A DNA stretch of 64,000 nt from a virus. How positions within the stretch are numbered: the stretch's first letter is position 1; each line of letters starts with the position of its first letter. Location: the IMG/VR virus record IMGVR_UViG_3300037419_000317. One strand, given 5' to 3'. The translations under genes were made by a program, and so were the position numbers. The notes beneath the pieces were generated by a model. It did no database searches and had not been told where the DNA came from. It worked only from the letters and a program-made list of their open reading frames with translations. Shown here piece after piece: positions 1-64,000 of this stretch.

Positions 1-2
1 AC

Positions 3-194
3 CGCCGAGCCTACCTGACCGCATCGAACATTCTTGCGACCAGCATGCAGCCCACGGAAGAAATGATTCTGGAGGCGTGCCAAACGCTCGCAGCCGTGCT
101 GTCCGACCTGTCTGACGATCCGGTGCATATCATTCCTCTTTCATCCGAGGATGTGTACGTTCTGGTTGATAAATCCACCTCTCAGGACAGCTGA
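3..194 (+). CDS. 3' end of a CDS starting upstream of the window (hypothetical)
   Basis: Frame 3 is open from the window edge to TGA 192-194 (63 codons ending ...VYVLVDKSTSQDS). GC-rich like the next genes. Start not visible. Confidence 0.35.
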   Translation, partial: RRAYLTASNILATSMQPTEEMILEACQTLAAVLSDLSDDPVHIIPLSSEDVYVLVDKSTSQDS

Positions 195-207
195 AAGGGG
201 GCGACAA

Positions 208-1356
208 GTGAAACCGCGCATCGAAACTTTTAAAGACCTTGGGATACCAACCATGACCAACACTACCCAACTGAACAGCAGCGCAACGAGCATCGACTTG
301 AACAAGCTGGAAGCACTGGCACGCGCAGCGACGCCGGGACCGTACTTCGTCGTAAACCATCCTGACGGCGCGTGGACAATCCAAACAAGAGAAACCGGCG
401 TTGGGCTGTGCATAGCTCAGAAATACGCGGACGCAACCAGAGAAACCGCTGACTTCATCGCAGCCGCTGATCCTGCCGTCATCCGCGCCCTGATCGACCT
501 CGCTCGCCGCGCCACAGCACCGCAAGCGGCCAAAGTGGCTTCGCACGAAGACACAACCACGGATCAGGCCGGGCAGTGGGTCCGCTGTACGCCGAACCTG
601 ATCCTTGCAGGCGTGGATTGCGCCAAGACGCCCCGCCGCGACGGTGACGGTACGCACTCACACGATCACTTCATCAGCCATGCATCCCCTGCGTCCACCA
701 CGGTAAGCGCGAGCGGGGAGCCTATCTACATGGTCAAGCGCGCCAAGCATGGCGGCGGCTGGGTAGATGCAACGAAAGAGCAGTACGGTGCAGCCGCAGA
801 CTGGAATCGCCGCATCGTCTACCGCGCCTCAGCACTGGTGAACGAGAGTGAACAACCCAGCCGTGGGGCTGCTGTACCGCAGATCAAGAAGTGGGAGGAG
901 CGTAAAGCTGAGTTCGAAAAAGACGGCGCGAAGTGGTACAGCGACGAACAATACCGCGATGCCGAAATTGCCGACCTGCGCGCCGCCCTCATCGCCACGG
1001 GAGCGAACCTACACACGGCAGTTCGAGAAGCGTGGCGGGCCAACGCGAAGGCTTCTGCCCTTGCTGGCCGTGAGGCTGCACCTGTCGGCAAGGCAGCAGA
1101 TGACGCGATGTGGAACCTGTTGGAGTTCTACCAGCACGACGCCAAGGGCCGCGTCGTAATTGAGGAATGCCGCGAAGCTGTGCGCGCCGCCCTTGCTGAC
1201 CGTGTGACTGCACCGCTGCCGTCATTTAGCGTTAGCCGGTTTAGCGATACGAAACAGCGCGGGGTTCTGGTCATCTTTGAACGGCCAATTTCGGACGATG
1301 AAGTGGAAGCGGTTCGCGCCGCACTCGCCCAGTACAACGGAGGCAGTAATGAATGA
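208..1356 (+). CDS. Ea22/ead-like early protein (hypothetical)
   Basis: Long ORF. The LEALARAATPGPYFVV motif and the charged helical middle resemble the lambdoid ead/Ea22 family by eye. GTG 208 follows an AAGGGGG SD; ATG 253 is the alternative start. Confidence 0.5.
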   Translation: MKPRIETFKDLGIPTMTNTTQLNSSATSIDLNKLEALARAATPGPYFVVNHPDGAWTIQTRETGVGLCIAQKYADATRETADFIAAADPAVIRALIDLARRATAPQAAKVASHEDTTTDQAGQWVRCTPNLILAGVDCAKTPRRDGDGTHSHDHFISHASPASTTVSASGEPIYMVKRAKHGGGWVDATKEQYGAAADWNRRIVYRASALVNESEQPSRGAAVPQIKKWEERKAEFEKDGAKWYSDEQYRDAEIADLRAALIATGANLHTAVREAWRANAKASALAGREAAPVGKAADDAMWNLLEFYQHDAKGRVVIEECREAVRAALADRVTAPLPSFSVSRFSDTKQRGVLVIFERPISDDEVEAVRAALAQYNGGSNE

Positions 1357-1597
1357 CAAGCAAATCGACGCTATCGCGCGCAAGTACGCTGGTATGGGCG
1401 GCATCGAAGACTACCGGGCGTTTGCGAAGGAGATCGCCGCAGCAACGCCTGTAGACGCTATTCAGCTTGCACGAACCATGCTGGAGAGCGGCTATCAGTC
1501 CGGCCACATGGTCAGCGAAGCGGCGGCACAGGACATGCTGAAACAATTTAATGATGCTGTCCGGGAGACAGCCGCGCCGGAAGGAGAAAAAGCATGA
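1349..1597 (+). CDS. hypothetical protein (82 aa)
   Basis: GGAGG SD. ATG overlaps the upstream stop (ATGAATGA). Internal start of track ORF 1277-1597. Confidence 0.6.
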   Translation: MNDKQIDAIARKYAGMGGIEDYRAFAKEIAAATPVDAIQLARTMLESGYQSGHMVSEAAAQDMLKQFNDAVRETAAPEGEKA

Positions 1598-2151
1598 GTT
1601 GCCAATGCGAAACCGCAAGCATTTGCTTCATCAACGGTGGCTGTCTGGAAAAAAGCACGAAATGGGATACGGAAGCCACCACCCAGCCAGCAGCGCCTGT
1701 AGTGGACGCCAAGGATCGCCGCATCCAGTTCCTCGAAGGACTACTCAAGGCGTACGGCCCGAAGTCGCTGCAATACGACATCGAGCACCCGAACGATGGG
1801 CTCAATGCGGCAACATCCGTTCCGCCTGCTGTAGAGCTGCCGCCGCTGCCACCGATGGACTGCACTTATGCGGACCATTCGTATCCGGCTTACAAGTGCA
1901 AAACTGTTGAAAAGCTCTACAGCGACTTGGCCGCATGTGTCGCCGCCGCTCGCAGCGCGCCAGTGGGCGTGCCGGAAGGGTGGAAGGCTGTGCCTTGCAA
2001 CATACCCGATTCGATGCGTATCCCACTACTACAAGCACTCGGCCTGCCCGGTACTTCAATCAACGTCAACAAGCTTAAACGCGGGTGGCACAAGGCACTC
2101 GCCGCTGCCCCATCGCATAGCGAATGCGATAGCAATGGGCAGACAAAATGA
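1594..2151 (+). CDS. hypothetical protein (185 aa)
   Basis: ATGA start/stop overlap with the upstream gene. Cys-rich N-terminus CQCETASICFINGGC. Confidence 0.6.
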   Translation: MSCQCETASICFINGGCLEKSTKWDTEATTQPAAPVVDAKDRRIQFLEGLLKAYGPKSLQYDIEHPNDGLNAATSVPPAVELPPLPPMDCTYADHSYPAYKCKTVEKLYSDLAACVAAARSAPVGVPEGWKAVPCNIPDSMRIPLLQALGLPGTSINVNKLKRGWHKALAAAPSHSECDSNGQTK

Positions 2152-2477
2152 AGATTACTTTTAGCCGTAACCATAACGGCGACCCTATCGTATCGGTGGA
2201 TGGCACTGTTGTTGACCTTGCTAAAAATTGTGAAGGTTGGGACTACCTTGTTGCACACACTATTTTATTTGGCAAACAAGAGGTAGTGATGCGTGAAGGG
2301 TTCAGGCTGGTTCCGGTAGACAGCCTGCGAAAGCTGCACCTGCTGATCGACCCTGAACCAGCTGTTGTTGATGGGACTGCATACGTCTTCAAGAACCCGA
2401 TGGCTGCCGATGTGCTCACAAAGATCAGCGCAATAGTGCGTGACATGCTAGCCGACATCCCATCAAAACATAAATAA
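2148..2477 (+). CDS. hypothetical protein (109 aa)
   Basis: ATGA overlap with the upstream gene. Last gene of the GC-rich block. Confidence 0.6.
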   Translation: MKITFSRNHNGDPIVSVDGTVVDLAKNCEGWDYLVAHTILFGKQEVVMREGFRLVPVDSLRKLHLLIDPEPAVVDGTAYVFKNPMAADVLTKISAIVRDMLADIPSKHK

Positions 2478-2493
2478 ATTTCTTAAGAAATTT
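2476..2493. promoter_or_regulatory. 18-bp perfect palindrome AAATTTCTTAAGAAATTT abutting a -35 element
   Basis: Read directly. Ends 1 nt before TTGACA 2495-2500. Sits exactly at the GC-rich/AT-rich boundary. Confidence 0.6.
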
Positions 2494-2494
2494 C

Positions 2495-2523
2495 TTGACA
2501 GCGCCCGACAAGGGCGCTATTCT
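2495..2523 (+). promoter_or_regulatory. sigma70-like promoter with a hairpin in the spacer
   Basis: TTGACA-N17-TATTCT. The spacer GCGCCC-GACAA-GGGCGC is itself a terminator-like hairpin. Confidence 0.5.
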
Positions 2524-2567
2524 TATGCACATAGATGAACACAACGTAGTTACAACAGGAGAACATC

Positions 2568-2741
2568 ATGGCAAACATGAGCTATTGCAGGTTTCAGAAC
2601 ACTCTGGAAGACCTTCGGGATTGCTACGAAGAGATGAATCAGTATCTTGATATTTACACTATGGAGTTGAGTGAAGAAGAAATGAAAGCGATGAAAGCAC
2701 TCATCAAACTGTGCCGGAAAATTGCTGACGAGAACGAGTAA
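2568..2741 (+). CDS. hypothetical small protein (57 aa)
   Basis: Below the ORF-track cutoff. AGGAG SD. Translated by hand as MANMSYCRFQNTLEDLRDCYEEM...ADENE with no in-frame stop. Confidence 0.6.
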   Translation: MANMSYCRFQNTLEDLRDCYEEMNQYLDIYTMELSEEEMKAMKALIKLCRKIADENE

Positions 2742-2744
2742 ATT

Positions 2745-3083
2745 ATGAGAACCATTCCAGAATTTATCGAACAACTGCTTGAGGCCGGAATAGAAGTGGG
2801 CCTCACGCGAGAAGGGTTCACTGTAGATGGTTTCTACAAGAGTGGCGAAGTGAGGATTGTCCCATCCACTGTAGAAGGAAGCTGGATTTGTCATCAGCGT
2901 TACAACAAAACTGACACTGTTGAAAACCTTCATGATATTGTGGGAATCAACCACCATTGGTGGCTCCACTCTAAGGAACGTTCTGAGTTTTGGGAACAAC
3001 CCGACCTTGTGTGGGCACCATTGCTGGTGAAATTTGGCTACATTAAAGAGAAAACTATTCCTGAAAGGAAAGTGTATGAATAA
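2745..3083 (+). CDS. hypothetical protein (112 aa)
   Basis: Starts 3 nt after the upstream stop, same strand. Confidence 0.6.
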   Translation: MRTIPEFIEQLLEAGIEVGLTREGFTVDGFYKSGEVRIVPSTVEGSWICHQRYNKTDTVENLHDIVGINHHWWLHSKERSEFWEQPDLVWAPLLVKFGYIKEKTIPERKVYE

Positions 3084-3243
3084 TTACAGCAAGCTTCTGG
3101 CAGAATACCTAGAAAAACACTTCGTAGAAATTGATCGTTATCAGCATTTCGAAGGAATGAACACCGTCCCAACCCTTGACCAGTTGCTTAATCTGGAGGC
3201 ACTTGTGAAAATGGCTATTGAGGCTAAACTTCAGAGTATATAA
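3076..3243 (+). CDS. hypothetical protein (55 aa)
   Basis: Internal ATG of track ORF 3034-3243. AAAGGAAAG SD. 8-nt overlap with the upstream gene. Confidence 0.5.
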   Translation: MNNYSKLLAEYLEKHFVEIDRYQHFEGMNTVPTLDQLLNLEALVKMAIEAKLQSI

Positions 3244-3878
3244 TGACCAACAAAGAACAACTCCAAAAGAAAATCTCCAACCTTGATGTTGAGATTACTC
3301 CTTTACAGGAACAGAAACAAGCTATCACTAGCCAAATGGACAAGCTTTTTAAGAAACGTAAAAAACTTGTGGAACAACTATCTAAACTTGAACTTGAAGA
3401 ACTGCCTGCCAATCCTGAAGATTATTCGTCAGAGCATTGGAAATACATCCTGCATGAAACTGAAGGGATGGACCGTTACTACTTCTGCCAGAGCGTTGTT
3501 GAAAAATATGGGCTGAGGTTCAGTGGATATCAGCCTACCACCAATCAGAAATGTCTACAGCTTTGCTTTGTGCGAGACGACAAGGAAGTGTATAATAATC
3601 ATCTGAAGCTTCTAAAGATGATTTTGCCGAGTATTATTCCTTGTGATATTGAATGTGAGGATGGTAGCGTCAAAGGCAAGTATCTTGGCATTCTTGATAG
3701 CGGCCTGTCAGAATATGCAGTCTATTTCGCTATTGTCAACGAGGAGCAAGGTATTTATTGGGCAATGCAGACCCGATATTGCAGTGTCACTTGCAATGGC
3801 AAATTCGATAGTTTGGAGAAGTTGATGGAATATCTGAATACCAATCACTACTACTACCGCACAAAAAAGGATGATTGA
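3243..3878 (+). CDS. hypothetical protein with N-terminal coiled coil (211 aa)
   Basis: TAATG stop/start overlap. The first ~50 aa are heptad-like (LQEQKQAITSQMDKLFKKRKKLVEQLSKLELEE). Confidence 0.65.
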   Translation: MTNKEQLQKKISNLDVEITPLQEQKQAITSQMDKLFKKRKKLVEQLSKLELEELPANPEDYSSEHWKYILHETEGMDRYYFCQSVVEKYGLRFSGYQPTTNQKCLQLCFVRDDKEVYNNHLKLLKMILPSIIPCDIECEDGSVKGKYLGILDSGLSEYAVYFAIVNEEQGIYWAMQTRYCSVTCNGKFDSLEKLMEYLNTNHYYYRTKKDD

Positions 3879-3926
3879 AATGACCAAATCAAAACTACTC
3901 AATTCAATTTCTGAGGACTTGCCTCG

Positions 3927-4115
3927 ATGAAAACTATACAAGAAATCTTATCCTTTCGACCGCAAACAGCTCCTGTTGAGCACGGCCAAGAGCCTGCTAT
4001 ATACGAAATGGTATACTCCTACTACCGCAGCAGTGGAATGTCGTTTGAAGAAGCTGAAAAGAGCACAAGAGATTATGTGAAAGCCCTTGTTAGATATAGT
4101 GAGAGTGTTGATTAG
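3927..4115 (+). CDS. hypothetical protein (62 aa)
   Basis: GAGGA SD upstream. Tight packing. Confidence 0.55.
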   Translation: MKTIQEILSFRPQTAPVEHGQEPAIYEMVYSYYRSSGMSFEEAEKSTRDYVKALVRYSESVD

Positions 4116-4367
4116 ATGAATCTACTACATAAACCCCTCCTGCGAACATTCTTCGTTGTGTGTTTGCTATGTACATCCCCTTTGTGGGCTTCTTTGTTGT
4201 CAGACCCATACGGAGGCATCTTGACAGCATTACAATTTGCTGTAGGGGTGTATTTATTCTTCTGGGCATTTGATAAAAATGAAGGTGTGTGGAATGCCGT
4301 GTTGCTTTACGGTCTGTTCTTTGGTATCTTCTTTGTTCTGCTGCTGATTGCTTACCCACATCACTAA
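4116..4367 (+). CDS. small membrane protein (83 aa)
   Basis: Starts right after the upstream stop. Hydrophobic helices FFVVCLLCTSPLWASLL, VGVYLFFWAF and LLYGLFFGIFFVLLLIAY. Confidence 0.6.
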   Translation: MNLLHKPLLRTFFVVCLLCTSPLWASLLSDPYGGILTALQFAVGVYLFFWAFDKNEGVWNAVLLYGLFFGIFFVLLLIAYPHH

Positions 4368-4377
4368 GGAGAAAGAA

Positions 4378-4533
4378 ATGCAATACAAAGGACGAAAACT
4401 CAACCCTCCGCACATCATCCTGATTCGTTGCCTGCTCTACCCTCTGCTAAAGTTGCTGGGCTTGATGATGGCTGGCGTACTGGTGGTCGGGTGGGGATGG
4501 GACGAAGGGAAAGACTTTTGGGAGGGGTTGTGA
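4378..4533 (+). CDS. small membrane protein (51 aa)
   Basis: AAGGAG SD. Hydrophobic helix LLGLMMAGVLVVGWGW. Confidence 0.5.
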   Translation: MQYKGRKLNPPHIILIRCLLYPLLKLLGLMMAGVLVVGWGWDEGKDFWEGL

Positions 4534-4706
4534 AACACTCAGAAATCAAAGTAGGTATGCGCGTATTTGATCTTCTTCCCAGCCTTGGATATGGTGAAGT
4601 GGTAAAAGTCAACAAGAAAACCGTGTGGGTGTTATTTTATAAGTACTACAATACCGAACCTGTGATCTACGACATTCCGCACTTGCAGTTTTTGGAGAAG
4701 GCATAA
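4530..4706 (+). CDS. hypothetical protein (58 aa)
   Basis: GTG 4530 in a GTGA overlap with the upstream stop, after a GGGAGGGG SD. Same frame as track ORF 4428-4706. Confidence 0.45.
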   Translation: MKHSEIKVGMRVFDLLPSLGYGEVVKVNKKTVWVLFYKYYNTEPVIYDIPHLQFLEKA

Positions 4707-5002
4707 TGCCCGGTAAATCTGTAAGCTTTCAGAGGCTTGTACAAAGTAAATTTAGTTTGAAATTCCAGAACGAAATCCACAAGCAATCTAGAACCTGTTC
4801 TGGAAACCTCCTACCCCATGTGGTCAACGAGGGGGCTTTTCCATTTCCTGTCTAGTTTAAACTTTGTGGGGTCTTGAAAGGCGTTCTGAAAATATAGGGT
4901 AGAACTCCTGAAATCGCTGTGTGAGTGTGCTGCTACACTACTACACCTAGAATGCTATCAGGCTTATCGACTTGATAGTATTTACAAAAAGTATAGGCGA
5001 GC

Positions 5003-5052
5003 GCGGATTAGTCAAGCGACCGGATGACCTTGAGTGAGACTAGCATAGCAAA
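5003..5052. repeat. bipartite element GCGGATTAG-N30-AGCATAGCAAA, copy 1
   Basis: Both boxes are identical, with the same 30-nt spacing as copy 2 at 5967-6016. Confidence 0.8.
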
Positions 5053-5326
5053 CATTTTTACAGGCCGTCAAGCGGTTTTCTATAAAAATTTTGTGCGTCT
5101 CACATCTGCAACACATAGCAAGTTTAAAGAGCTTCCCTTGCCCCTGTAGCGGCGCGTTATGGCGCTACGTCTCCCTACAGGCTTGTCCGGTCTGGTGCGC
5201 CTATGCAGTCGCCCCCACAAGCCCAATGAGAGACATTCTACAGCGCCGCACAGGAGGAAAACTGTTGTCTCAGAAGAAATAAAAATGTGCTTTAGTCGTC
5301 TATACAACTTTCTTTTAAAATACCTG

Positions 5327-5355
5327 TTGACATCACCTACTAGATGACCTAAGAT
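5327..5355 (+). promoter_or_regulatory. sigma70-like promoter
   Basis: TTGACA-N17-TAAGAT. The dyad-motif core GTCTATACAA (5298-5307) lies 19 nt upstream of the -35. Confidence 0.6.
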
Positions 5356-5390
5356 GGCTACAGCTAAACAACATTCTTACAGAGGCAAGC

Positions 5391-5582
5391 ATGAAAACTC
5401 GTGAAGAACTTAAACAAGAATTTATCAGCCTGCGCAATGCACAAGTAAAGCGCCCACCGTCCAGCAATAAAAGGTTGTGGAACCTGTACATGGATCATCT
5501 CAACGAATCCGAAGCGCTGGCAGAGATGAAGTCTAACGAAGGTCTGGAAAGCGCAATCAAACGTCTGAAAGAAGGGAAATAA
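5391..5582 (+). CDS. hypothetical protein (63 aa)
   Basis: AGAGG SD. First ORF after promoter 5327-5355. Confidence 0.6.
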   Translation: MKTREELKQEFISLRNAQVKRPPSSNKRLWNLYMDHLNESEALAEMKSNEGLESAIKRLKEGK

Positions 5583-5584
5583 TC

Positions 5585-5698
5585 ATGCCTCACATCACTA
5601 GCGCAGCATACAAAGCATGGCAACAAAGTTACTGTGGACTCCCCTTCGCGGAATGGTTGGAGCAACAAAAGCAAGCTGGCAAATTCTGGGGAGCGTAG
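5585..5698 (+). CDS. hypothetical small protein (37 aa)
   Basis: GAAGGGAAA SD. Starts 2 nt after the upstream stop. Translated by hand; short. Confidence 0.35.
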   Translation: MPHITSAAYKAWQQSYCGLPFAEWLEQQKQAGKFWGA

Positions 5699-5702
5699 CA
5701 TT

Positions 5703-5867
5703 ATGCAAAATTTCAAAGTTGGTCAAGTTGTAGAATATGCCTCTTACGGTGCGGTAAAGCTTGCCGGTATCGTCCGCATTAGTAACGATGGTAAAATCCT
5801 ACATCTTGATAATGGGCGCTGGATGTTTGCCGAAAGCTGCAAACTTGTAACCGTGAACGGAGACTAA
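5703..5867 (+). CDS. hypothetical protein (54 aa)
   Basis: GGGGAG SD. Internal ATG of track ORF 5634-5867. Terminator hairpins follow. Confidence 0.5.
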   Translation: MQNFKVGQVVEYASYGAVKLAGIVRISNDGKILHLDNGRWMFAESCKLVTVNGD

Positions 5868-5910
5868 CAACGCTTCCTAGCCGCCTTCGGGCGGGAGGGC
5901 GTTTCACTAG

Positions 5911-5936
5911 GCCCGGCTTTACCGGGCTTTTCTTCG
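5911..5936 (+). terminator. rho-independent terminator
   Basis: GCCCGG-CTTTA-CCGGGC followed by TTTTCTT. A second hairpin CCGCC-TTCG-GGCGG lies just upstream. Confidence 0.7.
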
Positions 5937-5966
5937 TCTGTACACCTACAAAGCAAACGCGCAGGA

Positions 5967-6016
5967 GCGGATTAGAGCCGCACCATTACGTCGAGCTACA
6001 TACAAAGCATAGCAAA
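5967..6016. repeat. bipartite element GCGGATTAG-N30-AGCATAGCAAA, copy 2
   Basis: See copy 1. Same boxes, same 30-nt spacer length. Confidence 0.8.
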
Positions 6017-6105
6017 GCTTTCCAGCACATGCAAGAAATAGTTTGTAACAAACTTATGTCTCTTAAATACAACAATTGTATAGACAACTTTCTGTTGAAA
6101 TCCTC

Positions 6106-6134
6106 TTGCATTCTTATTTTTGTTGTGCTATCCT
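6106..6134 (+). promoter_or_regulatory. sigma70-like promoter
   Basis: TTGCAT-N17-TATCCT. Dyad motif TTGTATAGACAA (6076-6087) lies 18 nt upstream of the -35. Confidence 0.45.
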
Positions 6135-6165
6135 ATATTTGTAACTTACTTAACCGGAGCTAAAA

Positions 6166-6477
6166 ATGGTTCATTACGAATGGGACGTTGAAATACTCAC
6201 TGCTTGCGAAAGTGAGCAATACGAAGAAAACGAAGTATTAGATCATCATTTTCAAGATTCCTTTGCCGACTGTATTAAAGAGCTTGCACAGCCGCTAGAA
6301 GAAGGCTTGCGCCGCGCTGTAGTGCTAGTGTGTGATGATGACAATGGGCGCTCTTGGGCCTATCTGGAAGATGGCAAGTTGCCAGAATACTTTGTGGATG
6401 CCTACCAAAATCAGGCGCGCAAGGTTCCCCAGAAATTCCATAAGGAAGTGTCAAACAACAAGTATGATGTAAAGTAA
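6166..6477 (+). CDS. hypothetical acidic protein (103 aa)
   Basis: CGGAG SD. ORF track. Confidence 0.6.
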   Translation: MVHYEWDVEILTACESEQYEENEVLDHHFQDSFADCIKELAQPLEEGLRRAVVLVCDDDNGRSWAYLEDGKLPEYFVDAYQNQARKVPQKFHKEVSNNKYDVK

Positions 6478-6479
6478 GC

Positions 6480-6509
6480 TTGACAGGGGCCGCTAAAGCG
6501 GCCATTCTT
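6480..6509 (+). terminator. terminator hairpin embedded in a promoter-like TTGACA-N17-CATTCT frame
   Basis: GGCCGC-TAAA-GCGGCC (6488-6503) directly after the stop of 6166-6477. Same layout as 2495-2523. Confidence 0.5.
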
Positions 6510-6537
6510 GTCTATACAAGAATCTTTAAAATTACTC

Positions 6538-6566
6538 TTGCTTTCCTGCTCCGGCTGTACTATGCT
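6538..6566 (+). promoter_or_regulatory. sigma70-like promoter
   Basis: TTGCTT-N17-TATGCT. Dyad motif CTTGTCTATACAAG (6507-6520) lies 17 nt upstream of the -35. Confidence 0.55.
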
Positions 6567-6599
6567 CTAGCTGTCGATATCAATTTTATGGAGACTACA

Positions 6600-6785
6600 A
6601 TGCAGAAAATCACTATCAGCCGCAACAAACGCGAGGGCCGCTATGCTGGCAAACGCGCATACTACAAATTCTCTGATTGCAACGATGATGCTATCAAATT
6701 TCCAACTAAGCATTGGCGCGTAGGCTCATGGGGATTTGACAGCCTGAAATCCTACGGCAAATTCCTGCGAAGCATTGGAGAGTAG
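6600..6785 (+). CDS. hypothetical protein (61 aa)
   Basis: GGAG SD 6 nt upstream. Internal ATG of track ORF 6480-6785, whose 5' part overlaps the promoter. Confidence 0.55.
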   Translation: MQKITISRNKREGRYAGKRAYYKFSDCNDDAIKFPTKHWRVGSWGFDSLKSYGKFLRSIGE

Positions 6786-6789
6786 CAGA

Positions 6790-6921
6790 ATGTACATCAG
6801 ACACACTTGCTACGTTCCCGAGCGATCCAGCGAGCTTATCTTTGTGCTGGCTCTTGCTATCTTCGTCGGCCTGTGCGTATGCTTTGCATGGGCTTGTGAC
6901 CATACGTTGTTTGTTGCTTGA
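6790..6921 (+). CDS. possible membrane peptide (43 aa)
   Basis: Hand-translated. Hydrophobic core LIFVLALAIFVGLCVCFAWA. Short. Confidence 0.35.
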   Translation: MYIRHTCYVPERSSELIFVLALAIFVGLCVCFAWACDHTLFVA

Positions 6922-6932
6922 AAGGGCTGGAA

Positions 6933-7133
6933 ATGTCTACTACTACTCATATTGACTTTGCATGGCAAACCAAGGAATCCACTGAAGAGGTTGCACACGC
7001 CCTTGAGGCTTCCTTGTCACAGGCGCTCCCGCATGTCGGAGGTATGCTACCTGACACTGAATGGGAGTCTCGGTACAGTCATCAAAAGATGCGAGTGACA
7101 ATGATTGTTGAGATTTTGGAAGAGTTTGCCTGA
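6933..7133 (+). CDS. hypothetical protein (66 aa)
   Basis: Internal ATG of track ORF 6918-7133, after GGGCTGGAA. Confidence 0.5.
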   Translation: MSTTTHIDFAWQTKESTEEVAHALEASLSQALPHVGGMLPDTEWESRYSHQKMRVTMIVEILEEFA

Positions 7134-7167
7134 CAGCTTGTATAGACAAGAAAATGTACAGAAAAGC

Positions 7168-7197
7168 TTGACAGGTAGGAATAGCAAGCTTTACTAT
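7168..7197 (+). promoter_or_regulatory. sigma70-like promoter
   Basis: TTGACA-N18-TACTAT. Dyad motif CTTGTATAGACAAG (7137-7150) lies 17 nt upstream of the -35. Confidence 0.6.
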
Positions 7198-7244
7198 AGA
7201 GCCACATTCAACGAACGCCCTAGAGGGCAGAGGGAACGGAAGTC

Positions 7245-7559
7245 ATGCAAGCATTCAACATCAAACGCGGTAGGAAAATCATTGACACAGTGTTCTACAA
7301 TGACAGCCCGAAGGAATCGGCAGCGGACATCGAAAAAGCGCTGAAGGCTCGCGGGGAAATGCCGGATGATTGCTACGTTACCAAGGTGCGCCGGAAGATG
7401 AAGGATGAGTTTGAGATTCAAGGTAATTATGGGCATGGATGGGATGTTGAATGCACCGAAGAAACCCGCAAGGAAGCTAATCAGCGGCTGAAGGAATACC
7501 GCGAGAATGCGGGAACTGTCGGGCAGCATCGAATTGTGCATCGTCGGGTTCCGGTTTAA
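7245..7559 (+). CDS. hypothetical protein (104 aa)
   Basis: GGAAG SD. ORF track. Confidence 0.6.
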   Translation: MQAFNIKRGRKIIDTVFYNDSPKESAADIEKALKARGEMPDDCYVTKVRRKMKDEFEIQGNYGHGWDVECTEETRKEANQRLKEYRENAGTVGQHRIVHRRVPV

Positions 7560-7591
7560 ATAAAGCTTTGGCACACAACAGGTAAATTATC

Positions 7592-7948
7592 ATGAAAAAA
7601 GAACTCATTGCGACTATTGCACAGAAACTCAAATCTTACGGTTACACTGTCTACATTTCCAAAAGCGGAGAATATGGGTTCTACACTGATGGAAACAAAG
7701 TAGTGAGCTTTGGCGGTTATTGGAATTTTAGCGTTGATTTTTCAGGTAATTACAACTCTCGCAATTGCGGCACGGGTTGGCAGCTTGAAGGCGGCAAGGA
7801 ATTGACCGATATTGACGAACACACTGCGGAGGCATTTATTAAGGCAACTGCTCCGCGATGGGCAACCAAAGGCGAAGTAGTTACATACACCACGCCAGAG
7901 CTACACTTGCGCACTTACGGCAACAGTTCAGGATACACAGAATTCTAA
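7592..7948 (+). CDS. hypothetical protein (118 aa)
   Basis: ORF track. Same-strand packing. Confidence 0.6.
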   Translation: MKKELIATIAQKLKSYGYTVYISKSGEYGFYTDGNKVVSFGGYWNFSVDFSGNYNSRNCGTGWQLEGGKELTDIDEHTAEAFIKATAPRWATKGEVVTYTTPELHLRTYGNSSGYTEF

Positions 7949-7976
7949 AGAAACTCGCACAACAGGACAAAACAAA

Positions 7977-8198
7977 ATGGCATCTCCTAAAATCGGATTT
8001 AAAGCTGTGCCAATGGAGCGTAGCGGATCACTCAATCCCCCGCGCCGCGTGCAATATGCCAAGTGGAACGGTGAACAGATGCGCGCACCAAAGAAAGGCG
8101 AGTATTTCATTTCTGGTGCAAGTGGGTATGAAGTGGCCTATCTTGCATATAATGACATGACATCGGAGTATTTTATTGCTGTGCCTTGCGAGGAGTGA
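7977..8198 (+). CDS. hypothetical protein (73 aa)
   Basis: AGGA SD. ORF track. Confidence 0.55.
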   Translation: MASPKIGFKAVPMERSGSLNPPRRVQYAKWNGEQMRAPKKGEYFISGASGYEVAYLAYNDMTSEYFIAVPCEE

Positions 8199-8201
8199 CA
8201 A

Positions 8202-8417
8202 ATGGCAACTTACAAAAACCCTTGGCACAAACCTCTTCAACCGATGTATGGCCCCGCAGAATACAGCACTAACGTAAAGCCGGAGGAATACAAAGGTTTC
8301 CTGATCTATGAGCGCATAGACGGCGCTTGCTGGGATGTTGTAAAAGATGGTGTTTGCATAACTCAACGGGCAGGGTTAAACGGTGCAAAACGATATATTG
8401 ACGAGGTAGCAAAATGA
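8202..8417 (+). CDS. hypothetical protein (71 aa)
   Basis: GAGGAG SD. ORF track. Confidence 0.6.
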   Translation: MATYKNPWHKPLQPMYGPAEYSTNVKPEEYKGFLIYERIDGACWDVVKDGVCITQRAGLNGAKRYIDEVAK

Positions 8418-8590
8418 ACCTCCCCGAATTTATCAAACTCGTCAATCTCGTCTTAAACGAGCGGCACAAACCAATGTCAGACGAGAACGAAGAACGGGCA
8501 ATTATTCCACTATGCTACTATCAAGGGAATACTGTAGCGGAATGTGTTGATATTGTATTAGCAGCTCGGACTGCACGGAAAGGAAATTAA
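8414..8590 (+). CDS. hypothetical protein (58 aa)
   Basis: ATGA overlap with the upstream stop. Hand-translated: 59 codons with no internal stop. Confidence 0.5.
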   Translation: MNLPEFIKLVNLVLNERHKPMSDENEERAIIPLCYYQGNTVAECVDIVLAARTARKGN

Positions 8591-8773
8591 ATGGTTCCAG
8601 ACGAAAAACTGGCCATAAAGGATAATGAAAAAGCCTGCAACACTTCCGATACGCAATACTGTACGAATACCTCCTTGCAAGCAAGGCGGCTGAAAATTGC
8701 CATTCGTTCCAAGCTGAAAAGGGAAGAGGACTTGGAAATCATGAAAGCTGCTGAAAGGATGTACGAACAATGA
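8591..8773 (+). CDS. hypothetical protein (60 aa)
   Basis: AAAGGAAA SD. ATG immediately follows the upstream TAA. Confidence 0.5.
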   Translation: MVPDEKLAIKDNEKACNTSDTQYCTNTSLQARRLKIAIRSKLKREEDLEIMKAAERMYEQ

Positions 8774-9051
8774 GCCGCTACACTGAAAAGCAACTTGTAG
8801 AACTCATCAGGCGAGTGAATGACATTACAGCATCGCCTGATACAGCTATGTCCTTTGGCCGTACAGAGCACAACACAGGGCACCACTACCTGAAACGCGG
8901 CAGGGATGGCTATATGCTGGCCCGTATAACGTCCGCTGAGGGCGATTGCTGCGATGTGTTCCGCGCAGGCTGGATGACTAAACCGGAGCTTGGCATGAGG
9001 CTGGATAGTTTCTTGTTAGGGCTTGACACTAAACATGAGGTTACACCATGA
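8770..9051 (+). CDS. hypothetical protein (93 aa)
   Basis: ATGA overlap with the upstream gene. Confidence 0.6.
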   Translation: MSRYTEKQLVELIRRVNDITASPDTAMSFGRTEHNTGHHYLKRGRDGYMLARITSAEGDCCDVFRAGWMTKPELGMRLDSFLLGLDTKHEVTP

Positions 9052-9674
9052 ACAAACAAAAACTGTCGCATGAAGAACAGAAAGCCAAAGAGGAAGCTTT
9101 GCGCAAGCTTTTCGTGCAGAACAACAAAAGGCTTTCCGCAATCATCAAACCGCTAAGACAGTCGGTGTATTCCTGCGACCATGATTGGAGCTATGTCACA
9201 AGGGCGCTGGAAGGGTATGCAAAAGATTATGGCATGCTGGAGCTTAATCCAGACTTCCAGCGCGGGCACGTATGGACGCACGATCAACAGGTGCATTACA
9301 TCGAAAATGCTTTGCGCGGAATTGTGGCACAGTCGGCTTTTGTGGTGCAATTCAATTGCCCTAATTGGGATAATGAAAACTACACCGGAGATTTGCCTAA
9401 AGGTTTTCAATGTATTGATGGATTGCAGCGCCTTACGGCTGTGGAGAAATTTTTTGCTGGTGATGTGCGCCCTTTCGGGCTTGTCCCTGATGACTTGAAC
9501 GTTAGTAGCTTTGCTGTAAAGACTCGCTTTAGGTTTAAGTTCGAAATCTTCAACTTCCAGATCAAAGCTGACTTGCTGCGCCACTATCTAGACCTGAACG
9601 CCGGGGGAACGCCACACAGCAAGGAAGAAATTGAACGTGTGCGCAAAATGTTGTCTGATGCTAGTGTGGCTTAG
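9048..9674 (+). CDS. DUF262 / ParB-like nuclease-domain protein (208 aa)
   Basis: Motifs LNPDFQRGHVW and IDGLQRLTA match the QR..W and DGQQR signatures of DUF262 (the GmrSD N-terminal domain family) by eye. ATGA overlap. Confidence 0.6.
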   Translation: MNKQKLSHEEQKAKEEALRKLFVQNNKRLSAIIKPLRQSVYSCDHDWSYVTRALEGYAKDYGMLELNPDFQRGHVWTHDQQVHYIENALRGIVAQSAFVVQFNCPNWDNENYTGDLPKGFQCIDGLQRLTAVEKFFAGDVRPFGLVPDDLNVSSFAVKTRFRFKFEIFNFQIKADLLRHYLDLNAGGTPHSKEEIERVRKMLSDASVA

Positions 9675-9706
9675 AAACAACAACATAAGAATTTATAAGA
9701 AAGTTG

Positions 9707-9735
9707 TTGACAGGGGCTGTAGAGCTTGCTATGCT
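9707..9735 (+). promoter_or_regulatory. sigma70-like promoter
   Basis: TTGACA-N17-TATGCT. AT-rich ATAAGAATTTATAAGAAAG upstream. Confidence 0.65.
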
Positions 9736-9784
9736 GTTTTACATGGACGCGGCGCATGGGGCGCTGTTACACTAGGAGAGAAAA

Positions 9785-9976
9785 ATGAAATTTGCATACC
9801 AAAGCTCTAACTATCCTACCGGCTACGATGTCCCGATGGTTTGCGAGAAACTGTATGGCAAGAAGGAAGGCCCGTATCTCGTTAGTATCAACGGTGCAAT
9901 TCATTTCTTCGCCGTATGCGATGACTTCGGCAACCTGCTAGGTCCGAATGATGCACTCCGCAGGCTGGCCGCTTAA
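9785..9976 (+). CDS. hypothetical protein (63 aa)
   Basis: AGGAGAG SD. ORF track. Confidence 0.6.
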   Translation: MKFAYQSSNYPTGYDVPMVCEKLYGKKEGPYLVSINGAIHFFAVCDDFGNLLGPNDALRRLAA

Positions 9977-10004
9977 AATTCTTACTTATGCCTGTTAAAA
10001 TATC

Positions 10005-10033
10005 TTGACAGGCATTGTTAAGTGTTTTATGCT
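10005..10033 (+). promoter_or_regulatory. sigma70-like promoter
   Basis: TTGACA-N17-TATGCT. AAATTCTTA motif upstream. Confidence 0.65.
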
Positions 10034-10060
10034 TCTAGACATAACAACAAGGAGCCAGAA

Positions 10061-10258
10061 ATGATTAATCCACGCACAGGCAACACTTTCCGCTTCGATT
10101 GGATGAAAGCCGAGCAGTGGACATGCAAGGAAATCAAAGCAACGTTTAATGTCCCTCGTGCAATTGGCTACCATATCCAAGAGGTTGCACAGACGGAAGC
10201 GCAAGCATGGGAAATTGCCAAAGCGCACAAAGAGTTGACACAACAGATTGGTTTCTAA
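10061..10258 (+). CDS. hypothetical protein (65 aa)
   Basis: AAGGAG SD. Internal ATG of track ORF 10022-10258. Confidence 0.6.
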   Translation: MINPRTGNTFRFDWMKAEQWTCKEIKATFNVPRAIGYHIQEVAQTEAQAWEIAKAHKELTQQIGF

Positions 10259-10269
10259 CAGGGGCTGAA

Positions 10270-10458
10270 ATGAAAACTTACCGCTTTGGTAACGACTGTC
10301 TAGGCAATACTCCGCATGCTGTGACAATGGAGGGCACTTGCTACCAAGACATCTATGCACAAAAAGATAAAGCCTACTACAACACCCAAACGGAACAGTG
10401 TGGTAGCGTGTACAAAGGGGAAGACGGAGAATTGCATTTCAAACCATACCCGATCTGA
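10270..10458 (+). CDS. hypothetical protein (62 aa)
   Basis: Internal ATG of track ORF 10207-10458, after GGGGCTGAA. Confidence 0.5.
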   Translation: MKTYRFGNDCLGNTPHAVTMEGTCYQDIYAQKDKAYYNTQTEQCGSVYKGEDGELHFKPYPI

Positions 10459-10465
10459 GGGTAGT

Positions 10466-10624
10466 ATGGACAAAGAATTTTATGTAGGATGTGTAATTGC
10501 TCTACTTGGACGCGGCCTCGAACGACAAGAGTTTGAACTGGTGCTTGAAGCGTACAACGATAGAAAGAAGATTGACGAAGCTTTGCAGTATATCAAAACA
10601 GGGGCTAGCTTGAGGGAATTTTAA
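10466..10624 (+). CDS. hypothetical protein (52 aa)
   Basis: GAGGG SD. Internal ATG of track ORF 10355-10624. Confidence 0.5.
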   Translation: MDKEFYVGCVIALLGRGLERQEFELVLEAYNDRKKIDEALQYIKTGASLREF

Positions 10625-10625
10625 A

Positions 10626-10793
10626 ATGTACATGACTGCACGTGAGCAGGCAATGCAATTTGCCCAGCAACAAGGGTATAACGCATTTCCTTACGGGGTG
10701 TTGCCAGCTATCTATCGTGGGGATAGCGCAAAACATCTAAAAGACGCTTGGAATGCTGGGTACAATCAAGCTAAGCAAGAACGATATCTTTAA
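10626..10793 (+). CDS. small protein with ribosome-modulation-factor-like pattern (55 aa)
   Basis: Hand-translated as MYMTAREQAMQFAQQQGYNAFPYG...KDAWNAGYNQAKQERYL. The GY.A...G...W.AGY.QA spacing recalls Rmf. Confidence 0.45.
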   Translation: MYMTAREQAMQFAQQQGYNAFPYGVLPAIYRGDSAKHLKDAWNAGYNQAKQERYL

Positions 10794-10812
10794 ATCTACT
10801 GAGGGCTTGAAC

Positions 10813-11040
10813 ATGGTTATGAAATGGCAAGAAAGAACAAACGTTCGTATTCCCGTTACTATGAGTTTCGCGCAAGTTGTATTGCATGGTGCAAAAGACG
10901 ACGAAATAGACGAACTAAGAGCGTTGAATAACGAGCTTTTGAAGCTTGTACAGACAGCAAACGATGCTCTTCACGGCACGCACACGAAGGCATGGCAGAA
11001 TAAGGCTAAAGAAGTGCTTGCTAAGATCAAGGGAGCTTGA
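10813..11040 (+). CDS. hypothetical protein (75 aa)
   Basis: GAGGG SD. Internal ATG of track ORF 10753-11040. Confidence 0.55.
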   Translation: MVMKWQERTNVRIPVTMSFAQVVLHGAKDDEIDELRALNNELLKLVQTANDALHGTHTKAWQNKAKEVLAKIKGA

Positions 11041-11042
11041 AC

Positions 11043-11159
11043 ATGCCTCGCCCTCTAGTAACTGCTACCCTGCTGCTGGCTGTCTTTGTTTGCCTCGACC
11101 AAGGGCTGAACGATGGTGGAGCGACAAGGGCTGTTGTACACCTATTGCTTGCTCGTTGA
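11043..11159 (+). CDS. possible small hydrophobic peptide (38 aa)
   Basis: ATG 2 nt after the upstream stop. LLLAVFVC hydrophobic stretch. Short. Confidence 0.3.
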   Translation: MPRPLVTATLLLAVFVCLDQGLNDGGATRAVVHLLLAR

Positions 11160-11171
11160 AAGGAAGACTAA

Positions 11172-11354
11172 ATGTCTGATACTTGCGTTGCCGGGATGAC
11201 TAAAGAGCTTTTGGAGGCTTTGATGCTTGCAAAGCTTGGTCTTGAGGCCCATTTGGAACACTATAAAGGGCATGAAGGATACACGCTGTTTTTCTCTACA
11301 TCGATTGCTTTAGATAAAATCAACCAAGTAATTGCCAAAGCCGAAGGAGAATAA
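11172..11354 (+). CDS. hypothetical protein (60 aa)
   Basis: AAAGGAAG SD. ORF track. Confidence 0.55.
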   Translation: MSDTCVAGMTKELLEALMLAKLGLEAHLEHYKGHEGYTLFFSTSIALDKINQVIAKAEGE

Positions 11355-11355
11355 A

Positions 11356-11487
11356 ATGTTCTTGTTTAAACGAAAAGCAGGCAGCAATGCCGGGTGGGAA
11401 TTTGTGGCAGGCGTGGAGAATGTCCCGCGCGAACTCACCGAAGCTAATACGGAATACTGCTACTTCTTCATCAGTACGGAAATCTGA
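11356..11487 (+). CDS. hypothetical small protein (43 aa)
   Basis: ATG 1 nt after the upstream TAA. Hand-translated. Confidence 0.4.
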   Translation: MFLFKRKAGSNAGWEFVAGVENVPRELTEANTEYCYFFISTEI

Positions 11488-11497
11488 GGAAAATAAA

Positions 11498-11647
11498 ATG
11501 TCTAACGCCTATCGTGCTGGCTATTCTGCTTATTACTTCGGTGGATCGTGCCGCACAGCCAACCCTTACATTCCCGGCACAGAGTCTTACATTGCATGGG
11601 ATAGCGGCTGGATGGCTTGCCAATTTGAACAGATGCAGGATGAATAA
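11498..11647 (+). CDS. small protein with ribosome-modulation-factor-like pattern (49 aa)
   Basis: MSNAYRAGYSAYYFGGSCRTANPYIPGTESYIAWDSGWMAC. Compare Rmf GYQAG..G....CPY.....W..GW. Internal ATG of track ORF 11387-11647. Confidence 0.5.
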   Translation: MSNAYRAGYSAYYFGGSCRTANPYIPGTESYIAWDSGWMACQFEQMQDE

Positions 11648-11656
11648 GAGGATATC

Positions 11657-11857
11657 ATGACGCTCTCAGCAGAAGCACGGTATTACATTGGTAAGCGGGA
11701 AACCCTTTCGGTTTCCGAGACGGATATTGTTGACGAAGCATTCCGCACGCTTTATAGGGAGTGCAGATATCTCGGCATTCCCGCTGCTACAGACGACAGG
11801 GCAGCAGAGCTTGAAGCGGCTATGATTAAGTTCATCCTTGACAGCCGAGGTGGTTAA
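11657..11857 (+). CDS. hypothetical protein (66 aa)
   Basis: AGAGGA SD. ORF track. Confidence 0.6.
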   Translation: MTLSAEARYYIGKRETLSVSETDIVDEAFRTLYRECRYLGIPAATDDRAAELEAAMIKFILDSRGG

Positions 11858-12033
11858 TGTACAAAGTCATTAGCCTGTCTAGCCCTACCTCTGACTTACC
11901 AAAAGATGTGGAAGAATTTGCAGACGAATTGGATGCAAAAGAGTATGCCTACCACATGAAAGATTGTGGACATTACGTCGTGGTGTATTTTGGTGAAGCT
12001 TTCAAATATTCGTTAGATGGTAGATTAAACTAA
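11857..12033 (+). CDS. hypothetical protein (58 aa)
   Basis: TAATG overlap. Hand-translated: 59 codons. Confidence 0.5.
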   Translation: MYKVISLSSPTSDLPKDVEEFADELDAKEYAYHMKDCGHYVVVYFGEAFKYSLDGRLN

Positions 12034-12118
12034 TTTTAAGGCCCTACAAGCGCTTTTAAATGCTTGGACATCAAAACATACAGGCTCAAGCTGTTCGCGT
12101 CTACTAGGGGCCTTAAAA
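12034..12118. repeat. long-range inverted repeat TTTTAAGGCCC ... GGGGCCTTAAAA
   Basis: 11-bp arms at 12034-12044 and 12107-12118, 62 nt apart, filling the intergenic gap. Confidence 0.7.
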
Positions 12119-12145
12119 GCTGTTTAAACACTATTTGGAGGGAAT

Positions 12146-12331
12146 ATGCTCTTCGTCGTAATCCGCAAGCCAAAACCAAAGTATCTTGGCATGTACCGTC
12201 ATGTTTTCGCCATTGTCGAAGCTACAACGAAAACAGATGCTGTAAGGAAATGCAATCTTGATTTTAAGGATTTGGACTACTCTAAAGCTGTAGCAGAGCC
12301 GTTAGAGATTGGCAAGCAATATTGGCTTTAA
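12146..12331 (+). CDS. hypothetical protein (61 aa)
   Basis: GGAGGG SD. ORF track. Confidence 0.6.
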   Translation: MLFVVIRKPKPKYLGMYRHVFAIVEATTKTDAVRKCNLDFKDLDYSKAVAEPLEIGKQYWL

Positions 12332-12343
12332 TTGGAGGGAAGA

Positions 12344-12571
12344 ATGAAAGTAACCGTAGAATCAAAAGACAATGCCTTTGCAGAGGGCGAGCTTGTTTGT
12401 CTCAAAACAGACACTAGTGATGTTTTTCTTGTAACTTGTGCAGCAGAAGGGTATAGTGAACCAGAAGACGACACTTTTTGGGCTATCAATTTAACTGGAT
12501 GCCGAAGAAGTGGGAATTATCAGAAAGACCTTTTCCAGCGTTTTGCAGGCACTATCACGATTGAAGTGTGA
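12344..12571 (+). CDS. hypothetical protein (75 aa)
   Basis: GGAGGGAAG SD. Internal ATG of track ORF 12332-12571. Confidence 0.6.
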   Translation: MKVTVESKDNAFAEGELVCLKTDTSDVFLVTCAAEGYSEPEDDTFWAINLTGCRRSGNYQKDLFQRFAGTITIEV

Positions 12572-12602
12572 ATAGAACGACTTAAACAACAAGGAGCTAG
12601 TC

Positions 12603-13034
12603 ATGAATAAATCGTTGTTCTTTGCAGCATTCCTTTCTGTCTCTCTTGCAGGTTGCGGAGGCGGTGGAGCAAGCGTTCCTGACAATTCTCAAGCCATCTC
12701 TGATGCCTTGCACAACATCAACATTCCCGGCGTCCCTAGCACGCCAGCAGCGCCCTTTACAGGCGCTTTTCTGGCTGTCAATGGGGTGTCTGTAGGGTGG
12801 GTGGCAGGGAAAGACCCGTATGACGCTGTATCGGCCGCTGTAACGCCTGTCATAGACCATCCTAGCACCTACCCTGATCTGTATAAGCTGCTGCTGAGCG
12901 ATGCGGGGCTAAAGGTGGTTGTTTATGGGAAAATTACAGGGACTAGCCCCTTGGGGGTTGTCCAGCATGATCCCGATGTGACGTACACGGCTAAGCTGAT
13001 GGCTGATGGGCTTCATATTGTACAAGGAGGGTAG
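12603..13034 (+). CDS. predicted lipoprotein (143 aa)
   Basis: AAGGAG SD. Signal peptide plus lipobox: MNKSLFFAAFLSVSLAGC followed by GGGG. Confidence 0.7.
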   Translation: MNKSLFFAAFLSVSLAGCGGGGASVPDNSQAISDALHNINIPGVPSTPAAPFTGAFLAVNGVSVGWVAGKDPYDAVSAAVTPVIDHPSTYPDLYKLLLSDAGLKVVVYGKITGTSPLGVVQHDPDVTYTAKLMADGLHIVQGG

Positions 13035-13035
13035 G

Positions 13036-13191
13036 ATGGTTCCGAAAGTGATTATTGATCCGTATGGGGATTTAATTGATATTCAGTTCACTCTAGCCGA
13101 TGATTGCAAGTTTGATGCTGTGCTAGATGTAAAAGAGGCGCAAGAGCTTGTCAAGAGGTTGCAGGAAGCTATTGCGAAGGCGGGGGAATGA
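13036..13191 (+). CDS. hypothetical protein (51 aa)
   Basis: GGAGGG SD. Internal ATG of track ORF 13006-13191. Confidence 0.5.
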   Translation: MVPKVIIDPYGDLIDIQFTLADDCKFDAVLDVKEAQELVKRLQEAIAKAGE

Positions 13192-13198
13192 ATAGCAG

Positions 13199-13225
13199 GG
13201 GCCGCGTAAGCGGCCTTTGTTGTTT
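13199..13225 (+). terminator. rho-independent terminator (GGCCGC-GTAA-GCGGCC family)
   Basis: Hairpin followed by TTTGTTGTTTG. Nearly identical to 14274-14300. Confidence 0.75.
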
Positions 13226-13247
13226 GTACGCCACACATAAAATTCTT

Positions 13248-13276
13248 ATTGACACTGGCTTTTAGTGTGGTTATAT
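13248..13276 (+). promoter_or_regulatory. sigma70-like promoter
   Basis: TTGACA-N17-TATATT. AAAATTCTTA immediately upstream. Confidence 0.65.
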
Positions 13277-13308
13277 TATGTCTTGTAGGATCACAAACAA
13301 AGGAGAGT

Positions 13309-13446
13309 ATGATGAATAACAAGCAATTTTTTGCCCTAGTGAAAAAGTTTGGTGGTTGGGTGGAAGGCGACATTGCCCGCTTCCCCACTGTGTACCAAAA
13401 GCAACAATTCGAGCAAGCATATGAGGAAGCGATGAGGAATGATTGA
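13309..13446 (+). CDS. hypothetical protein (45 aa)
   Basis: AAGGAGAG SD. Internal ATG of track ORF 13249-13446, whose 5' part overlaps the promoter. Confidence 0.5.
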   Translation: MMNNKQFFALVKKFGGWVEGDIARFPTVYQKQQFEQAYEEAMRND

Positions 13447-13503
13447 AGAGAGGGGCCGCTTGCGCGGCCTGTTAGAACAAAAAGGCACTTCAAGGAGAAG
13501 AAA

Positions 13504-13833
13504 ATGAACACTAAAGAGCTGTACAAAGCTTTGGAAGATGCAGGTTGGAGCATCGGTAGCCAGATTGATAAGTCTACTGGCGTCTCGTGGTATGCCTACA
13601 AACGGCTGGTGGGGGCTAAAGATTGCTCTTACAATGGCAAGGCACCGTGTTTGGTAATTACGCCTCAGTCTGTCGAGTTCTTTCAGTCTGTTGAGTTCTC
13701 TGTGCGGGGACAGATGAGCAACGGCATGTGGGCTGACTTCAAGGTGTACTACGGCATTCAGTTTGAGGATGCCTTGCCGAAAGAGGAAGAGATTGCCAGT
13801 GTTCTGCGTACGGCTTGGGATGCTGTAGCGTAG
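13504..13833 (+). CDS. hypothetical protein (109 aa)
   Basis: AAGGAGAAG SD. ORF track. Confidence 0.65.
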   Translation: MNTKELYKALEDAGWSIGSQIDKSTGVSWYAYKRLVGAKDCSYNGKAPCLVITPQSVEFFQSVEFSVRGQMSNGMWADFKVYYGIQFEDALPKEEEIASVLRTAWDAVA

Positions 13834-13850
13834 GTTAACGAAAGAAAGCC

Positions 13851-14267
13851 ATGAAAACTATCTCCCAAGAACAATGGTATGGCCTCTGTGACATGGGGTC
13901 TGGAAAGCCTGTCCCATTGGCACAAGCTGACTTGTCGAAATCCTTCGTCTATCACAGGGAGTATGGCGTGTTTCCTGTCAACTTTGGAGCACATCAGCAA
14001 GTGATGGCGCTTCTGTATGCTTGGCATCATGGGTATGCAGAGCATGGGCGGCACGCCGCTTATGAGATGCTTCACGATCTGAGAGAGCAAGGGAAAGCAA
14101 AACCATTATCTGATGCGTCCCTGTTGGCTGACAAGTTCTTAGAGGAGATTGAAGGCACGGCTTTTAGGTCTTCCGTTGGAAAGAAGGTTAATGCTGGAAA
14201 GCGTGGTAATCTTACGGTAATTGAAAAGCGGTGGTTTGGTGAAATTACTTACTTGATGGATGATTGA
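13851..14267 (+). CDS. hypothetical protein (138 aa)
   Basis: ORF track. Same-strand packing. Confidence 0.6.
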   Translation: MKTISQEQWYGLCDMGSGKPVPLAQADLSKSFVYHREYGVFPVNFGAHQQVMALLYAWHHGYAEHGRHAAYEMLHDLREQGKAKPLSDASLLADKFLEEIEGTAFRSSVGKKVNAGKRGNLTVIEKRWFGEITYLMDD

Positions 14268-14273
14268 TAAGGG

Positions 14274-14300
14274 GGCCGCGTAAGCGGCCTTTGTTATTTC
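14274..14300. terminator. terminator hairpin between convergent genes
   Basis: GGCCGC-GTAA-GCGGCC followed by TTTGTTATTTC. Lies between 13851-14267 (+) and 14308-14619 (-). Confidence 0.7.
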
Positions 14301-14307
14301 TGGCTAC

Positions 14308-14619
14308 CTATCTACCAAATTCCTTTTCCAGCGCCTTACAGGCCACTCTAAGCAACGCTGTGAGCTTCTTTGCGTAGCTGTTACTCTTCCCTGTTGCTTC
14401 CATCACTGAGGAAGTCTTAACAACTGGCAGAGTAGAAATCAGTACATATAGCAGGTTACGCGAGACAGGACGAACGTTACCACCCAAGTCTAGATTGGAG
14501 ACACCTGTAATTACATCGTCTACAAAAGGATAGTCGTCACAAGCTTGACCGTACAGAGGGTATCCTATGAGTTCTTCTACAAGGAAGGAATTGTTATATT
14601 CATATTCTTTCTTAGCCAT
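14308..14619 (-). CDS. hypothetical protein, possible HTH DNA-binding (103 aa)
   Basis: AAAGGAA SD. The only leftward gene in the 17-kb rightward arm. The C-terminal TSSVMEATGKSNSYAKKLTALLRVA looks helix-turn-helix-like. Abuts the repeat array. Confidence 0.6.
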   Translation of the reverse strand: MAKKEYEYNNSFLVEELIGYPLYGQACDDYPFVDDVITGVSNLDLGGNVRPVSRNLLYVLISTLPVVKTSSVMEATGKSNSYAKKLTALLRVACKALEKEFGR

Positions 14620-14644
14620 ACATTCCTTTCTTTAAAGCAATAAA

Positions 14645-14813
14645 TCATAAAGATCACCTATAGAGTGTGAGAGAGCTATCGACAGATAGCGAACGACTGT
14701 ACAGGAGAATTCTGCAGGTCTTCTAGGTGAACATGGCAGAAATTCATAAAGATCACCTATAATAAGGGAAGCCCGACAGGGCGACCCTGTAGAGGATTCA
14801 TAAAGATCACCTA
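14645..14813. repeat. three direct copies of TCATAAAGATCACCTA (iteron-like), each with a GATC
   Basis: Exact 16-mers at 14645-14660, 14744-14759 and 14798-14813. Copy 3 is flanked by CCTGTAGAGG at 14786 and 14823. Confidence 0.9.
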
Positions 14814-14900
14814 ATAGAAGCTCCTGTAGAGGAAACCGGCAGTATATCATAGAAGTTCTTTAGAGGCCACCCGACGACAACTGTTAGAATCTTCTACAAT

Positions 14901-14972
14901 CCTGTAAAGTAAAGTAGATTTATGATAGTAAGAGAGCGAAAGCGAACTTAAAACTGTAAAGATCCTGTAAAG
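14901..14972. repeat. short direct repeats CCTGTAAAG / CTGTAAAGATC in an AT-rich segment
   Basis: CCTGTAAAG at 14901 and 14964. CTGTAAAGATCC at 14954 carries a fourth GATC. Confidence 0.7.
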
Positions 14973-15164
14973 AGTAGAATATTTATTGGTTGCTACCTTA
15001 TTCGTGCTGTTCACACGAATGCTCTCGCGGTAGGGGATAGTAGATGTATTGTTGTTTGGATGCAACAGAATAAGAAAGTTTAAGAATTTTGTGTGCGATG
15101 CTTGACAGAGGGTTTTGAGTGTGCAACCATGAGGCATCTTAACAGCATTTCTACAGGGCCAGCC

Positions 15165-15482
15165 ATGAACAAACTTTCTGCAATGCAGGCTGTACACAAA
15201 GGCTTGAAAGCCGGTTTTCCTGCTGTGAATGGTTGGATGATTGACACCAAAACGATTAAGCTAGAAGATAGCAGCATCAATGCAGTGGCCTACAAAGAGT
15301 TTAACACCAATGGTCGCAATTTCATTGTGTCTGTTGGGGGCGAGCTTGTAGGCACCGTCTACTATCGCACAGGAAGTCAGTTTGTTGCGTTCGACCTCAA
15401 AAAGAACGAAATTAGTACGTATACCGGTGATGGTGCAGAGTTTAAATGCTTTGTTGATCTTGTGTTGAGTGCAAGGGGATGA
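15165..15482 (+). CDS. hypothetical protein (105 aa; start uncertain)
   Basis: Track ORF 15093-15482. ATG 15165 lies downstream of the TTGACA at 15102. ATG 15129 is the alternative start. Confidence 0.5.
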   Translation: MNKLSAMQAVHKGLKAGFPAVNGWMIDTKTIKLEDSSINAVAYKEFNTNGRNFIVSVGGELVGTVYYRTGSQFVAFDLKKNEISTYTGDGAEFKCFVDLVLSARG

Positions 15483-15485
15483 GCC

Positions 15486-15749
15486 ATGAAGCAAACTATC
15501 AGCATCCGTTCCAACGCCTACGCTGAGAATGTAGGTTTCATCGGAACGAAGCGCACAGACAATTTCCCTACTGATTGGATGGCTAAACAATGGCTGTCTG
15601 ATATGCTTGCTACAGGGAACTACAAGCTGAGCAAAAGCAGCCGCTACAACCTAGAAGATGTGAAAGCACATGAAGAAGCAATTAACAATGTGCAAGTGGG
15701 GAATGGTGCTGTACAGCATAAGCCTAAGTTTCGGATTATTGAGGAATGA
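15486..15749 (+). CDS. hypothetical protein (87 aa)
   Basis: AAGGGGA SD. ORF track. Confidence 0.6.
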   Translation: MKQTISIRSNAYAENVGFIGTKRTDNFPTDWMAKQWLSDMLATGNYKLSKSSRYNLEDVKAHEEAINNVQVGNGAVQHKPKFRIIEE

Positions 15750-16027
15750 ATATGAAGAAAGTGACAATTCTTCAAAATGCTGTGAAGTGTTTAGCTAATT
15801 CTGGAATAGAAATCTTTTCCACAATAGGAAGGGAAGACCTTTTAATGCGTTGTGGAGAGACGCCAGATGCGCATATCTATATGGACATCACAGAAATAGA
15901 TTCCCACAAAACAGAGATGCACAAAGCGAGACGAAACAGGCTTATTTCTTTGTTGCTGAAAAATGGTATTATCAGACGAAGTGAACGAGAGCCGGTGAAG
16001 TTTCGAGTGTTAAAGCTTGTTTTATGA
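15746..16027 (+). CDS. hypothetical protein (93 aa)
   Basis: ATGA overlap with the upstream gene. Confidence 0.6.
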   Translation: MNMKKVTILQNAVKCLANSGIEIFSTIGREDLLMRCGETPDAHIYMDITEIDSHKTEMHKARRNRLISLLLKNGIIRRSEREPVKFRVLKLVL

Positions 16028-16047
16028 AAGTAAGTGAGGAATAAGCC

Positions 16048-16290
16048 ATGAAACGCAAAAACTACGTCATCACTTCCGATACAGGCCACAAGGTTGTAAA
16101 GCACGCTTGGAACGCCTCTATTCGTGAGATTGAACGGTTTGTGAGGGAGTTTGCAAGGGCCGAGAACATGCCCTACAGTTTGACAGGGACGAATAGTGTT
16201 AAAGAGGGCTTTGACTACGTTTCTGGTTACAGAGAATGGACTAGGGCCGATGGGAAGGCCATCATGTTTGATATTGAGATGGAGCGTTGA
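16048..16290 (+). CDS. hypothetical protein (80 aa)
   Basis: GAGGA SD. ORF track. Confidence 0.6.
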   Translation: MKRKNYVITSDTGHKVVKHAWNASIREIERFVREFARAENMPYSLTGTNSVKEGFDYVSGYREWTRADGKAIMFDIEMER

Positions 16291-16291
16291 A

Positions 16292-16501
16292 ATGAGCCGC
16301 AACGAACAACAAGGGAAGTACGCCGGAAAGCTGAACGGTAAGCACTATCGTACTAGGGGTGTGAATAACATTGTTAGCACGTTTGATTGCAATATGGAAA
16401 TGATGTGGAGACAGAGTAAGCTAAACAGGCGTTGTTTAGAGGTAGTCTTACCGGAGCTTAACAGGGCGTTCGGTGTTGATTTAGGAATGTTTTTCATTTG
16501 A
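16292..16501 (+). CDS. hypothetical protein (69 aa)
   Basis: ATG 1 nt after the upstream stop. Internal ATG of track ORF 16196-16501. Confidence 0.5.
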   Translation: MSRNEQQGKYAGKLNGKHYRTRGVNNIVSTFDCNMEMMWRQSKLNRRCLEVVLPELNRAFGVDLGMFFI

Positions 16502-16511
16502 GGAACGTAAC

Positions 16512-16781
16512 ATGGCAGAGCATATGAACCTAGAGAAGCCGGGAAAGCTTTCTCCATTCAATAACATGGGAAAGCCCTTAAGTAGTAAAGCCCGACAGAA
16601 AGCCTATGATGACTGCAAGAGGATGCGCCTTGATTCTGCTGATGCGTGGGCTTGTGTGGGCGCTGTAGCAGAGCAACTAGAGCGGGACAGGCCATATGCG
16701 GCTCAAGGGGCAGCAATGCGCTATCTCGACCTTACAGGGGCTTACAGGCTTATGGCTGTGCTGCTGACTAGTGGGGAATAA
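16512..16781 (+). CDS. hypothetical protein (89 aa)
   Basis: GAGGAA SD. ORF track. Confidence 0.6.
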   Translation: MAEHMNLEKPGKLSPFNNMGKPLSSKARQKAYDDCKRMRLDSADAWACVGAVAEQLERDRPYAAQGAAMRYLDLTGAYRLMAVLLTSGE

Positions 16782-16797
16782 GCAACATCAAATAATG

Positions 16798-16825
16798 CTT
16801 GCAATCTCTGTTGAGGGCGCTATAC
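16798..16825 (+). promoter_or_regulatory. sigma70-like promoter
   Basis: TTGCAA-N16-TATACT. Confidence 0.5.
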
Positions 16826-16858
16826 TAGAGCCATGTTCAATGTTCTAGTGAGGCTGAA

Positions 16859-17197
16859 ATGTCCGGAACCATCGTTAAGAAAGCCTGCAAGTGCTACAAG
16901 TGTAAGGCAGAATTAAAGGTTGGTGACGCTGCAATCTGGCATAAGAAAGTAATCGGAAGCAACACCACTTTTGCGAACTCCAGCCGTTTTGTTCGTTGGG
17001 AGATGCAATGCGCTGACGAGAAAGCATGTGGGATGCGCGCAGGGAATGCTTACTTGGCAAAGGTTGCCGCAGAAGATCAAAAGAAAGCTCAAGAAATTGT
17101 TGATATAATGCGTAGTGGCGCCATTGGTGTGATTCCGCAGAGCGCAATCGAACAAGTGATTGCTAAGTATGCAAGCGAAGGAATTGTTGTAGAATAG
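16859..17197 (+). CDS. hypothetical protein with N-terminal CxCxxC (112 aa)
   Basis: GAGG SD. KKACKCYKCKAELKVGD at the N-terminus. Last gene of the rightward arm. Confidence 0.6.
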   Translation: MSGTIVKKACKCYKCKAELKVGDAAIWHKKVIGSNTTFANSSRFVRWEMQCADEKACGMRAGNAYLAKVAAEDQKKAQEIVDIMRSGAIGVIPQSAIEQVIAKYASEGIVVE

Positions 17198-17218
17198 GCA
17201 GCACAGATTCACATTACA

Positions 17219-17246
17219 GGCCCGCCTTAGCGGGCTTTGTCGTTTC
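17219..17246 (+). terminator. rho-independent terminator
   Basis: GCCCGC-CTTA-GCGGGC followed by TTTGTCGTTTC. Confidence 0.75.
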
Positions 17247-17551
17247 TGGACAGGACATTGTGTTGTAGAAGATGACTGTACAACTTTTTGTGTAGAAACC
17301 TGTTGACTTCTGTTTAGGTGTGCAGATTTGCGCCAGCAGCTACAACAAGGGCACCAGCAATCAGTCGATTTGTCACTTTTCGGAGATGATTCCGCGTAGC
17401 GCCTTCGAAGCTATGACCGCTAATCTCAACCTCAAGCACTCGCACGATGTCAATATGAGCATGGCTGAGGCGATGTCTCAGAAGTAACGACAGAGAGCTT
17501 TACAGCACCATTAGAGAGCGCCTTTCGGGGCGACTAATTAGCAAGCTAATT

Positions 17552-17577
17552 CCCGGCCTAGAGCCGGGTTTTTCTTT
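17552..17577 (+). terminator. rho-independent terminator
   Basis: CCCGGC-CTAGA-GCCGGG followed by TTTTTCTTT. Ends a short unit that begins near the TTGACT at 17303. Confidence 0.75.
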
Positions 17578-18315
17578 ACCTGTAGGGCTCTTATAAGCAT
17601 CTTTACAGGGTTGACAGGCTGACAAACAATTGTTTAGGAGTGCTAACAAATGTCTATGTGGGATATTGGATAGTGTTTTCGGTCTAACCAAATTGGTTTG
17701 TGTTCGGTAATCGCACAACCCCTGTCATCAACGAAGGGTGTTTCTTTAAGGCAATCATCGGTGTAACTGATAGGTTACATTGACAGAAGCCCGGCAGGGT
17801 AGGCGCGAGGAGTGCTAATTAGATAACCATCGAAATAAGCTAGAACAGCGAACAGGCGCTTTCCAGCAGCAGGACGGCAGCTAGAGAGGGACTAGGCCAA
17901 TGGGACGGCAAGGGATGGCAGCAGAGGGCTTAGAACACGCCAGCTAGGGCGCTGAGAGGGCGTTACAGGGGCTTTTGAGGGGCGCTGGTGGGGATTGGAC
18001 AGGGGAAGTGCTGGCAGGCGTGCGCAGAGAGTGGGCGCGGGAGGGTACGATGTCGGGCCGTTTTCAAGGATGGCTAACGAACGTTTGGCCTTTGGAGTAG
18101 ATATTTTGCCAGTCTGGAGGGGGCTTTTCGGGCGGCTGGGCGGCCCATTAAGCAACGAAACCGCCTCACGGAAGAACGAGGAACCTCCTCAGTAACAATC
18201 TCCCAAATAACCTGCCAAAAATTTAAACAGAACCCCTTGATATATTTTCAACAAATATTTCTATGATACAAGAAAACATTGACAGATAAATTTTAAAATT
18301 TTCTCGAAATTTCAC

Positions 18316-18344
18316 TTGTCAAAGCTTGCTCCAAAGGCTATACT
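18316..18344 (+). promoter_or_regulatory. sigma70-like promoter of the recombinase gene
   Basis: TTGTCA-N17-TATACT. Confidence 0.55.
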
Positions 18345-18381
18345 CCTGCTCATCTGTTCAATATTCAAGCAGGAGGAAGAC

Positions 18382-19059
18382 ATGAAGAAAACCCTAGTAG
18401 GATACTGCCGAGTGTCTACTGAACGACAACAGTCGGCTCGGAACGGTTTGGAAGCGCAGCGTGCAGAAATCGAGGCATTCGCCAAAACAAATGGATATGA
18501 GATTGTGGAAATTGTCGAAGAGGCTGTGAGCGGTAAGTGCGATCTGGACTATCGCCCTGTGCTCAAAAGCTGCATTCAGAAATGCTTGAAGATGAAGGCA
18601 ACTTTGGTTGTTTCTAAGCTAGACCGCCTATCGAGGCGTGCTTCGTTCATTATGAACTTGATGGAAACGAAGCTAAAGTTTGTTGTGGCAGAGCTTGGGG
18701 AAGATGTGTCGCCTCTTATGCTGCACATTCATTGCGTTATTGGTGAACATGAGAGGAAGGCTATTGGCTCTCGTACAAAGGCGGCGCTCCAAGCAAAAAA
18801 GCGCCGTGAACCTGAGTGGCAACCGGGTAATCCTACTAACCTACCGGACGCGGGTAAAAAGGGGGCACTAGCAACAGCTAAGATGGCAGATATGTTTGCA
18901 GAGCGTATGCGCCCTAGTGTGACACGTATGATTAAAGCGGGGATGACATTCTACTCTATTGCAAAAGAACTTAATGAACAAGAGACCCGGACGCCTCGGG
19001 GTGGGAAGTGGACTGTTCAATCGGTGTCGAACCTGACTCGTCGTTTTGCAGCTTCTTGA
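18382..19059 (+). CDS. small serine recombinase (resolvase/invertase type, 225 aa)
   Basis: AGGAGG SD. GYCRVSTERQ catalytic-Ser motif, VVSKLDRLSRR, and a C-terminal HTH-like IAKELNEQETRTPRGGKW. Confidence 0.85.
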   Translation: MKKTLVGYCRVSTERQQSARNGLEAQRAEIEAFAKTNGYEIVEIVEEAVSGKCDLDYRPVLKSCIQKCLKMKATLVVSKLDRLSRRASFIMNLMETKLKFVVAELGEDVSPLMLHIHCVIGEHERKAIGSRTKAALQAKKRREPEWQPGNPTNLPDAGKKGALATAKMADMFAERMRPSVTRMIKAGMTFYSIAKELNEQETRTPRGGKWTVQSVSNLTRRFAAS

Positions 19060-19486
19060 CCCTCTTAAATATGTGGCAAACTGTACTTGTGTACCATCTA
19101 CCTCCCCGTTGTGTTTTTACACCTGTGGTATTTAGATAATCCGCAATGGCTTGCAAACCCATTCCAGACTCTTTAAGTGGTGAGACTATTTCATATATTT
19201 GTATGGCGAAATTGTCGGCAGTTTCAATAATAGCCTGCCTACTTAAAGCTTGGGCCTCTGAGAGATTTGTTCGATTTCCTAGAGCTACACCACGCTCTCT
19301 AGCACGCTGAATCCCTGCCTTGGTAAGCTCTATGTGGTCGTCTCTTCGTTTATTGTACCCGCCATGAACTAATGCATGGCAGCCGCCGCACAACGGAACA
19401 GTCTTTGTCCCACCTAAACTCTCCGGTATTACATGATGTTCCTCCGTTGCAGGTTTACCACACTCAAAGCATTCTTTATTCTTCAT
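18971..19486 (-). CDS. HNH nuclease fused to a serine-recombinase-like C-terminal (E-helix/DNA-binding) module (171 aa)
   Basis: N-terminal CFECGKPATEEHHVIPESLGGTKTVPLCGGCHALVH. The rest aligns by eye with residues ~135-220 of the neighbouring recombinase. ATG 19486 follows AGGAAAAT. 89-nt 3' overlap with 18382-19059. Confidence 0.65.
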   Translation of the reverse strand: MKNKECFECGKPATEEHHVIPESLGGTKTVPLCGGCHALVHGGYNKRRDDHIELTKAGIQRARERGVALGNRTNLSEAQALSRQAIIETADNFAIQIYEIVSPLKESGMGLQAIADYLNTTGVKTQRGGRWYTSTVCHIFKRVKKLQNDESGSTPIEQSTSHPEASGSLVH

Positions 19487-19499
19487 ATTTTCCTGTCTA

Positions 19500-19527
19500 C
19501 ACAAAACAAAAGGCCGCTTGCGCGGCC
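19500..19527 (-). terminator. rho-independent terminator (minus strand)
   Basis: On the minus strand: GGCCGC-GCAA-GCGGCC followed by TTTTGTTTTGT. Confidence 0.7.
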
Positions 19528-19556
19528 CTCCAACCAACCAAAATTTTCAGCTACCT

Positions 19557-19793
19557 TTACAGCGCCCTCACCTTAGCTAGAGCATCCTCTAGAATAGCAA
19601 CAGCCTGTACCTTAGTCTCCTGCTTTACCTCCGCAGCAACCCCATCTCCAGCATTGCCACGCGCTACACCTTTAAGCTCCTTAGCGCACCACGCATAGCT
19701 ACAACCAAGCGTAGTGGCAATCTCAGCATAGCCCATGCCCCCTTGACGGAGGCTTACTGCCAGTTCTTTATCAATCTTACGAATATTTGCCAT
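19557..19793 (-). CDS. stand-alone HTH protein (78 aa)
   Basis: AAAGGAAAT SD. RQGGMGYAEIATTLGCSYAWCAKEL resembles a resolvase/Hin-type HTH. Has its own promoter and terminator. Confidence 0.6.
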   Translation of the reverse strand: MANIRKIDKELAVSLRQGGMGYAEIATTLGCSYAWCAKELKGVARGNAGDGVAAEVKQETKVQAVAILEDALAKVRAL

Positions 19794-19821
19794 ATTTCCT
19801 TTCTATAGCTCTAACAGTGCT

Positions 19822-19850
19822 ATTGTATCATATGGACTGTTATTTGTCAA
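19822..19850 (-). promoter_or_regulatory. sigma70-like promoter (minus)
   Basis: Minus strand reads TTGACA-N17-TACAAT. Confidence 0.7.
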
Positions 19851-19875
19851 GTTTGTTTCAACCTAAACCCGCCAC

Positions 19876-20070
19876 TCACAGCTTCCACACTCCAGTGATG
19901 CGGACATTCCTAGTTTCACAGTAGCAGGAATCAGCTACAGAACTAATCACATCCTCAATGAAGCTCTTTGCATCATGAGTATCCTCTACATAAGTAAATG
20001 CCTGAGTGCCCCACCTAGCACGGTGTCCATCAACACAAACTTCCCAACCAATAATGTATTCATGTTTCAT
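19876..20070 (-). CDS. hypothetical protein (64 aa)
   Basis: GAGGAG SD. ORF track. Confidence 0.6.
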   Translation of the reverse strand: MKHEYIIGWEVCVDGHRARWGTQAFTYVEDTHDAKSFIEDVISSVADSCYCETRNVRITGVWKL

Positions 20071-20122
20071 TTTTATTCTCCTCTTAATTTAAAGTAATAA
20101 TAATAAAGTTACCACAACACTC

Positions 20123-20329
20123 TTAATGCACCATAAAATCTGCAATACGCTCACCTAGAACATCACTGTAATCTTCCATATGGCAATATTGCTGGCAAAG
20201 AAGCTTCTGCTGTTTCTCAGCCATCTCTACAAACACTGGAGATTCGTTGATAAAGCTCTTAAGCTTTGCAATCTTGTTATCCAGTTCTTCCTTTTCTTCA
20301 ATTACACGTTTTTGACATTCTTCCATCAT
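20123..20329 (-). CDS. hypothetical helical protein (68 aa)
   Basis: GAGGA SD. Coiled-coil-like EEKEELDNKIAKLKSFI. Confidence 0.6.
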   Translation of the reverse strand: MMEECQKRVIEEKEELDNKIAKLKSFINESPVFVEMAEKQQKLLCQQYCHMEDYSDVLGERIADFMVH

Positions 20330-20390
20330 TCCTCATCAATCTCTTCATAGTAAGTTTCAAACCAGTTTGAGAAATTAACACTATGTTTAC

Positions 20391-20912
20391 TCATTTAGTA
20401 AGTTCTTCAAAGCGTCTCAAGAAATTCAAATAACAAGTTCTACTATCCCAAGCAATGATATGTGTAGGAAGAGGCTCGATCCCTGCATATCTCTCATTAA
20501 GGGGAACTCCCGGTTGCATATCCCTACGTTCTGTAACGAAAGCAATGTTGTCAGCTTCCTTTACACACGGATGCAAAGGGAACTTAATGCCAAACCTTTT
20601 GCACAAGTCGGCCTCTGCTCGCTTCTCCAGTAAGACATAATCAGGAAGAAGATTCTTGAGCGGCTTCGGAACATCGCAAAGGAAGGCTTCTGTGCCATCA
20701 TGGAATAAGCCTGCTAGGGCGTGTTCGGGAGGGACAATCTTGCTCACCAATACGCTGTGTTGTGCCACATAATATGGCCTGTCAGTTTGCCCTGAGAAGC
20801 GTGCTGTATGGGACAGGCTAAGGGCAATGTCCTTTACATCGTACACGCTAGATTCAGGGATGGCGTAGTCGAAGTGGCCTCCGCTTATGAGGTTGATGGA
20901 TGTGCTATTCAC
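20391..20912 (-). CDS. HD-domain phosphohydrolase (YfbR-like 5'-nucleotidase type)
   Basis: LAGLFHDGTEAFLCDVPKP HD motif. GTG 20912 (GGGAG SD) overlaps the upstream stop as GTGAATAG. Track ORF extends to 21008. Confidence 0.65.
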   Translation of the reverse strand: MNSTSINLISGGHFDYAIPESSVYDVKDIALSLSHTARFSGQTDRPYYVAQHSVLVSKIVPPEHALAGLFHDGTEAFLCDVPKPLKNLLPDYVLLEKRAEADLCKRFGIKFPLHPCVKEADNIAFVTERRDMQPGVPLNERYAGIEPLPTHIIAWDSRTCYLNFLRRFEELTK

Positions 20913-21111
20913 TGACAGGCTCCCAATAAATACCAATAACTCCACATGCTCCGTTGCCCCTTTCGTTCCGAGCGAACACACTACGATTAAGTCCTGTGAC
21001 AATATCAATTCCGAGATGTGGGCTCTTGCAGAAAATATATCCTAATGTTCCATCGTAACAATGTTTACAAGTAACACAAATTTTTGGTTTATTATCTACC
21101 ATTGTATTCAT
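20905..21111 (-). CDS. hypothetical Cys-rich protein (68 aa)
   Basis: ICVTCKHCYDG...CKSP... Cys pairs. ATGA overlap with the upstream ORF. Confidence 0.55.
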   Translation of the reverse strand: MNTMVDNKPKICVTCKHCYDGTLGYIFCKSPHLGIDIVTGLNRSVFARNERGNGACGVIGIYWEPVSE

Positions 21112-21257
21112 AGCAGCCCTAACGAAACGCACATACCAATAATGCTAAAAATCATAACAGATGCTGAGAACACTTTCTCTCGGGCGTGCTCACAGTAGGG
21201 TGCCATAATCATACCAAGGAACCACATGCAGAAGGAAAATACGAAGAATTTATTCAT
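21108..21257 (-). CDS. small membrane protein (49 aa)
   Basis: Hand-translated as MNKFFVFSFCMWFLGMIMAP...VMIFSIIGMCVSLGLL. ATGA overlaps at both ends. Confidence 0.5.
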   Translation of the reverse strand: MNKFFVFSFCMWFLGMIMAPYCEHAREKVFSASVMIFSIIGMCVSLGLL

Positions 21258-21415
21258 TTCTTACTCCGCTTCGTAACACGCTTTACAGGCGCAGCTACCC
21301 ACTTCTCGCCAAGGTACTCTACAGCTTTCAACCAAGCTTCAACATTGTGTTGTACAGTGGATTCATCTGCCAAGTCGTTCTTGAACAGCGATTTTGCTCG
21401 TTCTTGCAGGGTCAT
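21254..21415 (-). CDS. hypothetical protein (53 aa)
   Basis: Hand-translated as MTLQERAKSLFKNDLADEST... ATGA overlaps at both ends. Confidence 0.5.
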   Translation of the reverse strand: MTLQERAKSLFKNDLADESTVQHNVEAWLKAVEYLGEKWVAAPVKRVTKRSKK

Positions 21416-21657
21416 TGTTGTTCTCCTTGTTGGTCTACGATAATGCTAACTTTCGCAAAGCGGTAGCGATCTGGTTCTCCGGTATCACCTTTCCATACCT
21501 CACACTCGTGAGCGGCATCCTGTTCATGGAAAAACACACAAGCAACCTTGTTGCTCCCCTGCCCTTCTAGACCAACATAATCAAGAAGAATAGTTTGGCA
21601 AACAACCCAATTACCATCATCATTAAGGTACTGCACTGCCCACAAGCCTTCGTTCAT
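21412..21657 (-). CDS. hypothetical protein (81 aa)
   Basis: AAGGAGAAA SD. Internal ATG of track ORF 21412-21699. Confidence 0.6.
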   Translation of the reverse strand: MNEGLWAVQYLNDDGNWVVCQTILLDYVGLEGQGSNKVACVFFHEQDAAHECEVWKGDTGEPDRYRFAKVSIIVDQQGEQQ

Positions 21658-21750
21658 TTGTTTCTCCTTAAAATTGTTCCAACACAGCCATAATAACAAC
21701 CTTCCCCTACAATAGCAAGTATTATTTTTGTTGTGCTTCTACAACTGACG

Positions 21751-21773
21751 TAAAAAAGCCGCCCGAAGGCGGC
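21751..21773 (-). terminator. rho-independent terminator (minus)
   Basis: Minus strand reads GCCGCC-TTCG-GGCGGC followed by TTTTTT. Confidence 0.8.
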
Positions 21774-21777
21774 AACA

Positions 21778-22518
21778 TCATTTCTTACGAGGCTTCTTTG
21801 CAGGTTTCGGCTCATTGTAGGCTTCTTCGAGTCCTTTGAACTCTTCTCCTACAGTCAAGCTGCCTGCCTCCTTGGAAGGCTTAAACTTGGTTTCTACAGC
21901 AGCAAACATTTCACCGATATTGATGTCCGACTCCCCACACTCACACTCTTCAACCTTACGAAGTTCTTCACGCATCTGGAAGCGTTGCATGCACTCCTCT
22001 GGCGTCAGGTAGAGTTCAAGGCCATCTTCAAGGCGCTTAATTTCCTCATCTGTCAGGTATCCAGTATACATATCACGGATAATCTTCTTATTAGCAGCAG
22101 TAGCATGTTTCACCTGAGCTTCCACATTCCCACCGTGCCCATATGCACCATACTGTACATTGTGAAACATGATTGTTGCATATTCGTTTACGTATAGGCT
22201 GTGGGCAAGCATCATGAGAAGTGTCCCCGCACTAGCAGTGTCGCTCTCTACGTGCATGTGGATGAAGGCTGCTGTGTTCTTCATGGATGAAATCAGGGGA
22301 ATGATGGAATGCAGCGCGCCTCCAATGGTAGAGAGCTTGATGTGTACAATATCGCCCTCTTGCGCTGTATCTAGAATGTCTACAAGTTGTGCAAACTGTT
22401 CTACATCGCGGAATTCTTTGTTGACAGTGGCTCGGTAGATGGTGTTGATTGGTGCTGCTGTCACTTCAAAAGGCTCTACAGCATCTTTGCCGAGAAGCTT
22501 GAGAATGTCGTTGTTCAT
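21778..22518 (-). CDS. ClpP-like serine protease (246 aa), outside the head module
   Basis: AGGAGGAAAC SD. SDTASAGTLL (candidate Ser) and IMFHNVQYG (candidate His) are spaced as in ClpP/S14. Acidic-basic C-terminal tail. Confidence 0.6.
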   Translation of the reverse strand: MNNDILKLLGKDAVEPFEVTAAPINTIYRATVNKEFRDVEQFAQLVDILDTAQEGDIVHIKLSTIGGALHSIIPLISSMKNTAAFIHMHVESDTASAGTLLMMLAHSLYVNEYATIMFHNVQYGAYGHGGNVEAQVKHATAANKKIIRDMYTGYLTDEEIKRLEDGLELYLTPEECMQRFQMREELRKVEECECGESDINIGEMFAAVETKFKPSKEAGSLTVGEEFKGLEEAYNEPKPAKKPRKK

Positions 22519-22526
22519 GTTTCCTC

Positions 22527-23315
22527 CTAGTTGTTGTAGTAATACATCTTGACGAATGCCCTGCACAATCCAGAACGAACAACATCATCTGGCGAGAACG
22601 TTACAACACCAATGTTATCTTCTAGACAATCAAGGTCTTCGTCTGCAAGGTAGTTTGGTTGGCTTGCAATAGCATCATCAATCATATTGATTGTCTTGAT
22701 AAGGCCACTCATTCCTTTCAGGTCATTCTGTTTCTGATCCCCTGTAAAGACAAACTGAGAGCCTTCACCAATGCGCGACAGGATCATCTCAAGCTCGTCT
22801 GCTGTGAGGTTTTGTGCTTCCTCGATGATGACAAGGGCATGTTCTACGCTCAGTCCTCGCATATGCTCAATACTCTGCATTTCTACAATATCTTTTTCAA
22901 GGCAGTAGTTGAGATGGTTTCCCATAAACTTCTTAAGGTGGGAGAGGGTTTGTGCGAAGAATGGAGTGAGTTTTTCTTTGAGACTGCCCGGCAACATTCC
23001 GAGGCTCTTGCCAACAGCAATATTGGCACGTACAAGAAGAATCTTGTCAATTTTCTTGTTGCGTAGTTGCTCTGCGGCATGATAGGCTGCAATGTAGCTC
23101 TTTCCTGTCCCTGCTGAGCCGATAGCGAACACCACTTGTCGGCCTTCTCGTAAGAATGCTAGAAGCTGTTTTTGGCGGGGATTGGCAGCTTCTAATTTCG
23201 GTGTTTTAGCTTGTTGCGGGACGAATAGTTCTCCCTGATGTGGCGTTGCAATAAAATCATCATCAATCTTAGCTTGGCGTGTCTTACGCTTAAGCCGTGT
23301 TGCCGATTTGGACAT
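22527..23315 (-). CDS. phoH: PhoH-like ATPase
   Basis: Walker A GSAGTGKSY, Walker B-like LVIIEEAQNLT. 262 aa. GAAGGAAG SD. Confidence 0.85.
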   Translation of the reverse strand: MSKSATRLKRKTRQAKIDDDFIATPHQGELFVPQQAKTPKLEAANPRQKQLLAFLREGRQVVFAIGSAGTGKSYIAAYHAAEQLRNKKIDKILLVRANIAVGKSLGMLPGSLKEKLTPFFAQTLSHLKKFMGNHLNYCLEKDIVEMQSIEHMRGLSVEHALVIIEEAQNLTADELEMILSRIGEGSQFVFTGDQKQNDLKGMSGLIKTINMIDDAIASQPNYLADEDLDCLEDNIGVVTFSPDDVVRSGLCRAFVKMYYYNN

Positions 23316-23340
23316 TCATCTTCCTTCAGTAAAAATGTTA

Positions 23341-23380
23341 ATGGAATATCCCACCAAGGAGAAGTAGTAGGATATTCCAT
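23341..23380. promoter_or_regulatory. 11-bp inverted repeat ATGGAATATCC...GGATATTCCAT overlapping the phoH -10/start region
   Basis: Arms at 23341-23351 and 23370-23380. The right arm overlaps the -10 at 23379-23384. Confidence 0.6.
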
Positions 23381-23407
23381 ATTAGCATTACGAGCCTTAA
23401 ATGTCAA
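23379..23407 (-). promoter_or_regulatory. sigma70-like promoter of the phoH/clpP-like operon
   Basis: Minus strand reads TTGACA-N17-TAATAT. Confidence 0.7.
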
Positions 23408-23425
23408 ATTAGTGTAGCCTGAAGT

Positions 23426-23665
23426 CTAGTGCGGCTCTAGCCAATCGACAGTATCGGAGAACAACCACCGCCCCTCTTCGTAAACTGAGTTTTTACAAAG
23501 TAAAGGTAAGCGGAACACACCTTGCTCAAGGCAGTCCACAATCCCTAATAGTTTAATGTGGTAGAAATTACTAATATATTCTACAACAATCCCCTTCCGA
23601 AGTTTCCAAATGTCAACTTCAGTGTTAGCAAATTTAACTTTCATGGGACTCTTCTTTACGCGCAT
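23426..23665 (-). CDS. hypothetical protein (79 aa)
   Basis: AAGGAG SD 7 nt before ATG 23665. Same frame as track ORF 23426-23773. Confidence 0.55.
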   Translation of the reverse strand: MRVKKSPMKVKFANTEVDIWKLRKGIVVEYISNFYHIKLLGIVDCLEQGVFRLPLLCKNSVYEEGRWLFSDTVDWLEPH

Positions 23666-23993
23666 CAATATTCTCCTTGCGCTTTGCACGAGCCTTAGCC
23701 ATCTGCTCCCGGCGAGCGTTGGTGTCCCACACAGGGATGCCTTCGATGACCTTCTCGATACGATCCTTGGCACGCCTCACAGTGTCATTGTTTTTGTAGA
23801 GTTCAATATCGTACAGAGTGAAATTGTGGTTGGGGGCAACCTCTTGACTCACTCGCCAACCTTGTGATAGAAGTTCTTCCAGCTCGTAAATGATTGTGAT
23901 GAAAGAAGGCCCAACAAGGGTGCGGTATTCAGTTTTGTTGTCCTCCGAGGTGGTTTCAATAGTCATTACATCGTTATTCGTCGTCATAATCAT
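23634..23993 (-). CDS. hypothetical protein (119 aa)
   Basis: GGGAGGA SD. Basic C-terminal tail (ARAKRKENIDARKEE). Confidence 0.6.
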   Translation of the reverse strand: MIMTTNNDVMTIETTSEDNKTEYRTLVGPSFITIIYELEELLSQGWRVSQEVAPNHNFTLYDIELYKNNDTVRRAKDRIEKVIEGIPVWDTNARREQMAKARAKRKENIDARKEESHES

Positions 23994-24102
23994 CCTCCCA
24001 AAGTTTGATAGGTTTGTTGTTAAAGTAATAATCTAGGTCTTCTACAATTTTTTCGTTACGCTCGTATTCCTCTACAAGTTCGTTTAGGGACAACTCTTTC
24101 AT
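23974..24102 (-). CDS. hypothetical acidic small protein (42 aa)
   Basis: ATGA overlap with the PcfJ-like stop. Hand-translated as MKELSLNELVEEYERNEKIVEDL... Confidence 0.4.
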   Translation of the reverse strand: MKELSLNELVEEYERNEKIVEDLDYYFNNKPIKLWEDDYDDE

Positions 24103-25250
24103 TCTACCTCCTTTTTATTAAGAAGGTCAAGAATCTTGTTTGGAATACTGGCCTCCACTTCATCCGTTACGCGACGGTTGTATTTACCGTAGTGCTGATT
24201 TTTCATGTAGTAGGGCTTTTTATCAGCTTCCCAATCTTTAATAGTAACCCCTAATGTACTACTCCGTTCATCCCCTTTCTTAATAGAGTACACTAGATAT
24301 CTTCCCTCTGAAACCAATCTAGAATACCCTGCAACACAGTGCCCCATCGCATTTCCCTCTTCTGCAATATCGAAAGCACTTTCGAGAATATGCGCAGTAT
24401 ATTCGCCGACTTTCAACTCTTTAACGCGAATATTTTTAGTTACCTCAAATGGCGTCTTAGGGTAGCGTTTAGCGTTAAGCTCTGCAAACATCCTGTCGTG
24501 CTCCTCCTTCAAACGCCTTGGGGTCCAGCGTGCATCTACAACCAGCCCCAACTGGTTTGCCATAAGTTTTGTATCTAGAAAGAGCCTAGAAGCCTCCTGC
24601 ATCTTTTTCTTGTTATTCCACTGACCTTTGTAGTGCATCGCCAAATGTTTAAGTGCGGCTGTGTCTACTTGATATATACTGTTTATCCCTTTCAGAAGAG
24701 ATGTAGGTAAATTGCAAGCGTCTACAATATCATCATCATCTAGTTTTGCAAGATACTTATTTTTATTGTTACTGTTCTTGGCGATAACTTTCCAACTTCC
24801 TTTGAATTGTGATTTTAGCTCTGCCGGACTTTTACCCTTCCATGCTACGATTGGAAGAATGTTGTGTAAACCGTCTTCGTATGTTTGTTGCACAACAGAA
24901 ATGTTCTTACAAATGCATAAGAGAGCTTTAGCATCAATATTACCCGGTTTATAATTCACTTTGGCAAGATATTTGATGTATGGAGCTACAAAATGTTTGT
25001 AAGCGAGTTTTCGGTAGTGAGAATATGCTTTAGTAGGTGAAATGCCTAAAAAATCAGCAGCAACTTTGTTGAATTTCTTAGGGTGCCCCTCGTAGAAAAA
25101 TACTCCGTTATCTTCTGCCACCTCCTTAACCCAAATTTTCCAAGCTGGTGTAGTGCCGATTGATGTTTGGTAGGGTTTCCACTTATCCTCTTTCCACTTC
25201 CCTACAGTGATGGTCTTGTTGTGCTCATCCCATTCAATACGCAATCCCAT
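24099..25250 (-). CDS. PcfJ-like protein (383 aa)
   Basis: GGAGGTGA SD. The C-terminal GNAMGHCVAGYSRLVSEGRYLVYSI matches the PcfJ-like domain signature by eye. Confidence 0.55.
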   Translation of the reverse strand: MGLRIEWDEHNKTITVGKWKEDKWKPYQTSIGTTPAWKIWVKEVAEDNGVFFYEGHPKKFNKVAADFLGISPTKAYSHYRKLAYKHFVAPYIKYLAKVNYKPGNIDAKALLCICKNISVVQQTYEDGLHNILPIVAWKGKSPAELKSQFKGSWKVIAKNSNNKNKYLAKLDDDDIVDACNLPTSLLKGINSIYQVDTAALKHLAMHYKGQWNNKKKMQEASRLFLDTKLMANQLGLVVDARWTPRRLKEEHDRMFAELNAKRYPKTPFEVTKNIRVKELKVGEYTAHILESAFDIAEEGNAMGHCVAGYSRLVSEGRYLVYSIKKGDERSSTLGVTIKDWEADKKPYYMKNQHYGKYNRRVTDEVEASIPNKILDLLNKKEVE

Positions 25251-25260
25251 GTATCACCTC

Positions 25261-25428
25261 CTATTTTACCACTGCCAGTACAGTTGGGGTTTTGCTGTTA
25301 AACGGAAGGCTAAGAGCAAGATGCTCCTTGACACTGAGAATTGCTGTTTTAAAGTCTTCCGCATTCTCAACGTCAATCCTTCCTAGTCCAGTCATCCCAT
25401 ACTTAAAATAACACTTTACACTCTCCAT
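25261..25428 (-). CDS. hypothetical protein (55 aa)
   Basis: GGAGGGAAG SD before ATG 25428. Last 55 codons of track ORF 25261-25734, whose 5' part runs through two promoters. Confidence 0.5.
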   Translation of the reverse strand: MESVKCYFKYGMTGLGRIDVENAEDFKTAILSVKEHLALSLPFNSKTPTVLAVVK

Positions 25429-25459
25429 CTTCCCTCCGTAAAAACTGTTAAGAAACTGC

Positions 25460-25488
25460 ATAGTAGCATGCACATTGACGCCTGTCAA
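25460..25488 (-). promoter_or_regulatory. sigma70-like promoter (minus), divergent partner
   Basis: Minus strand reads TTGACA-N17-TACTAT. Confidence 0.7.
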
Positions 25489-25508
25489 GCCCTTAAAATG
25501 CACAAAAT

Positions 25509-25537
25509 TTGACAAGAAGCCACACTTATGATACAAT
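25509..25537 (+). promoter_or_regulatory. consensus sigma70-like promoter (plus)
   Basis: AAATTTGACAAGAAGCC...TACAAT with N17. Shares about 21 nt with the promoter at 25973. Confidence 0.75.
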
Positions 25538-25570
25538 TCTGCCATTAAGAATACTAAGGAGTAGGATAAC

Positions 25571-25945
25571 ATGGGTGAGCTTGTAGAAGCAAGGGCACAG
25601 CCAATTTTTAAGAAAGAGCATGAGCTTACTGATTTGCTCAAGAAGCTTAAGAAGCTGTCTAAGAAGACTATCGAGGTGTTGGAACAGGGGCTTGAGAGCA
25701 AGGATGAACGCATCAAGCAGCAGGCGGCTAACAAGATTATGGACTATCTTATCAGCATGTCCAAGGAAGTCAATCAGGACCAGTTGGCACGCTTGGTCTT
25801 AGAGGTCAAGACATCAGGTTTGATTGGTGCAGGGTCTACAGCGACGCAGGATGACAACACGCCAGAACTTAACTTTGACGAAATCCACCCTGATTTTGCC
25901 GATGCAGAGATTGTAGATATGAGCGATGTGAAGGCTGTAAAATAA
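25571..25945 (+). CDS. hypothetical protein, possible small terminase subunit (position-based)
   Basis: AAGGAG SD. 124 aa. Helical N-terminal half (TIEVLEQGLESKDERIKQQAANKIMDYL), acidic C-terminus. First gene of the packaging module. Confidence 0.55.
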   Translation: MGELVEARAQPIFKKEHELTDLLKKLKKLSKKTIEVLEQGLESKDERIKQQAANKIMDYLISMSKEVNQDQLARLVLEVKTSGLIGAGSTATQDDNTPELNFDEIHPDFADAEIVDMSDVKAVK

Positions 25946-25972
25946 CAATTTTGTGCGTAAAAGTGCAAAAAT

Positions 25973-26001
25973 TTGACAAGAAGCCTTCTTAGGTGTACAA
26001 T
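25973..26001 (+). promoter_or_regulatory. consensus sigma70-like promoter of the RNA/tRNA unit
   Basis: TTGACA-N17-TACAAT. Duplicate of the 25509 promoter core. Confidence 0.75.
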
Positions 26002-26007
26002 TCGGTT

Positions 26008-26318
26008 TGTTGGTTAGCAATAGACAGATTTAGCCTCGTCAGCGTGTTATCTGTCGCCAAAGAGGATGACGAACCTCGCAACCACAACCTATCCTTCGGG
26101 AGAATGAGCCTACTGCACTCTGTGGTAGGTCTATCGAGGCTTTTGTCACAGAGCCAGCGTAGCGAATCAGTGACTGCTCATAAGGCTTGCCACGCCTTCA
26201 CAAGAATTGGCTAGAATGCTTCTTTCGAGGCGTTCTATTAGAGTGCTCTCCAGCAGCCCTAGTTCCCCTCCTTAATTGGGGTTGCTAGGATTTTGAGCAT
26301 TCTAATAGGATAAATTTT
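26008..26318 (+). ncRNA. structured untranslated leader RNA upstream of tRNA-Thr (function unknown)
   Basis: About 310 nt between a consensus promoter and the tRNA, with no SD-preceded ORF. Hairpins GACAGAT/ATCTGTC (26023/26049) and CCTAC/GTAGG (26109/26125). Mutually exclusive pairings of 26212-26220 or 26235-26248 with 26295-26308. Confidence 0.45.
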
Positions 26319-26394
26319 GCCGTCTTAGCTCAGTTGGAAGAGCAGCATCTTTGTAAGTTGAAGGCCGTGGGTTCGAATCCTACAGGCGGCACCA
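26319..26394 (+). tRNA. tRNA-Thr (anticodon UGU)
   Basis: Hand-folded cloverleaf. Acceptor GCCGTCT/AGGCGGC, D arm GCTC/GAGC, anticodon loop TT-TGT-AA, T arm GTGGG-TTCGAAT-CCTAC, encoded CCA. The anticodon stem has G.A and U.U mismatches. Confidence 0.75.
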
Positions 26395-26548
26395 TCTACG
26401 CAAGCAGCTCATCCCACCAGACAATCAGAGTCAAAATGGCGTGATGCTTGCACCTACAAAGCGAGTAGGCCACTCGTAAAGCCTTCGGAGCACCATCATT
26501 CGTTTCACGTTGCTGTGATCCCGGTGGGCACGGAGCACCTAATAATAT
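26395..26548 (+). ncRNA. structured inter-tRNA spacer RNA (function unknown)
   Basis: 154 nt. Hairpin CGAGT-AGGCC-ACTCG (26462-26476). Long-range CCCACC/GGTGGG pairing (26413/26523). No tRNA T-loop. Confidence 0.3.
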
Positions 26549-26623
26549 GCGGGATTGGTATAGGTGGATGTGCAGGAGCCTTCCAAGCTCATGAGGCCGG
26601 TTCGATACCGGCATCCCGCTCCA
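26549..26623 (+). tRNA. tRNA-Gly (anticodon UCC)
   Basis: Hand-folded cloverleaf. Acceptor GCGGGAT/ATCCCGC, anticodon loop CT-TCC-AA, T arm GCCGG-TTCGATA-CCGGC, encoded CCA. Confidence 0.8.
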
Positions 26624-26676
26624 GATTTATTAACACAAGGAGAGAAGCATGAAAGAAGGCATCGGAGTCGCTTGAT

Positions 26677-26934
26677 ATGTCTGACAATAATACAAAAACT
26701 TACCATTGGGACTCAGGTAAGGGAAGTCGTCCTCGTTCCTACAGCGTGTCTCAAGAGGAATTCGGAAAGAATTGGGATGCTATCTTCGGGAAGAAGGAAA
26801 TGACTCTTGGAGACGGAAACAACATCCATCCTATGACTCAGGACGAGATTGACGAGTTGACTGCTGTGTTGGACGAATTGGAAGATACTGGTTGTAGCAC
26901 TACTGTCGAGGTCGAAAAAGCCGCCGAGGGCTAG
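26677..26934 (+). CDS. hypothetical acidic protein (85 aa)
   Basis: GGAG 9 nt upstream. ORF track. Confidence 0.55.
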   Translation: MSDNNTKTYHWDSGKGSRPRSYSVSQEEFGKNWDAIFGKKEMTLGDGNNIHPMTQDEIDELTAVLDELEDTGCSTTVEVEKAAEG

Positions 26935-27081
26935 TTAAATACTCGTAACAAATTTCGCCTACGGGGAATGCCCCAAGAGGCGTCTATGCTGCCTAGTGGC
27001 GGCAAATTCGTGGAGAGGGCCGCTCTGAGGTGGCTAAGGTACGGGCAAGGTTGCGTGGCGCTGTACTACCAATTTTTAAAG

Positions 27082-27112
27082 CCTGCTATCAGAAATGGTA
27101 GCGGGTTTTTCG
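27082..27112 (+). terminator. rho-independent terminator
   Basis: CCTGCTATC-AGAAAT-GGTAGCGGG followed by TTTTT. Confidence 0.7.
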
Positions 27113-27196
27113 TGTTTTGTGGTGAAAAGGACTGATCCTCCTTCCGAAGCTACACCTTTGGATAGCCACTCTTATTAACTCGTGTAGGAGAAAGAA

Positions 27197-27937
27197 ATGT
27201 TTTGTAAAAATGAAGATTTGTCTGGTCAGAAATTTGGCAGGTGGTTAGTTGTAAATTTAGCACAAGCAGGTAGTAAGCGGAAGTGGAACTGCGTTTGTGA
27301 TTGTGGGACATCGCGCGGCGTTTTAGCACAAGCCCTTAAGCGTGGTACATCTACCAGTTGTGGATGTTTTCAAAAAGAAAAATTAGCAGAGCGGAGCATT
27401 ACGCACGGACTTACTAAATTCCCCGGTTATAGCAACTTCTTAGAAATGCATGATAGGTGTTATAACGCAGAGAGCCAAGCGTATAAATACTACGGTGCTG
27501 TTGGAGTGTATGTAGAAAAAGATATTTGGGAGTTTGACGATTTCATTAAGGCAATCGGACCAAAACCTTCTGATGAGCATAGTATTGGAAGAATTGACAA
27601 CTCTCTTCCATATAGAGCAGATAATATAAGGTGGGAGACGAAGGCTCAGCAAGCACGTAACCGCTGGATGATTTCAAGTAATAAATCGGGTGTAACTGGA
27701 GTGCACTTATCAGAAGATGTTGTAGACGGTGTAACCTACCAAAGATGGATCGGTAAATATACAAACCTAGACGGTAAACAAAAGAAAAAGAGTTTTAGTG
27801 TAAAGAAGTTCGGGTTTGAAGCTGCAAAGACTTTGGCAACGGAGTTCAGGGAAAACGGGATAAAATCACTACAAGCATTGGGTGCAGATTACGGGGAGAA
27901 GCACGGATTACCTAGGGAGTTAGAAAAGAATGAGTAA
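27197..27937 (+). CDS. HNH-family (IDR-type) endonuclease with AP2-like DNA-binding domain
   Basis: AGGAGAAAG SD. GRIDNSLPYRADNIRWETKAQQARN nuclease motif. C-terminal GVTGVHL...YQRWIGKY...FGFEAAKTLA is AP2-like. Overlaps the TerL start. Confidence 0.65.
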   Translation: MFCKNEDLSGQKFGRWLVVNLAQAGSKRKWNCVCDCGTSRGVLAQALKRGTSTSCGCFQKEKLAERSITHGLTKFPGYSNFLEMHDRCYNAESQAYKYYGAVGVYVEKDIWEFDDFIKAIGPKPSDEHSIGRIDNSLPYRADNIRWETKAQQARNRWMISSNKSGVTGVHLSEDVVDGVTYQRWIGKYTNLDGKQKKKSFSVKKFGFEAAKTLATEFRENGIKSLQALGADYGEKHGLPRELEKNE

Positions 27938-29363
27938 GAAAGAAAAGCCGGTCCTTGGGCCGGATTCTTTGACGCACAAACGCTTCTTAGATTGTACAAG
28001 TGACTACGTAATCTTTGGCGGAGGAGCCGGGTGTGGCAAGAGCCATCAGGCACTTTTGAAAGTCCTAAAATACAAAGACGACCCCAATTTTCGTGGGGTG
28101 TTTATCCGAGAAACGTCTACGCAGCTATCTCAAGCTGGTGGCCTCTACCAAGAGGCTGAAAAGATGTGGAAGCAATTCGGTGCGAAATTCAAGACGCACC
28201 CTCAAATGACTGCAACTTTTCCGTCAGGCGCGCAAGTGCAATTCAAAGTGTGCGGAGCTGATAGGGACATCTCCAACTACGATGGTGGTCAGTTCTCCCT
28301 TGTGGTATTTGACGAAGCTCAGAACCACACGGATGTGCAAATCCGCTATCTAGAATCCCGTATTCGTTCTCAGGCCAAAGGGCCGCACCAGTTAGTGTGC
28401 ACTTGCAATCCGCGCAGGGATAGTCACCTAATGCCTTTCGTGAATTGGTATCTTGACCAAGACACAGGTATTCCTATTCCAGAGCGCTCTGGTGTTGAGC
28501 GTTACTACGCTTCCTATAACGGAACGATGGTATTTGCGGATACACGAGAAGAACTGCTGGAACAATATGAAGGCGTAAGGCCACAAAGCTACACCTTTAT
28601 CAGCGCCACTATTCGGGACAACCCTCGAATGAAAATCCTAAATCCCGGCTATGTGGCTCGTCTTGAGAATCTTAAGCGAGTTGAACGGGAACGTCTGCTG
28701 CTGGGAAGCTGGTTTGCTAAAGAATCCACTTCAGGTTATTTCAAGCGGGATTGGTGCGAGATTGTAGATAAATGTCCTGCTCTGGTTACTACTCGTGCTC
28801 GGGGGATGGACTTAGCCAGCACTCTTAAATCCGAAAGCAATCCTGATCCAGACTGGACAGCATCTACTAGACTTTCTAAAGGAAAAGATGGATTCTACTA
28901 TGTAGAGCACGTCGAGAGGTATAGAAAGCTAACAAACAGTGTTTTAGAGCAGATTGTAGACACTTCAAGACTTGACTTAGGCGAACTAGGAAGGCAAGTT
29001 CCTGTGTTTATTCCGAAAGACCCCGGAGCAGCAGGAGCCGCAGCTAATATGTTCTTCATCAAGACGCTTGTGGAGAATGGAGTGGATGCCCGTACAGAGA
29101 TGGTGTCAGGCCATTCTGGCAAGCTTTCTAGGATGCAGCCTTTCCTGTCTCTGGCAGAAGCCGGTCTAGTTAAGGTGGTGAAGGGAGATTGGAACGAGAT
29201 GTGGTTCAACGAGCTTGAGGACTACATCGATGGGAACAGGAACCAAAAGGACGACATGTGGGATAGCACTGCTACAGCAGCTAAAGCTGTTATGAAGCAA
29301 ATAACAATCCCATCATTTAGCCTTCCTGTAAATACTCAAGCTTCTCCTATCCCCTCCCTATAA
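27930..29363 (+). CDS. terL: terminase large subunit
   Basis: 477 aa. Walker A FGGGAGCGKSH, Walker B LVVFDEAQ. Precedes the portal. Confidence 0.85.
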   Translation: MSKKEKPVLGPDSLTHKRFLDCTSDYVIFGGGAGCGKSHQALLKVLKYKDDPNFRGVFIRETSTQLSQAGGLYQEAEKMWKQFGAKFKTHPQMTATFPSGAQVQFKVCGADRDISNYDGGQFSLVVFDEAQNHTDVQIRYLESRIRSQAKGPHQLVCTCNPRRDSHLMPFVNWYLDQDTGIPIPERSGVERYYASYNGTMVFADTREELLEQYEGVRPQSYTFISATIRDNPRMKILNPGYVARLENLKRVERERLLLGSWFAKESTSGYFKRDWCEIVDKCPALVTTRARGMDLASTLKSESNPDPDWTASTRLSKGKDGFYYVEHVERYRKLTNSVLEQIVDTSRLDLGELGRQVPVFIPKDPGAAGAAANMFFIKTLVENGVDARTEMVSGHSGKLSRMQPFLSLAEAGLVKVVKGDWNEMWFNELEDYIDGNRNQKDDMWDSTATAAKAVMKQITIPSFSLPVNTQASPIPSL

Positions 29364-29393
29364 TATAACACTTTTGCAGGATTGTGTGCAAAA

Positions 29394-30011
29394 TTACCCC
29401 TCTGCAATGATTATCAAGCTTTCATATGCACGAAAGTCTAGGTAATCTTTGTATTCTTCAGCAAGGCTCGCAAGTCTAGCTTTACGTGCCTGCATATAAC
29501 AGTCTGTTGCACCTTCAGCACTATCGAAAGTTCCTAGATGAACAACCATCTTGTCTACGGTGATTTTGGCTGAAAACATGCCGCTAGGCAATCTTGCCAC
29601 TCCACAAGGCAATCCATGCTTGTTCTTATAAGATTTGAAAAGCTGGTTTAATTTGTGAGGTAAGAAAATACACCTGTCGGGATGATACTCTCTGTTGCCG
29701 GGGAACAGCAGGTCTTTGTCAAGGTGCCACCCTTCATTGTTATACCCGGTCTGGTGTTGGCACCAATTTGCAAAATATTGAAAATCTAAAAATTCATCAG
29801 ACACCAGAGAGCCTTCGTAAGAAGGGTGGTTTCTTTGCTCTGAGCCGCCCACAGTACATCTGTTCTTCATGTTGTTGTGGAGCCTTCCTGCGGGTGTCAC
29901 GTAGTAATCATATCCACCCTTAAATGAGCGCACCCACTTACCGTCCCTGTCTTTAAAATCTTCAAAAATCATAATCAGCCAAAGTTTAGAGATAAAACGA
30001 AATTTTAACAT
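29394..30011 (-). CDS. HNH-family endonuclease with AP2-like domain (free-standing homing endonuclease, reverse strand)
   Basis: WHLDKDLLFPGNREYHPDRCIFLP nuclease motif. GVARLPSGMFSAKITVDKMVVHLGTFDSAEGA is AP2-like. The only leftward gene between TerL and portal. Start uncertain (30011 or 29972). Confidence 0.6.
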   Translation of the reverse strand: MLKFRFISKLWLIMIFEDFKDRDGKWVRSFKGGYDYYVTPAGRLHNNMKNRCTVGGSEQRNHPSYEGSLVSDEFLDFQYFANWCQHQTGYNNEGWHLDKDLLFPGNREYHPDRCIFLPHKLNQLFKSYKNKHGLPCGVARLPSGMFSAKITVDKMVVHLGTFDSAEGATDCYMQARKARLASLAEEYKDYLDFRAYESLIIIAEG

Positions 30012-30049
30012 ATTTTATTGGGGTTGTCAACAATGTTAGGTGCATTTTC

Positions 30050-30078
30050 TTGACAAAAGTCTTATCTAATGATACAAT
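30050..30078 (+). promoter_or_regulatory. consensus sigma70-like promoter before the portal gene
   Basis: TTGACA-N17-TACAAT. Confidence 0.7.
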
Positions 30079-30105
30079 CCTGCTAATGAATAAAAAGGAG
30101 CACTA

Positions 30106-31590
30106 ATGGCAGCTAAAAAGAAGCCAAAAGATGATTCGGCTGCTTTAGCGGCTGATGATGGTGTTGCAGTGCCACGTATTTCCCTCGGAGAATCAGGTTT
30201 CGTGGGATTGCGCACCGTGTGGGGCCGAGTAATTGACGATCCCCAGCGAGCCTTCCATACACCTCAATTTCTCCGCACAGTAAGAGAAATGATGAATGAT
30301 GCGGTTATTGCATCTGCCATCAACACCTACCGAATGCTACTCTCCCGCGTTTCTTGGAATGTTGTGCCTCCAATGGACGCCACCGATGAAGAAAAAGCCC
30401 GAGCCAAGTTTATCGAATCCTGCAAGGACGATATGGAGCACTCGTGGGCCAGCTTCATTTCCGATGTTATTACATATCTTCCCTATGGCTTTGCTGTAGA
30501 GGAAAAAGTTTATCGTCGCCGTCTTACAAAGAATGGTAGCAAGTTTAATGACGGACTTGTTGGAATTCGTAAGATTGCACCACGTGCTCAAGAGACGATT
30601 GCTCGTTGGACATTCTCTGAGGATGGCCGTGAGCTTTTAGGCTGCGAGCAGTCTATCCAAAATCTTGAACACGGTGGGATGTTTATTACCGGCCTTAATG
30701 AGCACGGTCTTATTCCCATCAAGCGCGAAAAGTTTATGTTGTTTACAGCAGATGGCACGAAGGGTGATCCTACAGGTAACTCTGTGCTCAAGGGAGTGTA
30801 TAAGGCGTGGAAGCAGCTAGATATGCTGCGCGATCAAGAATTGCTTGGAATTGCCAAGGAATCAAATGGTCTTCCGCTTATTCGCCTGCCGCCCGATTAC
30901 ATGGCTGTTGATGCACCGCCCGACAAACAAGCTGTCTATCAAACCTGCCAGAAACTTCTGGATACAATCCAAGCCGGTACAAATCGCGGTATCGTATTCC
31001 CGAGGTTGATTGACGAAACTTCTAAACAAGATTTGTTCGATATCTCTTTGCTTGAGAAAAAAGGTATCCCCGGCTCTAACCTTGACACTGCCATCAAGCG
31101 ATATGCTGATGAAGTGTACTCGGCGCTTGGCGTAGATATTCTTAAAAACGGTGGTGACTTAGGTTCTTTTTCCTTGTCGGATTCTGACACAAACCTTGTC
31201 TCCCTTGCAATGGCTCACCGTTTGAATGAGATTGCAGATGTTCTGAATAATGATCTTGTGGTGCAGTTGCACAAATTGAATGGCTGGAGTACAGAACGAC
31301 TGCCGCGATTTGTGCCGGGAGATATCTCCGAGATGAGCGCAGACGAACTAGGCAAACTTGTTCAACGCACAGCATCTGTAGGTCTTGCAGTAAAAGACCT
31401 TGCCACTATCAATCGTATCCGCAGGGCAGAAGGCATCGAAGAAATTCCTCCTGAAACTGATGTGAATTCTCTTGAATTTACTATGGAGTCTAGTAACGCC
31501 GGGGAAGGAATGCAAACAGCCGGGGAAGGGACGGCCAAAAAACCGGGGTCCAAGGACTCTAGTTCGCAGAATTCGGAGAATGCAGCTTGA
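30106..31590 (+). CDS. portal protein
   Basis: 494 aa. AAGGAG SD. Lies between TerL and the prohead protease. Size typical of portals. Confidence 0.75.
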   Translation: MAAKKKPKDDSAALAADDGVAVPRISLGESGFVGLRTVWGRVIDDPQRAFHTPQFLRTVREMMNDAVIASAINTYRMLLSRVSWNVVPPMDATDEEKARAKFIESCKDDMEHSWASFISDVITYLPYGFAVEEKVYRRRLTKNGSKFNDGLVGIRKIAPRAQETIARWTFSEDGRELLGCEQSIQNLEHGGMFITGLNEHGLIPIKREKFMLFTADGTKGDPTGNSVLKGVYKAWKQLDMLRDQELLGIAKESNGLPLIRLPPDYMAVDAPPDKQAVYQTCQKLLDTIQAGTNRGIVFPRLIDETSKQDLFDISLLEKKGIPGSNLDTAIKRYADEVYSALGVDILKNGGDLGSFSLSDSDTNLVSLAMAHRLNEIADVLNNDLVVQLHKLNGWSTERLPRFVPGDISEMSADELGKLVQRTASVGLAVKDLATINRIRRAEGIEEIPPETDVNSLEFTMESSNAGEGMQTAGEGTAKKPGSKDSSSQNSENAA

Positions 31591-32357
31591 GCAAAGATAC
31601 TCATGTGGTGTATTGGATTAGACATAAAGATCATACAGATATTAAATCTCAGGGCTATGTTGGCGTCACAAATGATTACGAACGCAGGATGACGAAACAC
31701 AAACACTCTGTAAACTCTGGATCAACTTACACGGTTCACAACGCCATCAGAAAATACGGCGAAGACATTCTAAGTAGCATCGTTGTGGAAGGTGACGAAG
31801 AGTTCTGTTATTTCTTAGAGTCTGAGCTTCGTCCTCTACCTGAAATAGCTTGGAATTTAGCTGTCGGTGGCCTTGTCCCACCTCTAAGTGGCAAGGGTCA
31901 CTCTGCCAAATCAAGAGCTAAAATGTCAAAAGCCCACAAGGGCAAGTTTGTCAGTGCAGAGACGAGAAAAAGGATGTCTGCTGCCTCTAAGGGAAGGAAG
32001 TTACCGCAGTCTGCAAAGGATAAGCTTAGAGAAAAGGCAACTGGCAGAATTAGGAGCGAAAAGGCCAAAGCTAAATACATTGAAACAATGTTAGCTAAAG
32101 AGTGTTGGAAAAAGCTTTGGGAAAGTAGCTCTGCTCGACAAGACTTGTGGGCTTCCGCTGATAAGTTTTACAACCTATTTCTAGAAAATTCAAAAATGGG
32201 TGCAAGAAAAATGGCAGAGAAGCTTGGCTTCTTTGATTGCAACCCTTGGAAGATGAAAGATCAATTCAAATCCGGCTGGAACCCTCTAGAAGATGAAGCG
32301 TGGCTTGCCTTCAAAGCAGAATACGAAAAGGAACAAGAGAATGGCAAAACAGAATAA
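31587..32357 (+). CDS. GIY-YIG homing endonuclease with NUMOD3-like repeats
   Basis: VVYWIRH...GYVGVTNDYERRMTKH GIY-YIG motif. Repeats SAKSRAKMSKAHKGK / SAETRKRMSAASKGR / SAKDKLREKATGR. TTG start after a GGAGAA SD, in a TTGA overlap with the portal stop. Confidence 0.75.
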   Translation: MSKDTHVVYWIRHKDHTDIKSQGYVGVTNDYERRMTKHKHSVNSGSTYTVHNAIRKYGEDILSSIVVEGDEEFCYFLESELRPLPEIAWNLAVGGLVPPLSGKGHSAKSRAKMSKAHKGKFVSAETRKRMSAASKGRKLPQSAKDKLREKATGRIRSEKAKAKYIETMLAKECWKKLWESSSARQDLWASADKFYNLFLENSKMGARKMAEKLGFFDCNPWKMKDQFKSGWNPLEDEAWLAFKAEYEKEQENGKTE

Positions 32358-33198
32358 AATTCTTCGCTATACAGAGTTGCTCTACAGTCGTCCACATCTT
32401 ATCAGCCAAGACTCGTTTAAGATTATCTCAGATTATCTCGATAAACGTAACGGTGGGATGTTGATGCAACCGCAAGTTGATATTGCTGCCGAGGATTCCG
32501 ACGATGACGCAGATTACGACCCTATGCTTGGCGTAGGAGTTATCGAGATAGAGGGAGCCTTGACCAACGAGCCTGTTATGACTCTCTGCGGCGCTGTCGG
32601 GACTAGCTACGAAAGCATTCTTCAGCAAACCGAAGAAATGATTGAAGCAGGTGTTACAACCATCATCCTCGATATTGATTCAGGTGGAGGAGAGGCTTTT
32701 AATTGTTTTTCTTCCATAGATCAGTTTCGCAAAATGTGCGATGACGCTGGTGTGTATGTGTATGCCTATGTTGATGGTTGTGCTGCCTCTGCTGCGTATG
32801 CTTGGGCGTGCTCGGCAGATGAAGTTATTGCCCCTGTAGACGCAGAGGTAGGAAGTGTGGGGGTACTTATTGCACTCTCTAACTTGAACAAGTATTACGA
32901 GAAAGAGGGCATTACTCGCACTTGGATTTCAGCAGGTAAGGAAAAGATTCCTTTTGACGACAGTGGGGAATTCAAAAAGTCCTTTCTGGAAGACTTGCAG
33001 TATAAAGTAGACACACTTTACGAAATGTTCGTGGCTCATGTTTCTAAATACACAGGGCTGTCTGCTGAGGTAATCAAGTCCACAGAGGCAAATACCTTTC
33101 TCTCTAAAGACGCACTAGAAATTGGGCTCATCAACAAAATTATGAATAAATTCGATTTCATGGATTATGTAGCAAACAACCAAAAAGGAACCAGTTGA
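32341..33198 (+). CDS. S49 (SppA/ClpP-fold) prohead protease
   Basis: IILDIDSGGGEAF and VDGCAASAAYAWACSADEVIA motifs. ATG 32341 after AAGGAACAAGAGA. Confidence 0.8.
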   Translation: MAKQNKILRYTELLYSRPHLISQDSFKIISDYLDKRNGGMLMQPQVDIAAEDSDDDADYDPMLGVGVIEIEGALTNEPVMTLCGAVGTSYESILQQTEEMIEAGVTTIILDIDSGGGEAFNCFSSIDQFRKMCDDAGVYVYAYVDGCAASAAYAWACSADEVIAPVDAEVGSVGVLIALSNLNKYYEKEGITRTWISAGKEKIPFDDSGEFKKSFLEDLQYKVDTLYEMFVAHVSKYTGLSAEVIKSTEANTFLSKDALEIGLINKIMNKFDFMDYVANNQKGTS

Positions 33199-33731
33199 TG
33201 AAACTGCTTGAAGATTTGAAAAAGAAGATTGGCGCTAAGCCTGTCGAAACAAAGGAAGAGGAAATGACCGTAGAAACTGTGGCTCAAGTTGAGCTTGCAA
33301 CACATGAAGCCGTTGTAGCCGAGCTTGCTACGCTCAAGGCTGATTTTGAGGCCCAAGCAGCACAACTGGCAACCGCTCTGGAAGCTATTGAAGCTGTTAA
33401 AGCAGAAGCCGAAGCAGCCAAAACTGCACTTGCAGCCGTAGCAGAAGAAAAAGCACAAGCTGAAGCTGCTGTGAAAGCTGAAAAGATGGCTAAGCGCCGC
33501 GCAGCAGTGGAGGCAAACATTGGCACCGATAAGGCTGACGCCTTTATGGAAGCTACTAAAGAATTGGACGATACGGCTTTCGCTGCGATCTGTTCAGCAA
33601 TGGCAGGCACCGTTAAAGCCGAAACGGAGTCTGAACTGTTCAAAGAAGTCGGCGTTGAAACTAAAGCGAAAGCTACTGATGCTGAACCTCAAGTGAAGCA
33701 TTTCAAACAATTCATCAAAGGAAAGAAATAA
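33195..33731 (+). CDS. head scaffolding protein
   Basis: 178 aa. Ala/Glu/Lys-rich coiled coil between the protease and capsid genes. Confidence 0.65.
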   Translation: MMKLLEDLKKKIGAKPVETKEEEMTVETVAQVELATHEAVVAELATLKADFEAQAAQLATALEAIEAVKAEAEAAKTALAAVAEEKAQAEAAVKAEKMAKRRAAVEANIGTDKADAFMEATKELDDTAFAAICSAMAGTVKAETESELFKEVGVETKAKATDAEPQVKHFKQFIKGKK

Positions 33732-34126
33732 TGACTAAGTTGGCAACTCGTAGTAATAAACTCTCGGGTGTTCTGGCGTTCGAAGAAATGCCGGAGCATG
33801 GTGTGTGCCGTAAAGTTGTGACTGTCACTGTCGCCGCTGGCATGGACGTTGGCGCTGTGCTGCAATTCGACGGCACCAGCAAATACAAATGGGTGGCAAA
33901 CGCTGATGTGGCAACGCTGAATGCTGATGTGGCTGTCCTGATCGAATCGACTCTGGATGTTCCTTCGCTGGCTCCGGGCGATTATCAACTGGTGGTGCTG
34001 TACAAAGGTCATGCTGGCGTTACCGATAAAGGTCTGCTGTACAAGGATACTGTTTCTGGCGCTAACCAAACTATTGTTCAGAATGCTCTGCGCGCTAAGA
34101 ACATCCATATCCGCAATCAGTTTTAA
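33731..34126 (+). CDS. head decoration protein (lambda gpD-like)
   Basis: 131 aa, directly upstream of the major capsid gene as in the lambda D-E pair. TAATG overlap. Confidence 0.55.
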   Translation: MTKLATRSNKLSGVLAFEEMPEHGVCRKVVTVTVAAGMDVGAVLQFDGTSKYKWVANADVATLNADVAVLIESTLDVPSLAPGDYQLVVLYKGHAGVTDKGLLYKDTVSGANQTIVQNALRAKNIHIRNQF

Positions 34127-34145
34127 TAATTAAAGGAATAATGCA

Positions 34146-35198
34146 ATGAGCATGACTATTCGTGACTATTTCAATAGTTTCAAGAATGCCGATTTCGTTG
34201 ATGGAATCACTCAAACCCCGCTGCAATATGGCTACATCAACAGCCAAAACCTGTTCAATGTCAAATCGACCAATCAAACAGCTATCGTTTTTGACAAAGA
34301 CTACAACACCACCACTCTGCTGCCGCAAGTGAATCGTGGTGCTCACGCTTCCACGCAAAACCACGAGCGTAAAGCTGACACGTTTGCGCTGAAGCTGGCT
34401 TACTTCAAGCACGCCGACCGCCTGACCAACGAGGACATCCAAAGCTGGCGCGTTCCGGGTTCGACCGATGAAGAAACCTATGGTCGCGCTACTGCGGAAA
34501 AGATGGGCGATATGAGGCTCGCATGGGACCAAAATCAGGAATATATGAAGCTGCAAGCTCTAAAAGGGGTGTTTAAAACTCCGGATGGGACTGTGATGGC
34601 TGATATGTACTCGGAATTTGGTATCACTCAGACCACCATTGACTTCCTGCTGGGAACCACGACCACTAACGTTGACTCGATCATCCGTCAACTGAAGACC
34701 ACGATTTCTAAGAACGTAATGAACGGTGGCGCAATCTCGGGCGTCTCGGTGCTGGTTGATCCGCTGTTCTACGATAAACTGATTTCGCATCCGAACGTCA
34801 AGAATGCCTACCAGTTCTATATGGCGCAAGGTAACGGAAACGCTGTTCTGCGGGACGACAATACCTCGTATATGAAGTGGGGCATCATGGATGCATTTAC
34901 CCTGCGTGGTATTAAGTTTGTTTCGTATGATGCGACCTTCAACCTGCCGGGTGGCACCACTGAAAATGCATTCGCTGATAACAGCGGTATTGCATATGCA
35001 GAAGGCGTGAAAGACCTGTTCCGTGGCTACAACGGCCCTTCGGCTAAACTGTCGGAAGCTAACCAGCCCGGACAAGAGCTGTTTGTACGGTCGTATATTG
35101 ACAGCCGGGATGAGTTCGTTGAATTCGAGATGGAAGCATCTCCGCTGTACTTTACCACTCGTCCGGCATCGATCGTTAAGATTGTGTCGAGCAACTAA
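34146..35198 (+). CDS. major capsid protein (lambda gpE-like)
   Basis: 350 aa. AAAGGAA SD. Strong codon bias (CTG, CGT, NCG). Hairpins downstream. Confidence 0.75.
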   Translation: MSMTIRDYFNSFKNADFVDGITQTPLQYGYINSQNLFNVKSTNQTAIVFDKDYNTTTLLPQVNRGAHASTQNHERKADTFALKLAYFKHADRLTNEDIQSWRVPGSTDEETYGRATAEKMGDMRLAWDQNQEYMKLQALKGVFKTPDGTVMADMYSEFGITQTTIDFLLGTTTTNVDSIIRQLKTTISKNVMNGGAISGVSVLVDPLFYDKLISHPNVKNAYQFYMAQGNGNAVLRDDNTSYMKWGIMDAFTLRGIKFVSYDATFNLPGGTTENAFADNSGIAYAEGVKDLFRGYNGPSAKLSEANQPGQELFVRSYIDSRDEFVEFEMEASPLYFTTRPASIVKIVSSN

Positions 35199-35289
35199 GA
35201 ATCTTATAAGCCCTTCGGGGCTTTAAGTCTCTTGACTGTAAGAGCTTCTTTGGAGGCTCTTATGTTAAAGAGATTTATAAGGAGTAATC

Positions 35290-35751
35290 ATGGCACTAAT
35301 CGATCTGAGCACACCAATTGGAAAGCTTCGTTATAGACTTGGAGACTATCTAGACATTCCGCAGTTGCCTGACAGCGTTTATCAGTCTGCCTTGGATGAT
35401 AACAACGGAAACCTCCGTGCAGCAACAATCCTCTGCGGCCAATACATCCTAGCAGGACTGGCTTTTAACACTCAACAAAAGATGGGTGTTATCGAAGTGT
35501 ATGGACAACAAGCATTCCAACAATACAAAGAGTATTTGCTGCTTGTCCTGAAAGACCCTACTTTCGGAAACGCTTGCCCAATTCCCTACGTTGCTGGAGC
35601 AAATTGTCTACACCCCATTCTACAATTCAAAGAAGACTTCTCTGGCGCTTACACGCACCCCACTTCAGACGAACGCCTGCATCAGATTTCAACAGGCCCA
35701 TTCGACCCTTACAGCGGTGCTGTGGTAAACGGAAATTTGAACGGAAATTGA
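35290..35751 (+). CDS. head-tail connector / head completion candidate (153 aa)
   Basis: AAGGAG SD. Lies between the capsid and tail genes. Confidence 0.45.
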   Translation: MALIDLSTPIGKLRYRLGDYLDIPQLPDSVYQSALDDNNGNLRAATILCGQYILAGLAFNTQQKMGVIEVYGQQAFQQYKEYLLLVLKDPTFGNACPIPYVAGANCLHPILQFKEDFSGAYTHPTSDERLHQISTGPFDPYSGAVVNGNLNGN

Positions 35752-35752
35752 T

Positions 35753-36154
35753 ATGACAGCCTTTACTCAATTTGATAGGGTTGTTGCAACAATGATGAAG
35801 CAGTTTGGAAAGGTTGGATATATCCAAATTGTCACGCTTGGAGAATATGACCCATCTACATCAGAGGTGTCCAGCGAATCCACAGATGTTCCTGTGAATT
35901 TTATCGCATTCGATTACGTCAGAAAAACCGAAGGTTTGGGCGAAGAGAAGAACACTCTTGTGCAATCTGGAGATAAACAAATTCTGGTGCAGCCCCCTCA
36001 AAAAGCAGGTAATACAGCAATTCCTATCCCTAAACCCAATAAGGACTTGTTTAAGATTGACGGAATATCTTACAAGATCATTACTGCTAAACAGCATAAC
36101 CCAAACCTAACCGATGATGGCGCTGTTATGTTCGAACTTTATATCAGAGAGTGA
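35753..36154 (+). CDS. head-tail joining candidate (133 aa)
   Basis: Position only. Starts 1 nt after the upstream stop. Confidence 0.45.
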   Translation: MTAFTQFDRVVATMMKQFGKVGYIQIVTLGEYDPSTSEVSSESTDVPVNFIAFDYVRKTEGLGEEKNTLVQSGDKQILVQPPQKAGNTAIPIPKPNKDLFKIDGISYKIITAKQHNPNLTDDGAVMFELYIRE

Positions 36155-36163
36155 TGCTCAAAT

Positions 36164-36192
36164 TTGACAATAAGCGCCCTCAGTGATATAAT
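36164..36192 (+). promoter_or_regulatory. consensus sigma70-like promoter
   Basis: AAATTTGACAATAAGC...TATAAT with N17. Confidence 0.7.
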
Positions 36193-36213
36193 TCTTGATT
36201 AAGGAGATAAGAT

Positions 36214-36657
36214 TTGGGAATATTCTCAGACCATCTAAAAAAGAATATCGAGAGCGTCTTATCAGAAGTCAACTTCAAGATTAGTTGGGTTGCATACCAA
36301 TACTTTGTCCGCATTGTTCAAAACTCCCCCCATGTAGGCGATGGTCCTTATGTTGCAGGACACTTCGTTGCAAATTGGTTTCCTGCTGTTGATGGCTTCG
36401 ACCTAAGCACAACTAGCGCAACAAGCAACGGTGACGACAGCATAGCTCGAATTGAAAGTCTTGTAAAAGAGAGCAATGCATTCTTGAAGAAGGATGGATT
36501 TGTCTCTCTGTCCAACAATCTAAACTATGCGCTGCGCGTAGAGATACTTGGATGGCCTTATGGTAAAGACCCTATCAGTGGCTGGACTTGGACCGGGATG
36601 CGGAAGATTTATGCTCCTGTTGCCAACTCTTACACTTACTTGAAAACCATCATATGA
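36214..36657 (+). CDS. head-tail/tail completion candidate (147 aa)
   Basis: TTG start 7 nt after an AAGGAG SD. Position only. Confidence 0.5.
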   Translation: MGIFSDHLKKNIESVLSEVNFKISWVAYQYFVRIVQNSPHVGDGPYVAGHFVANWFPAVDGFDLSTTSATSNGDDSIARIESLVKESNAFLKKDGFVSLSNNLNYALRVEILGWPYGKDPISGWTWTGMRKIYAPVANSYTYLKTII

Positions 36658-37052
36658 ACATCAGACAAGAAGTAGAGTCGGCTGTAGCGGCTTTCGCCAA
36701 TTCACAAACACCACAAATTCCGATTGCATTTGAGGGAGTTCCCTTCACGAAGCCTACAAATGGGCCGTACCTAGAAGTGTTCTTTCTAGCTAACAGCCCA
36801 ATGAACGCTACTGTAGATGTTTCTCGAATTCGAGTTTATGGCACTTTTCAAATAAATTGCTATGTGTTGGACGGCAAGGGTATGAAAGCCCTTGATGATC
36901 TGTCTGACAGCATTGTAGCACTGTTCCCTGTTAATAACAAGGGATTGTACACAACTTTCTCAGTAGAACAACCCCCGAATGTCAGTCCTCCGTTGAGTGA
37001 TACTAAGTTCAGGATGGCTGCTGTGAGGGTGAAATATCGTCAAGAACTGTGA
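36654..37052 (+). CDS. tail terminator-like protein (132 aa)
   Basis: ATGA overlap. Size and position just upstream of the tail tube gene. By-eye resemblance to the DUF4128 tail-terminator family. Confidence 0.5.
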   Translation: MNIRQEVESAVAAFANSQTPQIPIAFEGVPFTKPTNGPYLEVFFLANSPMNATVDVSRIRVYGTFQINCYVLDGKGMKALDDLSDSIVALFPVNNKGLYTTFSVEQPPNVSPPLSDTKFRMAAVRVKYRQEL

Positions 37053-37091
37053 CGATAAATCTTATAAATTAATTTCTAATTAGGAAAATAA

Positions 37092-37463
37092 ATGGCAAAT
37101 CTTACCTCTAGCGCTAAGTTTGGCAATAACGGTGTCGCAACTTCGACAGGCACTGGCAAAATTTCGATTGCTACTTCTGGCGATACTCTTACATACGTTC
37201 AAAACACAGGACAAGAACTCGTGCTGTATAACACCAGCGCATCGGCAGTTGTCGTGACGATTTCTAGCAATGGCCCTGCTTCGATCAACGTCCCTAAGCT
37301 GGGAAACTATGCAGTGGCAATCAATACCGGGTTCACTGTGTCGGTTCCTGCCAACCAGTTCGTCTCGGTTCAGCTCGACCAGCATCAAGCATTCCTGCAA
37401 GGAACTGTAGTCTCGATCACAGCAGCTACCGGAGCAGTGGTTTCGGCTTTCATTCTCCAATAA
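37092..37463 (+). CDS. hypothetical beta-rich structural protein (123 aa)
   Basis: AGGAAA SD. Ser/Thr/Val-rich. High codon bias like its neighbours. Confidence 0.55.
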   Translation: MANLTSSAKFGNNGVATSTGTGKISIATSGDTLTYVQNTGQELVLYNTSASAVVVTISSNGPASINVPKLGNYAVAINTGFTVSVPANQFVSVQLDQHQAFLQGTVVSITAATGAVVSAFILQ

Positions 37464-37503
37464 TAGCCAACAAGCATAATCATCAATTTAAAGGAAATAC
37501 AAA

Positions 37504-37950
37504 ATGGCTTCTAAAAGTCTGACTTCTGCAACCACAGCCCTCTATATTAGCGCATCCCTGCCTGCTACTTACGATTCGACAGGCTTCACTGCACTGACTT
37601 GGATTGCTGTTGGTGAAATCTCGTCGTATGGCGCTTTCGGCGGCAAGACTAACATCGTTAAGTTTACTCCGGTGGATACCAACACTGTTGCTAAGCGTGG
37701 TGGTTCGCAAGACTTCGGCGCAATTGCCCTGACTCTTGCTCGTCACACTGGCGCTGATGTCACTGCAATGAATAACGCTTTCATTGACCGTCAGCCGCGC
37801 GCATTCAAGATTGTCTACCCGACAGCCCTTGGTCAAACTGACTACTTTACCGGCATCGTTGTTGAGAATACCACTAACATTGGTAACAGCGACAAGATTC
37901 TGGAAGCAAACGTCAATATCGAGATTGACAATACCATCCTGACGTTCTAA
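37504..37950 (+). CDS. major tail tube protein
   Basis: 148 aa. AAAGGAAA SD. Immediately upstream of the chaperone/tape-measure genes. Hairpin GAAGTGC...GCACTTC downstream. Confidence 0.65.
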   Translation: MASKSLTSATTALYISASLPATYDSTGFTALTWIAVGEISSYGAFGGKTNIVKFTPVDTNTVAKRGGSQDFGAIALTLARHTGADVTAMNNAFIDRQPRAFKIVYPTALGQTDYFTGIVVENTTNIGNSDKILEANVNIEIDNTILTF

Positions 37951-38083
37951 TGGATGTAGAAGTGCCGTAAAGCACTTCTTAAGGAGTCTTAAGGGCTTCT
38001 TAACAAATGCTTTACAACAAACGAGCAACATAGCTCGCCTCGCTTCGATAGAAGCATAACATAACTAAGAAGGAAACTCTACC

Positions 38084-38482
38084 ATGTCGTTTGAACTGAA
38101 CACTCTGGCTCTTGAAGATCAAGCCGCCCTGCACCTCACTCACCCTGCTACCGATATGCCTCTGTATGCAGACAAAGAAGAAACTCAGCCTGTGCAGATC
38201 ATCCTGAAAGGCCAAGCTTCGCAAACCTATGCTCGTGCTGTGGATGCGATGATGAAAGCCGCTGCAAAACGAGGTAAGCGTGAAGCTACTCCGGCAGAAG
38301 CACGAGAACAAAGCGTTAACTTTCTTGTGGCCCTGTCCGTCACTGCTGAGAATCTTACCCTCGATGGCGAGCCAATTGATTCGGCAGAAGCATTCCGTAA
38401 ACTGTATTCGGATGAGCGTTATGGCTGGATCAAAACTCAAGTAAATGACTTCCTTGGAAAGACTGAAGCTTTTTTGAAATAA
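38084..38482 (+). CDS. tail assembly chaperone (gpG-like)
   Basis: 132 aa. GAAGGAAA SD. Ends ...GCT TTT TTG AAA TAA with a slippery site. Confidence 0.75.
   Translation: MSFELNTLALEDQAALHLTHPATDMPLYADKEETQPVQIILKGQASQTYARAVDAMMKAAAKRGKREATPAEAREQSVNFLVALSVTAENLTLDGEPIDSAEAFRKLYSDERYGWIKTQVNDFLGKTEAFLK
38470..38476 (+). promoter_or_regulatory. -1 programmed frameshift slippery heptamer T_TTT_TTG
   Basis: In the zero frame of 38084-38482. The -1 frame is open from here through 38988. Confidence 0.75.
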
Positions 38483-38988
38483 TCGCTGAGCAGCTTATCC
38501 TGTATGTGCGTCAGATGGCGTGGCTTGGCGCTACGCCTGACAAGCAAAAGGTAAGCCGCTTAGAAGCGATTGAAAACAATACGCTTCAAACTCGTCTGGA
38601 CGATGACGAAGATTTACCTGAAGACAGTAAGCCAATAATAAAAGTTCCCCTAGAGGTAAATTTGCCCGAGATTCCAGAGGCGTTTTGCCATCTACGGGAA
38701 CTTTTTTATTTATCAGGACAGGGTACGAGTACAGGGTATGGATTAGCTCCTCTGTCGTGGCAAGAGATTCAAGCCTTTAGAACTGAGAATGACTTAGATT
38801 TGACTTTGTGGGAAAGACAATTACTCAAGAGGATGTCCGAAGCCTATTGCGCAGAAGCCTCTAAAGCAACAGACCCCTACCGCCCAGCGCCATACGCACC
38901 ACAGAAAGTGGATGAAGATGTAGATAAGATTGCACTGGCACTGAAAATGCGAGACGCATTAAACGCCTTCCGTACAAGAAAGAATTAA
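38476..38988 (+). CDS. tail assembly chaperone -1 frameshift extension (gpGT-like fusion = 38084..38476 + 38476..38988)
   Basis: -1 frame relative to the gpG-like ORF, with no stop between the slippery site and track ORF 38506-38988. No SD of its own. Confidence 0.7.
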   Translation, partial: EIIAEQLILYVRQMAWLGATPDKQKVSRLEAIENNTLQTRLDDDEDLPEDSKPIIKVPLEVNLPEIPEAFCHLRELFYLSGQGTSTGYGLAPLSWQEIQAFRTENDLDLTLWERQLLKRMSEAYCAEASKATDPYRPAPYAPQKVDEDVDKIALALKMRDALNAFRTRKN

Positions 38989-38990
38989 TT

Positions 38991-41900
38991 ATGGCATTAG
39001 AAGCTAGTTCACTACAAGTTGTTGTTTCTGGAGCAGGTATTGTAGAAACAACCAAAGCGCTTTTAGACCTCGCTGCGGCTGGCGATAAAGCCGAACAGTC
39101 TTCCACTAAGCTTGCCAAGACCTCTCAAGATTCTTCGAAAGCTCAAGTAGACGCGGCACAAGAAGCAGCTTCTAAATTCAATGCAATCATCGATATGATG
39201 ACAGAGAAGGCCAGCACCTTCTATTCTGATAAAGCATTGAAGGCTGCTCAAGCGTCCCAGCAAGAGCTTTTCGAGGGTATGTCTATGATGGATAAGCTAT
39301 ATGCTTATGCTGACCAGACAAGGCAAGTGGAAGCTGCTGCGCGAGCCAAACAGACAGCAGATGTTTTGGCACAACAACAGAAGCAAATGGATGCGGCAAT
39401 TGCTAGGTATGCTGCTGAGCAAGAGCTTGCCAATAGTATGAATGCCATTTACGACAAACGCAAAGCTTCGAGCCTAGAAGACGATCATGCTGCTGCAATT
39501 ATTGAGAATCAGGCGCGTGCTTGGAAGGCTCTAGGGCAGGCACAAGCAGAAGCATTGGCAATCAATGCCCGTATGGATGCTGCTTCAAAAGAGCTAAGGG
39601 CTGATGCAGACGCTTTCGTTGCATCGTTAAAGCGTCAAGCGGAGACTGTGGGATTGACTACGAAAGAGCTTCGAGAGTATACCGCAGAGCAACAGCGCGC
39701 AAAAGCAGCGCAGCTTGGCGTCACTCAACAGGTAGATGGGTACATCCAGAGCATTAAGAACGCAAAAGGGCCGCACGAGTCTTTCAACCTGCTTACAGCG
39801 GGTTCTGCACGAGAGTTGATGGTGTTGGGGCACGAATTGAGTCAAGGGCAGTTTCAACGTTTTGGCGGGTCTCTTATCGTGCTTGGTGAGCGTATTAACT
39901 TCCTTCCTAGTCTGTTGGAGAAAGCAGCCGCTGCTGCTGCTTCGTTAGGAATGAGTCTAGGATTGTTTGTCACGGTTATTGCAGCCGCTGTGGCGGCTGT
40001 AGCTACGTTCATCTTGGCAATTTCTAAAGGTGCAGCAGAGCAGCGAGCTTTTAACAACGCACTTATTTTGACAGGTAATTTTGCAGGCACCACCGGGGAT
40101 AACCTGAATCAAATGGCTAAGGATGTTGGTGTGGCTGCTGGAAGTATTGGCGACGCTAAAAAGGTTGTCCTTGAACTTGCAAATTCGGGCAAATTTACAG
40201 CAGAGCAAATTGGATTTATTGCACCAGCTATTGCGGAGGTAGCACACGTTACTGGAAAATCTGGTACAGAGATGGCAAAGCAATTTGAGCAAATTGCTAC
40301 AATGGCTATCACTTCCTCTAAACGCTCTACTGATGTAATCTCGCAGCACGTACTAAAGCTGAATGACCAATATCACTTCCTTACAGCGTCCCAATTTGAG
40401 CATATTTCCATGCTTGAAAAAGAGGGGAATGCACAAGAGGCCGCAAATGAAGCGGAGAAAGCTTATGCTAATGCTCTCAAAGAGCGTGCAGAAGAAATAA
40501 AGTCGAACCTTGGAACGATCCAAACTGTCTGGATGAACATTAAAGAGACAGCAGGAGAGGCTTGGGATGCAATGCTAGGGATCGGTAAGAAGTCCACAGC
40601 ACAAGATATAATCGACAACTATAAGTCTATGCTTGAACACATGGACAATCAGCCGGGGTGGATATCGGGCAATGGTACAAGCTGGGGACAGAAGAGTTTT
40701 GATGAATCTCGTCTACGTATTGTACAAGCACTTACGGCGGCTGTTATAGAGAAAAACAATGCTGATGCGAAAGCAATTCAACAAGGCAAGGATCAGCAGA
40801 CACAACAAGAAGGCATGCATGCCATTGCAAGAACAATAGCTGTTGAGCGCCAAGTATCTAAGCAGTCGGCTCTTGAATTGGCCCTTGCAGAAGAAAAGAC
40901 TAACAACGCGCTTGCAAAACAGGCTATTGCACTTGATAAGGCTTCTGGAAATTGGGAGAGGATGGAAGCTGCCAAAAAAGCCGAAGCAATGTACACAGAC
41001 GAGGCCATCGCAAAGCGCAATAAGGACATCACTGATTATTACTCCAAGAAACAACCCAAGCCTAAATCTGAAGGTTTGGCAGGAGTGAATAACGAAATTG
41101 CTGAAATCAACGAAGTATATGATGTCCAGAAGCACGCAATGGATAATCAAATCAAGCTTATTGATTTCAAGAAGCAATATGGCCTGATGTCGGAGGAAGA
41201 TGCTCAATCTCAGAAGGCAGCAATGCTGGATCAGGAATTAGTTCTGGAAAAAGAACACTTGCAAAAAGCTATTGATGCAATTGACAATTTCCATACTAAA
41301 GACGTTCGCCTAGCATTAGACGCAGCAACCAAAAAGAGTAATCTGCAAAAACAGCTTAATAAGATTAATGATGACATTGCGCTAAAGCAGCAAGAGAACG
41401 CTCTTGTACCTGACATTGCCTACGCGGCTGCTATGCAAAAAGCGCAGGATGATGCGGACAGAACTCTTAAGGTGATTGAGAGGCAAACCAAAGAAGTTCA
41501 AGCACAAGTTGATGCCTACAACAACCTTCCTGAATCTGTAAAAGCAGCGGGAATCTCTCAAAAACAAATGGCGAGTGAGATTGAGCAAGCTAAAATTGAT
41601 ACGCTTCAAGCCGAAAGAGATTCCTTGAAAACTAATGACTTGCTTGAGCAGGCCATGAATTCGACAAGGATTAGGCAGATTGACGCAGAGATTGAGGCAC
41701 GTAAAAAGCTCAAAGAGGTGGACCAAAATAGGGAGGCCAACGAAAAAAGGAATTCTGAGGCAATCAACCTCCCAGCAGCAATGAGGGCGCAAGCGGCTGA
41801 ACAAGTGAAATTGTGGAAGGATGCTGGAAACGAAATTCAGAAATCCCTAACACAAGCATTTGGCGCTGCCGGTAAAGCGGCTGGAGAGATGTTTAAAGCA

Positions 41901-44900
41901 TTCTCTGAAGGACAAGCTAATCAGATTGACTTAAGTGAGAAAATTGCTGAAGCAAAGCTTCGTGAAAGCCGCACAGGAATTGACGAAACAAAGACGATCA
42001 CTGCCTTGCAAAACCAACAGGAGCAGAATCAACTGGTGATGTATGCCAACATGGCAAATGGCGCTTCTGAATTTTTCGATAAGCAATCTAAGGGATACAG
42101 AATCATGCAGTCTGTATCGCAGGCTTATCACTTGGCTGAGATGGCACAAGCCCTTGCAAGCATTCCTGTAAAGCTTGCTGCTGGTGCTGCTACGATGTTT
42201 GAGCAAGGGGGCTTTGCAGGCTTCGCTGGAGTTGCCGCGATGACAGCCCTTGTTGCAGGTTTCGGTGTTGCCATCAGCGGTGGAAGTGGCGCTAACGTAG
42301 CTGCTAAACAACAAGCCCAACAAGGCACAGGCTCTGTTCTTGGAGATAGTAAAGCTAAAAGCGACAGTATTGCGAAGTCTATCTCTATCCTTGAAAAGAA
42401 CAGCGGGTTGGGTCTTGCTCAAGGCGACACCATGCTTGGGTACATGAAGAATGTATCTGACAATATCTCCAACTTCGCTGCTATGGTGGTTAAGGCCACT
42501 GGTATCAATGGAGTCACACCGGCCAATACAAGCACACCTCTTGGGGGAAAACTAGGTCTTGGTCTAGGAGCCATTGCTGGTGGCGTTGGTGGCGCTGCTG
42601 TTGGCACTAATATTGGTATGGCTGTTGGCTCTATTGGTGGCCCTCTCGGCATGGCAATTGGCGCTGTCCTTGGAACCATTGTTGGTGGTGTTGTAGCAAA
42701 GCTTGGTGGAACTAAAACTTCTATCAACGATCAAGGTATCACGGCTGGCCCAATGTCTCTTGCAGATATCCAAAAGAACGGTTTGAATGCAAGCTCCTAC
42801 ATGGACGTACATACAAGCTCTTTTTGGGGATTGAGCCAATCTAACAAGACTACAACACAAGCCCTCTCTGCTGATGTCAACAAGCAGTTCTCTCTGGTTA
42901 TCACAAGTCTCGCTGACACTGTTAAAGCAGCAGCTACCGCCCTTGGCGTGTGTGGCGATGACTTCTCGAAGAAGCTAGAAGGCTTTGTTGTGGACATTGG
43001 TAACATCTCCACTAAGGGATTATCTGGAGATGAGGCACAGAAACAAATTGCTGCTGTGTTCTCCAAGGTCGGTGACGATATGGCGCAATACGGCCTGTCT
43101 GGATTTGAGAAGTTCCAGAAGGTAGGAGAGGGCTACCTTGAAACGATCAGCCGTGTTGCCAATGATTTCTTGCAAGTGAAGGATGTGTTCGCAGTTCTTG
43201 GTAAATCCTTAAATGCTGTTGGCGTAGATGCTGCAAATGTTTCCGAAGGATTGATTACTGCTGCTGGTGGCTTGGATAACTTGACAAAAGGTACAAAGAC
43301 TTTTGTTACAGGATTTCTGACAAACGCACAGCAAATTGCTCCGATTGCAAAATCTGTAAATGACCAACTCGCAACTATGGGATTGTCTTGGGTGCAAACT
43401 CGGGAGCAATTTGCTCAAGTTGTACAAGGACTCGACCTCACTACAGAAGCTGGACAAAATGAATATGCTTCGCTAATTAACTTGGCAGACGCATTTGCTA
43501 AGACCCATGCGGCTATTCAGGATACAACTCTCACTGTACAACAGATTGCAGACCAACGCAAGAGCTTGATGGACGAGTTGAACAGTCTTACTCTGACAAA
43601 TGTACAACTGTTGCAGCAACAACGTGCCGCAATCGATCAAAGTAATCTTGCTTTGTATGACCAAGTACAGACAATGAAGAGTATGCAGTCGGATTCTTCT
43701 GCGGGACTGAGCAATGTGGATGACGCATTTAGCGTATTACAAGATATGGTGAATGCACAGAAAGCCTCTTTGCAAAATGCTTTCAAGTTAGAGCAGAAGC
43801 AAATTCAAGATAAGATTGACCTTGAGACTACCGCGAATCAAAAGCTTAAAACTCTTGCCTCTAATCTTCAGTCTGCACTGGATAGCATGAAACCTGCGGT
43901 GATTGCACAAGATGTTTCCAAAGCAATCCGTATGCAGGCGCAACAGCAGCTTCGAGATGCATTGATATTGTTTAGAAGCGGTGGAACCCCTGATGCAGAC
44001 TCGTTGAAGAATCCGCTAAGTATCGCCACAAGCGACGCTACAAGTATGTTCTCCAACGCTGTAGATTATCAGAGGGATTTTTACCGCACTCAGAATACGA
44101 TTTCTGATCTGGCTAAGTATGGAAATGCAGCAGCATCTACAAGCGATAAGATTTTAAAAACTCTTAATGATCAAAAAGATGCTTCTCAGGCATCTTTTGA
44201 TTCAGCTAATCAGAGTTTGGATGACACTGTGAAATTTGCTCAAGAGCAGATCAAGCAGTTAAAGGGACAGTCTGCCAGCCTTCTCAGTATTGACCAAGCA
44301 ATGAAAGGTCTTGCTCTGGCTCTTGCAGGTGCTTCGGCAAATCCGCTTACATCTGGCACAGCAGCAGTTAATCAAACGTATCAGACCGCACTTGGCAGGG
44401 CACCGGACGCAGCAGGGCTCGCGTATTGGCAGCAGCAAATTCTTAAGGGTACATCTATCACAGATATTCAGAGTGCTATCAGTAATTCTTCTGAGGCTCA
44501 GATTCAAACTCTGTATAAGAATCTGCTTGGGCGTGATGTGGACCCTGCGGGATTGAATTTCTGGAACAAGGCAATGAGCAGTGGTATGGATATCTCGGCT
44601 GTTGCTCAAGCTATCCGTTCTAGTCCTGAGTATACCAGTAAGCTGCCTAGTTTCGATGTGGGTATTAATAACGTTCCTTATGATATGACAGCTAAAATTC
44701 ATGCAGGAGAACGTATCATGCCTAAAGCGGATAATCTGGAACTTATGCAGCGCCTGAAGAGTCCACAAGCAAATGCTGAAGCTCTTAGTAATGAGGTTGT
44801 GAATTTGAGAGAAGAAATTGCGTCACTCAAAGAAACGATTCGTACAGGAGATGTGGCTAACGTACAGCAGACTAAAGAAGTTGTGAAGTACCTGAAGCGT

Positions 44901-44945
44901 TGGGATACGGACGGCCAGCCTGAAGTTCGCAACGTTGATAATTAA
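38991..44945 (+). CDS. tail tape measure protein (1984 aa)
   Basis: Follows the G/GT pair. Long Ala/Gln/Lys-rich helical regions. Gly-rich hydrophobic segments (GGFAGFAGVAAMTALVAGFGVAISGG; GLGLGAIAGGVGGAAVG...). Two DUF4214-like repeats near the C-terminus. Confidence 0.9.
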   Translation: MALEASSLQVVVSGAGIVETTKALLDLAAAGDKAEQSSTKLAKTSQDSSKAQVDAAQEAASKFNAIIDMMTEKASTFYSDKALKAAQASQQELFEGMSMMDKLYAYADQTRQVEAAARAKQTADVLAQQQKQMDAAIARYAAEQELANSMNAIYDKRKASSLEDDHAAAIIENQARAWKALGQAQAEALAINARMDAASKELRADADAFVASLKRQAETVGLTTKELREYTAEQQRAKAAQLGVTQQVDGYIQSIKNAKGPHESFNLLTAGSARELMVLGHELSQGQFQRFGGSLIVLGERINFLPSLLEKAAAAAASLGMSLGLFVTVIAAAVAAVATFILAISKGAAEQRAFNNALILTGNFAGTTGDNLNQMAKDVGVAAGSIGDAKKVVLELANSGKFTAEQIGFIAPAIAEVAHVTGKSGTEMAKQFEQIATMAITSSKRSTDVISQHVLKLNDQYHFLTASQFEHISMLEKEGNAQEAANEAEKAYANALKERAEEIKSNLGTIQTVWMNIKETAGEAWDAMLGIGKKSTAQDIIDNYKSMLEHMDNQPGWISGNGTSWGQKSFDESRLRIVQALTAAVIEKNNADAKAIQQGKDQQTQQEGMHAIARTIAVERQVSKQSALELALAEEKTNNALAKQAIALDKASGNWERMEAAKKAEAMYTDEAIAKRNKDITDYYSKKQPKPKSEGLAGVNNEIAEINEVYDVQKHAMDNQIKLIDFKKQYGLMSEEDAQSQKAAMLDQELVLEKEHLQKAIDAIDNFHTKDVRLALDAATKKSNLQKQLNKINDDIALKQQENALVPDIAYAAAMQKAQDDADRTLKVIERQTKEVQAQVDAYNNLPESVKAAGISQKQMASEIEQAKIDTLQAERDSLKTNDLLEQAMNSTRIRQIDAEIEARKKLKEVDQNREANEKRNSEAINLPAAMRAQAAEQVKLWKDAGNEIQKSLTQAFGAAGKAAGEMFKAFSEGQANQIDLSEKIAEAKLRESRTGIDETKTITALQNQQEQNQLVMYANMANGASEFFDKQSKGYRIMQSVSQAYHLAEMAQALASIPVKLAAGAATMFEQGGFAGFAGVAAMTALVAGFGVAISGGSGANVAAKQQAQQGTGSVLGDSKAKSDSIAKSISILEKNSGLGLAQGDTMLGYMKNVSDNISNFAAMVVKATGINGVTPANTSTPLGGKLGLGLGAIAGGVGGAAVGTNIGMAVGSIGGPLGMAIGAVLGTIVGGVVAKLGGTKTSINDQGITAGPMSLADIQKNGLNASSYMDVHTSSFWGLSQSNKTTTQALSADVNKQFSLVITSLADTVKAAATALGVCGDDFSKKLEGFVVDIGNISTKGLSGDEAQKQIAAVFSKVGDDMAQYGLSGFEKFQKVGEGYLETISRVANDFLQVKDVFAVLGKSLNAVGVDAANVSEGLITAAGGLDNLTKGTKTFVTGFLTNAQQIAPIAKSVNDQLATMGLSWVQTREQFAQVVQGLDLTTEAGQNEYASLINLADAFAKTHAAIQDTTLTVQQIADQRKSLMDELNSLTLTNVQLLQQQRAAIDQSNLALYDQVQTMKSMQSDSSAGLSNVDDAFSVLQDMVNAQKASLQNAFKLEQKQIQDKIDLETTANQKLKTLASNLQSALDSMKPAVIAQDVSKAIRMQAQQQLRDALILFRSGGTPDADSLKNPLSIATSDATSMFSNAVDYQRDFYRTQNTISDLAKYGNAAASTSDKILKTLNDQKDASQASFDSANQSLDDTVKFAQEQIKQLKGQSASLLSIDQAMKGLALALAGASANPLTSGTAAVNQTYQTALGRAPDAAGLAYWQQQILKGTSITDIQSAISNSSEAQIQTLYKNLLGRDVDPAGLNFWNKAMSSGMDISAVAQAIRSSPEYTSKLPSFDVGINNVPYDMTAKIHAGERIMPKADNLELMQRLKSPQANAEALSNEVVNLREEIASLKETIRTGDVANVQQTKEVVKYLKRWDTDGQPEVRNVDN

Positions 44946-44996
44946 AACATGGGAGAGGGAGCTTAAAAACTCCCTCCTTCCTTATAAGGAATAACA

Positions 44997-46148
44997 ATGA
45001 GGATTGTCCAACCCATTCAAATTACAGATTCTAATTTTGTAAGCAGCACAGTGCTTGAAAATGACTATCCTGCTTATTCAAATACAACAGGCTATACACT
45101 TGGTCAAAAAGTAATCCTTACAAGTGTCCATAAAATTTATGAGTCTTTAAGGGGAGGCTCCAGCACAGTAAGCATTTCGTTTGCGAACCCTACGGTTATC
45201 GGGTGGGTTGCACACGGACTACCGAGCGGTGCGCCTGTCACATTTACCACAACAGGGGCACTACCGGCAGGTCTCACCGTAGGGGCGACATACTATGTTG
45301 TGAATCCCTCTGCTGATACTTTTAATGTTGCCGCTACACTTGGTGGAACTGCTATTGCAACAACATCAGCAGGCTCTGGTACACACACTTGTGCTGACTC
45401 CACTAACATTGGCAATAATCCGCTTACAAGCCCTACGTACTGGCTAGACTGCGGAAATACAAACAGGTGGTGTGTATTTGATAACAAGGTACAAAGCCAA
45501 ACAACAGCAACAAGCACCCTATCTTTTACTATTTCGGCAGCGTCTTATGTTGATACTGTAGCTCTTCTTAATCTTGCAGGGAGTACCGCAAGGGTTCAAG
45601 TAAAGCATGCAGCAGACGGTGTTGTGTATGACCAGACAATAAATATCACAACAGATGCCGAGCCAGTAATTGATTGGTGGACATATTTTCTTAATGGTTT
45701 CCGATATCAAAAAGATATTCTTTTTACAGGAATTCCTCTGTATGCCAATACCACAATTACAGTAACGGTTTCTGGAGCAGGTACTGTAGCGGTCGGAACC
45801 GCGGTCTATGGGCAGGCAATAGACATCTCTTGCACTGGTAAAGGTGTAGAGCACGGAGCAAAAGTTGGTATCACAGACTACTCTGTTAAAACAACGGACG
45901 CTTTTGGTAACTACATTATTACTGAAAGAGCATTTGCCAAGCGTGCAAACTATACAGTGTACATAGATAATACAGATATTGACTACGTAGATAATCTGCT
46001 AAGCGATGTTAGGGCAGTTCCAACTTTGTATATTGGTGGCTCTAAATACGCAGCAATGATTATTTACGGGTACTATAAAACATGGGAAATTGATATCTCA
46101 TACCCCGATGTGAGCGTCTGTACAATCGAAATTGATGGATTAACGTAA
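44997..46148 (+). CDS. tail tip/baseplate structural protein (383 aa)
   Basis: AAGGAA SD. First gene after the tape measure. Confidence 0.55.
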   Translation: MRIVQPIQITDSNFVSSTVLENDYPAYSNTTGYTLGQKVILTSVHKIYESLRGGSSTVSISFANPTVIGWVAHGLPSGAPVTFTTTGALPAGLTVGATYYVVNPSADTFNVAATLGGTAIATTSAGSGTHTCADSTNIGNNPLTSPTYWLDCGNTNRWCVFDNKVQSQTTATSTLSFTISAASYVDTVALLNLAGSTARVQVKHAADGVVYDQTINITTDAEPVIDWWTYFLNGFRYQKDILFTGIPLYANTTITVTVSGAGTVAVGTAVYGQAIDISCTGKGVEHGAKVGITDYSVKTTDAFGNYIITERAFAKRANYTVYIDNTDIDYVDNLLSDVRAVPTLYIGGSKYAAMIIYGYYKTWEIDISYPDVSVCTIEIDGLT

Positions 46149-46160
46149 CAAGGAATTAAA

Positions 46161-47276
46161 ATGACAATTAACACTATTGATCCTCTACCGTCAGCACCTA
46201 GTAGGGCAGACCCCACTAATTTCCCAGCAAAGGGCGATGCCCTTATGTCAGCACTTGTGAATGTGTTTGTGCCTGAAATGAACACTTCTATTACTCAGAT
46301 GAATGCTACGCAAGCTGCTACTGATACAGATGCAGCTACAGCCACTTCCTCTGCTGTCAGTGCTAACGCTGCTGCAAACACTGTATCAGCTACAGCGAAA
46401 GCTGTGGCGTGGGTAAGCGGTAATACATACCAACTTACCGACTGCGCTATTAGCCAGATTAATTTCCAGACCTACCGTAAGAAGACTACCTCTACAGCTA
46501 ACACTGGAGGCGCTACTGATCCCGCAAACGACAGTACAAATTGGGTTTCGTTGAATCCAAACACGCAGATGGTGAGAGTGGTGCGCACTTCCAACACTGC
46601 ACTGGCACTAGCAGACACACAAAAATTTTTCGACCTGAGCACCACATTCACTCAGACGTTCAATGCAGCTTCTACGCTTGGTGGCGGGTGGTATTGCATT
46701 CTCCGTAACAGTGGTACAGGCTACATCACTCTTGACCCCAACGCTTCTGAGCTTATTGATGGAGTTACTACGATCACGATGATGCCGGGAGAGGTCAGAA
46801 TTATTCAGTGTGATGGTACTGCTTTTACTTCTCTGCTGATTAACACCGAAGGTTATTTTTATGCTCGTGAGGAGCAGGCTAGTGGTATTAGCTCCGTGGA
46901 CACATCTGCCGGAGGAGTCACATTCACTAGGACATTGAATACAGTTAAGGCTAACACCATGAACGCCAGCCTGTCCTCCAATGTGATTACTCTTCAACCC
47001 GGAACATATCGTTGCAAAATTAAAGCCCCTGCCGGTGCTACACAACATCAGGCATTTCTGCTTAACAGCACCGACAGTGTGAACGCATTGATTGGGTCTG
47101 CCGAAGGCAGTACAAACAGTGTATCTTCATTTGTATCAGGGATTTTTACGATTACTTCCCAAAAAAACTTTGCTGTTCGTCACTACACTGGTTCGAACGG
47201 ACTGGTTATGGGGACTGGTATATCAAGTGGACAGGTACAAGTATTCACTGAAATTGAACTTTGGAAGATTGCATAA
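46161..47276 (+). CDS. tail fibre-like protein (371 aa)
   Basis: AAGGAA SD. The N-terminal IDPLPSAPSRADPTNFPAKGDALMSAL pattern is typical of phage fibre N-termini. Ala/Thr-rich linker. Confidence 0.55.
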   Translation: MTINTIDPLPSAPSRADPTNFPAKGDALMSALVNVFVPEMNTSITQMNATQAATDTDAATATSSAVSANAAANTVSATAKAVAWVSGNTYQLTDCAISQINFQTYRKKTTSTANTGGATDPANDSTNWVSLNPNTQMVRVVRTSNTALALADTQKFFDLSTTFTQTFNAASTLGGGWYCILRNSGTGYITLDPNASELIDGVTTITMMPGEVRIIQCDGTAFTSLLINTEGYFYAREEQASGISSVDTSAGGVTFTRTLNTVKANTMNASLSSNVITLQPGTYRCKIKAPAGATQHQAFLLNSTDSVNALIGSAEGSTNSVSSFVSGIFTITSQKNFAVRHYTGSNGLVMGTGISSGQVQVFTEIELWKIA

Positions 47277-47287
47277 AGGAGTATGAC

Positions 47288-47716
47288 ATGATCTACGTAA
47301 CATACGACAAAAATACAGGCAACCTTACAGGAGCTTATATTCAGGATTTGCTGCCAGAGCATGAAGATTGCTATGTTGAAGTGGCTCTTGAACAACACGA
47401 TAACTGGACTGGCCTCAAATTCAATCTAGACACGCAAGAACTTGAAGTATACACACCGCCTCCCGCCGCTCCGGTTGTGCCTGTGCAGGTAACAATGCGT
47501 CAAGCGCGACTTGCACTTCTTGCTCACAACATGCTGAGCCAGATTGATACAGCGATTGCATCACTTCCCAGCCCTCAAAAAGAAGAGGCTCAGATTGAAT
47601 GGGACTACTCTTCAACAGTGGTAAGAGATAGGGAACTTGTAGTGATGATTGGACAGGCACTAGGACTTTCTAGTTCTGATCTTGACGCCCTGTTCATCGA
47701 AGCAGCAGAACTCTAA
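47288..47716 (+). CDS. hypothetical protein, possible fibre assembly factor (142 aa)
   Basis: AAGGAG SD. Internal ATG of track ORF 47261-47716. Lies between two fibre genes. Confidence 0.5.
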   Translation: MIYVTYDKNTGNLTGAYIQDLLPEHEDCYVEVALEQHDNWTGLKFNLDTQELEVYTPPPAAPVVPVQVTMRQARLALLAHNMLSQIDTAIASLPSPQKEEAQIEWDYSSTVVRDRELVVMIGQALGLSSSDLDALFIEAAEL

Positions 47717-47737
47717 TTATAATAGGAACTCTACCAA

Positions 47738-50700
47738 ATGACAGCATACTACATTGATCCGTCAGCAGCGACAAATGGGACAGGCACAAGTGCCTCTCCC
47801 TACAACACTTGGACTGGTGTCCCTGTAGGTGCTGGCTATCAATACTTCCAAAAGCGGGGAACATCTTGGACAGGGACGTTCCCTGTGCTAACAGCAGGGA
47901 CGAGCGGGAACCTGACGTTGGTCTCTTCGTACTACAACGCTGACGGCAGCGACGATACTACACAAGCTAAGCCAATTTTGAATCTTGGGGACAGTCAGTT
48001 GCAGATCGACAGCTTTATGAAGATGACCAACATGGACGTTCGCAACAGCCGGGTAACAATGGCTGGTACGATGCCTGCAATCTTCTTCAAGGGTGGTGCA
48101 ACGGATAGCGAAGTAAGTAGCTGTACCGTGACATCTAACCTTGCTGGTATCGGTGCTTACGGCTCTAGCCGAATCACCATCGCTAATAACATTATTACAG
48201 CAGCCACAGCAACGAGCCTTAGTTCCAACTTGGCTCAGGGCATCTTCCTCAACAACTCAGTAAGCTGCGACAGCGTAACGATTACTGGCAACACTATCTA
48301 CCTCGGCACGACAGGAACACAGGTACGCGGTATTTATTGTATTACGAACGGCCCCGGTTTCGGGCTGACTAACCTGCTGGTTAAGAGCAATACGATTACT
48401 TTGATCGCTGGCAGCGCCGCTCTTGCAAGCGATAGCACTTCGCACTTCGGTGTATCGGTCACGTACGCTATTTCTCCGGAGATTAGTTATAACACTATTA
48501 CCAGCTTGTCGCTTGGTATGGTTATCTCGACTGGATGCTCTAATCCGTGGGTACACCACAACACTTGCAACTACAACGGCAGTAAGTTTTATGGCGGGAT
48601 TTTGGTAACGTCCACTACCATTGGTTCACTTGTGGAGTGGAATACTTGCCGTCACAATGTAAGTTATGGAATTTTGGTAGACAATACCAACGATGCGAAT
48701 ATTACACGATTCAACGACTGTTCATTGACTCAATTGGATGGTAGTGGGATTGCCAACTATGTTTTCAAATGTGTTGTGTACGGCAACACGTTGTATAAAA
48801 ACGGCGGTGCAGGCATTGTAGTAGGCAGCACCGGATGGGATGACACTGGTGGTCGCATTATCACAGGTAACTACCTGATTCAAAATACGACAGACCAGTA
48901 TGGATCGAGCCAGATTAAGCTTAACAACATTGTAGGTACTCGAAGTGTAGTGAGCAATAACCTGTTCGTTGGTGGCAAAGGAGGTATCAACGAATCCTCG
49001 TGCTCGAATATCGAGAAGTCAGACAATATCTTCCTGAGTCAGAGCCAATTTGCCATCGCAACAGTGCCTCAGTACGTACGCAATAGCATTGGTAGTTACT
49101 ACGATTTCCAAGGCATTCTTCGCAACGCTGACATTGGAGTAACACGATCCAATTATAATCCAGCTAACTTGTCTACAGGTTACACAACATTGCTGGAGAA
49201 TAGCACTACTAACCTGCTAACCTACAGTGACAACTTTGCTAAGTGGCTACCAAACGGAGACGTGTCTACGTTTAATTACGGGATTTCCCCAGATGGAAGC
49301 AAGACGAGTTGTCTGGTCGCATCCGGCTCTAGGTATAATCCAGCCAACATGGCTATCGGAAGCACCTACACCTATTCTCTACACGTTAAAAAGGGGACAG
49401 GGCTTAGTGTGAATTTGTACATCGATGGCACTACAACGCTGCTGAGTACATTTACGTTTAGCTCAGAATTGTTCAGCGGGACATCAGCCGGATGCACTAC
49501 GCAGATGACAAAACTGGTTAATGGTTGGTATCGCCTAGCTCTAACTTTCACTGCACCGCAAGCTAGTAAGAACTTCCACATCTTCCCTGTAAGTGGCTCT
49601 GTAGAGTTTTGGGGAGCACAGCTTGAGGTTGGAACAGTGGCGACAAGTTACATTCCGTCTCCTACTAAGTTTGTTTCTCGTGCGTCTGCTAAGAGCTACT
49701 ACGGTCAGGGTGGAATTCTACGTTACGCCGGGAACGATCAGGCTGCATACGATTACGATCCATCTACTGTGCGGTATGAGAATTTGGTGTTGTGGAGTGA
49801 GGATTTGGGGCCGTGGACACGCAGCGCATCGTCTAGCTTGAGTCCTGACGCAACGACTGCGCCAGATGGGACTGTTAGTGCAGACTTGCTAACAAACACA
49901 ACAGGGGGTGACTTCGTATCCGGTTTTAATGCTGTTCCACTGAATGTGGTTTCTGGGGCAGGGTACACTGCATCAGTGTATGTAAAGGCAGGGACATCCT
50001 CTAAGTTTGACCTTCGCGTTATTAGTGGAACCACAGATGTCACAGCATCAGCAAACTTGTCCAACGGTACATTGACTGGTGGTAGTGGGTCAGTTATTTC
50101 GGCTGGAGCAGGATGGTACAGAGTAATACTGCCTTTCACAGCACAAACTGTAACGGCAAATATTTACGTGTACCCTAGAGGCCAATTTGCAAGCGGCACA
50201 GCAGGGGGTGTGTATATTTGGGGCGCACAAGTTAATAGTGGTAGTACAGCCCTAGAATACGCAAAGACTACTGACACAGCCAAGCCCAAAACGTATATGG
50301 ACAAAGGGTTTAGCGTTGAGGCAGCAGGGACTAACCTTTATAGCTACAGCGGACAGTTTGACAATGCCGTATGGAGCAAGTCTGCAACATCTATCACTCC
50401 CAACGCAACAATCGGTCCTAATGGTGCAACTGTCGCAGCATTTTTGAGGGAAGATTCTACAACCGCCGCACACGAGATTAGAACGCCAAGTGTTTCTCTC
50501 ACTGCTGGCACTACTTACACGCAGTCTGTGTTTGCAAAAGCAGGCTCTCGTAGGTATTTGCGAGTTGGTTTTTCTAGCGTTTTCGGTGGAAGCAACAACT
50601 ACGCTGTGTTTGATCTTCAAGTTGGAAGTGTTGCATTTACTGGAAGTGGAATTGCAAGCACTGCAATTCAGGCGGTTGCCAACGGTTTTTATAGGTGCTC

Positions 50701-51910
50701 TGTCACGTTTGGTGCAACTATCTCAGCATCTGGTACAAACTATATTGGCTTGCAACCCGATTCAACAACCACTAGTTATGCAGGCGACGGTAATAGTGGT
50801 ATGTATATTTGGGGAGCACAGCTTGAGGTGGGAAGTTCTCCAACAAGCTACATACCAAGCAGTCTGACGTTCACTTCGCGTGGATCGACAGGAACTTACG
50901 TTGACCTGAACGGAGTGTTGCAGACAGCCGCAGCAAACGTGGCACGCTTTACGTACGAGCCTAGTAACTTGTCTGTGCAGCCGTACTTGTTGTTGGAAGC
51001 TGCTGCGACGAATTATATGTATAACTCCCAAAGTTTCACTGGCTGGACAGGAGCGGTGGCTGTTAGTGGAAGTACATCTAGTTACAGAGGTGTTCCATAC
51101 ATGACATTGGCTAAAACAACGTCCACCTCAAACGAGAACCTTGCGTCTAATGGAATTGCCGTTGCGGCTGGTGCGTATCTGACACTGACTATCGCGCTAC
51201 GTGCAGGGACAACTACCAGCACCAGTGTTGGAGTTTATGACTCGTCTGGTGGGACAGTTTGGGGGGTGAACTCTGACACTGTGTTTAGTGTAATCGAGGG
51301 TTCTGGAGTTGTGGCACAGGCTAATGGAGGTTTGATTAGTGTTACAGGACTTTCAGCTACGGCAGATACGGTAGTTCAGATTACACGTAGGTATTCTGCA
51401 AGCGGAACTAGCCAAGTGCTGATTTACCCCGGACTGTCAACTTCCACAACGATTGGGCACTCTATTCTTGCAACAAGGGTGCAACTGGAAGATGGGCGTG
51501 GAGCTACTAGTTACATTCCTACTTTGACTAGTGCATCAGCATCCCGTTCCGCAGATGTCTACACAAGCAGTACAGGTAGCCGTGCAGCAGACATTGTAAC
51601 AAGCGCAGTGACTGTGAGGGCAGCGGATACGCCAAGTATTCGTAACAACATCTACAGCCCTGATATTCCTATCCGGGTTGGAGATTTGACGACAACTACT
51701 GTGCCGTACTCTTATTCGACAGGTGGTGCGACTATTGCACTACCTACTCCGGTAGCCATTAGTGTACCTAGCTATAACGGAGATGTTGTGGCTGATCCGA
51801 AGTTGGACCCTGTTACGTACGCACCGTTGGCTGGATCACCGTTGCTTGACACAAGTTGGCGTGACAACATCAGAATGTTCACAGTTCCGATGGCTGTAAG
51901 TGATAAATAA
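47738..51910 (+). CDS. large modular tail fibre / host-recognition protein (1390 aa)
   Basis: N-terminal ~430 aa have beta-helix-like repeats (NNIITAATATS, NTIYLGTTG, NTITLIAGS, NTCNYNG). Four ~200-aa modules follow, each ending in WGAQLEVG..TSYIPS-like motifs. Confidence 0.8.
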   Translation: MTAYYIDPSAATNGTGTSASPYNTWTGVPVGAGYQYFQKRGTSWTGTFPVLTAGTSGNLTLVSSYYNADGSDDTTQAKPILNLGDSQLQIDSFMKMTNMDVRNSRVTMAGTMPAIFFKGGATDSEVSSCTVTSNLAGIGAYGSSRITIANNIITAATATSLSSNLAQGIFLNNSVSCDSVTITGNTIYLGTTGTQVRGIYCITNGPGFGLTNLLVKSNTITLIAGSAALASDSTSHFGVSVTYAISPEISYNTITSLSLGMVISTGCSNPWVHHNTCNYNGSKFYGGILVTSTTIGSLVEWNTCRHNVSYGILVDNTNDANITRFNDCSLTQLDGSGIANYVFKCVVYGNTLYKNGGAGIVVGSTGWDDTGGRIITGNYLIQNTTDQYGSSQIKLNNIVGTRSVVSNNLFVGGKGGINESSCSNIEKSDNIFLSQSQFAIATVPQYVRNSIGSYYDFQGILRNADIGVTRSNYNPANLSTGYTTLLENSTTNLLTYSDNFAKWLPNGDVSTFNYGISPDGSKTSCLVASGSRYNPANMAIGSTYTYSLHVKKGTGLSVNLYIDGTTTLLSTFTFSSELFSGTSAGCTTQMTKLVNGWYRLALTFTAPQASKNFHIFPVSGSVEFWGAQLEVGTVATSYIPSPTKFVSRASAKSYYGQGGILRYAGNDQAAYDYDPSTVRYENLVLWSEDLGPWTRSASSSLSPDATTAPDGTVSADLLTNTTGGDFVSGFNAVPLNVVSGAGYTASVYVKAGTSSKFDLRVISGTTDVTASANLSNGTLTGGSGSVISAGAGWYRVILPFTAQTVTANIYVYPRGQFASGTAGGVYIWGAQVNSGSTALEYAKTTDTAKPKTYMDKGFSVEAAGTNLYSYSGQFDNAVWSKSATSITPNATIGPNGATVAAFLREDSTTAAHEIRTPSVSLTAGTTYTQSVFAKAGSRRYLRVGFSSVFGGSNNYAVFDLQVGSVAFTGSGIASTAIQAVANGFYRCSVTFGATISASGTNYIGLQPDSTTTSYAGDGNSGMYIWGAQLEVGSSPTSYIPSSLTFTSRGSTGTYVDLNGVLQTAAANVARFTYEPSNLSVQPYLLLEAAATNYMYNSQSFTGWTGAVAVSGSTSSYRGVPYMTLAKTTSTSNENLASNGIAVAAGAYLTLTIALRAGTTTSTSVGVYDSSGGTVWGVNSDTVFSVIEGSGVVAQANGGLISVTGLSATADTVVQITRRYSASGTSQVLIYPGLSTSTTIGHSILATRVQLEDGRGATSYIPTLTSASASRSADVYTSSTGSRAADIVTSAVTVRAADTPSIRNNIYSPDIPIRVGDLTTTTVPYSYSTGGATIALPTPVAISVPSYNGDVVADPKLDPVTYAPLAGSPLLDTSWRDNIRMFTVPMAVSDK
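49608..50829 (+). repeat. 22-nt identical repeat TTTGGGGAGCACAGCTTGAGGT exactly 1200 nt apart, inside the fibre gene
   Basis: Copies at 49608-49629 and 50808-50829. They mark modules 1 and 3. Confidence 0.85.
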
Positions 51911-51915
51911 GAAAG

Positions 51916-51937
51916 CCCCGCGAAAGCGGGGTTCTAT
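51916..51937 (+). terminator. rho-independent terminator
   Basis: CCCCGC-GAAA-GCGGGG followed by TTCTAT. Confidence 0.65.
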
Positions 51938-51948
51938 AAAGGACATTT

Positions 51949-52455
51949 ATGAAATTCTCTGAGTTTAAAAATGTTGTTAAAGATGGAGACTTAGTGGCAC
52001 TTTCTCACCAATCTTGGAAAACTGAGAAGGATATTGAGAGTCAAATCGTCCGCATTGTAACTGAGTCTGAATTCTCGCATGTTTGTGTAGCATACAATCA
52101 CGATGGTGTCCATTCTGTGATAGAAGCTGTGGTGCCATCAATAAGCATTACGCCATTAGAAACAAGGCTTGATGAGGGATTCTTCCATATTGCCACTCCA
52201 GATAAGCCAATGACAGCATTGGAAAAGCAATGGGCACTTTCTAAGCTCGGAGAAAGCTATTCGAAGCTAGAAGCCATTGAAGGCTATTTTGGATGGTTGA
52301 AAATTGGAAGTGATAGAAATTGGCAGTGCTCCGAATTGACCATTGCTATGCGAAGGTTTTCAGGATTAGACCTTGGGCCGAAGCCCACGCCAGCAGCAGT
52401 GGTAAGAAAAGCCCTTGAGATGGGCTATACATTAAATTTTGTTACTAGGGATTAA
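51949..52455 (+). CDS. YiiX/C92-type permuted papain-like cysteine peptidase (168 aa)
   Basis: AAAGGA SD. SEFSHVCVAY (His) and NWQCSELT (Cys) motifs. First gene of the lysis cluster. Confidence 0.5.
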   Translation: MKFSEFKNVVKDGDLVALSHQSWKTEKDIESQIVRIVTESEFSHVCVAYNHDGVHSVIEAVVPSISITPLETRLDEGFFHIATPDKPMTALEKQWALSKLGESYSKLEAIEGYFGWLKIGSDRNWQCSELTIAMRRFSGLDLGPKPTPAAVVRKALEMGYTLNFVTRD

Positions 52456-52457
52456 GG

Positions 52458-52736
52458 ATGGACAACGCAACACTCTCTTGGATTGTAGAAGCACTGTTGG
52501 GGGCGCTATGCTGTGTCCTGTGGAGCAATTTGAATGATGTGAAGAGAAAGGCTGATAAAGTGGCTGAAGACTTGGCAGACTATAAAACTCAATCTGCATC
52601 TACTTACATTACTAAGGTGGAACTGAAAGACGCAGTGGAATCTTTAAATCAGGCGTTCGAACGTCATGCTAGCAGGATTGATGCTCGGTTAGACCGTCTA
52701 GAGGAACACATCATGGAAATGAAGAAAGGTAAGTAA
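52458..52736 (+). CDS. membrane-anchored coiled-coil protein (holin- or i-spanin-like, 92 aa)
   Basis: N-terminal TM helix LSWIVEALLGALCCVLW, then a charged helix. Lies upstream of the endolysin. Confidence 0.55.
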   Translation: MDNATLSWIVEALLGALCCVLWSNLNDVKRKADKVAEDLADYKTQSASTYITKVELKDAVESLNQAFERHASRIDARLDRLEEHIMEMKKGK

Positions 52737-53272
52737 TGGAAATAACGCTTGCGCAACTAATCAGTATTGCTCCTTCTTCAAAGCCGCGTGCAAGCGTTTT
52801 CTTAGCGCCCCTTAACGCTGCGATGAAGGAATTCGAAATAGATGCCTCTCCGGCTCGCATAGCGGCCTTCCTAGCGCAGATATTGCATGAGAGTGGTTCC
52901 CTATTGTACACGGAAGAAATCGCCTCTGGAGCCTCCTATAACGGGCGCAAGGACTTGGGCAATACACATCCCGGATGGGGAGAGTTGTACAAGGGCCGGG
53001 GACTTATCCAGATTACCGGATATTACAATTATACAGCCGTAATGATGGCTCTTGGGATTGACTGTGTAGAGCATCCTGAGATTCTTAAAGAGCCTGTCAA
53101 TGCATGTCGTAGCGCAGCATGGTTTTGGAAGGATAGGAATTTAAGTTCCCTAGCAGACCAAAATACTGATGAAGCATTTATAAAAATAACTAAGCGCGTG
53201 AATGGAGGTACAAATGGCCTTCAAGATCGCATATCATTTTACCATAGAGCAAAGGAAATACTTAATGTTTAA
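52736..53272 (+). CDS. endolysin, glycoside hydrolase family 19 (chitinase-like)
   Basis: AAFLAQILHESGSLLYTEE and YKGRGLIQITGYYNY motifs. TAATG overlap. Confidence 0.85.
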   Translation: MEITLAQLISIAPSSKPRASVFLAPLNAAMKEFEIDASPARIAAFLAQILHESGSLLYTEEIASGASYNGRKDLGNTHPGWGELYKGRGLIQITGYYNYTAVMMALGIDCVEHPEILKEPVNACRSAAWFWKDRNLSSLADQNTDEAFIKITKRVNGGTNGLQDRISFYHRAKEILNV

Positions 53273-53753
53273 CAAACTAATGCAATTCTACAACCTCTTT
53301 AAACAGGGGCAACAGGTTTCCAATCCGGCGTTCTGGAAAAAAGGTCAAGCTTTTGTACAGCCAATTGTCGCAGGGTTGATTATGTCTGTTGTAGCACTCC
53401 TGAAAAGTTATGGATACTCTCTACCTATTTCGGACGATATGGCTGTCACTATTGCTGGCGCTCTTTTCTTCATCGTCAATGGCGTCCTCACAGTGGTCAC
53501 TTCCGCACATATCGGCATTCCCGCCAAACCCGGAAGTGTGCCAGCCGCACAACAGGCTCTGCCAAGCGTACAACAAAGAGCTTCTGAAGAAGCAGCACAA
53601 AGCCCCATGCAGCCTGTCAATAGCGCCCCTTCTCAATCAGCCCCTGTTGGCACAACAAGCATTGACGCAGACGTTGTTGAGCGAGCAAAACAATGGGCAG
53701 CAGAACACAGTAAATTTGACAACGATCAAAACCCAAGCTACTACAATCCTTGA
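53265..53753 (+). CDS. membrane protein of the lysis cluster (holin candidate, 162 aa)
   Basis: ATG 53265 overlaps the endolysin end. TM helices VQPIVAGLIMSVVALL and VTIAGALFFIVNGVLTVV. Pro/Gln/Ser-rich tail. Confidence 0.55.
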   Translation: MFNKLMQFYNLFKQGQQVSNPAFWKKGQAFVQPIVAGLIMSVVALLKSYGYSLPISDDMAVTIAGALFFIVNGVLTVVTSAHIGIPAKPGSVPAAQQALPSVQQRASEEAAQSPMQPVNSAPSQSAPVGTTSIDADVVERAKQWAAEHSKFDNDQNPSYYNP

Positions 53754-53872
53754 ATCTGTAGATGGAATAAGCATGCATCTTAAATGTAGCTTATATAAAT
53801 AGAAAAGGGAAGGAAGCCCCTAAGAGCATCCTTCCCCACTCGTTTCACTTTGTTCGCTCTTGGTAGAGCCTT

Positions 53873-53910
53873 GCCCCGCTATCCTTCACAGGACGCGGGG
53901 CTTCTTTTTA
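53873..53910 (+). terminator. terminator hairpin at the convergent module junction
   Basis: GCCCCGC-15 nt-GCGGGGC followed by TTCTTTTTA. A second hairpin GGGAAGGA/TCCTTCCC lies at 53807-53836. Confidence 0.6.
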
Positions 53911-54177
53911 GGCTGCTTTAGCGGCTTTGACGAAGGCACCCACAGAATTGTAAAAGGTGACAAGAGCACCGATAACAGCCGTGACATGACCCACGATTTG
54001 ATCGAATGGAACAACAGGGCTAGATGCATCGTACAGCGGCTTGATGATAGCCAGAGCCAGATCGAGCTTTGCTTTACCATTGCCCGGAGTGCTCGATTGG
54101 CCTTCCACAGCTTTAACGGTGTCCGAAATAACGGGCAGCAGGGTCAGGATGACATTAGAGATAGCCGACAGATTCAT
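53908..54177 (-). CDS. hypothetical membrane-associated protein (89 aa)
   Basis: GAGGGAGAA SD. Hydrophobic N-terminus (ISNVILTLLPVI) and C-terminus (VTAVIGALVTFY). Confidence 0.6.
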   Translation of the reverse strand: MNLSAISNVILTLLPVISDTVKAVEGQSSTPGNGKAKLDLALAIIKPLYDASSPVVPFDQIVGHVTAVIGALVTFYNSVGAFVKAAKAA

Positions 54178-54245
54178 TAATAATTCTCCCTCAAGATAGT
54201 AATGTAAAGATAAATGTTAAGTTTGTGTCCTAGTTGGACAATATC

Positions 54246-54357
54246 TGTTCTGTTATTCTTGTTCTTGAACACGAGTATGCACATGGTCAAGATTACCGTC
54301 AAGCACTTTCTTGCGTTGTGGCAAGGATACAGAACAGAATGAAACAGTGCTTGACGG
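54246..54357. repeat. two interleaved inverted repeats (A..B..A'..B')
   Basis: CTGTTCTGT 54246 pairs with ACAGAACAG 54329. CCGTCAAGCACT 54296 pairs with AGTGCTTGACGG 54346. Confidence 0.8.
54274..54302 (-). promoter_or_regulatory. sigma70-like promoter (minus)
   Basis: Minus strand reads TTGACG-N17-CATACT. The -35 lies inside repeat arm B. Confidence 0.45.
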
Positions 54358-54372
54358 ACACTTCGTTAGCTG

Positions 54373-54636
54373 TTAGTCGTCCACAGCCGAGTTTAGTGCA
54401 GCAATCATCTCAGCGTCAGCGACGATTTTCTTGGTCTTGTCTGCAAAGCGAGCCTTGAACCATTTGCTAACAACCTTCTTGTCAAGCTTGGTTTTCTCTG
54501 CTGCCTCTTCCGCAAGCTCTTTGAAGTCAAGGCCAGCTTCACGTTGAGTATCAAGAAGGCTTAGGCCACGCTGGAGGTACTTGGTCAGTTCTGCAACGTC
54601 GAAGGTTGCGCCATCAATAGATACGGTTTTGCTCAT
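54373..54636 (-). CDS. hypothetical protein (87 aa)
   Basis: GGAGAAAAC SD. ATGA-type overlap with the upstream gene. Confidence 0.6.
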   Translation of the reverse strand: MSKTVSIDGATFDVAELTKYLQRGLSLLDTQREAGLDFKELAEEAAEKTKLDKKVVSKWFKARFADKTKKIVADAEMIAALNSAVDD

Positions 54637-54821
54637 TCAGTTTTCTCCTTGTTCATACGGTACGACAAAATAATACCTTGATACATTTTAAGAAGGTCTT
54701 CTGCGGACTTTTCAACGTTTTCTAAAGCCTTCTGCACAGTAGAAAAATCTTCTGGGCGGTCTTTCATTTGCTGATATGCAACCTTGAGGGCATAATACAA
54801 TTCGCCACTAGTAATGTTCAT
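54633..54821 (-). CDS. hypothetical protein (62 aa)
   Basis: GGAGAGAC SD. Confidence 0.6.
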   Translation of the reverse strand: MNITSGELYYALKVAYQQMKDRPEDFSTVQKALENVEKSAEDLLKMYQGIILSYRMNKEKTE

Positions 54822-54830
54822 TGTCTCTCC

Positions 54831-55052
54831 TTAATTGATATTGCCACGCTTGGCAGCACGTTTAGCTGCGCGTTGCTTCTTCAGTTCTCTCTTTTCGTGA
54901 TTCACGAAAGTGCCAGCGTAAGAACTGTCCCAAAACTCCTTGCCACGCTTGAGAGCCTTTACAGCCTTGGTGGACTCCTTGCGGCGTGCTTTGTATGCTT
55001 CAAAGTCTTCGTCAATACCGCGTTCAAGGCTGGTGTAAATCTTTTCAGTCAT
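54831..55052 (-). CDS. hypothetical basic protein (73 aa)
   Basis: GAGGCAG SD. C-terminal KKQRAAKRAAKRGNIN. Confidence 0.6.
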   Translation of the reverse strand: MTEKIYTSLERGIDEDFEAYKARRKESTKAVKALKRGKEFWDSSYAGTFVNHEKRELKKQRAAKRAAKRGNIN

Positions 55053-55246
55053 TCTTGTTCTGCCTCTTTAACAATCATGTAGCGAGTGCTGGTCAGGTAG
55101 TTAATAGTCATCGCAGTGGGGTAGTCAAGTCGGATGACATTCACCAGTTTATCGGGATTCCCCTCTGGATAGCCCTTATCCCACACTTCTACGACAACCT
55201 TGAAGTAGCTGGTGTCAGCGTTCTCAATTCGTACAGTTTTAGTCAA
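55049..55246 (-). CDS. hypothetical protein (65 aa)
   Basis: TTG start 5 nt after an AAGGAGAG SD. Confidence 0.55.
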   Translation of the reverse strand: MTKTVRIENADTSYFKVVVEVWDKGYPEGNPDKLVNVIRLDYPTAMTINYLTSTRYMIVKEAEQE

Positions 55247-55257
55247 AACTTCTCTCC

Positions 55258-55551
55258 TTATTTCTTAGCAGTAGGTTTTTTAGCTACCACAGCTTTCTTA
55301 GTTGCAGGTTTCTTAGTTTCTGGCTTGACATCCGTCCACCAGCCAAGTTCTTTAGCTTTCTGAAGGGCTGCTACAAGGTGAGGGACATCAGTCTTTTTCA
55401 AGATCACAGTGTCATCATCATTATCATTGGTATAAAAAGCAATGTAAGTGCTTTCTTGTGAAATGGCGCTGATAAAATCCCAATCCTTCTCCGCAAACAC
55501 AATCTTCTCAATCTTCTGTTCTTTACCACCACGAATATCAAGAGTATTCAT
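55258..55551 (-). CDS. hypothetical protein with histone-H1/AlgP-like Lys-Ala-Pro tail (97 aa)
   Basis: GGGAGGGG SD. C-terminal PETKKPATKKAVVAKKPTAKK. Confidence 0.6.
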   Translation of the reverse strand: MNTLDIRGGKEQKIEKIVFAEKDWDFISAISQESTYIAFYTNDNDDDTVILKKTDVPHLVAALQKAKELGWWTDVKPETKKPATKKAVVAKKPTAKK

Positions 55552-55563
55552 TAAGCCCCTCCC

Positions 55564-55764
55564 TTAGAAATAACCCAGCACCGCGCCCAACGGAAACGCC
55601 AACACACCAACACAGCGAGCAATAAACATTGCAGTAATGGGGCCACCAATAGTGTGTACGATGCCAGCAATATTCATAATCCAGCCTGCAATAGCTGCGA
55701 CAATTACCGCAAGATAGATAAGGGCTGCGACACCAGCTACATTACCTTTTTGATTTTTAATCAT
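55564..55764 (-). CDS. small membrane protein (66 aa)
   Basis: GGAGAA SD. Two hydrophobic helices (VAALIYLAVIVAAIAGWIMNIAGIV; AMFIARCVGVLAFPLGAVLGYF). Confidence 0.65.
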   Translation of the reverse strand: MIKNQKGNVAGVAALIYLAVIVAAIAGWIMNIAGIVHTIGGPITAMFIARCVGVLAFPLGAVLGYF

Positions 55765-55827
55765 ATCAATTCTCCTTAAAATGTTAGTTGTCTGCCTTAC
55801 GGCAAGTCTTTGCTATGACAAGAAGGC

Positions 55828-55856
55828 ATTCTACGCCACAGTTTGCCCCTTGTCAA
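55828..55856 (-). promoter_or_regulatory. sigma70-like promoter (minus)
   Basis: Minus strand reads TTGACA-N17-TAGAAT. Confidence 0.7.
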
Positions 55857-55869
55857 TAGCTTGTTGAGA

Positions 55870-56121
55870 TTATTTAAGTTTGTTGTGAAGGTCTGCGTCA
55901 GACAGGCTACTAAGCCCTTTAAAGCCTCCCTCTACAAATAGCTTGCCGTCAAGGTAGAGTTGTGGCATAGAGCGGTGTCCTTCTTTCTTAAGAAACTCCC
56001 AAGCGTCGAAGTCTTCATCAATCTTCACAACTATGTATGCCACACCTTTAGCCTCCAGTAGCTTTGCAGCTTGAACACATTGAGCACATCCATTCATTGA
56101 ATACAACGTAAGCTTCTTCAT
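55870..56121 (-). CDS. glutaredoxin/NrdH-like redoxin (83 aa)
   Basis: LYSMNGCAQCVQAAKLL CxxC motif. AAGGAAG SD. Immediately downstream of nrdA. Confidence 0.8.
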   Translation of the reverse strand: MKKLTLYSMNGCAQCVQAAKLLEAKGVAYIVVKIDEDFDAWEFLKKEGHRSMPQLYLDGKLFVEGGFKGLSSLSDADLHNKLK

Positions 56122-56129
56122 AACTTCCT

Positions 56130-57875
56130 TCATTGGCACGAAACACATTCACTGCTGCTACTCACAACACCACGGCTGCTGTAGACATAATACAGGCTGA
56201 GAATGTCTTCATTCTCGAAAGCTTCTTGGTGAATCTCCGAGATAAGCTTCTCATCTGCATCTCCAGCAAAGAACAGGTTGGTGCTCTGTCCTTGGTCAAT
56301 GTACTTCTGTCGCGCAGCAGCAAGCCGCACAATGTCTCGCTGGTTGATTTCAAAAGCGGTTTTGAAAACCCGCTTTTCTTCGTCTGTCAGCCAATCTACA
56401 TGCTGCACGCTACCTTGACTACGAACAGTATCCTTGATACAAGCTTCTACGTCAAGACCCTTATCTTTAATAACCTTAAGAAGTGTTGGATTTACGCGGT
56501 CCACCTCTCCTGCTGCTGTAAGCTGGGTAAAACTCATAGCAACGTCAGGATTGATACCTTCACTGATGCCTCCATAGATCAGCGCAGTGCTCTTCGTGGG
56601 AGCCACGGCCATCCTATGAGTAAATCGTACACCGTAACCCTTGCACCACTCAGGCTCTCCAAGTTCTTGTGAGAGCCACTTGGATGCTTGTTGGGACTGC
56701 TCATCAATCTGCTTGAATACCTTCAGATTGAACATATGGGCGTCCACACCCCCAAACTCCATCATGTGCTCTTGTAGATAAGTGTGGAAGCCGCCTGCAC
56801 CAAGACCAATTGCTCGGCCCTTAACAGTGGAAGCTACAGCCTTCTCCATCCCTTTAATCTTGCTTGCCTGTTCGATGAACTCCGACACAACACAGTCAAG
56901 GAAGACAGTGGCAACAAATACAGCATCCGTATCTTTCCATTCGTCGTACTTGGCAAGATTCATCCAAGAGAGAACACAGGTATACGTGTATTCAACACTA
57001 GAGTGAAGGAAGATTTCAGAGCAAAGTTGGCTTGCCTTCACCATCAATCCCAAGTCTTTATACATCTCAGGACGATGACGATTCACCTTATCAACGAAGA
57101 AGAAGTAACCCTTCCCGAAGATCATCTTTGCTTTCAGTGCTCGTTGGTAACGTTTAATCGCTTCCTTATTACCTTTCTGAAGTTTGGAAATAAACTTATC
57201 CGTAATAATCCAACCAATATTGAGGTCATCGGGTTGCTCTTCAAGATACTGTACTACCTCCCAAAAGTCGCCGTGCTGAATATCTAGATAACCAGCCCAA
57301 GCACCACGGCGAGAAGTGCCTTGGGCAACGTCGCGCATATCTTGCACAAAATGCTTGATTACAGGCAGGACGCCAGAAGCTTTGCCACCAACACTGATAG
57401 GACTACCACGTTTCCTAATGCCAGATAGATCAGAAGCTGTGCCAAACCCTTGTTTGGTGAGGATGGCGATTTCTCTGTATGCGTCATAAAATCCTTCAAT
57501 ACTGTCATCAACTACACTACCTGCACAACTTACAGGGCATCCTCGATTGGTTCCCATGTTAGCAAGGACAGGTGTGGAGCACGCTACCCAACCATTCCAC
57601 AGCACCCTAAAAAACTTGTTGTACCAGTAGTCATATGCTGTGATGTCCCGGCATTCCAAATCGTAATCTGCATTGTGAGGTGCTACAACTTTTGGAGCAT
57701 GTTTAGCTGCTGTTGCGGCAATTCTACTAAATTGATTCCAAGGGCTCTCTGCTTCATACAGATACTTCTGTTTGAACATCTGATATCCAGACGTGCTCAT
57801 CCAATCTGGGACAGTCCCTGCTGCTTGCCCTGCTTTTCGTTCCGCGCTGAGTTGTTCGTAAAGATTTTCACTCAT
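56130..57875 (-). CDS. nrdA: ribonucleotide reductase class I alpha subunit, no ATP-cone (581 aa)
   Basis: Active-site SQLCSEI. YY...C-terminal ECVSCQ. ATGA coupling to the nrdB stop. Confidence 0.85.
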   Translation of the reverse strand: MSENLYEQLSAERKAGQAAGTVPDWMSTSGYQMFKQKYLYEAESPWNQFSRIAATAAKHAPKVVAPHNADYDLECRDITAYDYWYNKFFRVLWNGWVACSTPVLANMGTNRGCPVSCAGSVVDDSIEGFYDAYREIAILTKQGFGTASDLSGIRKRGSPISVGGKASGVLPVIKHFVQDMRDVAQGTSRRGAWAGYLDIQHGDFWEVVQYLEEQPDDLNIGWIITDKFISKLQKGNKEAIKRYQRALKAKMIFGKGYFFFVDKVNRHRPEMYKDLGLMVKASQLCSEIFLHSSVEYTYTCVLSWMNLAKYDEWKDTDAVFVATVFLDCVVSEFIEQASKIKGMEKAVASTVKGRAIGLGAGGFHTYLQEHMMEFGGVDAHMFNLKVFKQIDEQSQQASKWLSQELGEPEWCKGYGVRFTHRMAVAPTKSTALIYGGISEGINPDVAMSFTQLTAAGEVDRVNPTLLKVIKDKGLDVEACIKDTVRSQGSVQHVDWLTDEEKRVFKTAFEINQRDIVRLAAARQKYIDQGQSTNLFFAGDADEKLISEIHQEAFENEDILSLYYVYSSRGVVSSSSECVSCQ

Positions 57876-58882
57876 TCCATTTCCTTCCCATATGATTCCT
57901 TTGATACCCACTCAAAAGCTTTTTCGTTCCAAGAACGGGTATATTCACGCCCAACACCAGTAAAGAAGTCGATTGCTTGATAACCTTGAACTGCCGTGTA
58001 GAACCATTCCTCGATTGCATGATCCTTTACATCAAAGATTGGCTGCACACCAAGAGAATCCAGACAGACATTTACACGATGCGCCACAAACGCTTTCATC
58101 TGTTCTGCCGTAATGCCTCGCAGTGGACCCTTCTCAAACAGCATATCTACAATACGCTCTTCGTGCTGAAGAATCTTTTCAGCCACCATTTCAATATTGC
58201 CGTAGAGGATATCTAGAGTTTCACCTTTAATCTTCAACTCTTTCAACACCTTTCGGAACAACGCAGCGCCTGCTTGCTGGTGAAGACCCTCGTCAATCAC
58301 ACTCTGGTTAATGCCGCGTACAGTATTGCTAATAAGGTTATTTCCGTTGCTCTGGAAGTTCTTAAACATTGCAAAGCTACTAAACAGAACCGCACCTTCG
58401 ATGATACTAAAAGCAGCTAAGCTCAACAAATCATCTTCGCCGCCAACAATACTGTCGAGGAACTTCACCCGATCATTCAAGACAGGATCATCAACATAGC
58501 TTGTATAAAATTCGTCAGTGTTCAGACCCAGTACTTCGTTAAGTTTATTGTAGAACGGAGCATGTACAGCCAATTCCATCATACCGAATACAGATGCCAT
58601 TCGTTGAATTTCTGGTCGTGGGTAAGTGTTCATAACACGAGTGAGCCAGTATTCAGTACCAACAAAAATCTCATACTTAACAAACAGCTTGAGTGCAGTA
58701 GTGACAGCGTGACGTTCAGCCTCAGTCATGTTAACAAGCATATCTTGCTTGTCCTTCTCCATTGCAATCTCATTACTAGTCCAAAAGCACTTTTCAAGCT
58801 GTGTGTTTGCAAACTCTACAAATTCTGGATAGTGTACAACATAACTATCAGTGAATGTTTTAATTCGTGGTTGTTTAGTCAT
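57872..58882 (-). CDS. nrdB: ribonucleotide reductase class I beta subunit (336 aa)
   Basis: AFSIIEGAVLFSSFAMF and VIDEGLHQQ ferritin-like metal-site motifs. GGAAGGGG SD. Confidence 0.85.
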   Translation of the reverse strand: MTKQPRIKTFTDSYVVHYPEFVEFANTQLEKCFWTSNEIAMEKDKQDMLVNMTEAERHAVTTALKLFVKYEIFVGTEYWLTRVMNTYPRPEIQRMASVFGMMELAVHAPFYNKLNEVLGLNTDEFYTSYVDDPVLNDRVKFLDSIVGGEDDLLSLAAFSIIEGAVLFSSFAMFKNFQSNGNNLISNTVRGINQSVIDEGLHQQAGAALFRKVLKELKIKGETLDILYGNIEMVAEKILQHEERIVDMLFEKGPLRGITAEQMKAFVAHRVNVCLDSLGVQPIFDVKDHAIEEWFYTAVQGYQAIDFFTGVGREYTRSWNEKAFEWVSKESYGKEME

Positions 58883-59457
58883 TACACCCCTTCCACTTTC
58901 TTTTCTTTCTTCTTCCGCTTTTTCTTCACAACAATCACTTCAGGGTTCTTATAATCTTCTGCGGTTTTAACGCTTCCATCCTTGCGATACTGAGAACCAC
59001 GAATATGAAACAGAATGTCTTCCAACTGTTTAATCTGTTCCGTGATAGATTGCTCTTCAGCTTTGTACTCAGCATCCTCTCGCTCGGGAATTTGCTGATC
59101 CAGCGCCCCCGGATTTCCATAAGAAGGGCACACATGGCTCATAGAATGAAGCTCAGCAAACAGAGACTTGTCCTGAATACTAGCAGCGATCATCCGGTCT
59201 TCCAAGCTGCCGAAAGGGCCTGTAAGGTGCTTACGAGCGAGTGACATGTCCCCACTAAATACATAGCCAACCTTTACTTCATTCTTCAATGTACGGTGCT
59301 GTGCAGCATAAATATGAATCCCTTGAGTGATGTCAAAACCTAACTGCTCCAGTACATCATTTACTCGATCAATGTTATCAATATGTACAAGGTCAAACTG
59401 ATTCATACCTTGCAGGGTGTCTGCCAAAAGCAGATCGTACGCCGATAGTGTTTTCAT
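58882..59457 (-). CDS. hypothetical protein with poly-Lys C-terminus (191 aa)
   Basis: TAATG overlaps at both ends. C-terminal VVKKKRKKKEKKVEGV. Confidence 0.6.
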   Translation of the reverse strand: MKTLSAYDLLLADTLQGMNQFDLVHIDNIDRVNDVLEQLGFDITQGIHIYAAQHRTLKNEVKVGYVFSGDMSLARKHLTGPFGSLEDRMIAASIQDKSLFAELHSMSHVCPSYGNPGALDQQIPEREDAEYKAEEQSITEQIKQLEDILFHIRGSQYRKDGSVKTAEDYKNPEVIVVKKKRKKKEKKVEGV

Positions 59458-59876
59458 TAATATGCCTTCCCACCAGCAGCTTCACGATTTTCCTTTTTAT
59501 GATCTTCCCTAGTCTGGTTGAACGCAAGCTTCTCTTTGACAGCGCCGCCTAGATCAAGGCCAAGTGCACCTGCCAGATCACAAGCTCGGATAAAAGCATC
59601 TGCCAGTTCCACCTCAATCATCGGACGATGTGGAAGCTTATCGTCCATCAGCCCTTTACGATGCCCCTCCATAGCCTCACTAATTTCACTGTGAGTAAGA
59701 CACAGTTTCTGTGCCACTAGAGCACCTGCCAGAAGTTCTTGTAGTGCGTCTTGAGGGTTGCGCACAATCTCTGCAAGGTTCAATCCAGTCTTACTGTGAT
59801 GCCACCAACCGGCTTTATAAGAAGCTCCGTGACAAATATCTACAAGATTGTTAATACTCTCTTTTACATCTTCCAT
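59457..59876 (-). CDS. MazG-like nucleotide pyrophosphohydrolase (139 aa)
   Basis: IEVELADAFIRACDLAG metal-binding helix. GGGAGGA SD before ATG 59876. Confidence 0.65.
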   Translation of the reverse strand: MEDVKESINNLVDICHGASYKAGWWHHSKTGLNLAEIVRNPQDALQELLAGALVAQKLCLTHSEISEAMEGHRKGLMDDKLPHRPMIEVELADAFIRACDLAGALGLDLGGAVKEKLAFNQTREDHKKENREAAGGKAY

Positions 59877-59890
59877 ACATCCTCCCTCAA

Positions 59891-60085
59891 TCAATCCTTA
59901 AATTTCCACTCGCCTTCCGCAAGCTTATCTGCCACTTCCCTGTAGGTGAAATCTACAGTTGCTTCACAGTGCCTGTATTTGACAGTGACGCTATATCCGT
60001 CTTTAGTGCGCTTTGCAAAATAAACATCAGTGTCGCCTTCGTAGATAGTAGTGAAGCTGAAGCTCTCCGAGTTTTCGTCGTCCAT
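59891..60085 (-). CDS. hypothetical protein (64 aa)
   Basis: ATG 60085 lies 2 nt after the upstream stop. Same frame as track ORF 59891-60115. Confidence 0.5.
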   Translation of the reverse strand: MDDENSESFSFTTIYEGDTDVYFAKRTKDGYSVTVKYRHCEATVDFTYREVADKLAEGEWKFKD

Positions 60086-60087
60086 GC

Positions 60088-60267
60088 TTAATCCCAATCC
60101 ACCCGATGACGCCACCCTTCAGTGCCGAAGTAATCGTCTTGGTCGCCCTGATCTAGCAGAGATTCAAAATTGCAGAGGACTTCTACAAAGCGTTGACCTT
60201 CTTCAGACGTGAGTGGCACGCCTGCCAGAATCTTACCAATGCAAATGTTGTATTCTTTTTCAGTCAT
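60088..60267 (-). CDS. hypothetical protein (59 aa)
   Basis: GGGGGAG SD. Internal ATG of track ORF 60088-60282. Confidence 0.5.
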   Translation of the reverse strand: MTEKEYNICIGKILAGVPLTSEEGQRFVEVLCNFESLLDQGDQDDYFGTEGWRHRVDWD

Positions 60268-60526
60268 CACTCCCCCACCCAAGTTCTACAGCTTTCTCAA
60301 GAGCTTTAATGACATTCTTCACATCACTCTTGCGAATGCAGAGGTAGGTTTCTTCGCCGTATTCACTATCTTTACTAACACGCTCTCCAGTAGACATCAC
60401 AACATAGCGTTCGTTGTAAGAAATTTTGTATGGGATTGCGGTTCCCGGTAGTGTGTTCTTGTACCCAAACAGTATAGTATCTATTTCATCTTTTTCAAAC
60501 ACTTCACGAATATCAATAGTTGCCAT
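60260..60526 (-). CDS. hypothetical protein (88 aa)
   Basis: GGAGAAATAA SD. Confidence 0.6.
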   Translation of the reverse strand: MATIDIREVFEKDEIDTILFGYKNTLPGTAIPYKISYNERYVVMSTGERVSKDSEYGEETYLCIRKSDVKNVIKALEKAVELGWGSDD

Positions 60527-60536
60527 TTATTTCTCC

Positions 60537-61487
60537 TTATTTACCATGATTAGTAAGACTATTCTGTTTAGTATGGTCTGAGACGTTTTTCCTGCTGCGA
60601 TTCATTTTACCACAATCCATACAGTTGTACAGGGCAAATGCAGAAACAGAAGTGTAGTATTTCTTATCAATCAAAGTAAGTTTATCACTTCCACAGCACA
60701 CACACCGTACTTTACCAGCAGGTTCGTACAATGCAACATTGGGGTGAGTCTTACTCCAATGGCGCAGTCTCATATAAACTTCTTCCAGCACCACTACGTC
60801 CTGTACGTTATACTCAAGCATTTCCTCAAATGCATCATCATCCATAGACATGCAGCGCGTCCATAAATCAAAACCGCTGTGGCTCATCTTGCGAGATAGG
60901 CCGAGGTAGGAAGCAATACTATCAAGGCTGTTGCTAGGAAACCGGAACTCAGCTTTGGCAATGCGCAGTGTGTCAACAATCTTAGAAGGGCTTGGTGGAG
61001 TCATACCAAGAGCCACCATTCGGGTTTTGATAAGAGGAATGTCGAACTTCTGTGCATTGTGAGCTACAACCAAATCAGCCTTGTCCATCAATTCTGCAAG
61101 CTCTCGTACCAACACTTCATCATTACGAGGCTCATAGATTCGATTGGAGACAATGGTTTCTTCACCTAGCCACTTGGCAGAATATGTAAGAAGATAACCT
61201 TCTTGCACAACCTGTTTCTGGCTTACATTCTGATCCCATCTTCCCCAAACATATGCAGTGGTAGGAGCACATTCTACATCTAGTAAGAGAATCTTAGCTC
61301 CCTGCGGCACATGGCCTTCTACGACATCCACTTCTACTTTCTTAAAATTGAAATACTTGCGGAGATAATCACTCACTGTAGACTTAGCTTGGTCAAGTTG
61401 TCGTGCAATTTCTCGCCAAGACATTTCGGGGTACTCGTTAGCAAGCTTTACAGACAACACCTTCCAATCTTCTTGTTGCTCGTTCAT
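60537..61487 (-). CDS. RNaseH-fold 3'-5' exonuclease (PolB-exo-like) with N-terminal HTH and C-terminal zinc ribbon
   Basis: ILLLDVECAP (Exo I-like), VVAHNAQKFDIPLI, HTH SWREIARQLDQAKSTVSDYLRKY, and CVCCGSDK...CMDCGKM. Confidence 0.65.
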   Translation of the reverse strand: MNEQQEDWKVLSVKLANEYPEMSWREIARQLDQAKSTVSDYLRKYFNFKKVEVDVVEGHVPQGAKILLLDVECAPTTAYVWGRWDQNVSQKQVVQEGYLLTYSAKWLGEETIVSNRIYEPRNDEVLVRELAELMDKADLVVAHNAQKFDIPLIKTRMVALGMTPPSPSKIVDTLRIAKAEFRFPSNSLDSIASYLGLSRKMSHSGFDLWTRCMSMDDDAFEEMLEYNVQDVVVLEEVYMRLRHWSKTHPNVALYEPAGKVRCVCCGSDKLTLIDKKYYTSVSAFALYNCMDCGKMNRSRKNVSDHTKQNSLTNHGK

Positions 61488-61529
61488 TCACTCTCCTTCA
61501 ATTTGTTCTCCCTCCAAACTAATCTAAGC

Positions 61530-61706
61530 TCACTCGGCAACAGGCTCATTCTTTGGAGTGTCTTTGTTAGCTTTCATTTGTTTGTTGTGCTTCTTCTGCA
61601 AATCTTCTAGCGCAGTCTCTTCAGGAACTTTATTCAGGTCTTCTCGAATACCCTTGAGTTCTGCCAGAATAGCTTCCAGTTTTTCGTGTGCATAAACGTC
61701 AATCAT
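61530..61706 (-). CDS. hypothetical protein (58 aa)
   Basis: ATGA overlap with the upstream stop. Hand-translated as MIDVYAHEKLEAILAELKGIREDL... Confidence 0.5.
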   Translation of the reverse strand: MIDVYAHEKLEAILAELKGIREDLNKVPEETALEDLQKKHNKQMKANKDTPKNEPVAE

Positions 61707-62284
61707 TCCACCAACCCTTTCTTCAAATCGTCTTGACGAGCTTCATACGAAGCAATTAGCCGCCTCTGAAGCTCAATGTTTTGCTCTGCAAGCTTGATAC
61801 TGCTATTGAGCTGTGTAATTTGGCTGTTGATTTCCTTATTACGACGAATCTGCTCCGCAGTAAGTGATGGCGGGATGTAAAGCTTCCAACTACCGTCTCT
61901 CAACATTTCTTCAATTTTGGAAGCGTTGTACATTGCCAAATCGCCACGGTTTATGGTTCGCTGCTCCTCTAGAGTCTTACCATAGTATGTACAAGCCCAC
62001 ATGTCTCCAATTTTATGCATGGAGTATTTATCAAACGAACTTATGAAATGGAACAAGTCTGGATATTTACTCTTGGGTTTGTCCTCAACAATAATCCAAA
62101 CTCCTTCTGCAAGCCAATCTTCAACGGTGTCAATGCGCAACTTATCCCACACGATAGGTTCATTGATATGTTGGTTCCAACCTCGTGCCCATTTCACCTT
62201 CACAATGCTCCCCTCTGCCTTGGCGCTATGAGTGAAGCCCGGATGCTCTTTCAAGCGAAATTGAAATTTGTTTTGTAGGTTCAT
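61703..62284 (-). CDS. hypothetical protein with C-terminal coiled coil (193 aa)
   Basis: AAAGGAGAAAC SD. Consensus promoter upstream. Confidence 0.65.
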   Translation of the reverse strand: MNLQNKFQFRLKEHPGFTHSAKAEGSIVKVKWARGWNQHINEPIVWDKLRIDTVEDWLAEGVWIIVEDKPKSKYPDLFHFISSFDKYSMHKIGDMWACTYYGKTLEEQRTINRGDLAMYNASKIEEMLRDGSWKLYIPPSLTAEQIRRNKEINSQITQLNSSIKLAEQNIELQRRLIASYEARQDDLKKGLVE

Positions 62285-62314
62285 TGTTTCTCCTTTAAGG
62301 ATTTTGTAACGCCT

Positions 62315-62343
62315 ATTATACGTTGATTCTTACCATCTGTCAA
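62315..62343 (-). promoter_or_regulatory. consensus sigma70-like promoter (minus)
   Basis: Minus strand reads TTGACA-N17-TATAAT. The -35 overlaps the HNH stop codon. Confidence 0.75.
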
Positions 62344-62885
62344 GATGCACTACGAAGAATCTTTTCTACAGCTTTTCTACGCTTGTCAGGATTGCTTAGA
62401 TGAGAATCACTATATCCGTAATCGTAGCAGAACTGTTTTACTTCTGCAACAGACTTTTTAAGAATGTTGATTACTTCCTTTTGAAGCCTAGCCTCATCGA
62501 AGGAAAGTCCTTCTCTCTCCGCATAAGATTTCACCTTATGACAAGGCTTGCAAGCAAGACACCAATTATCATTTGTATCAAGCAGCCTCCAGAACCACTC
62601 GATAGCCTCTTCTTTATTACTGAAAGAGCCAGCCTGCTCGATGTGGTCAACCTCGAAAGAAGACGCTGAGAACATTCCATTACAGTAAGCACAGTACCCG
62701 ACACTCTTAGCGCGCCCTTTGTAGCCCTCGGGTGGAGGAATCATTTGGCGCTTCTTCCATTCTAGCTTAGCAGGGTAGCGTGACCAGATGGAACGGAAAG
62801 CTCCCCTAAGGTAGGTCATGAAAGCCTTCTCGTCTTTCCAGATTTCGGGGAAGGATTGCCAAGGCTCTTTATTCTTCACTCCCAC
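62340..62885 (-). CDS. HNH endonuclease (181 aa)
   Basis: CAYCNG...FEVDHIEQ...WCLACKPCHKVKS His-Me finger. GTG start after a GGAGAG SD. Confidence 0.75.
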   Translation of the reverse strand: MGVKNKEPWQSFPEIWKDEKAFMTYLRGAFRSIWSRYPAKLEWKKRQMIPPPEGYKGRAKSVGYCAYCNGMFSASSFEVDHIEQAGSFSNKEEAIEWFWRLLDTNDNWCLACKPCHKVKSYAEREGLSFDEARLQKEVINILKKSVAEVKQFCYDYGYSDSHLSNPDKRRKAVEKILRSAS

Positions 62886-63253
62886 TTAGTCTCTCCGCAG
62901 AGGCGACATTGATAAGAAGACTCGCCTCGCCACTCTCCTTGATAACTCCAGTAATGCTGACATACTAGGCGTTTAGCTCTCAGTGCTTCTGCATCAGATT
63001 TCTTTCGTCTGTGATCTTCTACCAGCTTAATCTCTTCTTCAGACAACTCCAGAGTGCTGTAATCAACCTCAAACGTCACGCCAGCAAAGATAATGTATTG
63101 CTTCATCTTTTTGCTAACAATTTTATTGTCAACCTTCTCCGAGAAATCCTCTACTCGATAGTGAGAGTACGTCTGCTTGACGGCTGGTAAAGAAATTAAT
63201 TTTTTAAATTGGTCTTCTGTAATAACAAGTGTATTTTCTTCAGTTAGAGTCAT
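62876..63253 (-). CDS. hypothetical protein (125 aa)
   Basis: GGAGGTG SD before ATG 63253. C-terminal CQHYW...CRLCGETKW. TTG 63286 is the alternative start. Confidence 0.55.
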   Translation of the reverse strand: MTLTEENTLVITEDQFKKLISLPAVKQTYSHYRVEDFSEKVDNKIVSKKMKQYIIFAGVTFEVDYSTLELSEEEIKLVEDHRRKKSDAEALRAKRLVCQHYWSYQGEWRGESSYQCRLCGETKWE

Positions 63254-63282
63254 CAATACACCTCCGACATTTTTCCAATTTA

Positions 63283-63489
63283 TCAATAAGTAGATGGATA
63301 GACATACCCCTCCGCTTCATTCAAAGCTTTAGCAATCATGTGTGCAGAACCTAAGCTGCCTGTCTTGCACACAACTTCGCCAACCCACACACAAGTGTCA
63401 ATTACACGATAGCTAAAGAGTCCATTCGTCACCATGTACCTCACAGGGAAGGATTTCTGTTCGGTTTGTTCTTGTTCAGACCTCAACAT
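63283..63489 (-). CDS. hypothetical protein (68 aa; start uncertain)
   Basis: ORF track. 14-nt overlap with the upstream gene. Confidence 0.5.
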   Translation of the reverse strand: MLRSEQEQTEQKSFPVRYMVTNGLFSYRVIDTCVWVGEVVCKTGSLGSAHMIAKALNEAEGYVYPSTY

Positions 63490-63697
63490 AAACTACACCC
63501 TCCAGCATGGCTCGTGCCTCTACAATCAAACCAGCCACAGCAGCCACTACCCAAGCGTGAGGCATGAACGTGGCAGGATCTTCACAGTAGGTTGGACGAA
63601 CTTCTTGCAGAGCTACAATCTCTCGACAGTATTGGATAGCATTGTAAACATCTTCTTTGTCGAACGATTCAATCAGCACATCATAATTTTCATTCAT
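63476..63697 (-). CDS. hypothetical protein (73 aa)
   Basis: GGAG upstream. Overlaps the upstream stop. Confidence 0.55.
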   Translation of the reverse strand: MNENYDVLIESFDKEDVYNAIQYCREIVALQEVRPTYCEDPATFMPHAWVVAAVAGLIVEARAMLEGVVYVEV

Positions 63698-64000
63698 AAC
63701 ACTACTCCTAATTTTTCTAGTACGTTTTTAACATCAATCTTATCGTCAGGCTTTCTCAACATCATAGCCATCGTAAAACACTCTTGCATTACATATAACC
63801 AATCAATCTCCACATCGCCTTTACAACCTTGAACAACTTTCTTTTCAGGGTACAGTCTCTTAAAGATTCTCACAAGTGCTTCAAAAGCTTGTTTATCATC
63901 CTTGCAATCTTTAAGTTCATCGTAAGCTGATTTCGGCCCCCATCTAACGTCAGAGAAGCAATTGGCAGCGTAGTTGTCGGCGCTATCAGATGATCCCACT
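63694..64000 (-). CDS. hypothetical protein, 5' end probably beyond the window
   Basis: The frame is open to the window edge. The track start at 63999 may be an edge artefact. Confidence 0.45.
   Translation of the reverse strand, partial: VGSSDSADNYAANCFSDVRWGPKSAYDELKDCKDDKQAFEALVRIFKRLYPEKKVVQGCKGDVEIDWLYVMQECFTMAMMLRKPDDKIDVKNVLEKLGVVL

What the first reader, a model, noticed from the sequence alone, without database searches (positions are those of the whole stretch)
14308..15110. Iteron-like GATC repeat array next to the only leftward gene of the early arm (candidate origin or regulatory hub)
A 480-bp non-coding gap separates the lone minus-strand gene 14308-14619 from the resumption of rightward genes. 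That gene encodes 103 aa with a C-terminal HTH-like segment.

The gap holds three exact copies of TCATAAAGATCACCTA, at 14645, 14744 and 14798 (spacing 99 and 54 bp). Each copy contains a GATC. A fourth GATC sits in the related CTGTAAAGATCC at 14954.

Other repeats in the gap: CCTGTAGAGG twice (14786, 14823) bracketing copy 3, CCTGTAAAG twice (14901, 14964), and the palindrome CTGTACAGG (14697). An AT-rich stretch follows at about 14890-14990.

Iterons plus clustered Dam-type GATC sites plus an AT-rich segment is the classic architecture of iteron-type origins such as P1 oriR and oriC-like origins. It also fits a multi-operator or centromere-like site bound by the adjacent small protein. No replication initiator gene is recognisable nearby, so the cognate binder would be novel.
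Basis: partly seen in the sequence, partly recalled or inferred. Interest (0 to 1): 0.62.

Follow-up and report, generated by a model that had tools for sequence, protein, structure and literature searches.

The report
Repeated control sites of a phage gene
The three exact repeats are real, but they are most likely binding sites through which a small accessory phage DNA-binding protein controls its own gene, not a replication origin.

Summary
TCATAAAGATCACCTA occurs exactly three times (14645, 14744, 14798). It is the only 12-mer or longer present three or more times in the 64 kb window.

The origin reading is not supported:
- The GATC is lost in the most distant close relatives.
- Spacing ranges from 39 to 99 bp with no helical phasing.
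- There is no skew turn at the gap.
- Ten TerL-related phage genomes carry no motif, and none has the close ortholog of the 103-aa gene (seven lack the protein family altogether).

What holds instead:
- Every genome with a close ortholog keeps 2-3 co-oriented copies of a ~25-bp block.
- The block always lies in the leftward-transcribed leader or intercistronic spacer of that gene.
- The gene-proximal copy usually supplies the gene's Shine-Dalgarno and ATG.
- In a sister clade the block has other sequences. Where two copies are present they are identical to each other, with unrelated flanks.
- Motif class tracks the protein's HTH recognition-helix class in 7 of 7 genomes.

Best reading (confidence about 0.5): operator repeats bound by the adjacent PHROG-3360-family HTH protein for autoregulation. 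Whether this acts on DNA or on mRNA is unresolved.

This is a new variant of a known kind, of moderate interest.

The parts
14308..14619 (-). 103-aa gene. It is a short member of the PHROG 3360 family: an acidic N-terminal half and a basic C-terminal HTH-like half.
   Evidence: Nine homologs at 64-94% identity. AF2 pLDDT 88 with six helices. PHROG 3360 hit in 10 of 10 members. BFVD structural relatives at TM 0.76-0.84, all uncharacterised. No PDB fold match.
14271..14292 (+). GC hairpin terminator of the upstream rightward gene. It also bounds the 3' end of the leftward unit.
   Evidence: Terminator scan.
14643..14667 (-). Gene-proximal copy (core 14646-14660). On the mRNA strand it reads TAGGTGATCTTTATG, an extended SD plus ATG. 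In this window the ATG is 29 nt from the real start and out of frame. In 7 other lineages it is the annotated start codon.
   Evidence: There are 0 of 25 substitutions inside a 9%-diverged patch against L050-52.
14675..14690 (.). Hairpin GCTATC-GACA-GATAGC next to the proximal copy.
   Evidence: Only the loop differs in L050.
14724..14731 (+). Inverted partial copy (TAGGTGAA). In the mRNA it can pair with the SD of the middle copy.
   Evidence: (I14, I17). Not seen in relatives.
14742..14766 (-). Middle copy (core 14745-14759).
14766..14787 (.). Two-tier hairpin GGG-AA-GCCC-GACA-GGGC-GA-CCC. A covarying equivalent precedes the proximal copy in L001, L053, L054, L055, L057 and L061.
   Evidence: Covariation count: 78.6% of cells paired against 59.9% in shuffles (0 of 500), with 3 compensatory pairs.
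14796..14820 (-). Distal copy (core 14799-14813).
14841..14869 (-). Candidate leftward sigma70 promoter TGGCCT-N17-TATACT. It would place the distal copy at about +20 of the transcript.
   Evidence: It is the best leftward PWM hit in the gap, score 9.7. Stronger promoters occupy the same position in L001 (15.2) and L054 (12.2). Inferred, not shown.
14899..15049 (.). AT-rich divergent-promoter spacer with a 63-bp periodic repeat (ATCCTGTAAAG...TTTAT). It is not part of the conserved array.
   Evidence: (D2, D4).
15103..15131 (+). Candidate rightward promoter TTGACA-N17-AACCAT for the next gene (ATG 15166).
   Evidence: Gene start taken from the L050 gene call.

Best explanation
The repeats are operator-type recognition sites of an accessory early-region cassette.

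How I think it works:
1. A leftward promoter just right of the distal copy transcribes a leader that carries the 2-3 direct copies, then the 103-aa gene. In most relatives a consensus sigma70 promoter upstream of a 60-aa partner gene does this job instead.
2. The gene product is a PHROG-3360-family protein with a basic C-terminal helix-turn-helix. It recognises the asymmetric ~25-bp block.
3. Occupancy of the copies shuts down its own synthesis. The gene-proximal copy matters most, because in most genomes it contains the Shine-Dalgarno and the ATG.
4. I lean towards double-stranded DNA binding that blocks elongating RNA polymerase, because the blocks have no RNA structure an HTH could read. 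Occlusion of the ribosome site on the mRNA, as shown for Aca2, is the close alternative.

Shown: conservation, co-occurrence, orientation, position in the transcription unit, concerted change of the copies, and motif class tracking helix class.

Inferred: the binding itself, its sign (repression) and its level (DNA or RNA).
For: 1. All close orthologs (L001, L050-L061) keep 2-3 co-oriented copies, with the first copy abutting the gene.

2. Ten TerL-related genomes have neither the motif nor a close ortholog.

3. Position in the transcription unit:
- Consensus leftward promoters TTGACA-N17-TATAAT lie upstream of a 60-aa gene that precedes the array in L053, L055, L056 and L058 and in the long-homolog loci L091-L093.
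- Where that gene is missing, a promoter lies 27-37 nt from the distal copy.
- The array is therefore always in the leader or the intercistronic spacer.

4. The proximal ATG is the gene callers' start in 7 lineages. The N-terminal extensions are 12, 21, 30, 36, 36, 39 and 39 nt, all in frame.

5. The block is not the phage's usual ribosome-binding site.

6. Sister clade (L098-L106):
- The block differs between genomes: GGTGTCGTTAAT, GGTGTCGGTAAT, GGTGACGCTAA, GGGGGCCGTA.
- Where there are two copies (all but L105, which has one) they are identical over 13-19 nt, with unrelated flanks.
- Helix class RQAQRY goes with GGTG-type blocks in 4 of 4 genomes. Helix class RQ(A/S)RKY goes with GGGGGCC in 3 of 3.
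- L058 and L061 change block positions 7-8 together with the helix, KSNSYAKK to KSKSHSQK.

7. Inside a 9%-diverged patch against L050-52, the c1 block has 0 of 25 changes and the spacer 11 of 51.

8. The long homolog gives weak HTH hits (Sigma70_r4_2, HTH_23, ParB-like).

9. Precedent: Aca2 and Aca1 are HTH autoregulators with sites in the 5' UTR, at the ribosome site and between genes (PMC13551039).
Against:
- The sites lie downstream of the promoters, not on them. That is unusual for DNA operators.
- The helix-motif association may rest on only one or two evolutionary events. The tree is star-like, and the AU test does not reject one clade (p = 0.295).
- Two long homologs (L092, L093) have no repeats, and L105 has a single copy.
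- The identity of the copies could in principle be kept by gene conversion.
- The proximal copy is genuinely a translation start region, so part of its conservation has a simpler cause.
- The window's own leftward promoter is weak (score 9.7).
Confidence: 0.5

Rival explanations
1. The element acts purely at the RNA and ribosome level. Each copy is a strong translation start cassette (in-frame UAG stop, 8-nt SD AGGUGAUC, UUU, AUG). The upstream copies start short uORFs or act as ribosome standby or stabiliser sites that relay ribosomes to the main start. No phage protein is involved.
For: - AGGTGATC is complementary to the 16S 3' end (known sequence, my knowledge). The ATG lies 8 nt after the GG.
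- The proximal ATG is the real start in 7 lineages.
- The distal copy lies 11-17 nt after the stop of the 60-aa gene, a normal intercistronic distance.
- 6 of 11 spacings are multiples of 3, and four uORFs end at the next copy's TAG.
Against: - In the sister clade the distal copy has no ATG at that position in L098, L099, L103 and L104, yet it is identical to the proximal copy.
- The spacer between SD and ATG, and the third base of codon 2, are as conserved as the SD itself.
- Lineage-specific variants are shared by both copies. The host ribosome cannot explain that.
- The uORF peptides are not conserved.
- 6 of 11 in-frame spacings is not significant.
Confidence: 0.15
2. Each copy is a rightward (antisense) promoter. 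The conserved block sits in its spacer. The promoter makes short RNAs that begin with the covarying GNNA-loop hairpin and act against the leftward leader.
For: - Weak TTGCAA at -10..-5 of the block numbering, then 17-18 nt, then TAWWWW. The invariant T14 and A15 would be the first two bases of the -10 hexamer.
- PWM scores reach 12.8 (L001 c1) and 10.6 (L054 c1).
- The hairpin starts about 7-10 nt after the -10-like hexamer and is more stable on the + strand in 6 of 8 units.
- The window + strand folds with z = -3.6 to -4.9.
- The block resembles T7 and SP6 promoters (my knowledge).
Against: - The last base of the hexamer (promoter position -7) is T in only 10 of 20 copies.
- The -35-like element carries little information.
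- The strand asymmetry in folding is not general.
- G-U evidence is split: L056 and L057 favour the + strand, L061 the - strand.
- No T7-type RNAP was found in five complete relatives, although that search had no positive control.
- The PAK_P3 class uses sigma70 promoters (PMC10914365).
- A conserved spacer would still need a binding factor.
Confidence: 0.12
3. The array is an iteron-type replication origin or a centromere-like site, served by the 103-aa protein.
For: - Direct repeats lie next to a small DNA-binding-type gene.
- In this window each copy contains a GATC, and an AT-rich stretch lies nearby.
- There is a weak ParB-like HTH hit.
Against: - The GATC is lost in L058 and L061.
- There are only 2-3 copies, at unphased spacings of 39-99 bp.
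- The AT-rich stretch is replaced by a gene in L053, L055-L058 and L061.
- Five complete relatives lack the motif and the close ortholog; G004, G005 and G007 lack the family altogether.
- Cumulative skew passes straight through the gap.
- The protein shows no initiator-like fold.
Confidence: 0.05
4. The repeats are recombination junctions for shuffling early-region cassettes, in the manner of the promoter-stem-loop repeats of T4-type phages.
For: - The early arm is hyperplastic.
- The window and L050-52 differ only in a patch whose right edge is at the middle copy.
- The cassette is present or absent among relatives.
Against: - The copies lie inside the cassette, not at its borders.
- There is only one breakpoint observation.
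- The motif occurs nowhere else in the genome.
Confidence: 0.05

Closest known systems
Aca-type HTH autoregulators of phage anti-defence operons (Aca2, Aca1)
   Same: A small phage HTH protein sits at the end of a short operon driven by a strong early promoter. Conserved cognate motifs lie in the 5' UTR, at the ribosome site and between genes. Motif and gene co-occur (PMC13551039).
   Different: There is no sequence or Pfam relationship. The sites are asymmetric direct repeats without hairpin structure, not inverted repeats or hairpins. No site lies on the promoter. The upstream 60-aa gene is not a known Acr.
Iteron origins (P1 oriR, RepA-type plasmids)
   Same: Direct repeats lie beside a small nucleic-acid-binding gene. 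This genome also has GATC in the repeats and an AT-rich neighbour.
   Different: The spacing is irregular and there are only 2-3 copies. The GATC is not conserved. The array is transcribed as a leader. The cassette is dispensable in relatives. There is no initiator fold.
Monomeric or head-to-tail binders of asymmetric direct repeats (P1 C1 operators, P2 Cox and 186 Apl boxes); recalled from knowledge, not tested
   Same: Small phage regulators that read non-palindromic sites arranged as direct repeats.
   Different: Those sites overlap promoters or attachment sites. Here they lie downstream of the promoter and on the translation start. No homology was tested or found.
Autogenous translational operators of phages (T4 RegA, gp32, gp43); recalled from knowledge
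   Same: The recognition site covers the SD and AUG of the regulator's own message.
   Different: Those proteins are not HTH proteins, and their operators are not reiterated upstream.
T7/SP6-type single-subunit RNAP promoters
   Same: On the + strand, ATCACCTATAG resembles the CACTATAG core and is followed by a purine-rich start and a hairpin.
   Different: No such polymerase was found in five complete relatives (no positive control). The motif is confined to one locus.

Membership tests
Iteron-type replication origin | Several iterons at regular, helically phased spacing | tested here: not met
   There are 2-3 copies. Spacings are 99/54, 79, 69, 59/76, 68, 39, 57, 45 and 70 bp.
Iteron-type replication origin | Conserved Dam GATC sites in or near the iterons | tested here: not met
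   The GATC is replaced by CATC or CCTC in L058-L061. Three of the four GATCs in the gap are the repeat itself.
Iteron-type replication origin | Cognate initiator gene | tested here: inconclusive
   The 103-aa protein has an HTH but no match to any solved fold or Pfam family. The long homolog modelled poorly (pLDDT 58).
Iteron-type replication origin | Conserved among close relatives, as an essential function would be | tested here: not met
   The motif is absent from 10 TerL-related genomes, five of them 100% complete.
Iteron-type replication origin | Adjacent AT-rich unwinding element and strand-skew switch | tested here: not met
   The AT-rich stretch exists in the window (GC 0.307). In several relatives a gene takes its place. 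There is no skew turn.
Autoregulatory HTH protein with cognate operators | DNA-binding-type fold | tested here: met
   AF2 gives a C-terminal three-helix HTH-like unit. The long homolog gives weak Sigma70_r4_2, HTH_23 and ParB-like hits.
Autoregulatory HTH protein with cognate operators | Sites co-occur and co-vary with the gene | tested here: met
   All loci with a close ortholog have the motif, and 0 of 10 related genomes without one do. Motif class follows helix class in 7 of 7 genomes in clade B. This may be only 1-2 events.
Autoregulatory HTH protein with cognate operators | Sites overlap the promoter | tested here: not met
   The copies start 27-37 nt downstream of the -10 hexamer, or lie in an intercistronic spacer.
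Autoregulatory HTH protein with cognate operators | Protein binds the sites and represses | not testable with these tools
   This needs EMSA or footprinting, and reporter assays.
Single-subunit RNAP promoter | Cognate polymerase gene in the genome, and promoters ahead of many genes | tested here: not met
   No PF00940 match in five complete relatives or in G001, although the search had no positive control. The motif is confined to one locus.
PHROG 3360 (function unknown) | Profile match | tested here: met
   10 of 10 members of A1 match, best E = 2.5e-6. The long homolog L091 matches at 6.8e-19 over profile positions 8-142 of 162.

The most novel reading that the evidence does not exclude
A previously uncharacterised HTH family (PHROG 3360) reads an asymmetric, unstructured ~25-nt sequence on its own mRNA as well as, or instead of, on DNA. 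Reiterated single-stranded operators in the leader capture the protein and close the ribosome site. This would be a translational autorepressor of a new type. Its specificity has switched repeatedly together with its recognition helix.
Probability: 0.22. Interest if true: 0.6.

Novelty: new variant of a known kind. Interest (0 to 1): 0.4.

Why it matters
It attaches a testable function (sequence-specific nucleic-acid recognition and autoregulation) to a function-unknown phage protein family. That family has 192 clusters at 50% identity and includes genes of therapeutic Pseudomonas phages of the PAK_P1 and PAK_P3 groups.

It also offers natural specificity variants: four motif types paired with two helix types in the sister clade, plus two more motif types here. 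These make a compact system for studying how an HTH and its site co-evolve.

It removes a false origin call from a phage whose replication origin remains unknown.

Tried and rejected
- Phage-RNAP promoter look-alike: no PF00940 hit in G001 or in five complete relatives. The class uses sigma70 promoters.
- Coding repeats: the 72-aa minus-strand ORF 14632-14850 reads each copy as GDLYE/D. It is open only because 99 and 54 are multiples of 3. Five of 11 spacings in relatives are not, and no such ORF is conserved.
- Rfam: no match at E <= 1.
- A search of IMG/VR for the exact 16-mer gave only single chance hits.
- DNA search against 50,697 phage records found no match.
- A PDB profile search found only spurious glycosyltransferase hits.
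- Metagenome scan: only distant domain homologs inside larger proteins, one of them on an 897-kb bacterial contig, and none with the motif.
- phiMK gp159, the Pakpunavirus homolog, sits in a co-directional operon with no intergenic spacer, so it is uninformative.
- Alignments A2 and A4 were too diverse for the search for related loci. P0010 was not found in IMG/VR.
- The G-U strand test of the hairpin was split, so it is not decisive.
- Strand asymmetry of leader folding is strong in the window but not general.
- The blocks themselves have no local RNA structure.
- The AF2 model of the long homolog was too poor to search.

Full report
**1. The observation**

The sequence is as described.
- TCATAAAGATCACCTA is exact at 14645, 14744 and 14798.
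- The other short words and the fourth GATC are at the stated positions.
- No further copy exists in the 64 kb window, even with three mismatches.
- It is the only word of 12 or more bases present three times. No 14- or 16-mer occurred three times in 200 block shuffles.
- The GATC excess (4 in the gap against 1.83 per kb) is mostly the repeat counted three times.
- The AT-rich stretch 14890-14990 is real (GC 0.307, lowest 1%).
- Cumulative GC skew runs straight through the gap.

**2. What the window is**

- Terminase, portal, major head protein and a 1984-aa tape measure place it in a roughly 90 kb tailed phage.
- Its large terminase is 41% identical to that of the PAK_P3 / Felix-O1 class.
- The PAK_P3 class is transcribed from sigma70-type promoters (PMC10914365).
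- No T7-type RNA polymerase was found in five complete relatives, although that search had no positive control.
- The resemblance of ...ATCACCTATAG to T7/SP6 promoters is therefore taken as a look-alike.

**3. The adjacent gene**

- The 103-aa protein has nine homologs at 64-94% identity.
- It models confidently (pLDDT 88) as six helices, with an acidic N-terminal half and a basic C-terminal helix-turn-helix-like unit.
- It matches no solved fold and no Pfam or NCBIfam family.
- It has confident structural relatives among uncharacterised proteins of Pseudomonas and Klebsiella phages, P3_CHA included.
- It belongs to PHROG 3360, function unknown.
- An exhaustive profile search found 192 clusters at 50% identity. 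These are either stand-alone proteins or the C-terminal domain of 160-290-aa proteins.

**4. Comparative anatomy of the array**

I fetched the DNA around the homologs.
- Every genome has 2-3 copies of CATAAA-[G/C][A/C]-TCACCT[A/G]. All have the same orientation relative to the gene, and the first copy abuts the gene.
- The conserved block is about 25 bp.
- The GATC is lost in L058-L061.
- Spacings are 99/54, 79, 69, 59/76, 68, 39, 57, 45 and 70 bp.
- Read on the gene's strand the core is TAGGTGATCTTTATG: an in-frame TAG, an SD complementary to the 16S 3' end, and an ATG.
- In seven lineages that ATG is the gene callers' start. The N-terminal extensions are all multiples of three: 12, 21, 30, 36, 36, 39 and 39 nt.
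- In this window it is 29 nt from the MAKK start, which has its own AAAGGAA.
- AGGTGAT is not this phage's usual SD, which is AGGA/GGAG.

**5. Direction of transcription**

- In L053, L055-L058 and L061, and in the long-homolog loci L091-L093, a ~60-aa HTH-like gene lies upstream on the same strand.
- Consensus TTGACA-N17-TATAAT promoters were found upstream of that gene in L053, L055, L056, L058 and L091-L093. The array is the intercistronic spacer.
- The window lacks that gene.
- In the window, L001, L054 and L103, a leftward promoter lies 27-37 nt from the distal copy.
- The array is therefore always in the leftward-transcribed leader.
- This rests on promoter prediction.

**6. The cassette is dispensable**

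- Ten genomes with 63-91% identical terminase, five of them 100% complete, contain no copy of the motif.
- None of them has a close ortholog. Seven lack the family and three carry long, distant homologs.
- The surrounding early arm has no DNA similarity to those genomes.
- An essential origin would not behave this way.

**7. Concerted change of the copies**

In the long-homolog clade the spacer again holds two copies of a related but different block (L105 has one). The proximal copy supplies the SD and ATG.

| Locus | Block | Recognition helix |
|---|---|---|
| L098, L106 | TAATAGGTGTCGTTAAT | RQAQRY |
| L099 | TAATAGGTGTCGGTAAT | RQAQRY |
| L104 | TTATAGGTGACGCTAA | RQAQRY |
| L100, L103, L105 | TAATAGGGGGCCG(TA) | RQ(A/S)RKY |

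- Where two copies are present they are identical over 13-19 nt, while their flanks are unrelated.
- In L098, L099, L103 and L104 the distal copy has no ATG at the position. It is therefore not kept as a translation start.
- Motif class tracks helix class in 7 of 7 genomes.
- The tree is unresolved, and the AU test does not reject a single origin of the GGGGG class (p = 0.295). This may be one or two events.
- In the window's own clade, L058 and L061 change block positions 7-8 together with the helix, KSNSYAKK to KSKSHSQK.
- Against L050-52 the window differs only in a patch from 14356 to 14744. Within it the proximal block has 0 of 25 changes and the spacer 11 of 51.

Taken together this points to recognition by a lineage-specific factor. 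The adjacent protein is the obvious candidate.

**8. DNA or RNA**

For RNA:
- All copies are co-oriented with the gene.
- All lie in transcribed sequence.
- One copy lies on the ribosome site.
- Spacing is free.
- Aca2 and Aca1 are precedents.

For DNA:
- The protein has an HTH.
- The blocks have no RNA secondary structure that could mimic a duplex.

A covarying two-tier hairpin with a GANA loop lies next to the proximal copy in most genomes. Its strand and role remain open. Folding asymmetry favours the + strand in the window, L001 and L053 but is not general. I lean slightly towards DNA.

**9. Verdict**

- The iteron, Dam and origin reading is not supported.
- The rivals, in order, are reiterated translation-start cassettes, antisense promoters, recombination junctions and an origin.
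- This is a new variant of a familiar kind of phage regulatory module, attached to a protein family with no known function.

Noticed in passing
window 14356-14744: The window is identical to L050-L052 on both sides of this ~390-bp patch, which is about 9% diverged. The patch covers most of the 103-aa gene, the proximal copy and the spacer. Its right edge is at the middle copy. It looks like a recombination or gene-conversion patch.
   Followed up: partly
window 14899-15049: Three copies of a ~20-25-nt AT-rich unit (ATCCTGTAAAG...TAGAnnTTTAT) recur at exactly 63-bp intervals, between the candidate leftward and rightward promoters. This is not part of the conserved array, and its function is unknown.
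   Followed up: no
L053, L055-L058, L061, L091-L100, L105 and L106 (not in the window): A conserved ~60-aa HTH-like gene (MPRKNFSY..ATV.QIVEHF..SS.QAI...) sits behind a consensus sigma70 promoter and heads the operon in most relatives. It also occurs in genomes that lack the 103-aa family (G005, G007). It has no Pfam or PHROG match.
   Followed up: partly
L053 3415-4095, L056 1256-1651, L104-L106 and L091 1883-2446: GIY-YIG-type genes (weak Pfam hits) or GIY-YIG-like ORFs (L091, by eye only) often follow the homolog in the same operon. This suggests freestanding homing endonucleases that have colonised the cassette.
   Followed up: no
window 15093-15482: The listed GTG-start ORF probably starts at ATG 15166 (105 aa, as called in L050). 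A TTGACA-N17-AACCAT promoter lies at 15103-15131, inside the nominal ORF.
   Followed up: partly
L066 2063-2776 (897-kb bacterial contig): The LDLGGNTRP...HTH domain also occurs as the C-terminus of a 237-aa bacterial protein. An SRAP peptidase gene and an XRE-like gene lie nearby, possibly in an integrated element.
   Followed up: no
between copies in both clades, for example window 14786-14795 and 14823-14832, and L098 1160-1180: A second conserved word, TGTGCA(A/G)GAG / CTGTAGAGG, followed by a CT-rich run, precedes most copies by 12-25 nt on the gene strand. It is nearly identical between L054 (clade A) and L098 (clade B). Its function is unknown.
   Followed up: partly

Follow-up and report, generated by a model that had tools for sequence, protein, structure and literature searches.

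The minus-strand gene at 18971-19486 of the phage DNA analyzed here encodes a 171-residue protein whose predicted architecture joins an HNH finger to the terminal stretch of helix E and the initial helical portion of the 'Recombinase' domain found in serine recombinases. The protein is probably a free-standing HNH endonuclease of the homing type whose DNA-binding module is of a new kind; its gene lies in a variable slot beside a conserved serine recombinase gene. We refer to the nuclease as HNH-RD, to the serine recombinase as SR, to the whole 64-kb stretch of DNA as the window, and to the compared loci by L-numbers. The window belongs to a tailed phage with a genome of ~90 kb. Three open reading frames of the original prediction, encoding SR, the HNH protein, and a 78-residue protein, were found with unchanged coordinates.

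The N-terminal domain of HNH-RD (residues 1-50; 19337-19486, minus strand) has the pattern CxxC...HH...CxxCH...H, and the sequence begins CFECG...HHVIPESLGGTKTVPLCGGCHALVH. The HNH/His-Me finger Pfam families considered included PF01844 and PF14279. As a single sequence the protein scored below the Pfam cut-offs, with 21.4 bits against 27.5 for HNH_5 (2.4e-4) and 16 bits against 21.4 for HNH (0.014). A profile of 27 family members, which share 28% to 63% identity with the window protein, matched the HNH domains of the solved structures of IscB (2e-8) and McrA (1e-5), confirming that the protein opens with an HNH finger, and the PHROG HNH endonuclease match was at 2e-6. The predicted catalytic His and zinc-binding Cys residues (C6, C9, H17, H18, C33, C36, H37, and H41) do not vary among the aligned 27 members. 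In the AF2 model the domain has a beta-beta-alpha fold, with strands at residues 15-19 and 28-32 and a helix at residues 34-40. Compared with IscB and McrA, the finger lacks four residues, among them the canonical Asn of H-N-H, and a nearly invariant Lys-28 is found at the corresponding place. This Asn is structural and is missing in several groups of His-Me finger proteins (PMC5714182), so its absence lowers confidence in the activity of HNH-RD but does not exclude it. We infer catalytic competence from conservation only.

Residues 51-74 (19265-19336, minus strand), 'LTKAGIQRARERGVALGN', align with residues 132-150 of SR and appear to be a remnant of the helix-E end and linker; the AF2 model has a helix at residues 52-64. 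Residues 75-145 (19052-19264, minus strand), '...GLQAIADYLNTTGVKTQRGGRWYTSTVCHIFKR', are assigned through PF07508 and hhalign to an RD-type helical DNA-binding module of a long helix plus a helix-turn-helix (HTH), modeled with pLDDT values above 95. The profile HMM search proposed with the original prediction gave a Pfam Recombinase (PF07508) match of 28.6 bits to residues 106-141, above the cut-off of 21.1 bits. The match covers model positions 15-50 of 102, and the full domain is absent. The protein stops ~30 residues beyond the match, in a disordered C-terminal tail (residues 146-171 plus stop; 18971-19051, minus strand) that is antisense to the 3' end of the SR gene, has a pLDDT of ~70, and is without secondary structure in the AF2 model. 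Pfam searches of the 171 residues found no zinc-ribbon or coiled-coil domain and no match to Resolvase (PF00239), the Ser-nucleophile domain. Given the N-terminal HNH finger and the lack of a Resolvase match, HNH-RD is not a recombinase.

The resemblance between the C termini of HNH-RD and SR, previously seen by eye, was reproduced by BLASTP (34% identity over 90 residues, E = 5e-12). Comparison of the HNH family with the SR alignment using hhalign gave a probability of 99.1% and an E-value of 1.4e-18 over 110 columns. Residues 52-141 of the family profile matched residues 148-255 of the SPbeta large serine integrase (9dxh_A; 1.9e-5), and the signature IA..LN..G..T..G..W....V is common to the HNH-RD family and the serine recombinases. 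Structure prediction and Foldseek, suggested as a further check, yielded a confident model and placed recombinases at the top of the ranking, but with E > 1. The whole protein gave nothing significant, the best matches being large serine recombinases, and a search with the domain only (model pLDDT 92.5) ranked Bxb1 first at E = 1.1 and aligned SPbeta with an rmsd of 0.9 across just 32 residues. We therefore base the assignment of the recombinase domain on sequence profiles. Pfam, BLASTP, and profile-profile comparison agree with the proposal that the Ser-catalytic domain has been swapped for an HNH finger while the helix-E end and a recombinase-type DNA-binding module have been kept.

HNH-RD belongs to a large, unnamed family that is known from metagenomes only. 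Counted at E <= 1e-30, the fusion family comprises at least 283 clusters at 50% identity, mostly of 135-175 residues and matched end to end, and includes variants with several RD modules. Pfam, PHROGs, NCBIfam, and PADLOC contain no whole-length model of the family. No member was found among 50,697 isolated phages, in which DNA and protein searches returned no relative; matches between a family member and serine integrases were confined to the RD part. Source annotations read "hypothetical protein" or "HNH endonuclease", and literature searches directed at the architecture turned up no description of it, in keeping with the initial impression of an undescribed family. Identity is 65-93% in the nuclease domain and 26-62% in the DNA-binding module, indicating that the module diverges fast. 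The suggestion that the fusion be sought together with a full recombinase was borne out for the fusion but not for general co-occurrence, since SR was absent within 4 kb in 22 of the 27 HNH-RD lineages in IMG/VR (for example in the contexts of L012, L013, and L015). Adjacency to SR was found in ~3-4 independent contexts (the ~90-kb phage group, L028/29, L047, and L067), which by a rough judgement, with no computed expectation, is more frequent than chance placement of a phage gene.

SR (18382-19059, plus strand; 225 amino acids) is a small serine recombinase with helix E between a Resolvase catalytic domain and a C-terminal HTH module of the RD type. It is intact, has the motifs GYCRVSTERQ and VVSKLDRLSRR as originally described, and matched Pfam Resolvase (PF00239) at 6e-27, Pfam Recombinase (PF07508) at 7e-6 over residues 181-219, and the PHROG integrase/DNA invertase at 1e-30. 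Residues R10, S12, D81, R82, R85, and E124 are invariant in the SR alignment. The homologs among the matches listed form more than 120 clusters of 218-240 residues, many of them on contigs of 75-95 kb, and we identify SR from such comparisons as a core gene of the ~90-kb phage group. In the window SR is an independent, intact recombinase with its own predicted promoter (18316-18344, plus strand; TTGTCA-17-TATACT, 10 of 12 matches), which is kept in L007, L008, and L020 and is confined to convergent lineages.

The slot beside SR is filled differently from lineage to lineage. HTH78 (the 78-residue protein) and HNH-RD accompany a convergent SR in the window, L007/L020, and L008, whereas HNH-RD and SR lie in tandem as an operon in L010, L017, and L018. 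An HNH finger of the same type is joined to an unrelated C terminus in L038-40 and L044. In L115, a sister phage from the same metagenome as the window, an unrelated 351-residue HNH protein is encoded between conserved HTH78 (67% identity) and SR (70%). L112 has a canonical HNH_3+NUMOD4 gene 43 bp upstream of SR, L105 has a second SR paralog in the slot, and no nuclease occupies it in L082, L104, L111, L113, or L114. HNH-RD is also missing from close relatives with the same structural genes. A pattern search of IMG/VR for the conserved non-coding block described below added L104 and L105 as new loci and gave chance matches in L107, L108, and L110; SR-based scans of IMG/VR and the JGI metagenomes returned few loci because of a pattern-based pre-filter.

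Sporadic presence at one locus and replaceability by other nuclease genes are features of homing genes, as is a history at odds with that of the neighboring genes, which emerged here from identity matrices and flank identities. The HNH protein of the window is closest to that of L010 (60%), whereas its SR is closest to that of L008 (79%) and only 43% identical to that of L010. The flanking dNMP phosphatase is closest to that of L082 (77%), a lineage without the nuclease. In the ~90-kb phage group the HNH and SR phylogenies are discordant, and the identity between the DNA-binding modules of HNH-RD and SR is 32-43% within genomes and 27-45% between genomes. The orientation of SR relative to the nuclease flips between the convergent and operon lineages. 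Active site-specific inversion of the SR gene was considered and rejected, as there are no flanking inverted repeats and six independent assemblies of the window phage are 100% collinear over 17000-20000. The flip is therefore taken to be an evolutionary rearrangement.

The HNH-RD and SR genes converge with a 3' overlap of 89 nt (18971-19059), the same extent as first reported. L007 and L008 have overlaps of comparable length (71 and 74 nt, respectively), and the unrelated HNH gene of L115 overlaps SR by 140 nt. The conserved HNH-RD tail 'STSHPE' corresponds to the reverse complement of the SR motif 'PRGGKW'. Because the tail can be read as the antisense of an SR motif, and because an unrelated HNH gene also overlaps SR in a sister phage, the antisense overlap looks to be an incidental by-product. 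The tail is missing from the orthologs of the tandem lineages, which have 148-155 residues, and is probably incidental read-on.

HTH78 (19557-19793, minus strand) is the first gene of a leftward unit that also carries the nuclease. It had been described as a Hin/resolvase-like HTH protein with its own promoter and terminator. Both signals were recovered: a sigma-70-type promoter at 19822-19850 (minus strand; TTGACA-17-TACAAT, 11 of 12 matches, extended TG) and an intrinsic terminator at 19507-19532 (minus strand; an 11-pair stem followed by a T-run) in the interval between HTH78 and the nuclease gene. The Hin/resolvase-type assignment was not established; the match to HTH_23 (0.0029) is below the cut-off and hhalign against the RD module gave a probability of 5.6%, which leaves HTH78 a weak-HTH protein. 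Its orthologs (47-67% identity) occur in L007, L008, L020, and L115, wherever SR is convergent, and none was found in the tandem lineages. The terminator ends 20 nt before the ATG of the nuclease gene, which has no promoter of its own, so nuclease expression would need read-through. We expect it to be low, given terminator read-through and convergent transcription of SR.

A conserved non-coding stretch flanks SR at 17200-18240, with conserved patches in every lineage, and keeps one orientation whichever way SR points. A structured RNA at 17.2-18.4 kb was rejected, since the region has no Rfam match, its fold z-scores are -0.46 and +1.32, and the most conserved block is without covariation. The motif GCCTTTGGAG, a candidate operator or binding site, has only two exact copies in the window, at 18088-18097 (plus strand) and 18329-18338 (minus strand). 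The copies are inverted and 231 bp apart, and the second falls within the spacer of the SR promoter, between -35 and -10. The motif is conserved in L007, L008, and L020 and absent from L115 and from the tandem lineages that have HNH-RD. The 231-bp segment between the copies was also considered as an invertible element and rejected, because a conserved element inside it points the same way in every lineage and there are no variant assemblies.

For a homing-type endonuclease of this architecture the RD module and arm would bind a specific DNA sequence, and binding would set the zinc-stabilized His-Me finger on the adjacent backbone to be nicked or cut. During mixed infection the targets would be genomes of related phages without the gene or with an allele open to cleavage. 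Recombinational repair would then copy the nuclease gene together with flanking markers, giving rise to mosaicism around the SR cassette. Free-standing homing endonucleases of phages are known to occupy intergenic slots, to cleave related genomes at a distance, and to cause marker exclusion and co-conversion of flanks (PMC2988022), and nuclease genes form boundaries of genetic exchange between phages (PMC10448857). Dependence on SR finds little support in the window phage: SR is common without HNH-RD, the trees are discordant, and the contents of the slot vary. We take SR to be a neighbor on which the nuclease does not depend and, probably, the evolutionary origin of its type of module.

More tentatively, the family might consist of recombinase-site-directed nucleases that have repeatedly captured the serine recombinase arm of a neighbor or rival and are aimed at crossover or accessory sites; we regard this as rather unlikely. 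In L028, a distant locus, the nuclease module is 60% identical to the module of the neighboring SR over 88 residues, and the two are mutual best matches, which indicates that modules can be captured from a neighbor and hints at a real link between HNH-RD and SR in at least some elements. If such recombinase-site-directed nucleases exist, they would cut where a recombinase recombines, either for homing beside recombinase genes or for destroying the att/res sites of competitors, and the HTH of the RD type would serve nucleases and recombinases alike as a general, stackable unit for reading DNA, in arrays of up to seven modules.

The original prediction had proposed that the nuclease and the recombinase read the same DNA site, as a homing/cleavage-versus-recombination pair or as competitors. 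The homing half of this proposal fits the comparative data. A functional pair, in which HNH-RD would read the same site as SR or an overlapping one, compete with or complement it, and be subject with it to mutual antisense control through the overlap, is in our view rather doubtful, and for the window phage it is unsupported. In variants of the idea the nuclease might cut unrecombined or empty sites or form one arm of a cleavage-versus-recombination switch. The homologous C termini include the helix-E end, which in recombinases lies over the center of the crossover site, and a partnership would be consistent with SR adjacency in several independent contexts, the close modules of L028, the SR and HNH genes of L067, which overlap by ATGA in one operon, and the convergent overlap kept in the window, L007, and L008. 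Against it, within-genome module identity is not above that between genomes in the ~90-kb phage group, the 34% identity to the neighboring SR in the window is not above background, and the putative recognition-helix residues of the window HNH-RD and SR differ at most positions. The discordance of the HNH and SR trees, the frequency of SR without HNH-RD, and the unrelated nucleases that fill the slot and may also overlap SR argue the same way. Moreover, the two genes face each other in some lineages but not in others, so that the regulatory logic changes as well, and the conserved tail is accounted for by an SR motif on the opposite strand.

A weapon comparable to the ICP1 protein Odn, in which the recombinase-type module would steer the nuclease to att/res or other sites bound by the serine recombinase of a rival satellite, prophage, plasmid, or co-infecting phage and so destroy the rival, is unlikely. 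Beyond the precedent itself (PMC8263062; PMC10448857), such a role would suit the fast-evolving DNA-binding module on a conserved nuclease domain, the multi-module variants, and the location of most family members in phages with no SR nearby. However, no target element or matching recombinase was found for the window protein, and the PADLOC search for defense or counter-defense families, on which we reject a defense-system reading, gave nothing beyond a weak McrA-type HNH match. On present data a weapon of this kind is also hard to separate from ordinary homing.

A non-catalytic regulator is very improbable. The HNH finger would then be a zinc-stabilized structural or DNA-contact element of a repressor or recombinase-site decoy, an idea that accommodates the deleted Asn-bearing loop and the two GCCTTTGGAG copies, one within the SR promoter and one farther upstream, which could be an operator. 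All 27 members nevertheless keep the His-His pair (general base) and the final metal-binding His, and the motif is absent from L115 and from tandem lineages that still have HNH-RD. Equally improbable is a packaging helper of the HK97 gp74 type aiding terminase at cos sites, with the RD module near the genome end; although phage HNH proteins adjoining terminase genes often have such a role (PMC3592412) and the distant member L013 adjoins a portal and probable terminase block, we reject it because the window gene lies ~8.4 kb from the terminase gene (27930-29363), on the opposite strand and in an early or accessory gene block, and is absent from close relatives with the same structural genes.

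As a homing-type nuclease, HNH-RD would introduce a new type of DNA-binding module for such enzymes, consisting of a serine recombinase arm and the RD helix-turn-helix. With its hundreds of 50%-identity clusters, the family allows annotation of many phage proteins so far labeled "hypothetical". The locus also illustrates clearly how a site next to a conserved gene can act as a landing pad for nucleases, four or more types of which alternate in the slot, and should be useful for studies of the part of selfish nucleases in phage mosaicism. If module capture from a neighboring recombinase holds, as L028 suggests, the proteins could reveal recombinase target sites and serve as compact sequence-specific nickases or nucleases.

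HNH-RD resembles the free-standing HNH homing endonucleases (I-HmuI-type and Mob-type enzymes with NUMOD/IENR; T4 seg/mob) in being a small gene product that starts with a nuclease domain and ends in a modular DNA-binding part. Like theirs, its gene sits in an intergenic slot by a conserved gene and is sporadic, replaceable, and tied to local mosaicism (PMC2988022, PMC10448857). The DNA-binding part differs, being the helix-E end and first 'Recombinase' sub-domain instead of NUMOD, IENR1, or a zinc finger. The finger also differs, being a short Cys4 type lacking the Asn loop, with IscB and McrA as the closest solved relatives, and the homing role of HNH-RD is a predicted one.

With large serine recombinases (SPbeta SprA/YokA, Bxb1, and the LI integrase) HNH-RD shares the RD module, through the profile match and common signature noted above, and with small serine recombinases that have an RD-like C terminus (Resolvase plus PF07508/PF20552 HTH_62) it shares the C-terminal 110 columns aligned by hhalign. 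Unlike these enzymes it has no Ser-catalytic domain, and so no recombination chemistry, and it retains just the initial portion of the Recombinase domain.

The nuclease of Odn is reportedly of the T5orf172/GIY-YIG type. Odn is a chimera whose DNA-binding domain copies the origin-binding protein of a satellite and which cleaves the satellite origin (PMC8263062). HNH-RD follows the same principle of joining a nuclease domain to the DNA-binding domain of another DNA-transaction protein, a step that in Odn redirects cutting to the sites of the donor protein, and the near-copy in L028 is analogous. The donor in Odn is a RepA_N initiator, whereas HNH-RD combines an HNH nuclease with a serine recombinase donor, and the window module is far from a copy of that of the neighboring SR. 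Engineered zinc-finger and TALE recombinases and recombinase-Cas fusions use a break-point at the end of helix E, the border between the catalytic and DNA-binding parts. HNH-RD appears to be their natural converse, using the engineers' break-point in the opposite direction, with the DNA-binding part kept and the catalytic domain replaced by a nuclease.

An intact small serine recombinase (SR, 225 aa) is encoded at 18382-19059 (+). It matches Pfam Resolvase (6e-27), and residues Arg-10, Ser-12, Asp-81, Arg-82, Arg-85, and Glu-124 are conserved in alignments. Pfam assigns its C-terminal module either to the start of the "Recombinase" domain (PF07508, 7e-6) or to HTH_62. The convergent gene at 18971-19486 (-) encodes a 171-aa protein, HNH-RD, in which a Cys4 HNH finger is followed by a PF07508 match of 28.6 bits, above the gathering threshold of 21.1 bits. 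All elements of the original prediction were found where it had placed them, and its by-eye alignment of the two C termini was reproduced by formal pairwise alignment (34% identity over 90 residues, E = 5e-12). The 78-aa protein HTH78 (19557-19793, -), which heads the leftward unit also carrying HNH-RD, does have a helix-turn-helix match, but a weak and generic one, too weak to support the likeness to Hin and resolvase claimed for it.

Profile-profile alignment of the HNH family with a set of aligned SRs gave a probability of 99.1% (E = 1.4e-18, 110 columns), the match beginning at the final turns of helix E. The family profile also matched residues 148-255 of the solved SPbeta large serine integrase (1.9e-5), and its N-terminal part matched the HNH domains of IscB (2e-8) and McrA (1e-5). 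Within the family the zinc-binding Cys residues, the His-His pair, and the final His do not vary, and the loop that bears the Asn in classical HNH is deleted. In distant members the helix-E remnant is directly followed by G..PYGY, the canonical motif of large serine recombinases. AlphaFold models were confident, most of all for the C-terminal module (pLDDT above 95). Foldseek ranked large serine recombinases at the top, yet with E values around 1 and without significant independent confirmation.

The fusion of an HNH finger to a recombinase-type DNA-binding (RD) module is a real, large, and unnamed family. A word-indexed search returned 74 relatives, nearly all of 136-185 aa, and 283 clusters (defined at 50% identity; E <= 1e-30), most of 135-175 aa and matching the profile end to end, came from searching 1.84 billion representatives exhaustively by profile. 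Members are labeled "hypothetical protein" or "HNH endonuclease," and PHROGs, NCBIfam, and PADLOC hold no whole-length model. A literature search for the architecture found no description, in agreement with the original prediction. In bacterial and archaeal assemblies (one genome per species), full-length copies numbered only about five. Outside the window the RD-type module is stacked as HNH-RD-RD (P0076, 223 aa), as two HNH fingers with several, about five, RD modules (P0075, 554 aa), and, behind a Resolvase catalytic domain, as seven tandem RD-type HTH repeats of ~70 aa (P0081, 683 aa); the RD-type HTH thus acts as a stackable module in nucleases and recombinases.

One reading of this family is that its members are recombinase-site-directed nucleases, which would take up recombinase arms and with them attack recombination sites or home next to these; we regard this reading as rather unlikely. 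Some evidence does speak for a link to recombinases. HNH-RD lies beside SR in separate contexts (the ~90-kb phage group, L028/29, L047, and L067). The L028 nuclease has an SR 270 bp upstream, and over 88 residues the DNA-binding modules of the two are 60% identical, a mutual best match well above every other family member, showing that capture or conversion of a neighbor's DNA-binding module does occur. In the L028 region (3002-5270), SR, a 103-aa HTH-like ORF, and the HNH-RD gene precede a ParA-like ATPase, and the element is possibly a plasmid or phage-plasmid. In the window such an event, if there was one, is old. We favor the view that 18971-19486 probably encodes a free-standing homing-type HNH endonuclease, with a serine-recombinase arm and RD helix-turn-helix as its targeting part and a landing pad beside the conserved SR gene.

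The window belongs to a tailed phage whose genome is ~90 kb long. It encodes the terminase large subunit (27930-29363), portal (30106-31590), major head protein (34146-35198), ribonucleotide reductase (56130-58882, minus strand), and DNA polymerase exonuclease subunit (60537-61487), and carries two tRNAs. Identical copies of the locus were present on JGI contigs of 88.9 and 90.0 kb and on several Logan contigs; no similar locus was found in 50,697 isolated phage genomes. The terminase ORF matches its PHROG profile at positions 146-614 of 642 only and is directly adjoined upstream by a 246-aa ORF (27197-27937). Across 27197-29363 the terminase N terminus could be split or unusual, or the 246-aa ORF could simply be the small subunit.

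The nuclease and SR had been proposed to form a functional pair, and five comparative lines argue against obligate pairing in this phage. In the phage group, SR belongs to the core genes and HNH-RD to the accessory ones. SR homologs of 218-240 aa formed >120 clusters among the matches listed, many on 75-95-kb contigs, and close HNH-RD relatives about 21. Occupancy of the slot adjoining SR is sporadic and replaceable, its content varying between lineages. HTH78 and HNH-RD lie convergent to SR in the window, L007/L020, and L008; HNH-RD and SR form a tandem operon in L010, L017, and L018; and the same HNH finger has an unrelated C terminus in L038-40 and L044. L115, a sister phage from the same metagenome, conserves HTH78 (67% identity) and SR (70%) but has between them an unrelated 351-aa HNH protein overlapping SR by 140 nt. 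In L112 a canonical HNH_3+NUMOD4 gene precedes SR at a distance of 43 bp, with a GIY-YIG gene nearby, and the slot holds no nuclease in L082, L104, L111, L113, and L114. In L105 a very divergent second SR paralog (4281-4901 (-), 206 aa, 24% identical, RVS and DRL motifs kept) stands where the nuclease would be, beside SR (3537-4202 (-)). In L111-L114, other ~90-kb phages with SR homologs of 47-54% identity, HD_4 phosphohydrolase and RtcB RNA ligase genes follow SR in place of a non-coding stretch, and genes of the HNH_3 and GIY-YIG types are clustered no more than about 2 kb from SR.

Judged by sequence identity, the phylogenies of HNH, SR, and the flanking gene are discordant. The window HNH is nearest to that of L010 (60%), SR is nearest to that of L008 (79%) and only 43% identical to L010 SR, and the flanking dNMP phosphatase is nearest to that of L082 (77%), a locus without a nuclease. 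HNH-RD and SR modules share 32-43% identity within a genome and 27-45% between genomes, similar ranges that give no sign of co-evolution. The HNH finger is conserved at 65-93% and the module of HNH-RD at only 26-62%, a pattern suggestive of a nuclease with changing specificity. Of the 27 distinct HNH-RD lineages in IMG/VR, 22 lack an SR within 4 kb.

The overlap of the two genes by 89 nt was confirmed, as were the promoter (19850-19822) and the terminator (19532-19507). The HNH-RD tail (residues 146-171) is disordered in the predicted model and missing from the tandem-lineage proteins, the STSHPE conserved in it corresponds to the reverse complement of PRGGKW, the most conserved SR motif, and the unrelated L115 nuclease overlaps SR in like manner; the overlap thus appears to come from fitting a gene tightly against the 3' end of SR and not from an antisense device by design. 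Both genes may nevertheless be damped by convergent transcription. Phage homing endonucleases are typically under tight, low expression. The window nuclease gene has no promoter of its own and a strong terminator ends 20 nt ahead of its ATG, features that fit such control.

Every lineage of the phage group has beside SR a non-coding stretch of 0.7-1.2 kb (17200-18240 in the window), collinear and constant in orientation whichever way SR points. It is G-rich on the + strand at about 17860-18200; Rfam matches, excess RNA folding, and covariation were looked for and none was found. It is possibly an origin, recombination site, or regulatory region. Its most conserved block (17696-17742, about 83% identity in L007, L018, L038, and L105) contains a unique 17-bp dyad, TGTTCGGTAATCGCACA (17701-17717), which looks like a candidate binding site for a dimeric protein. 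The candidate operator GCCTTTGGAG occurs exactly twice in the 64-kb window, at 18088-18097 (+) and 18329-18338 (-), as an inverted pair 231 bp apart, and one copy sits inside the SR promoter, between -35 and -10; there are three copies each in L007, L020, and L008 and none in the tandem lineages or L115. Within 17296-17830, three units like TTGAC(A/T)...(T)AGGAGTGCTAA, near 17302, 17613, and 17780, have two intrinsic terminators (17218-17237 and 17552-17568) among them and may represent small transcription units. The ends of two Logan contigs, L004 and L006, which stem from different runs, coincide exactly at 18242, and nucleotide homology to L007, L008, and L115 starts at 18239, which suggests that an assembly-graph branch or a mosaic boundary delimits the SR cassette on its left.

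As a homing-type endonuclease, HNH-RD would be expressed at a low level, would cleave DNA site-specifically, and could drive homing or marker exclusion by analogy with the T-even free-standing endonucleases (PMC2988022). Exchange boundaries marked by nucleases offer a second analogy (PMC10448857). The capture or conversion of a neighboring SR's DNA-binding module in L028 has a parallel in the ICP1 nuclease Odn, which copied the origin-binding domain of a satellite (PMC8263062).
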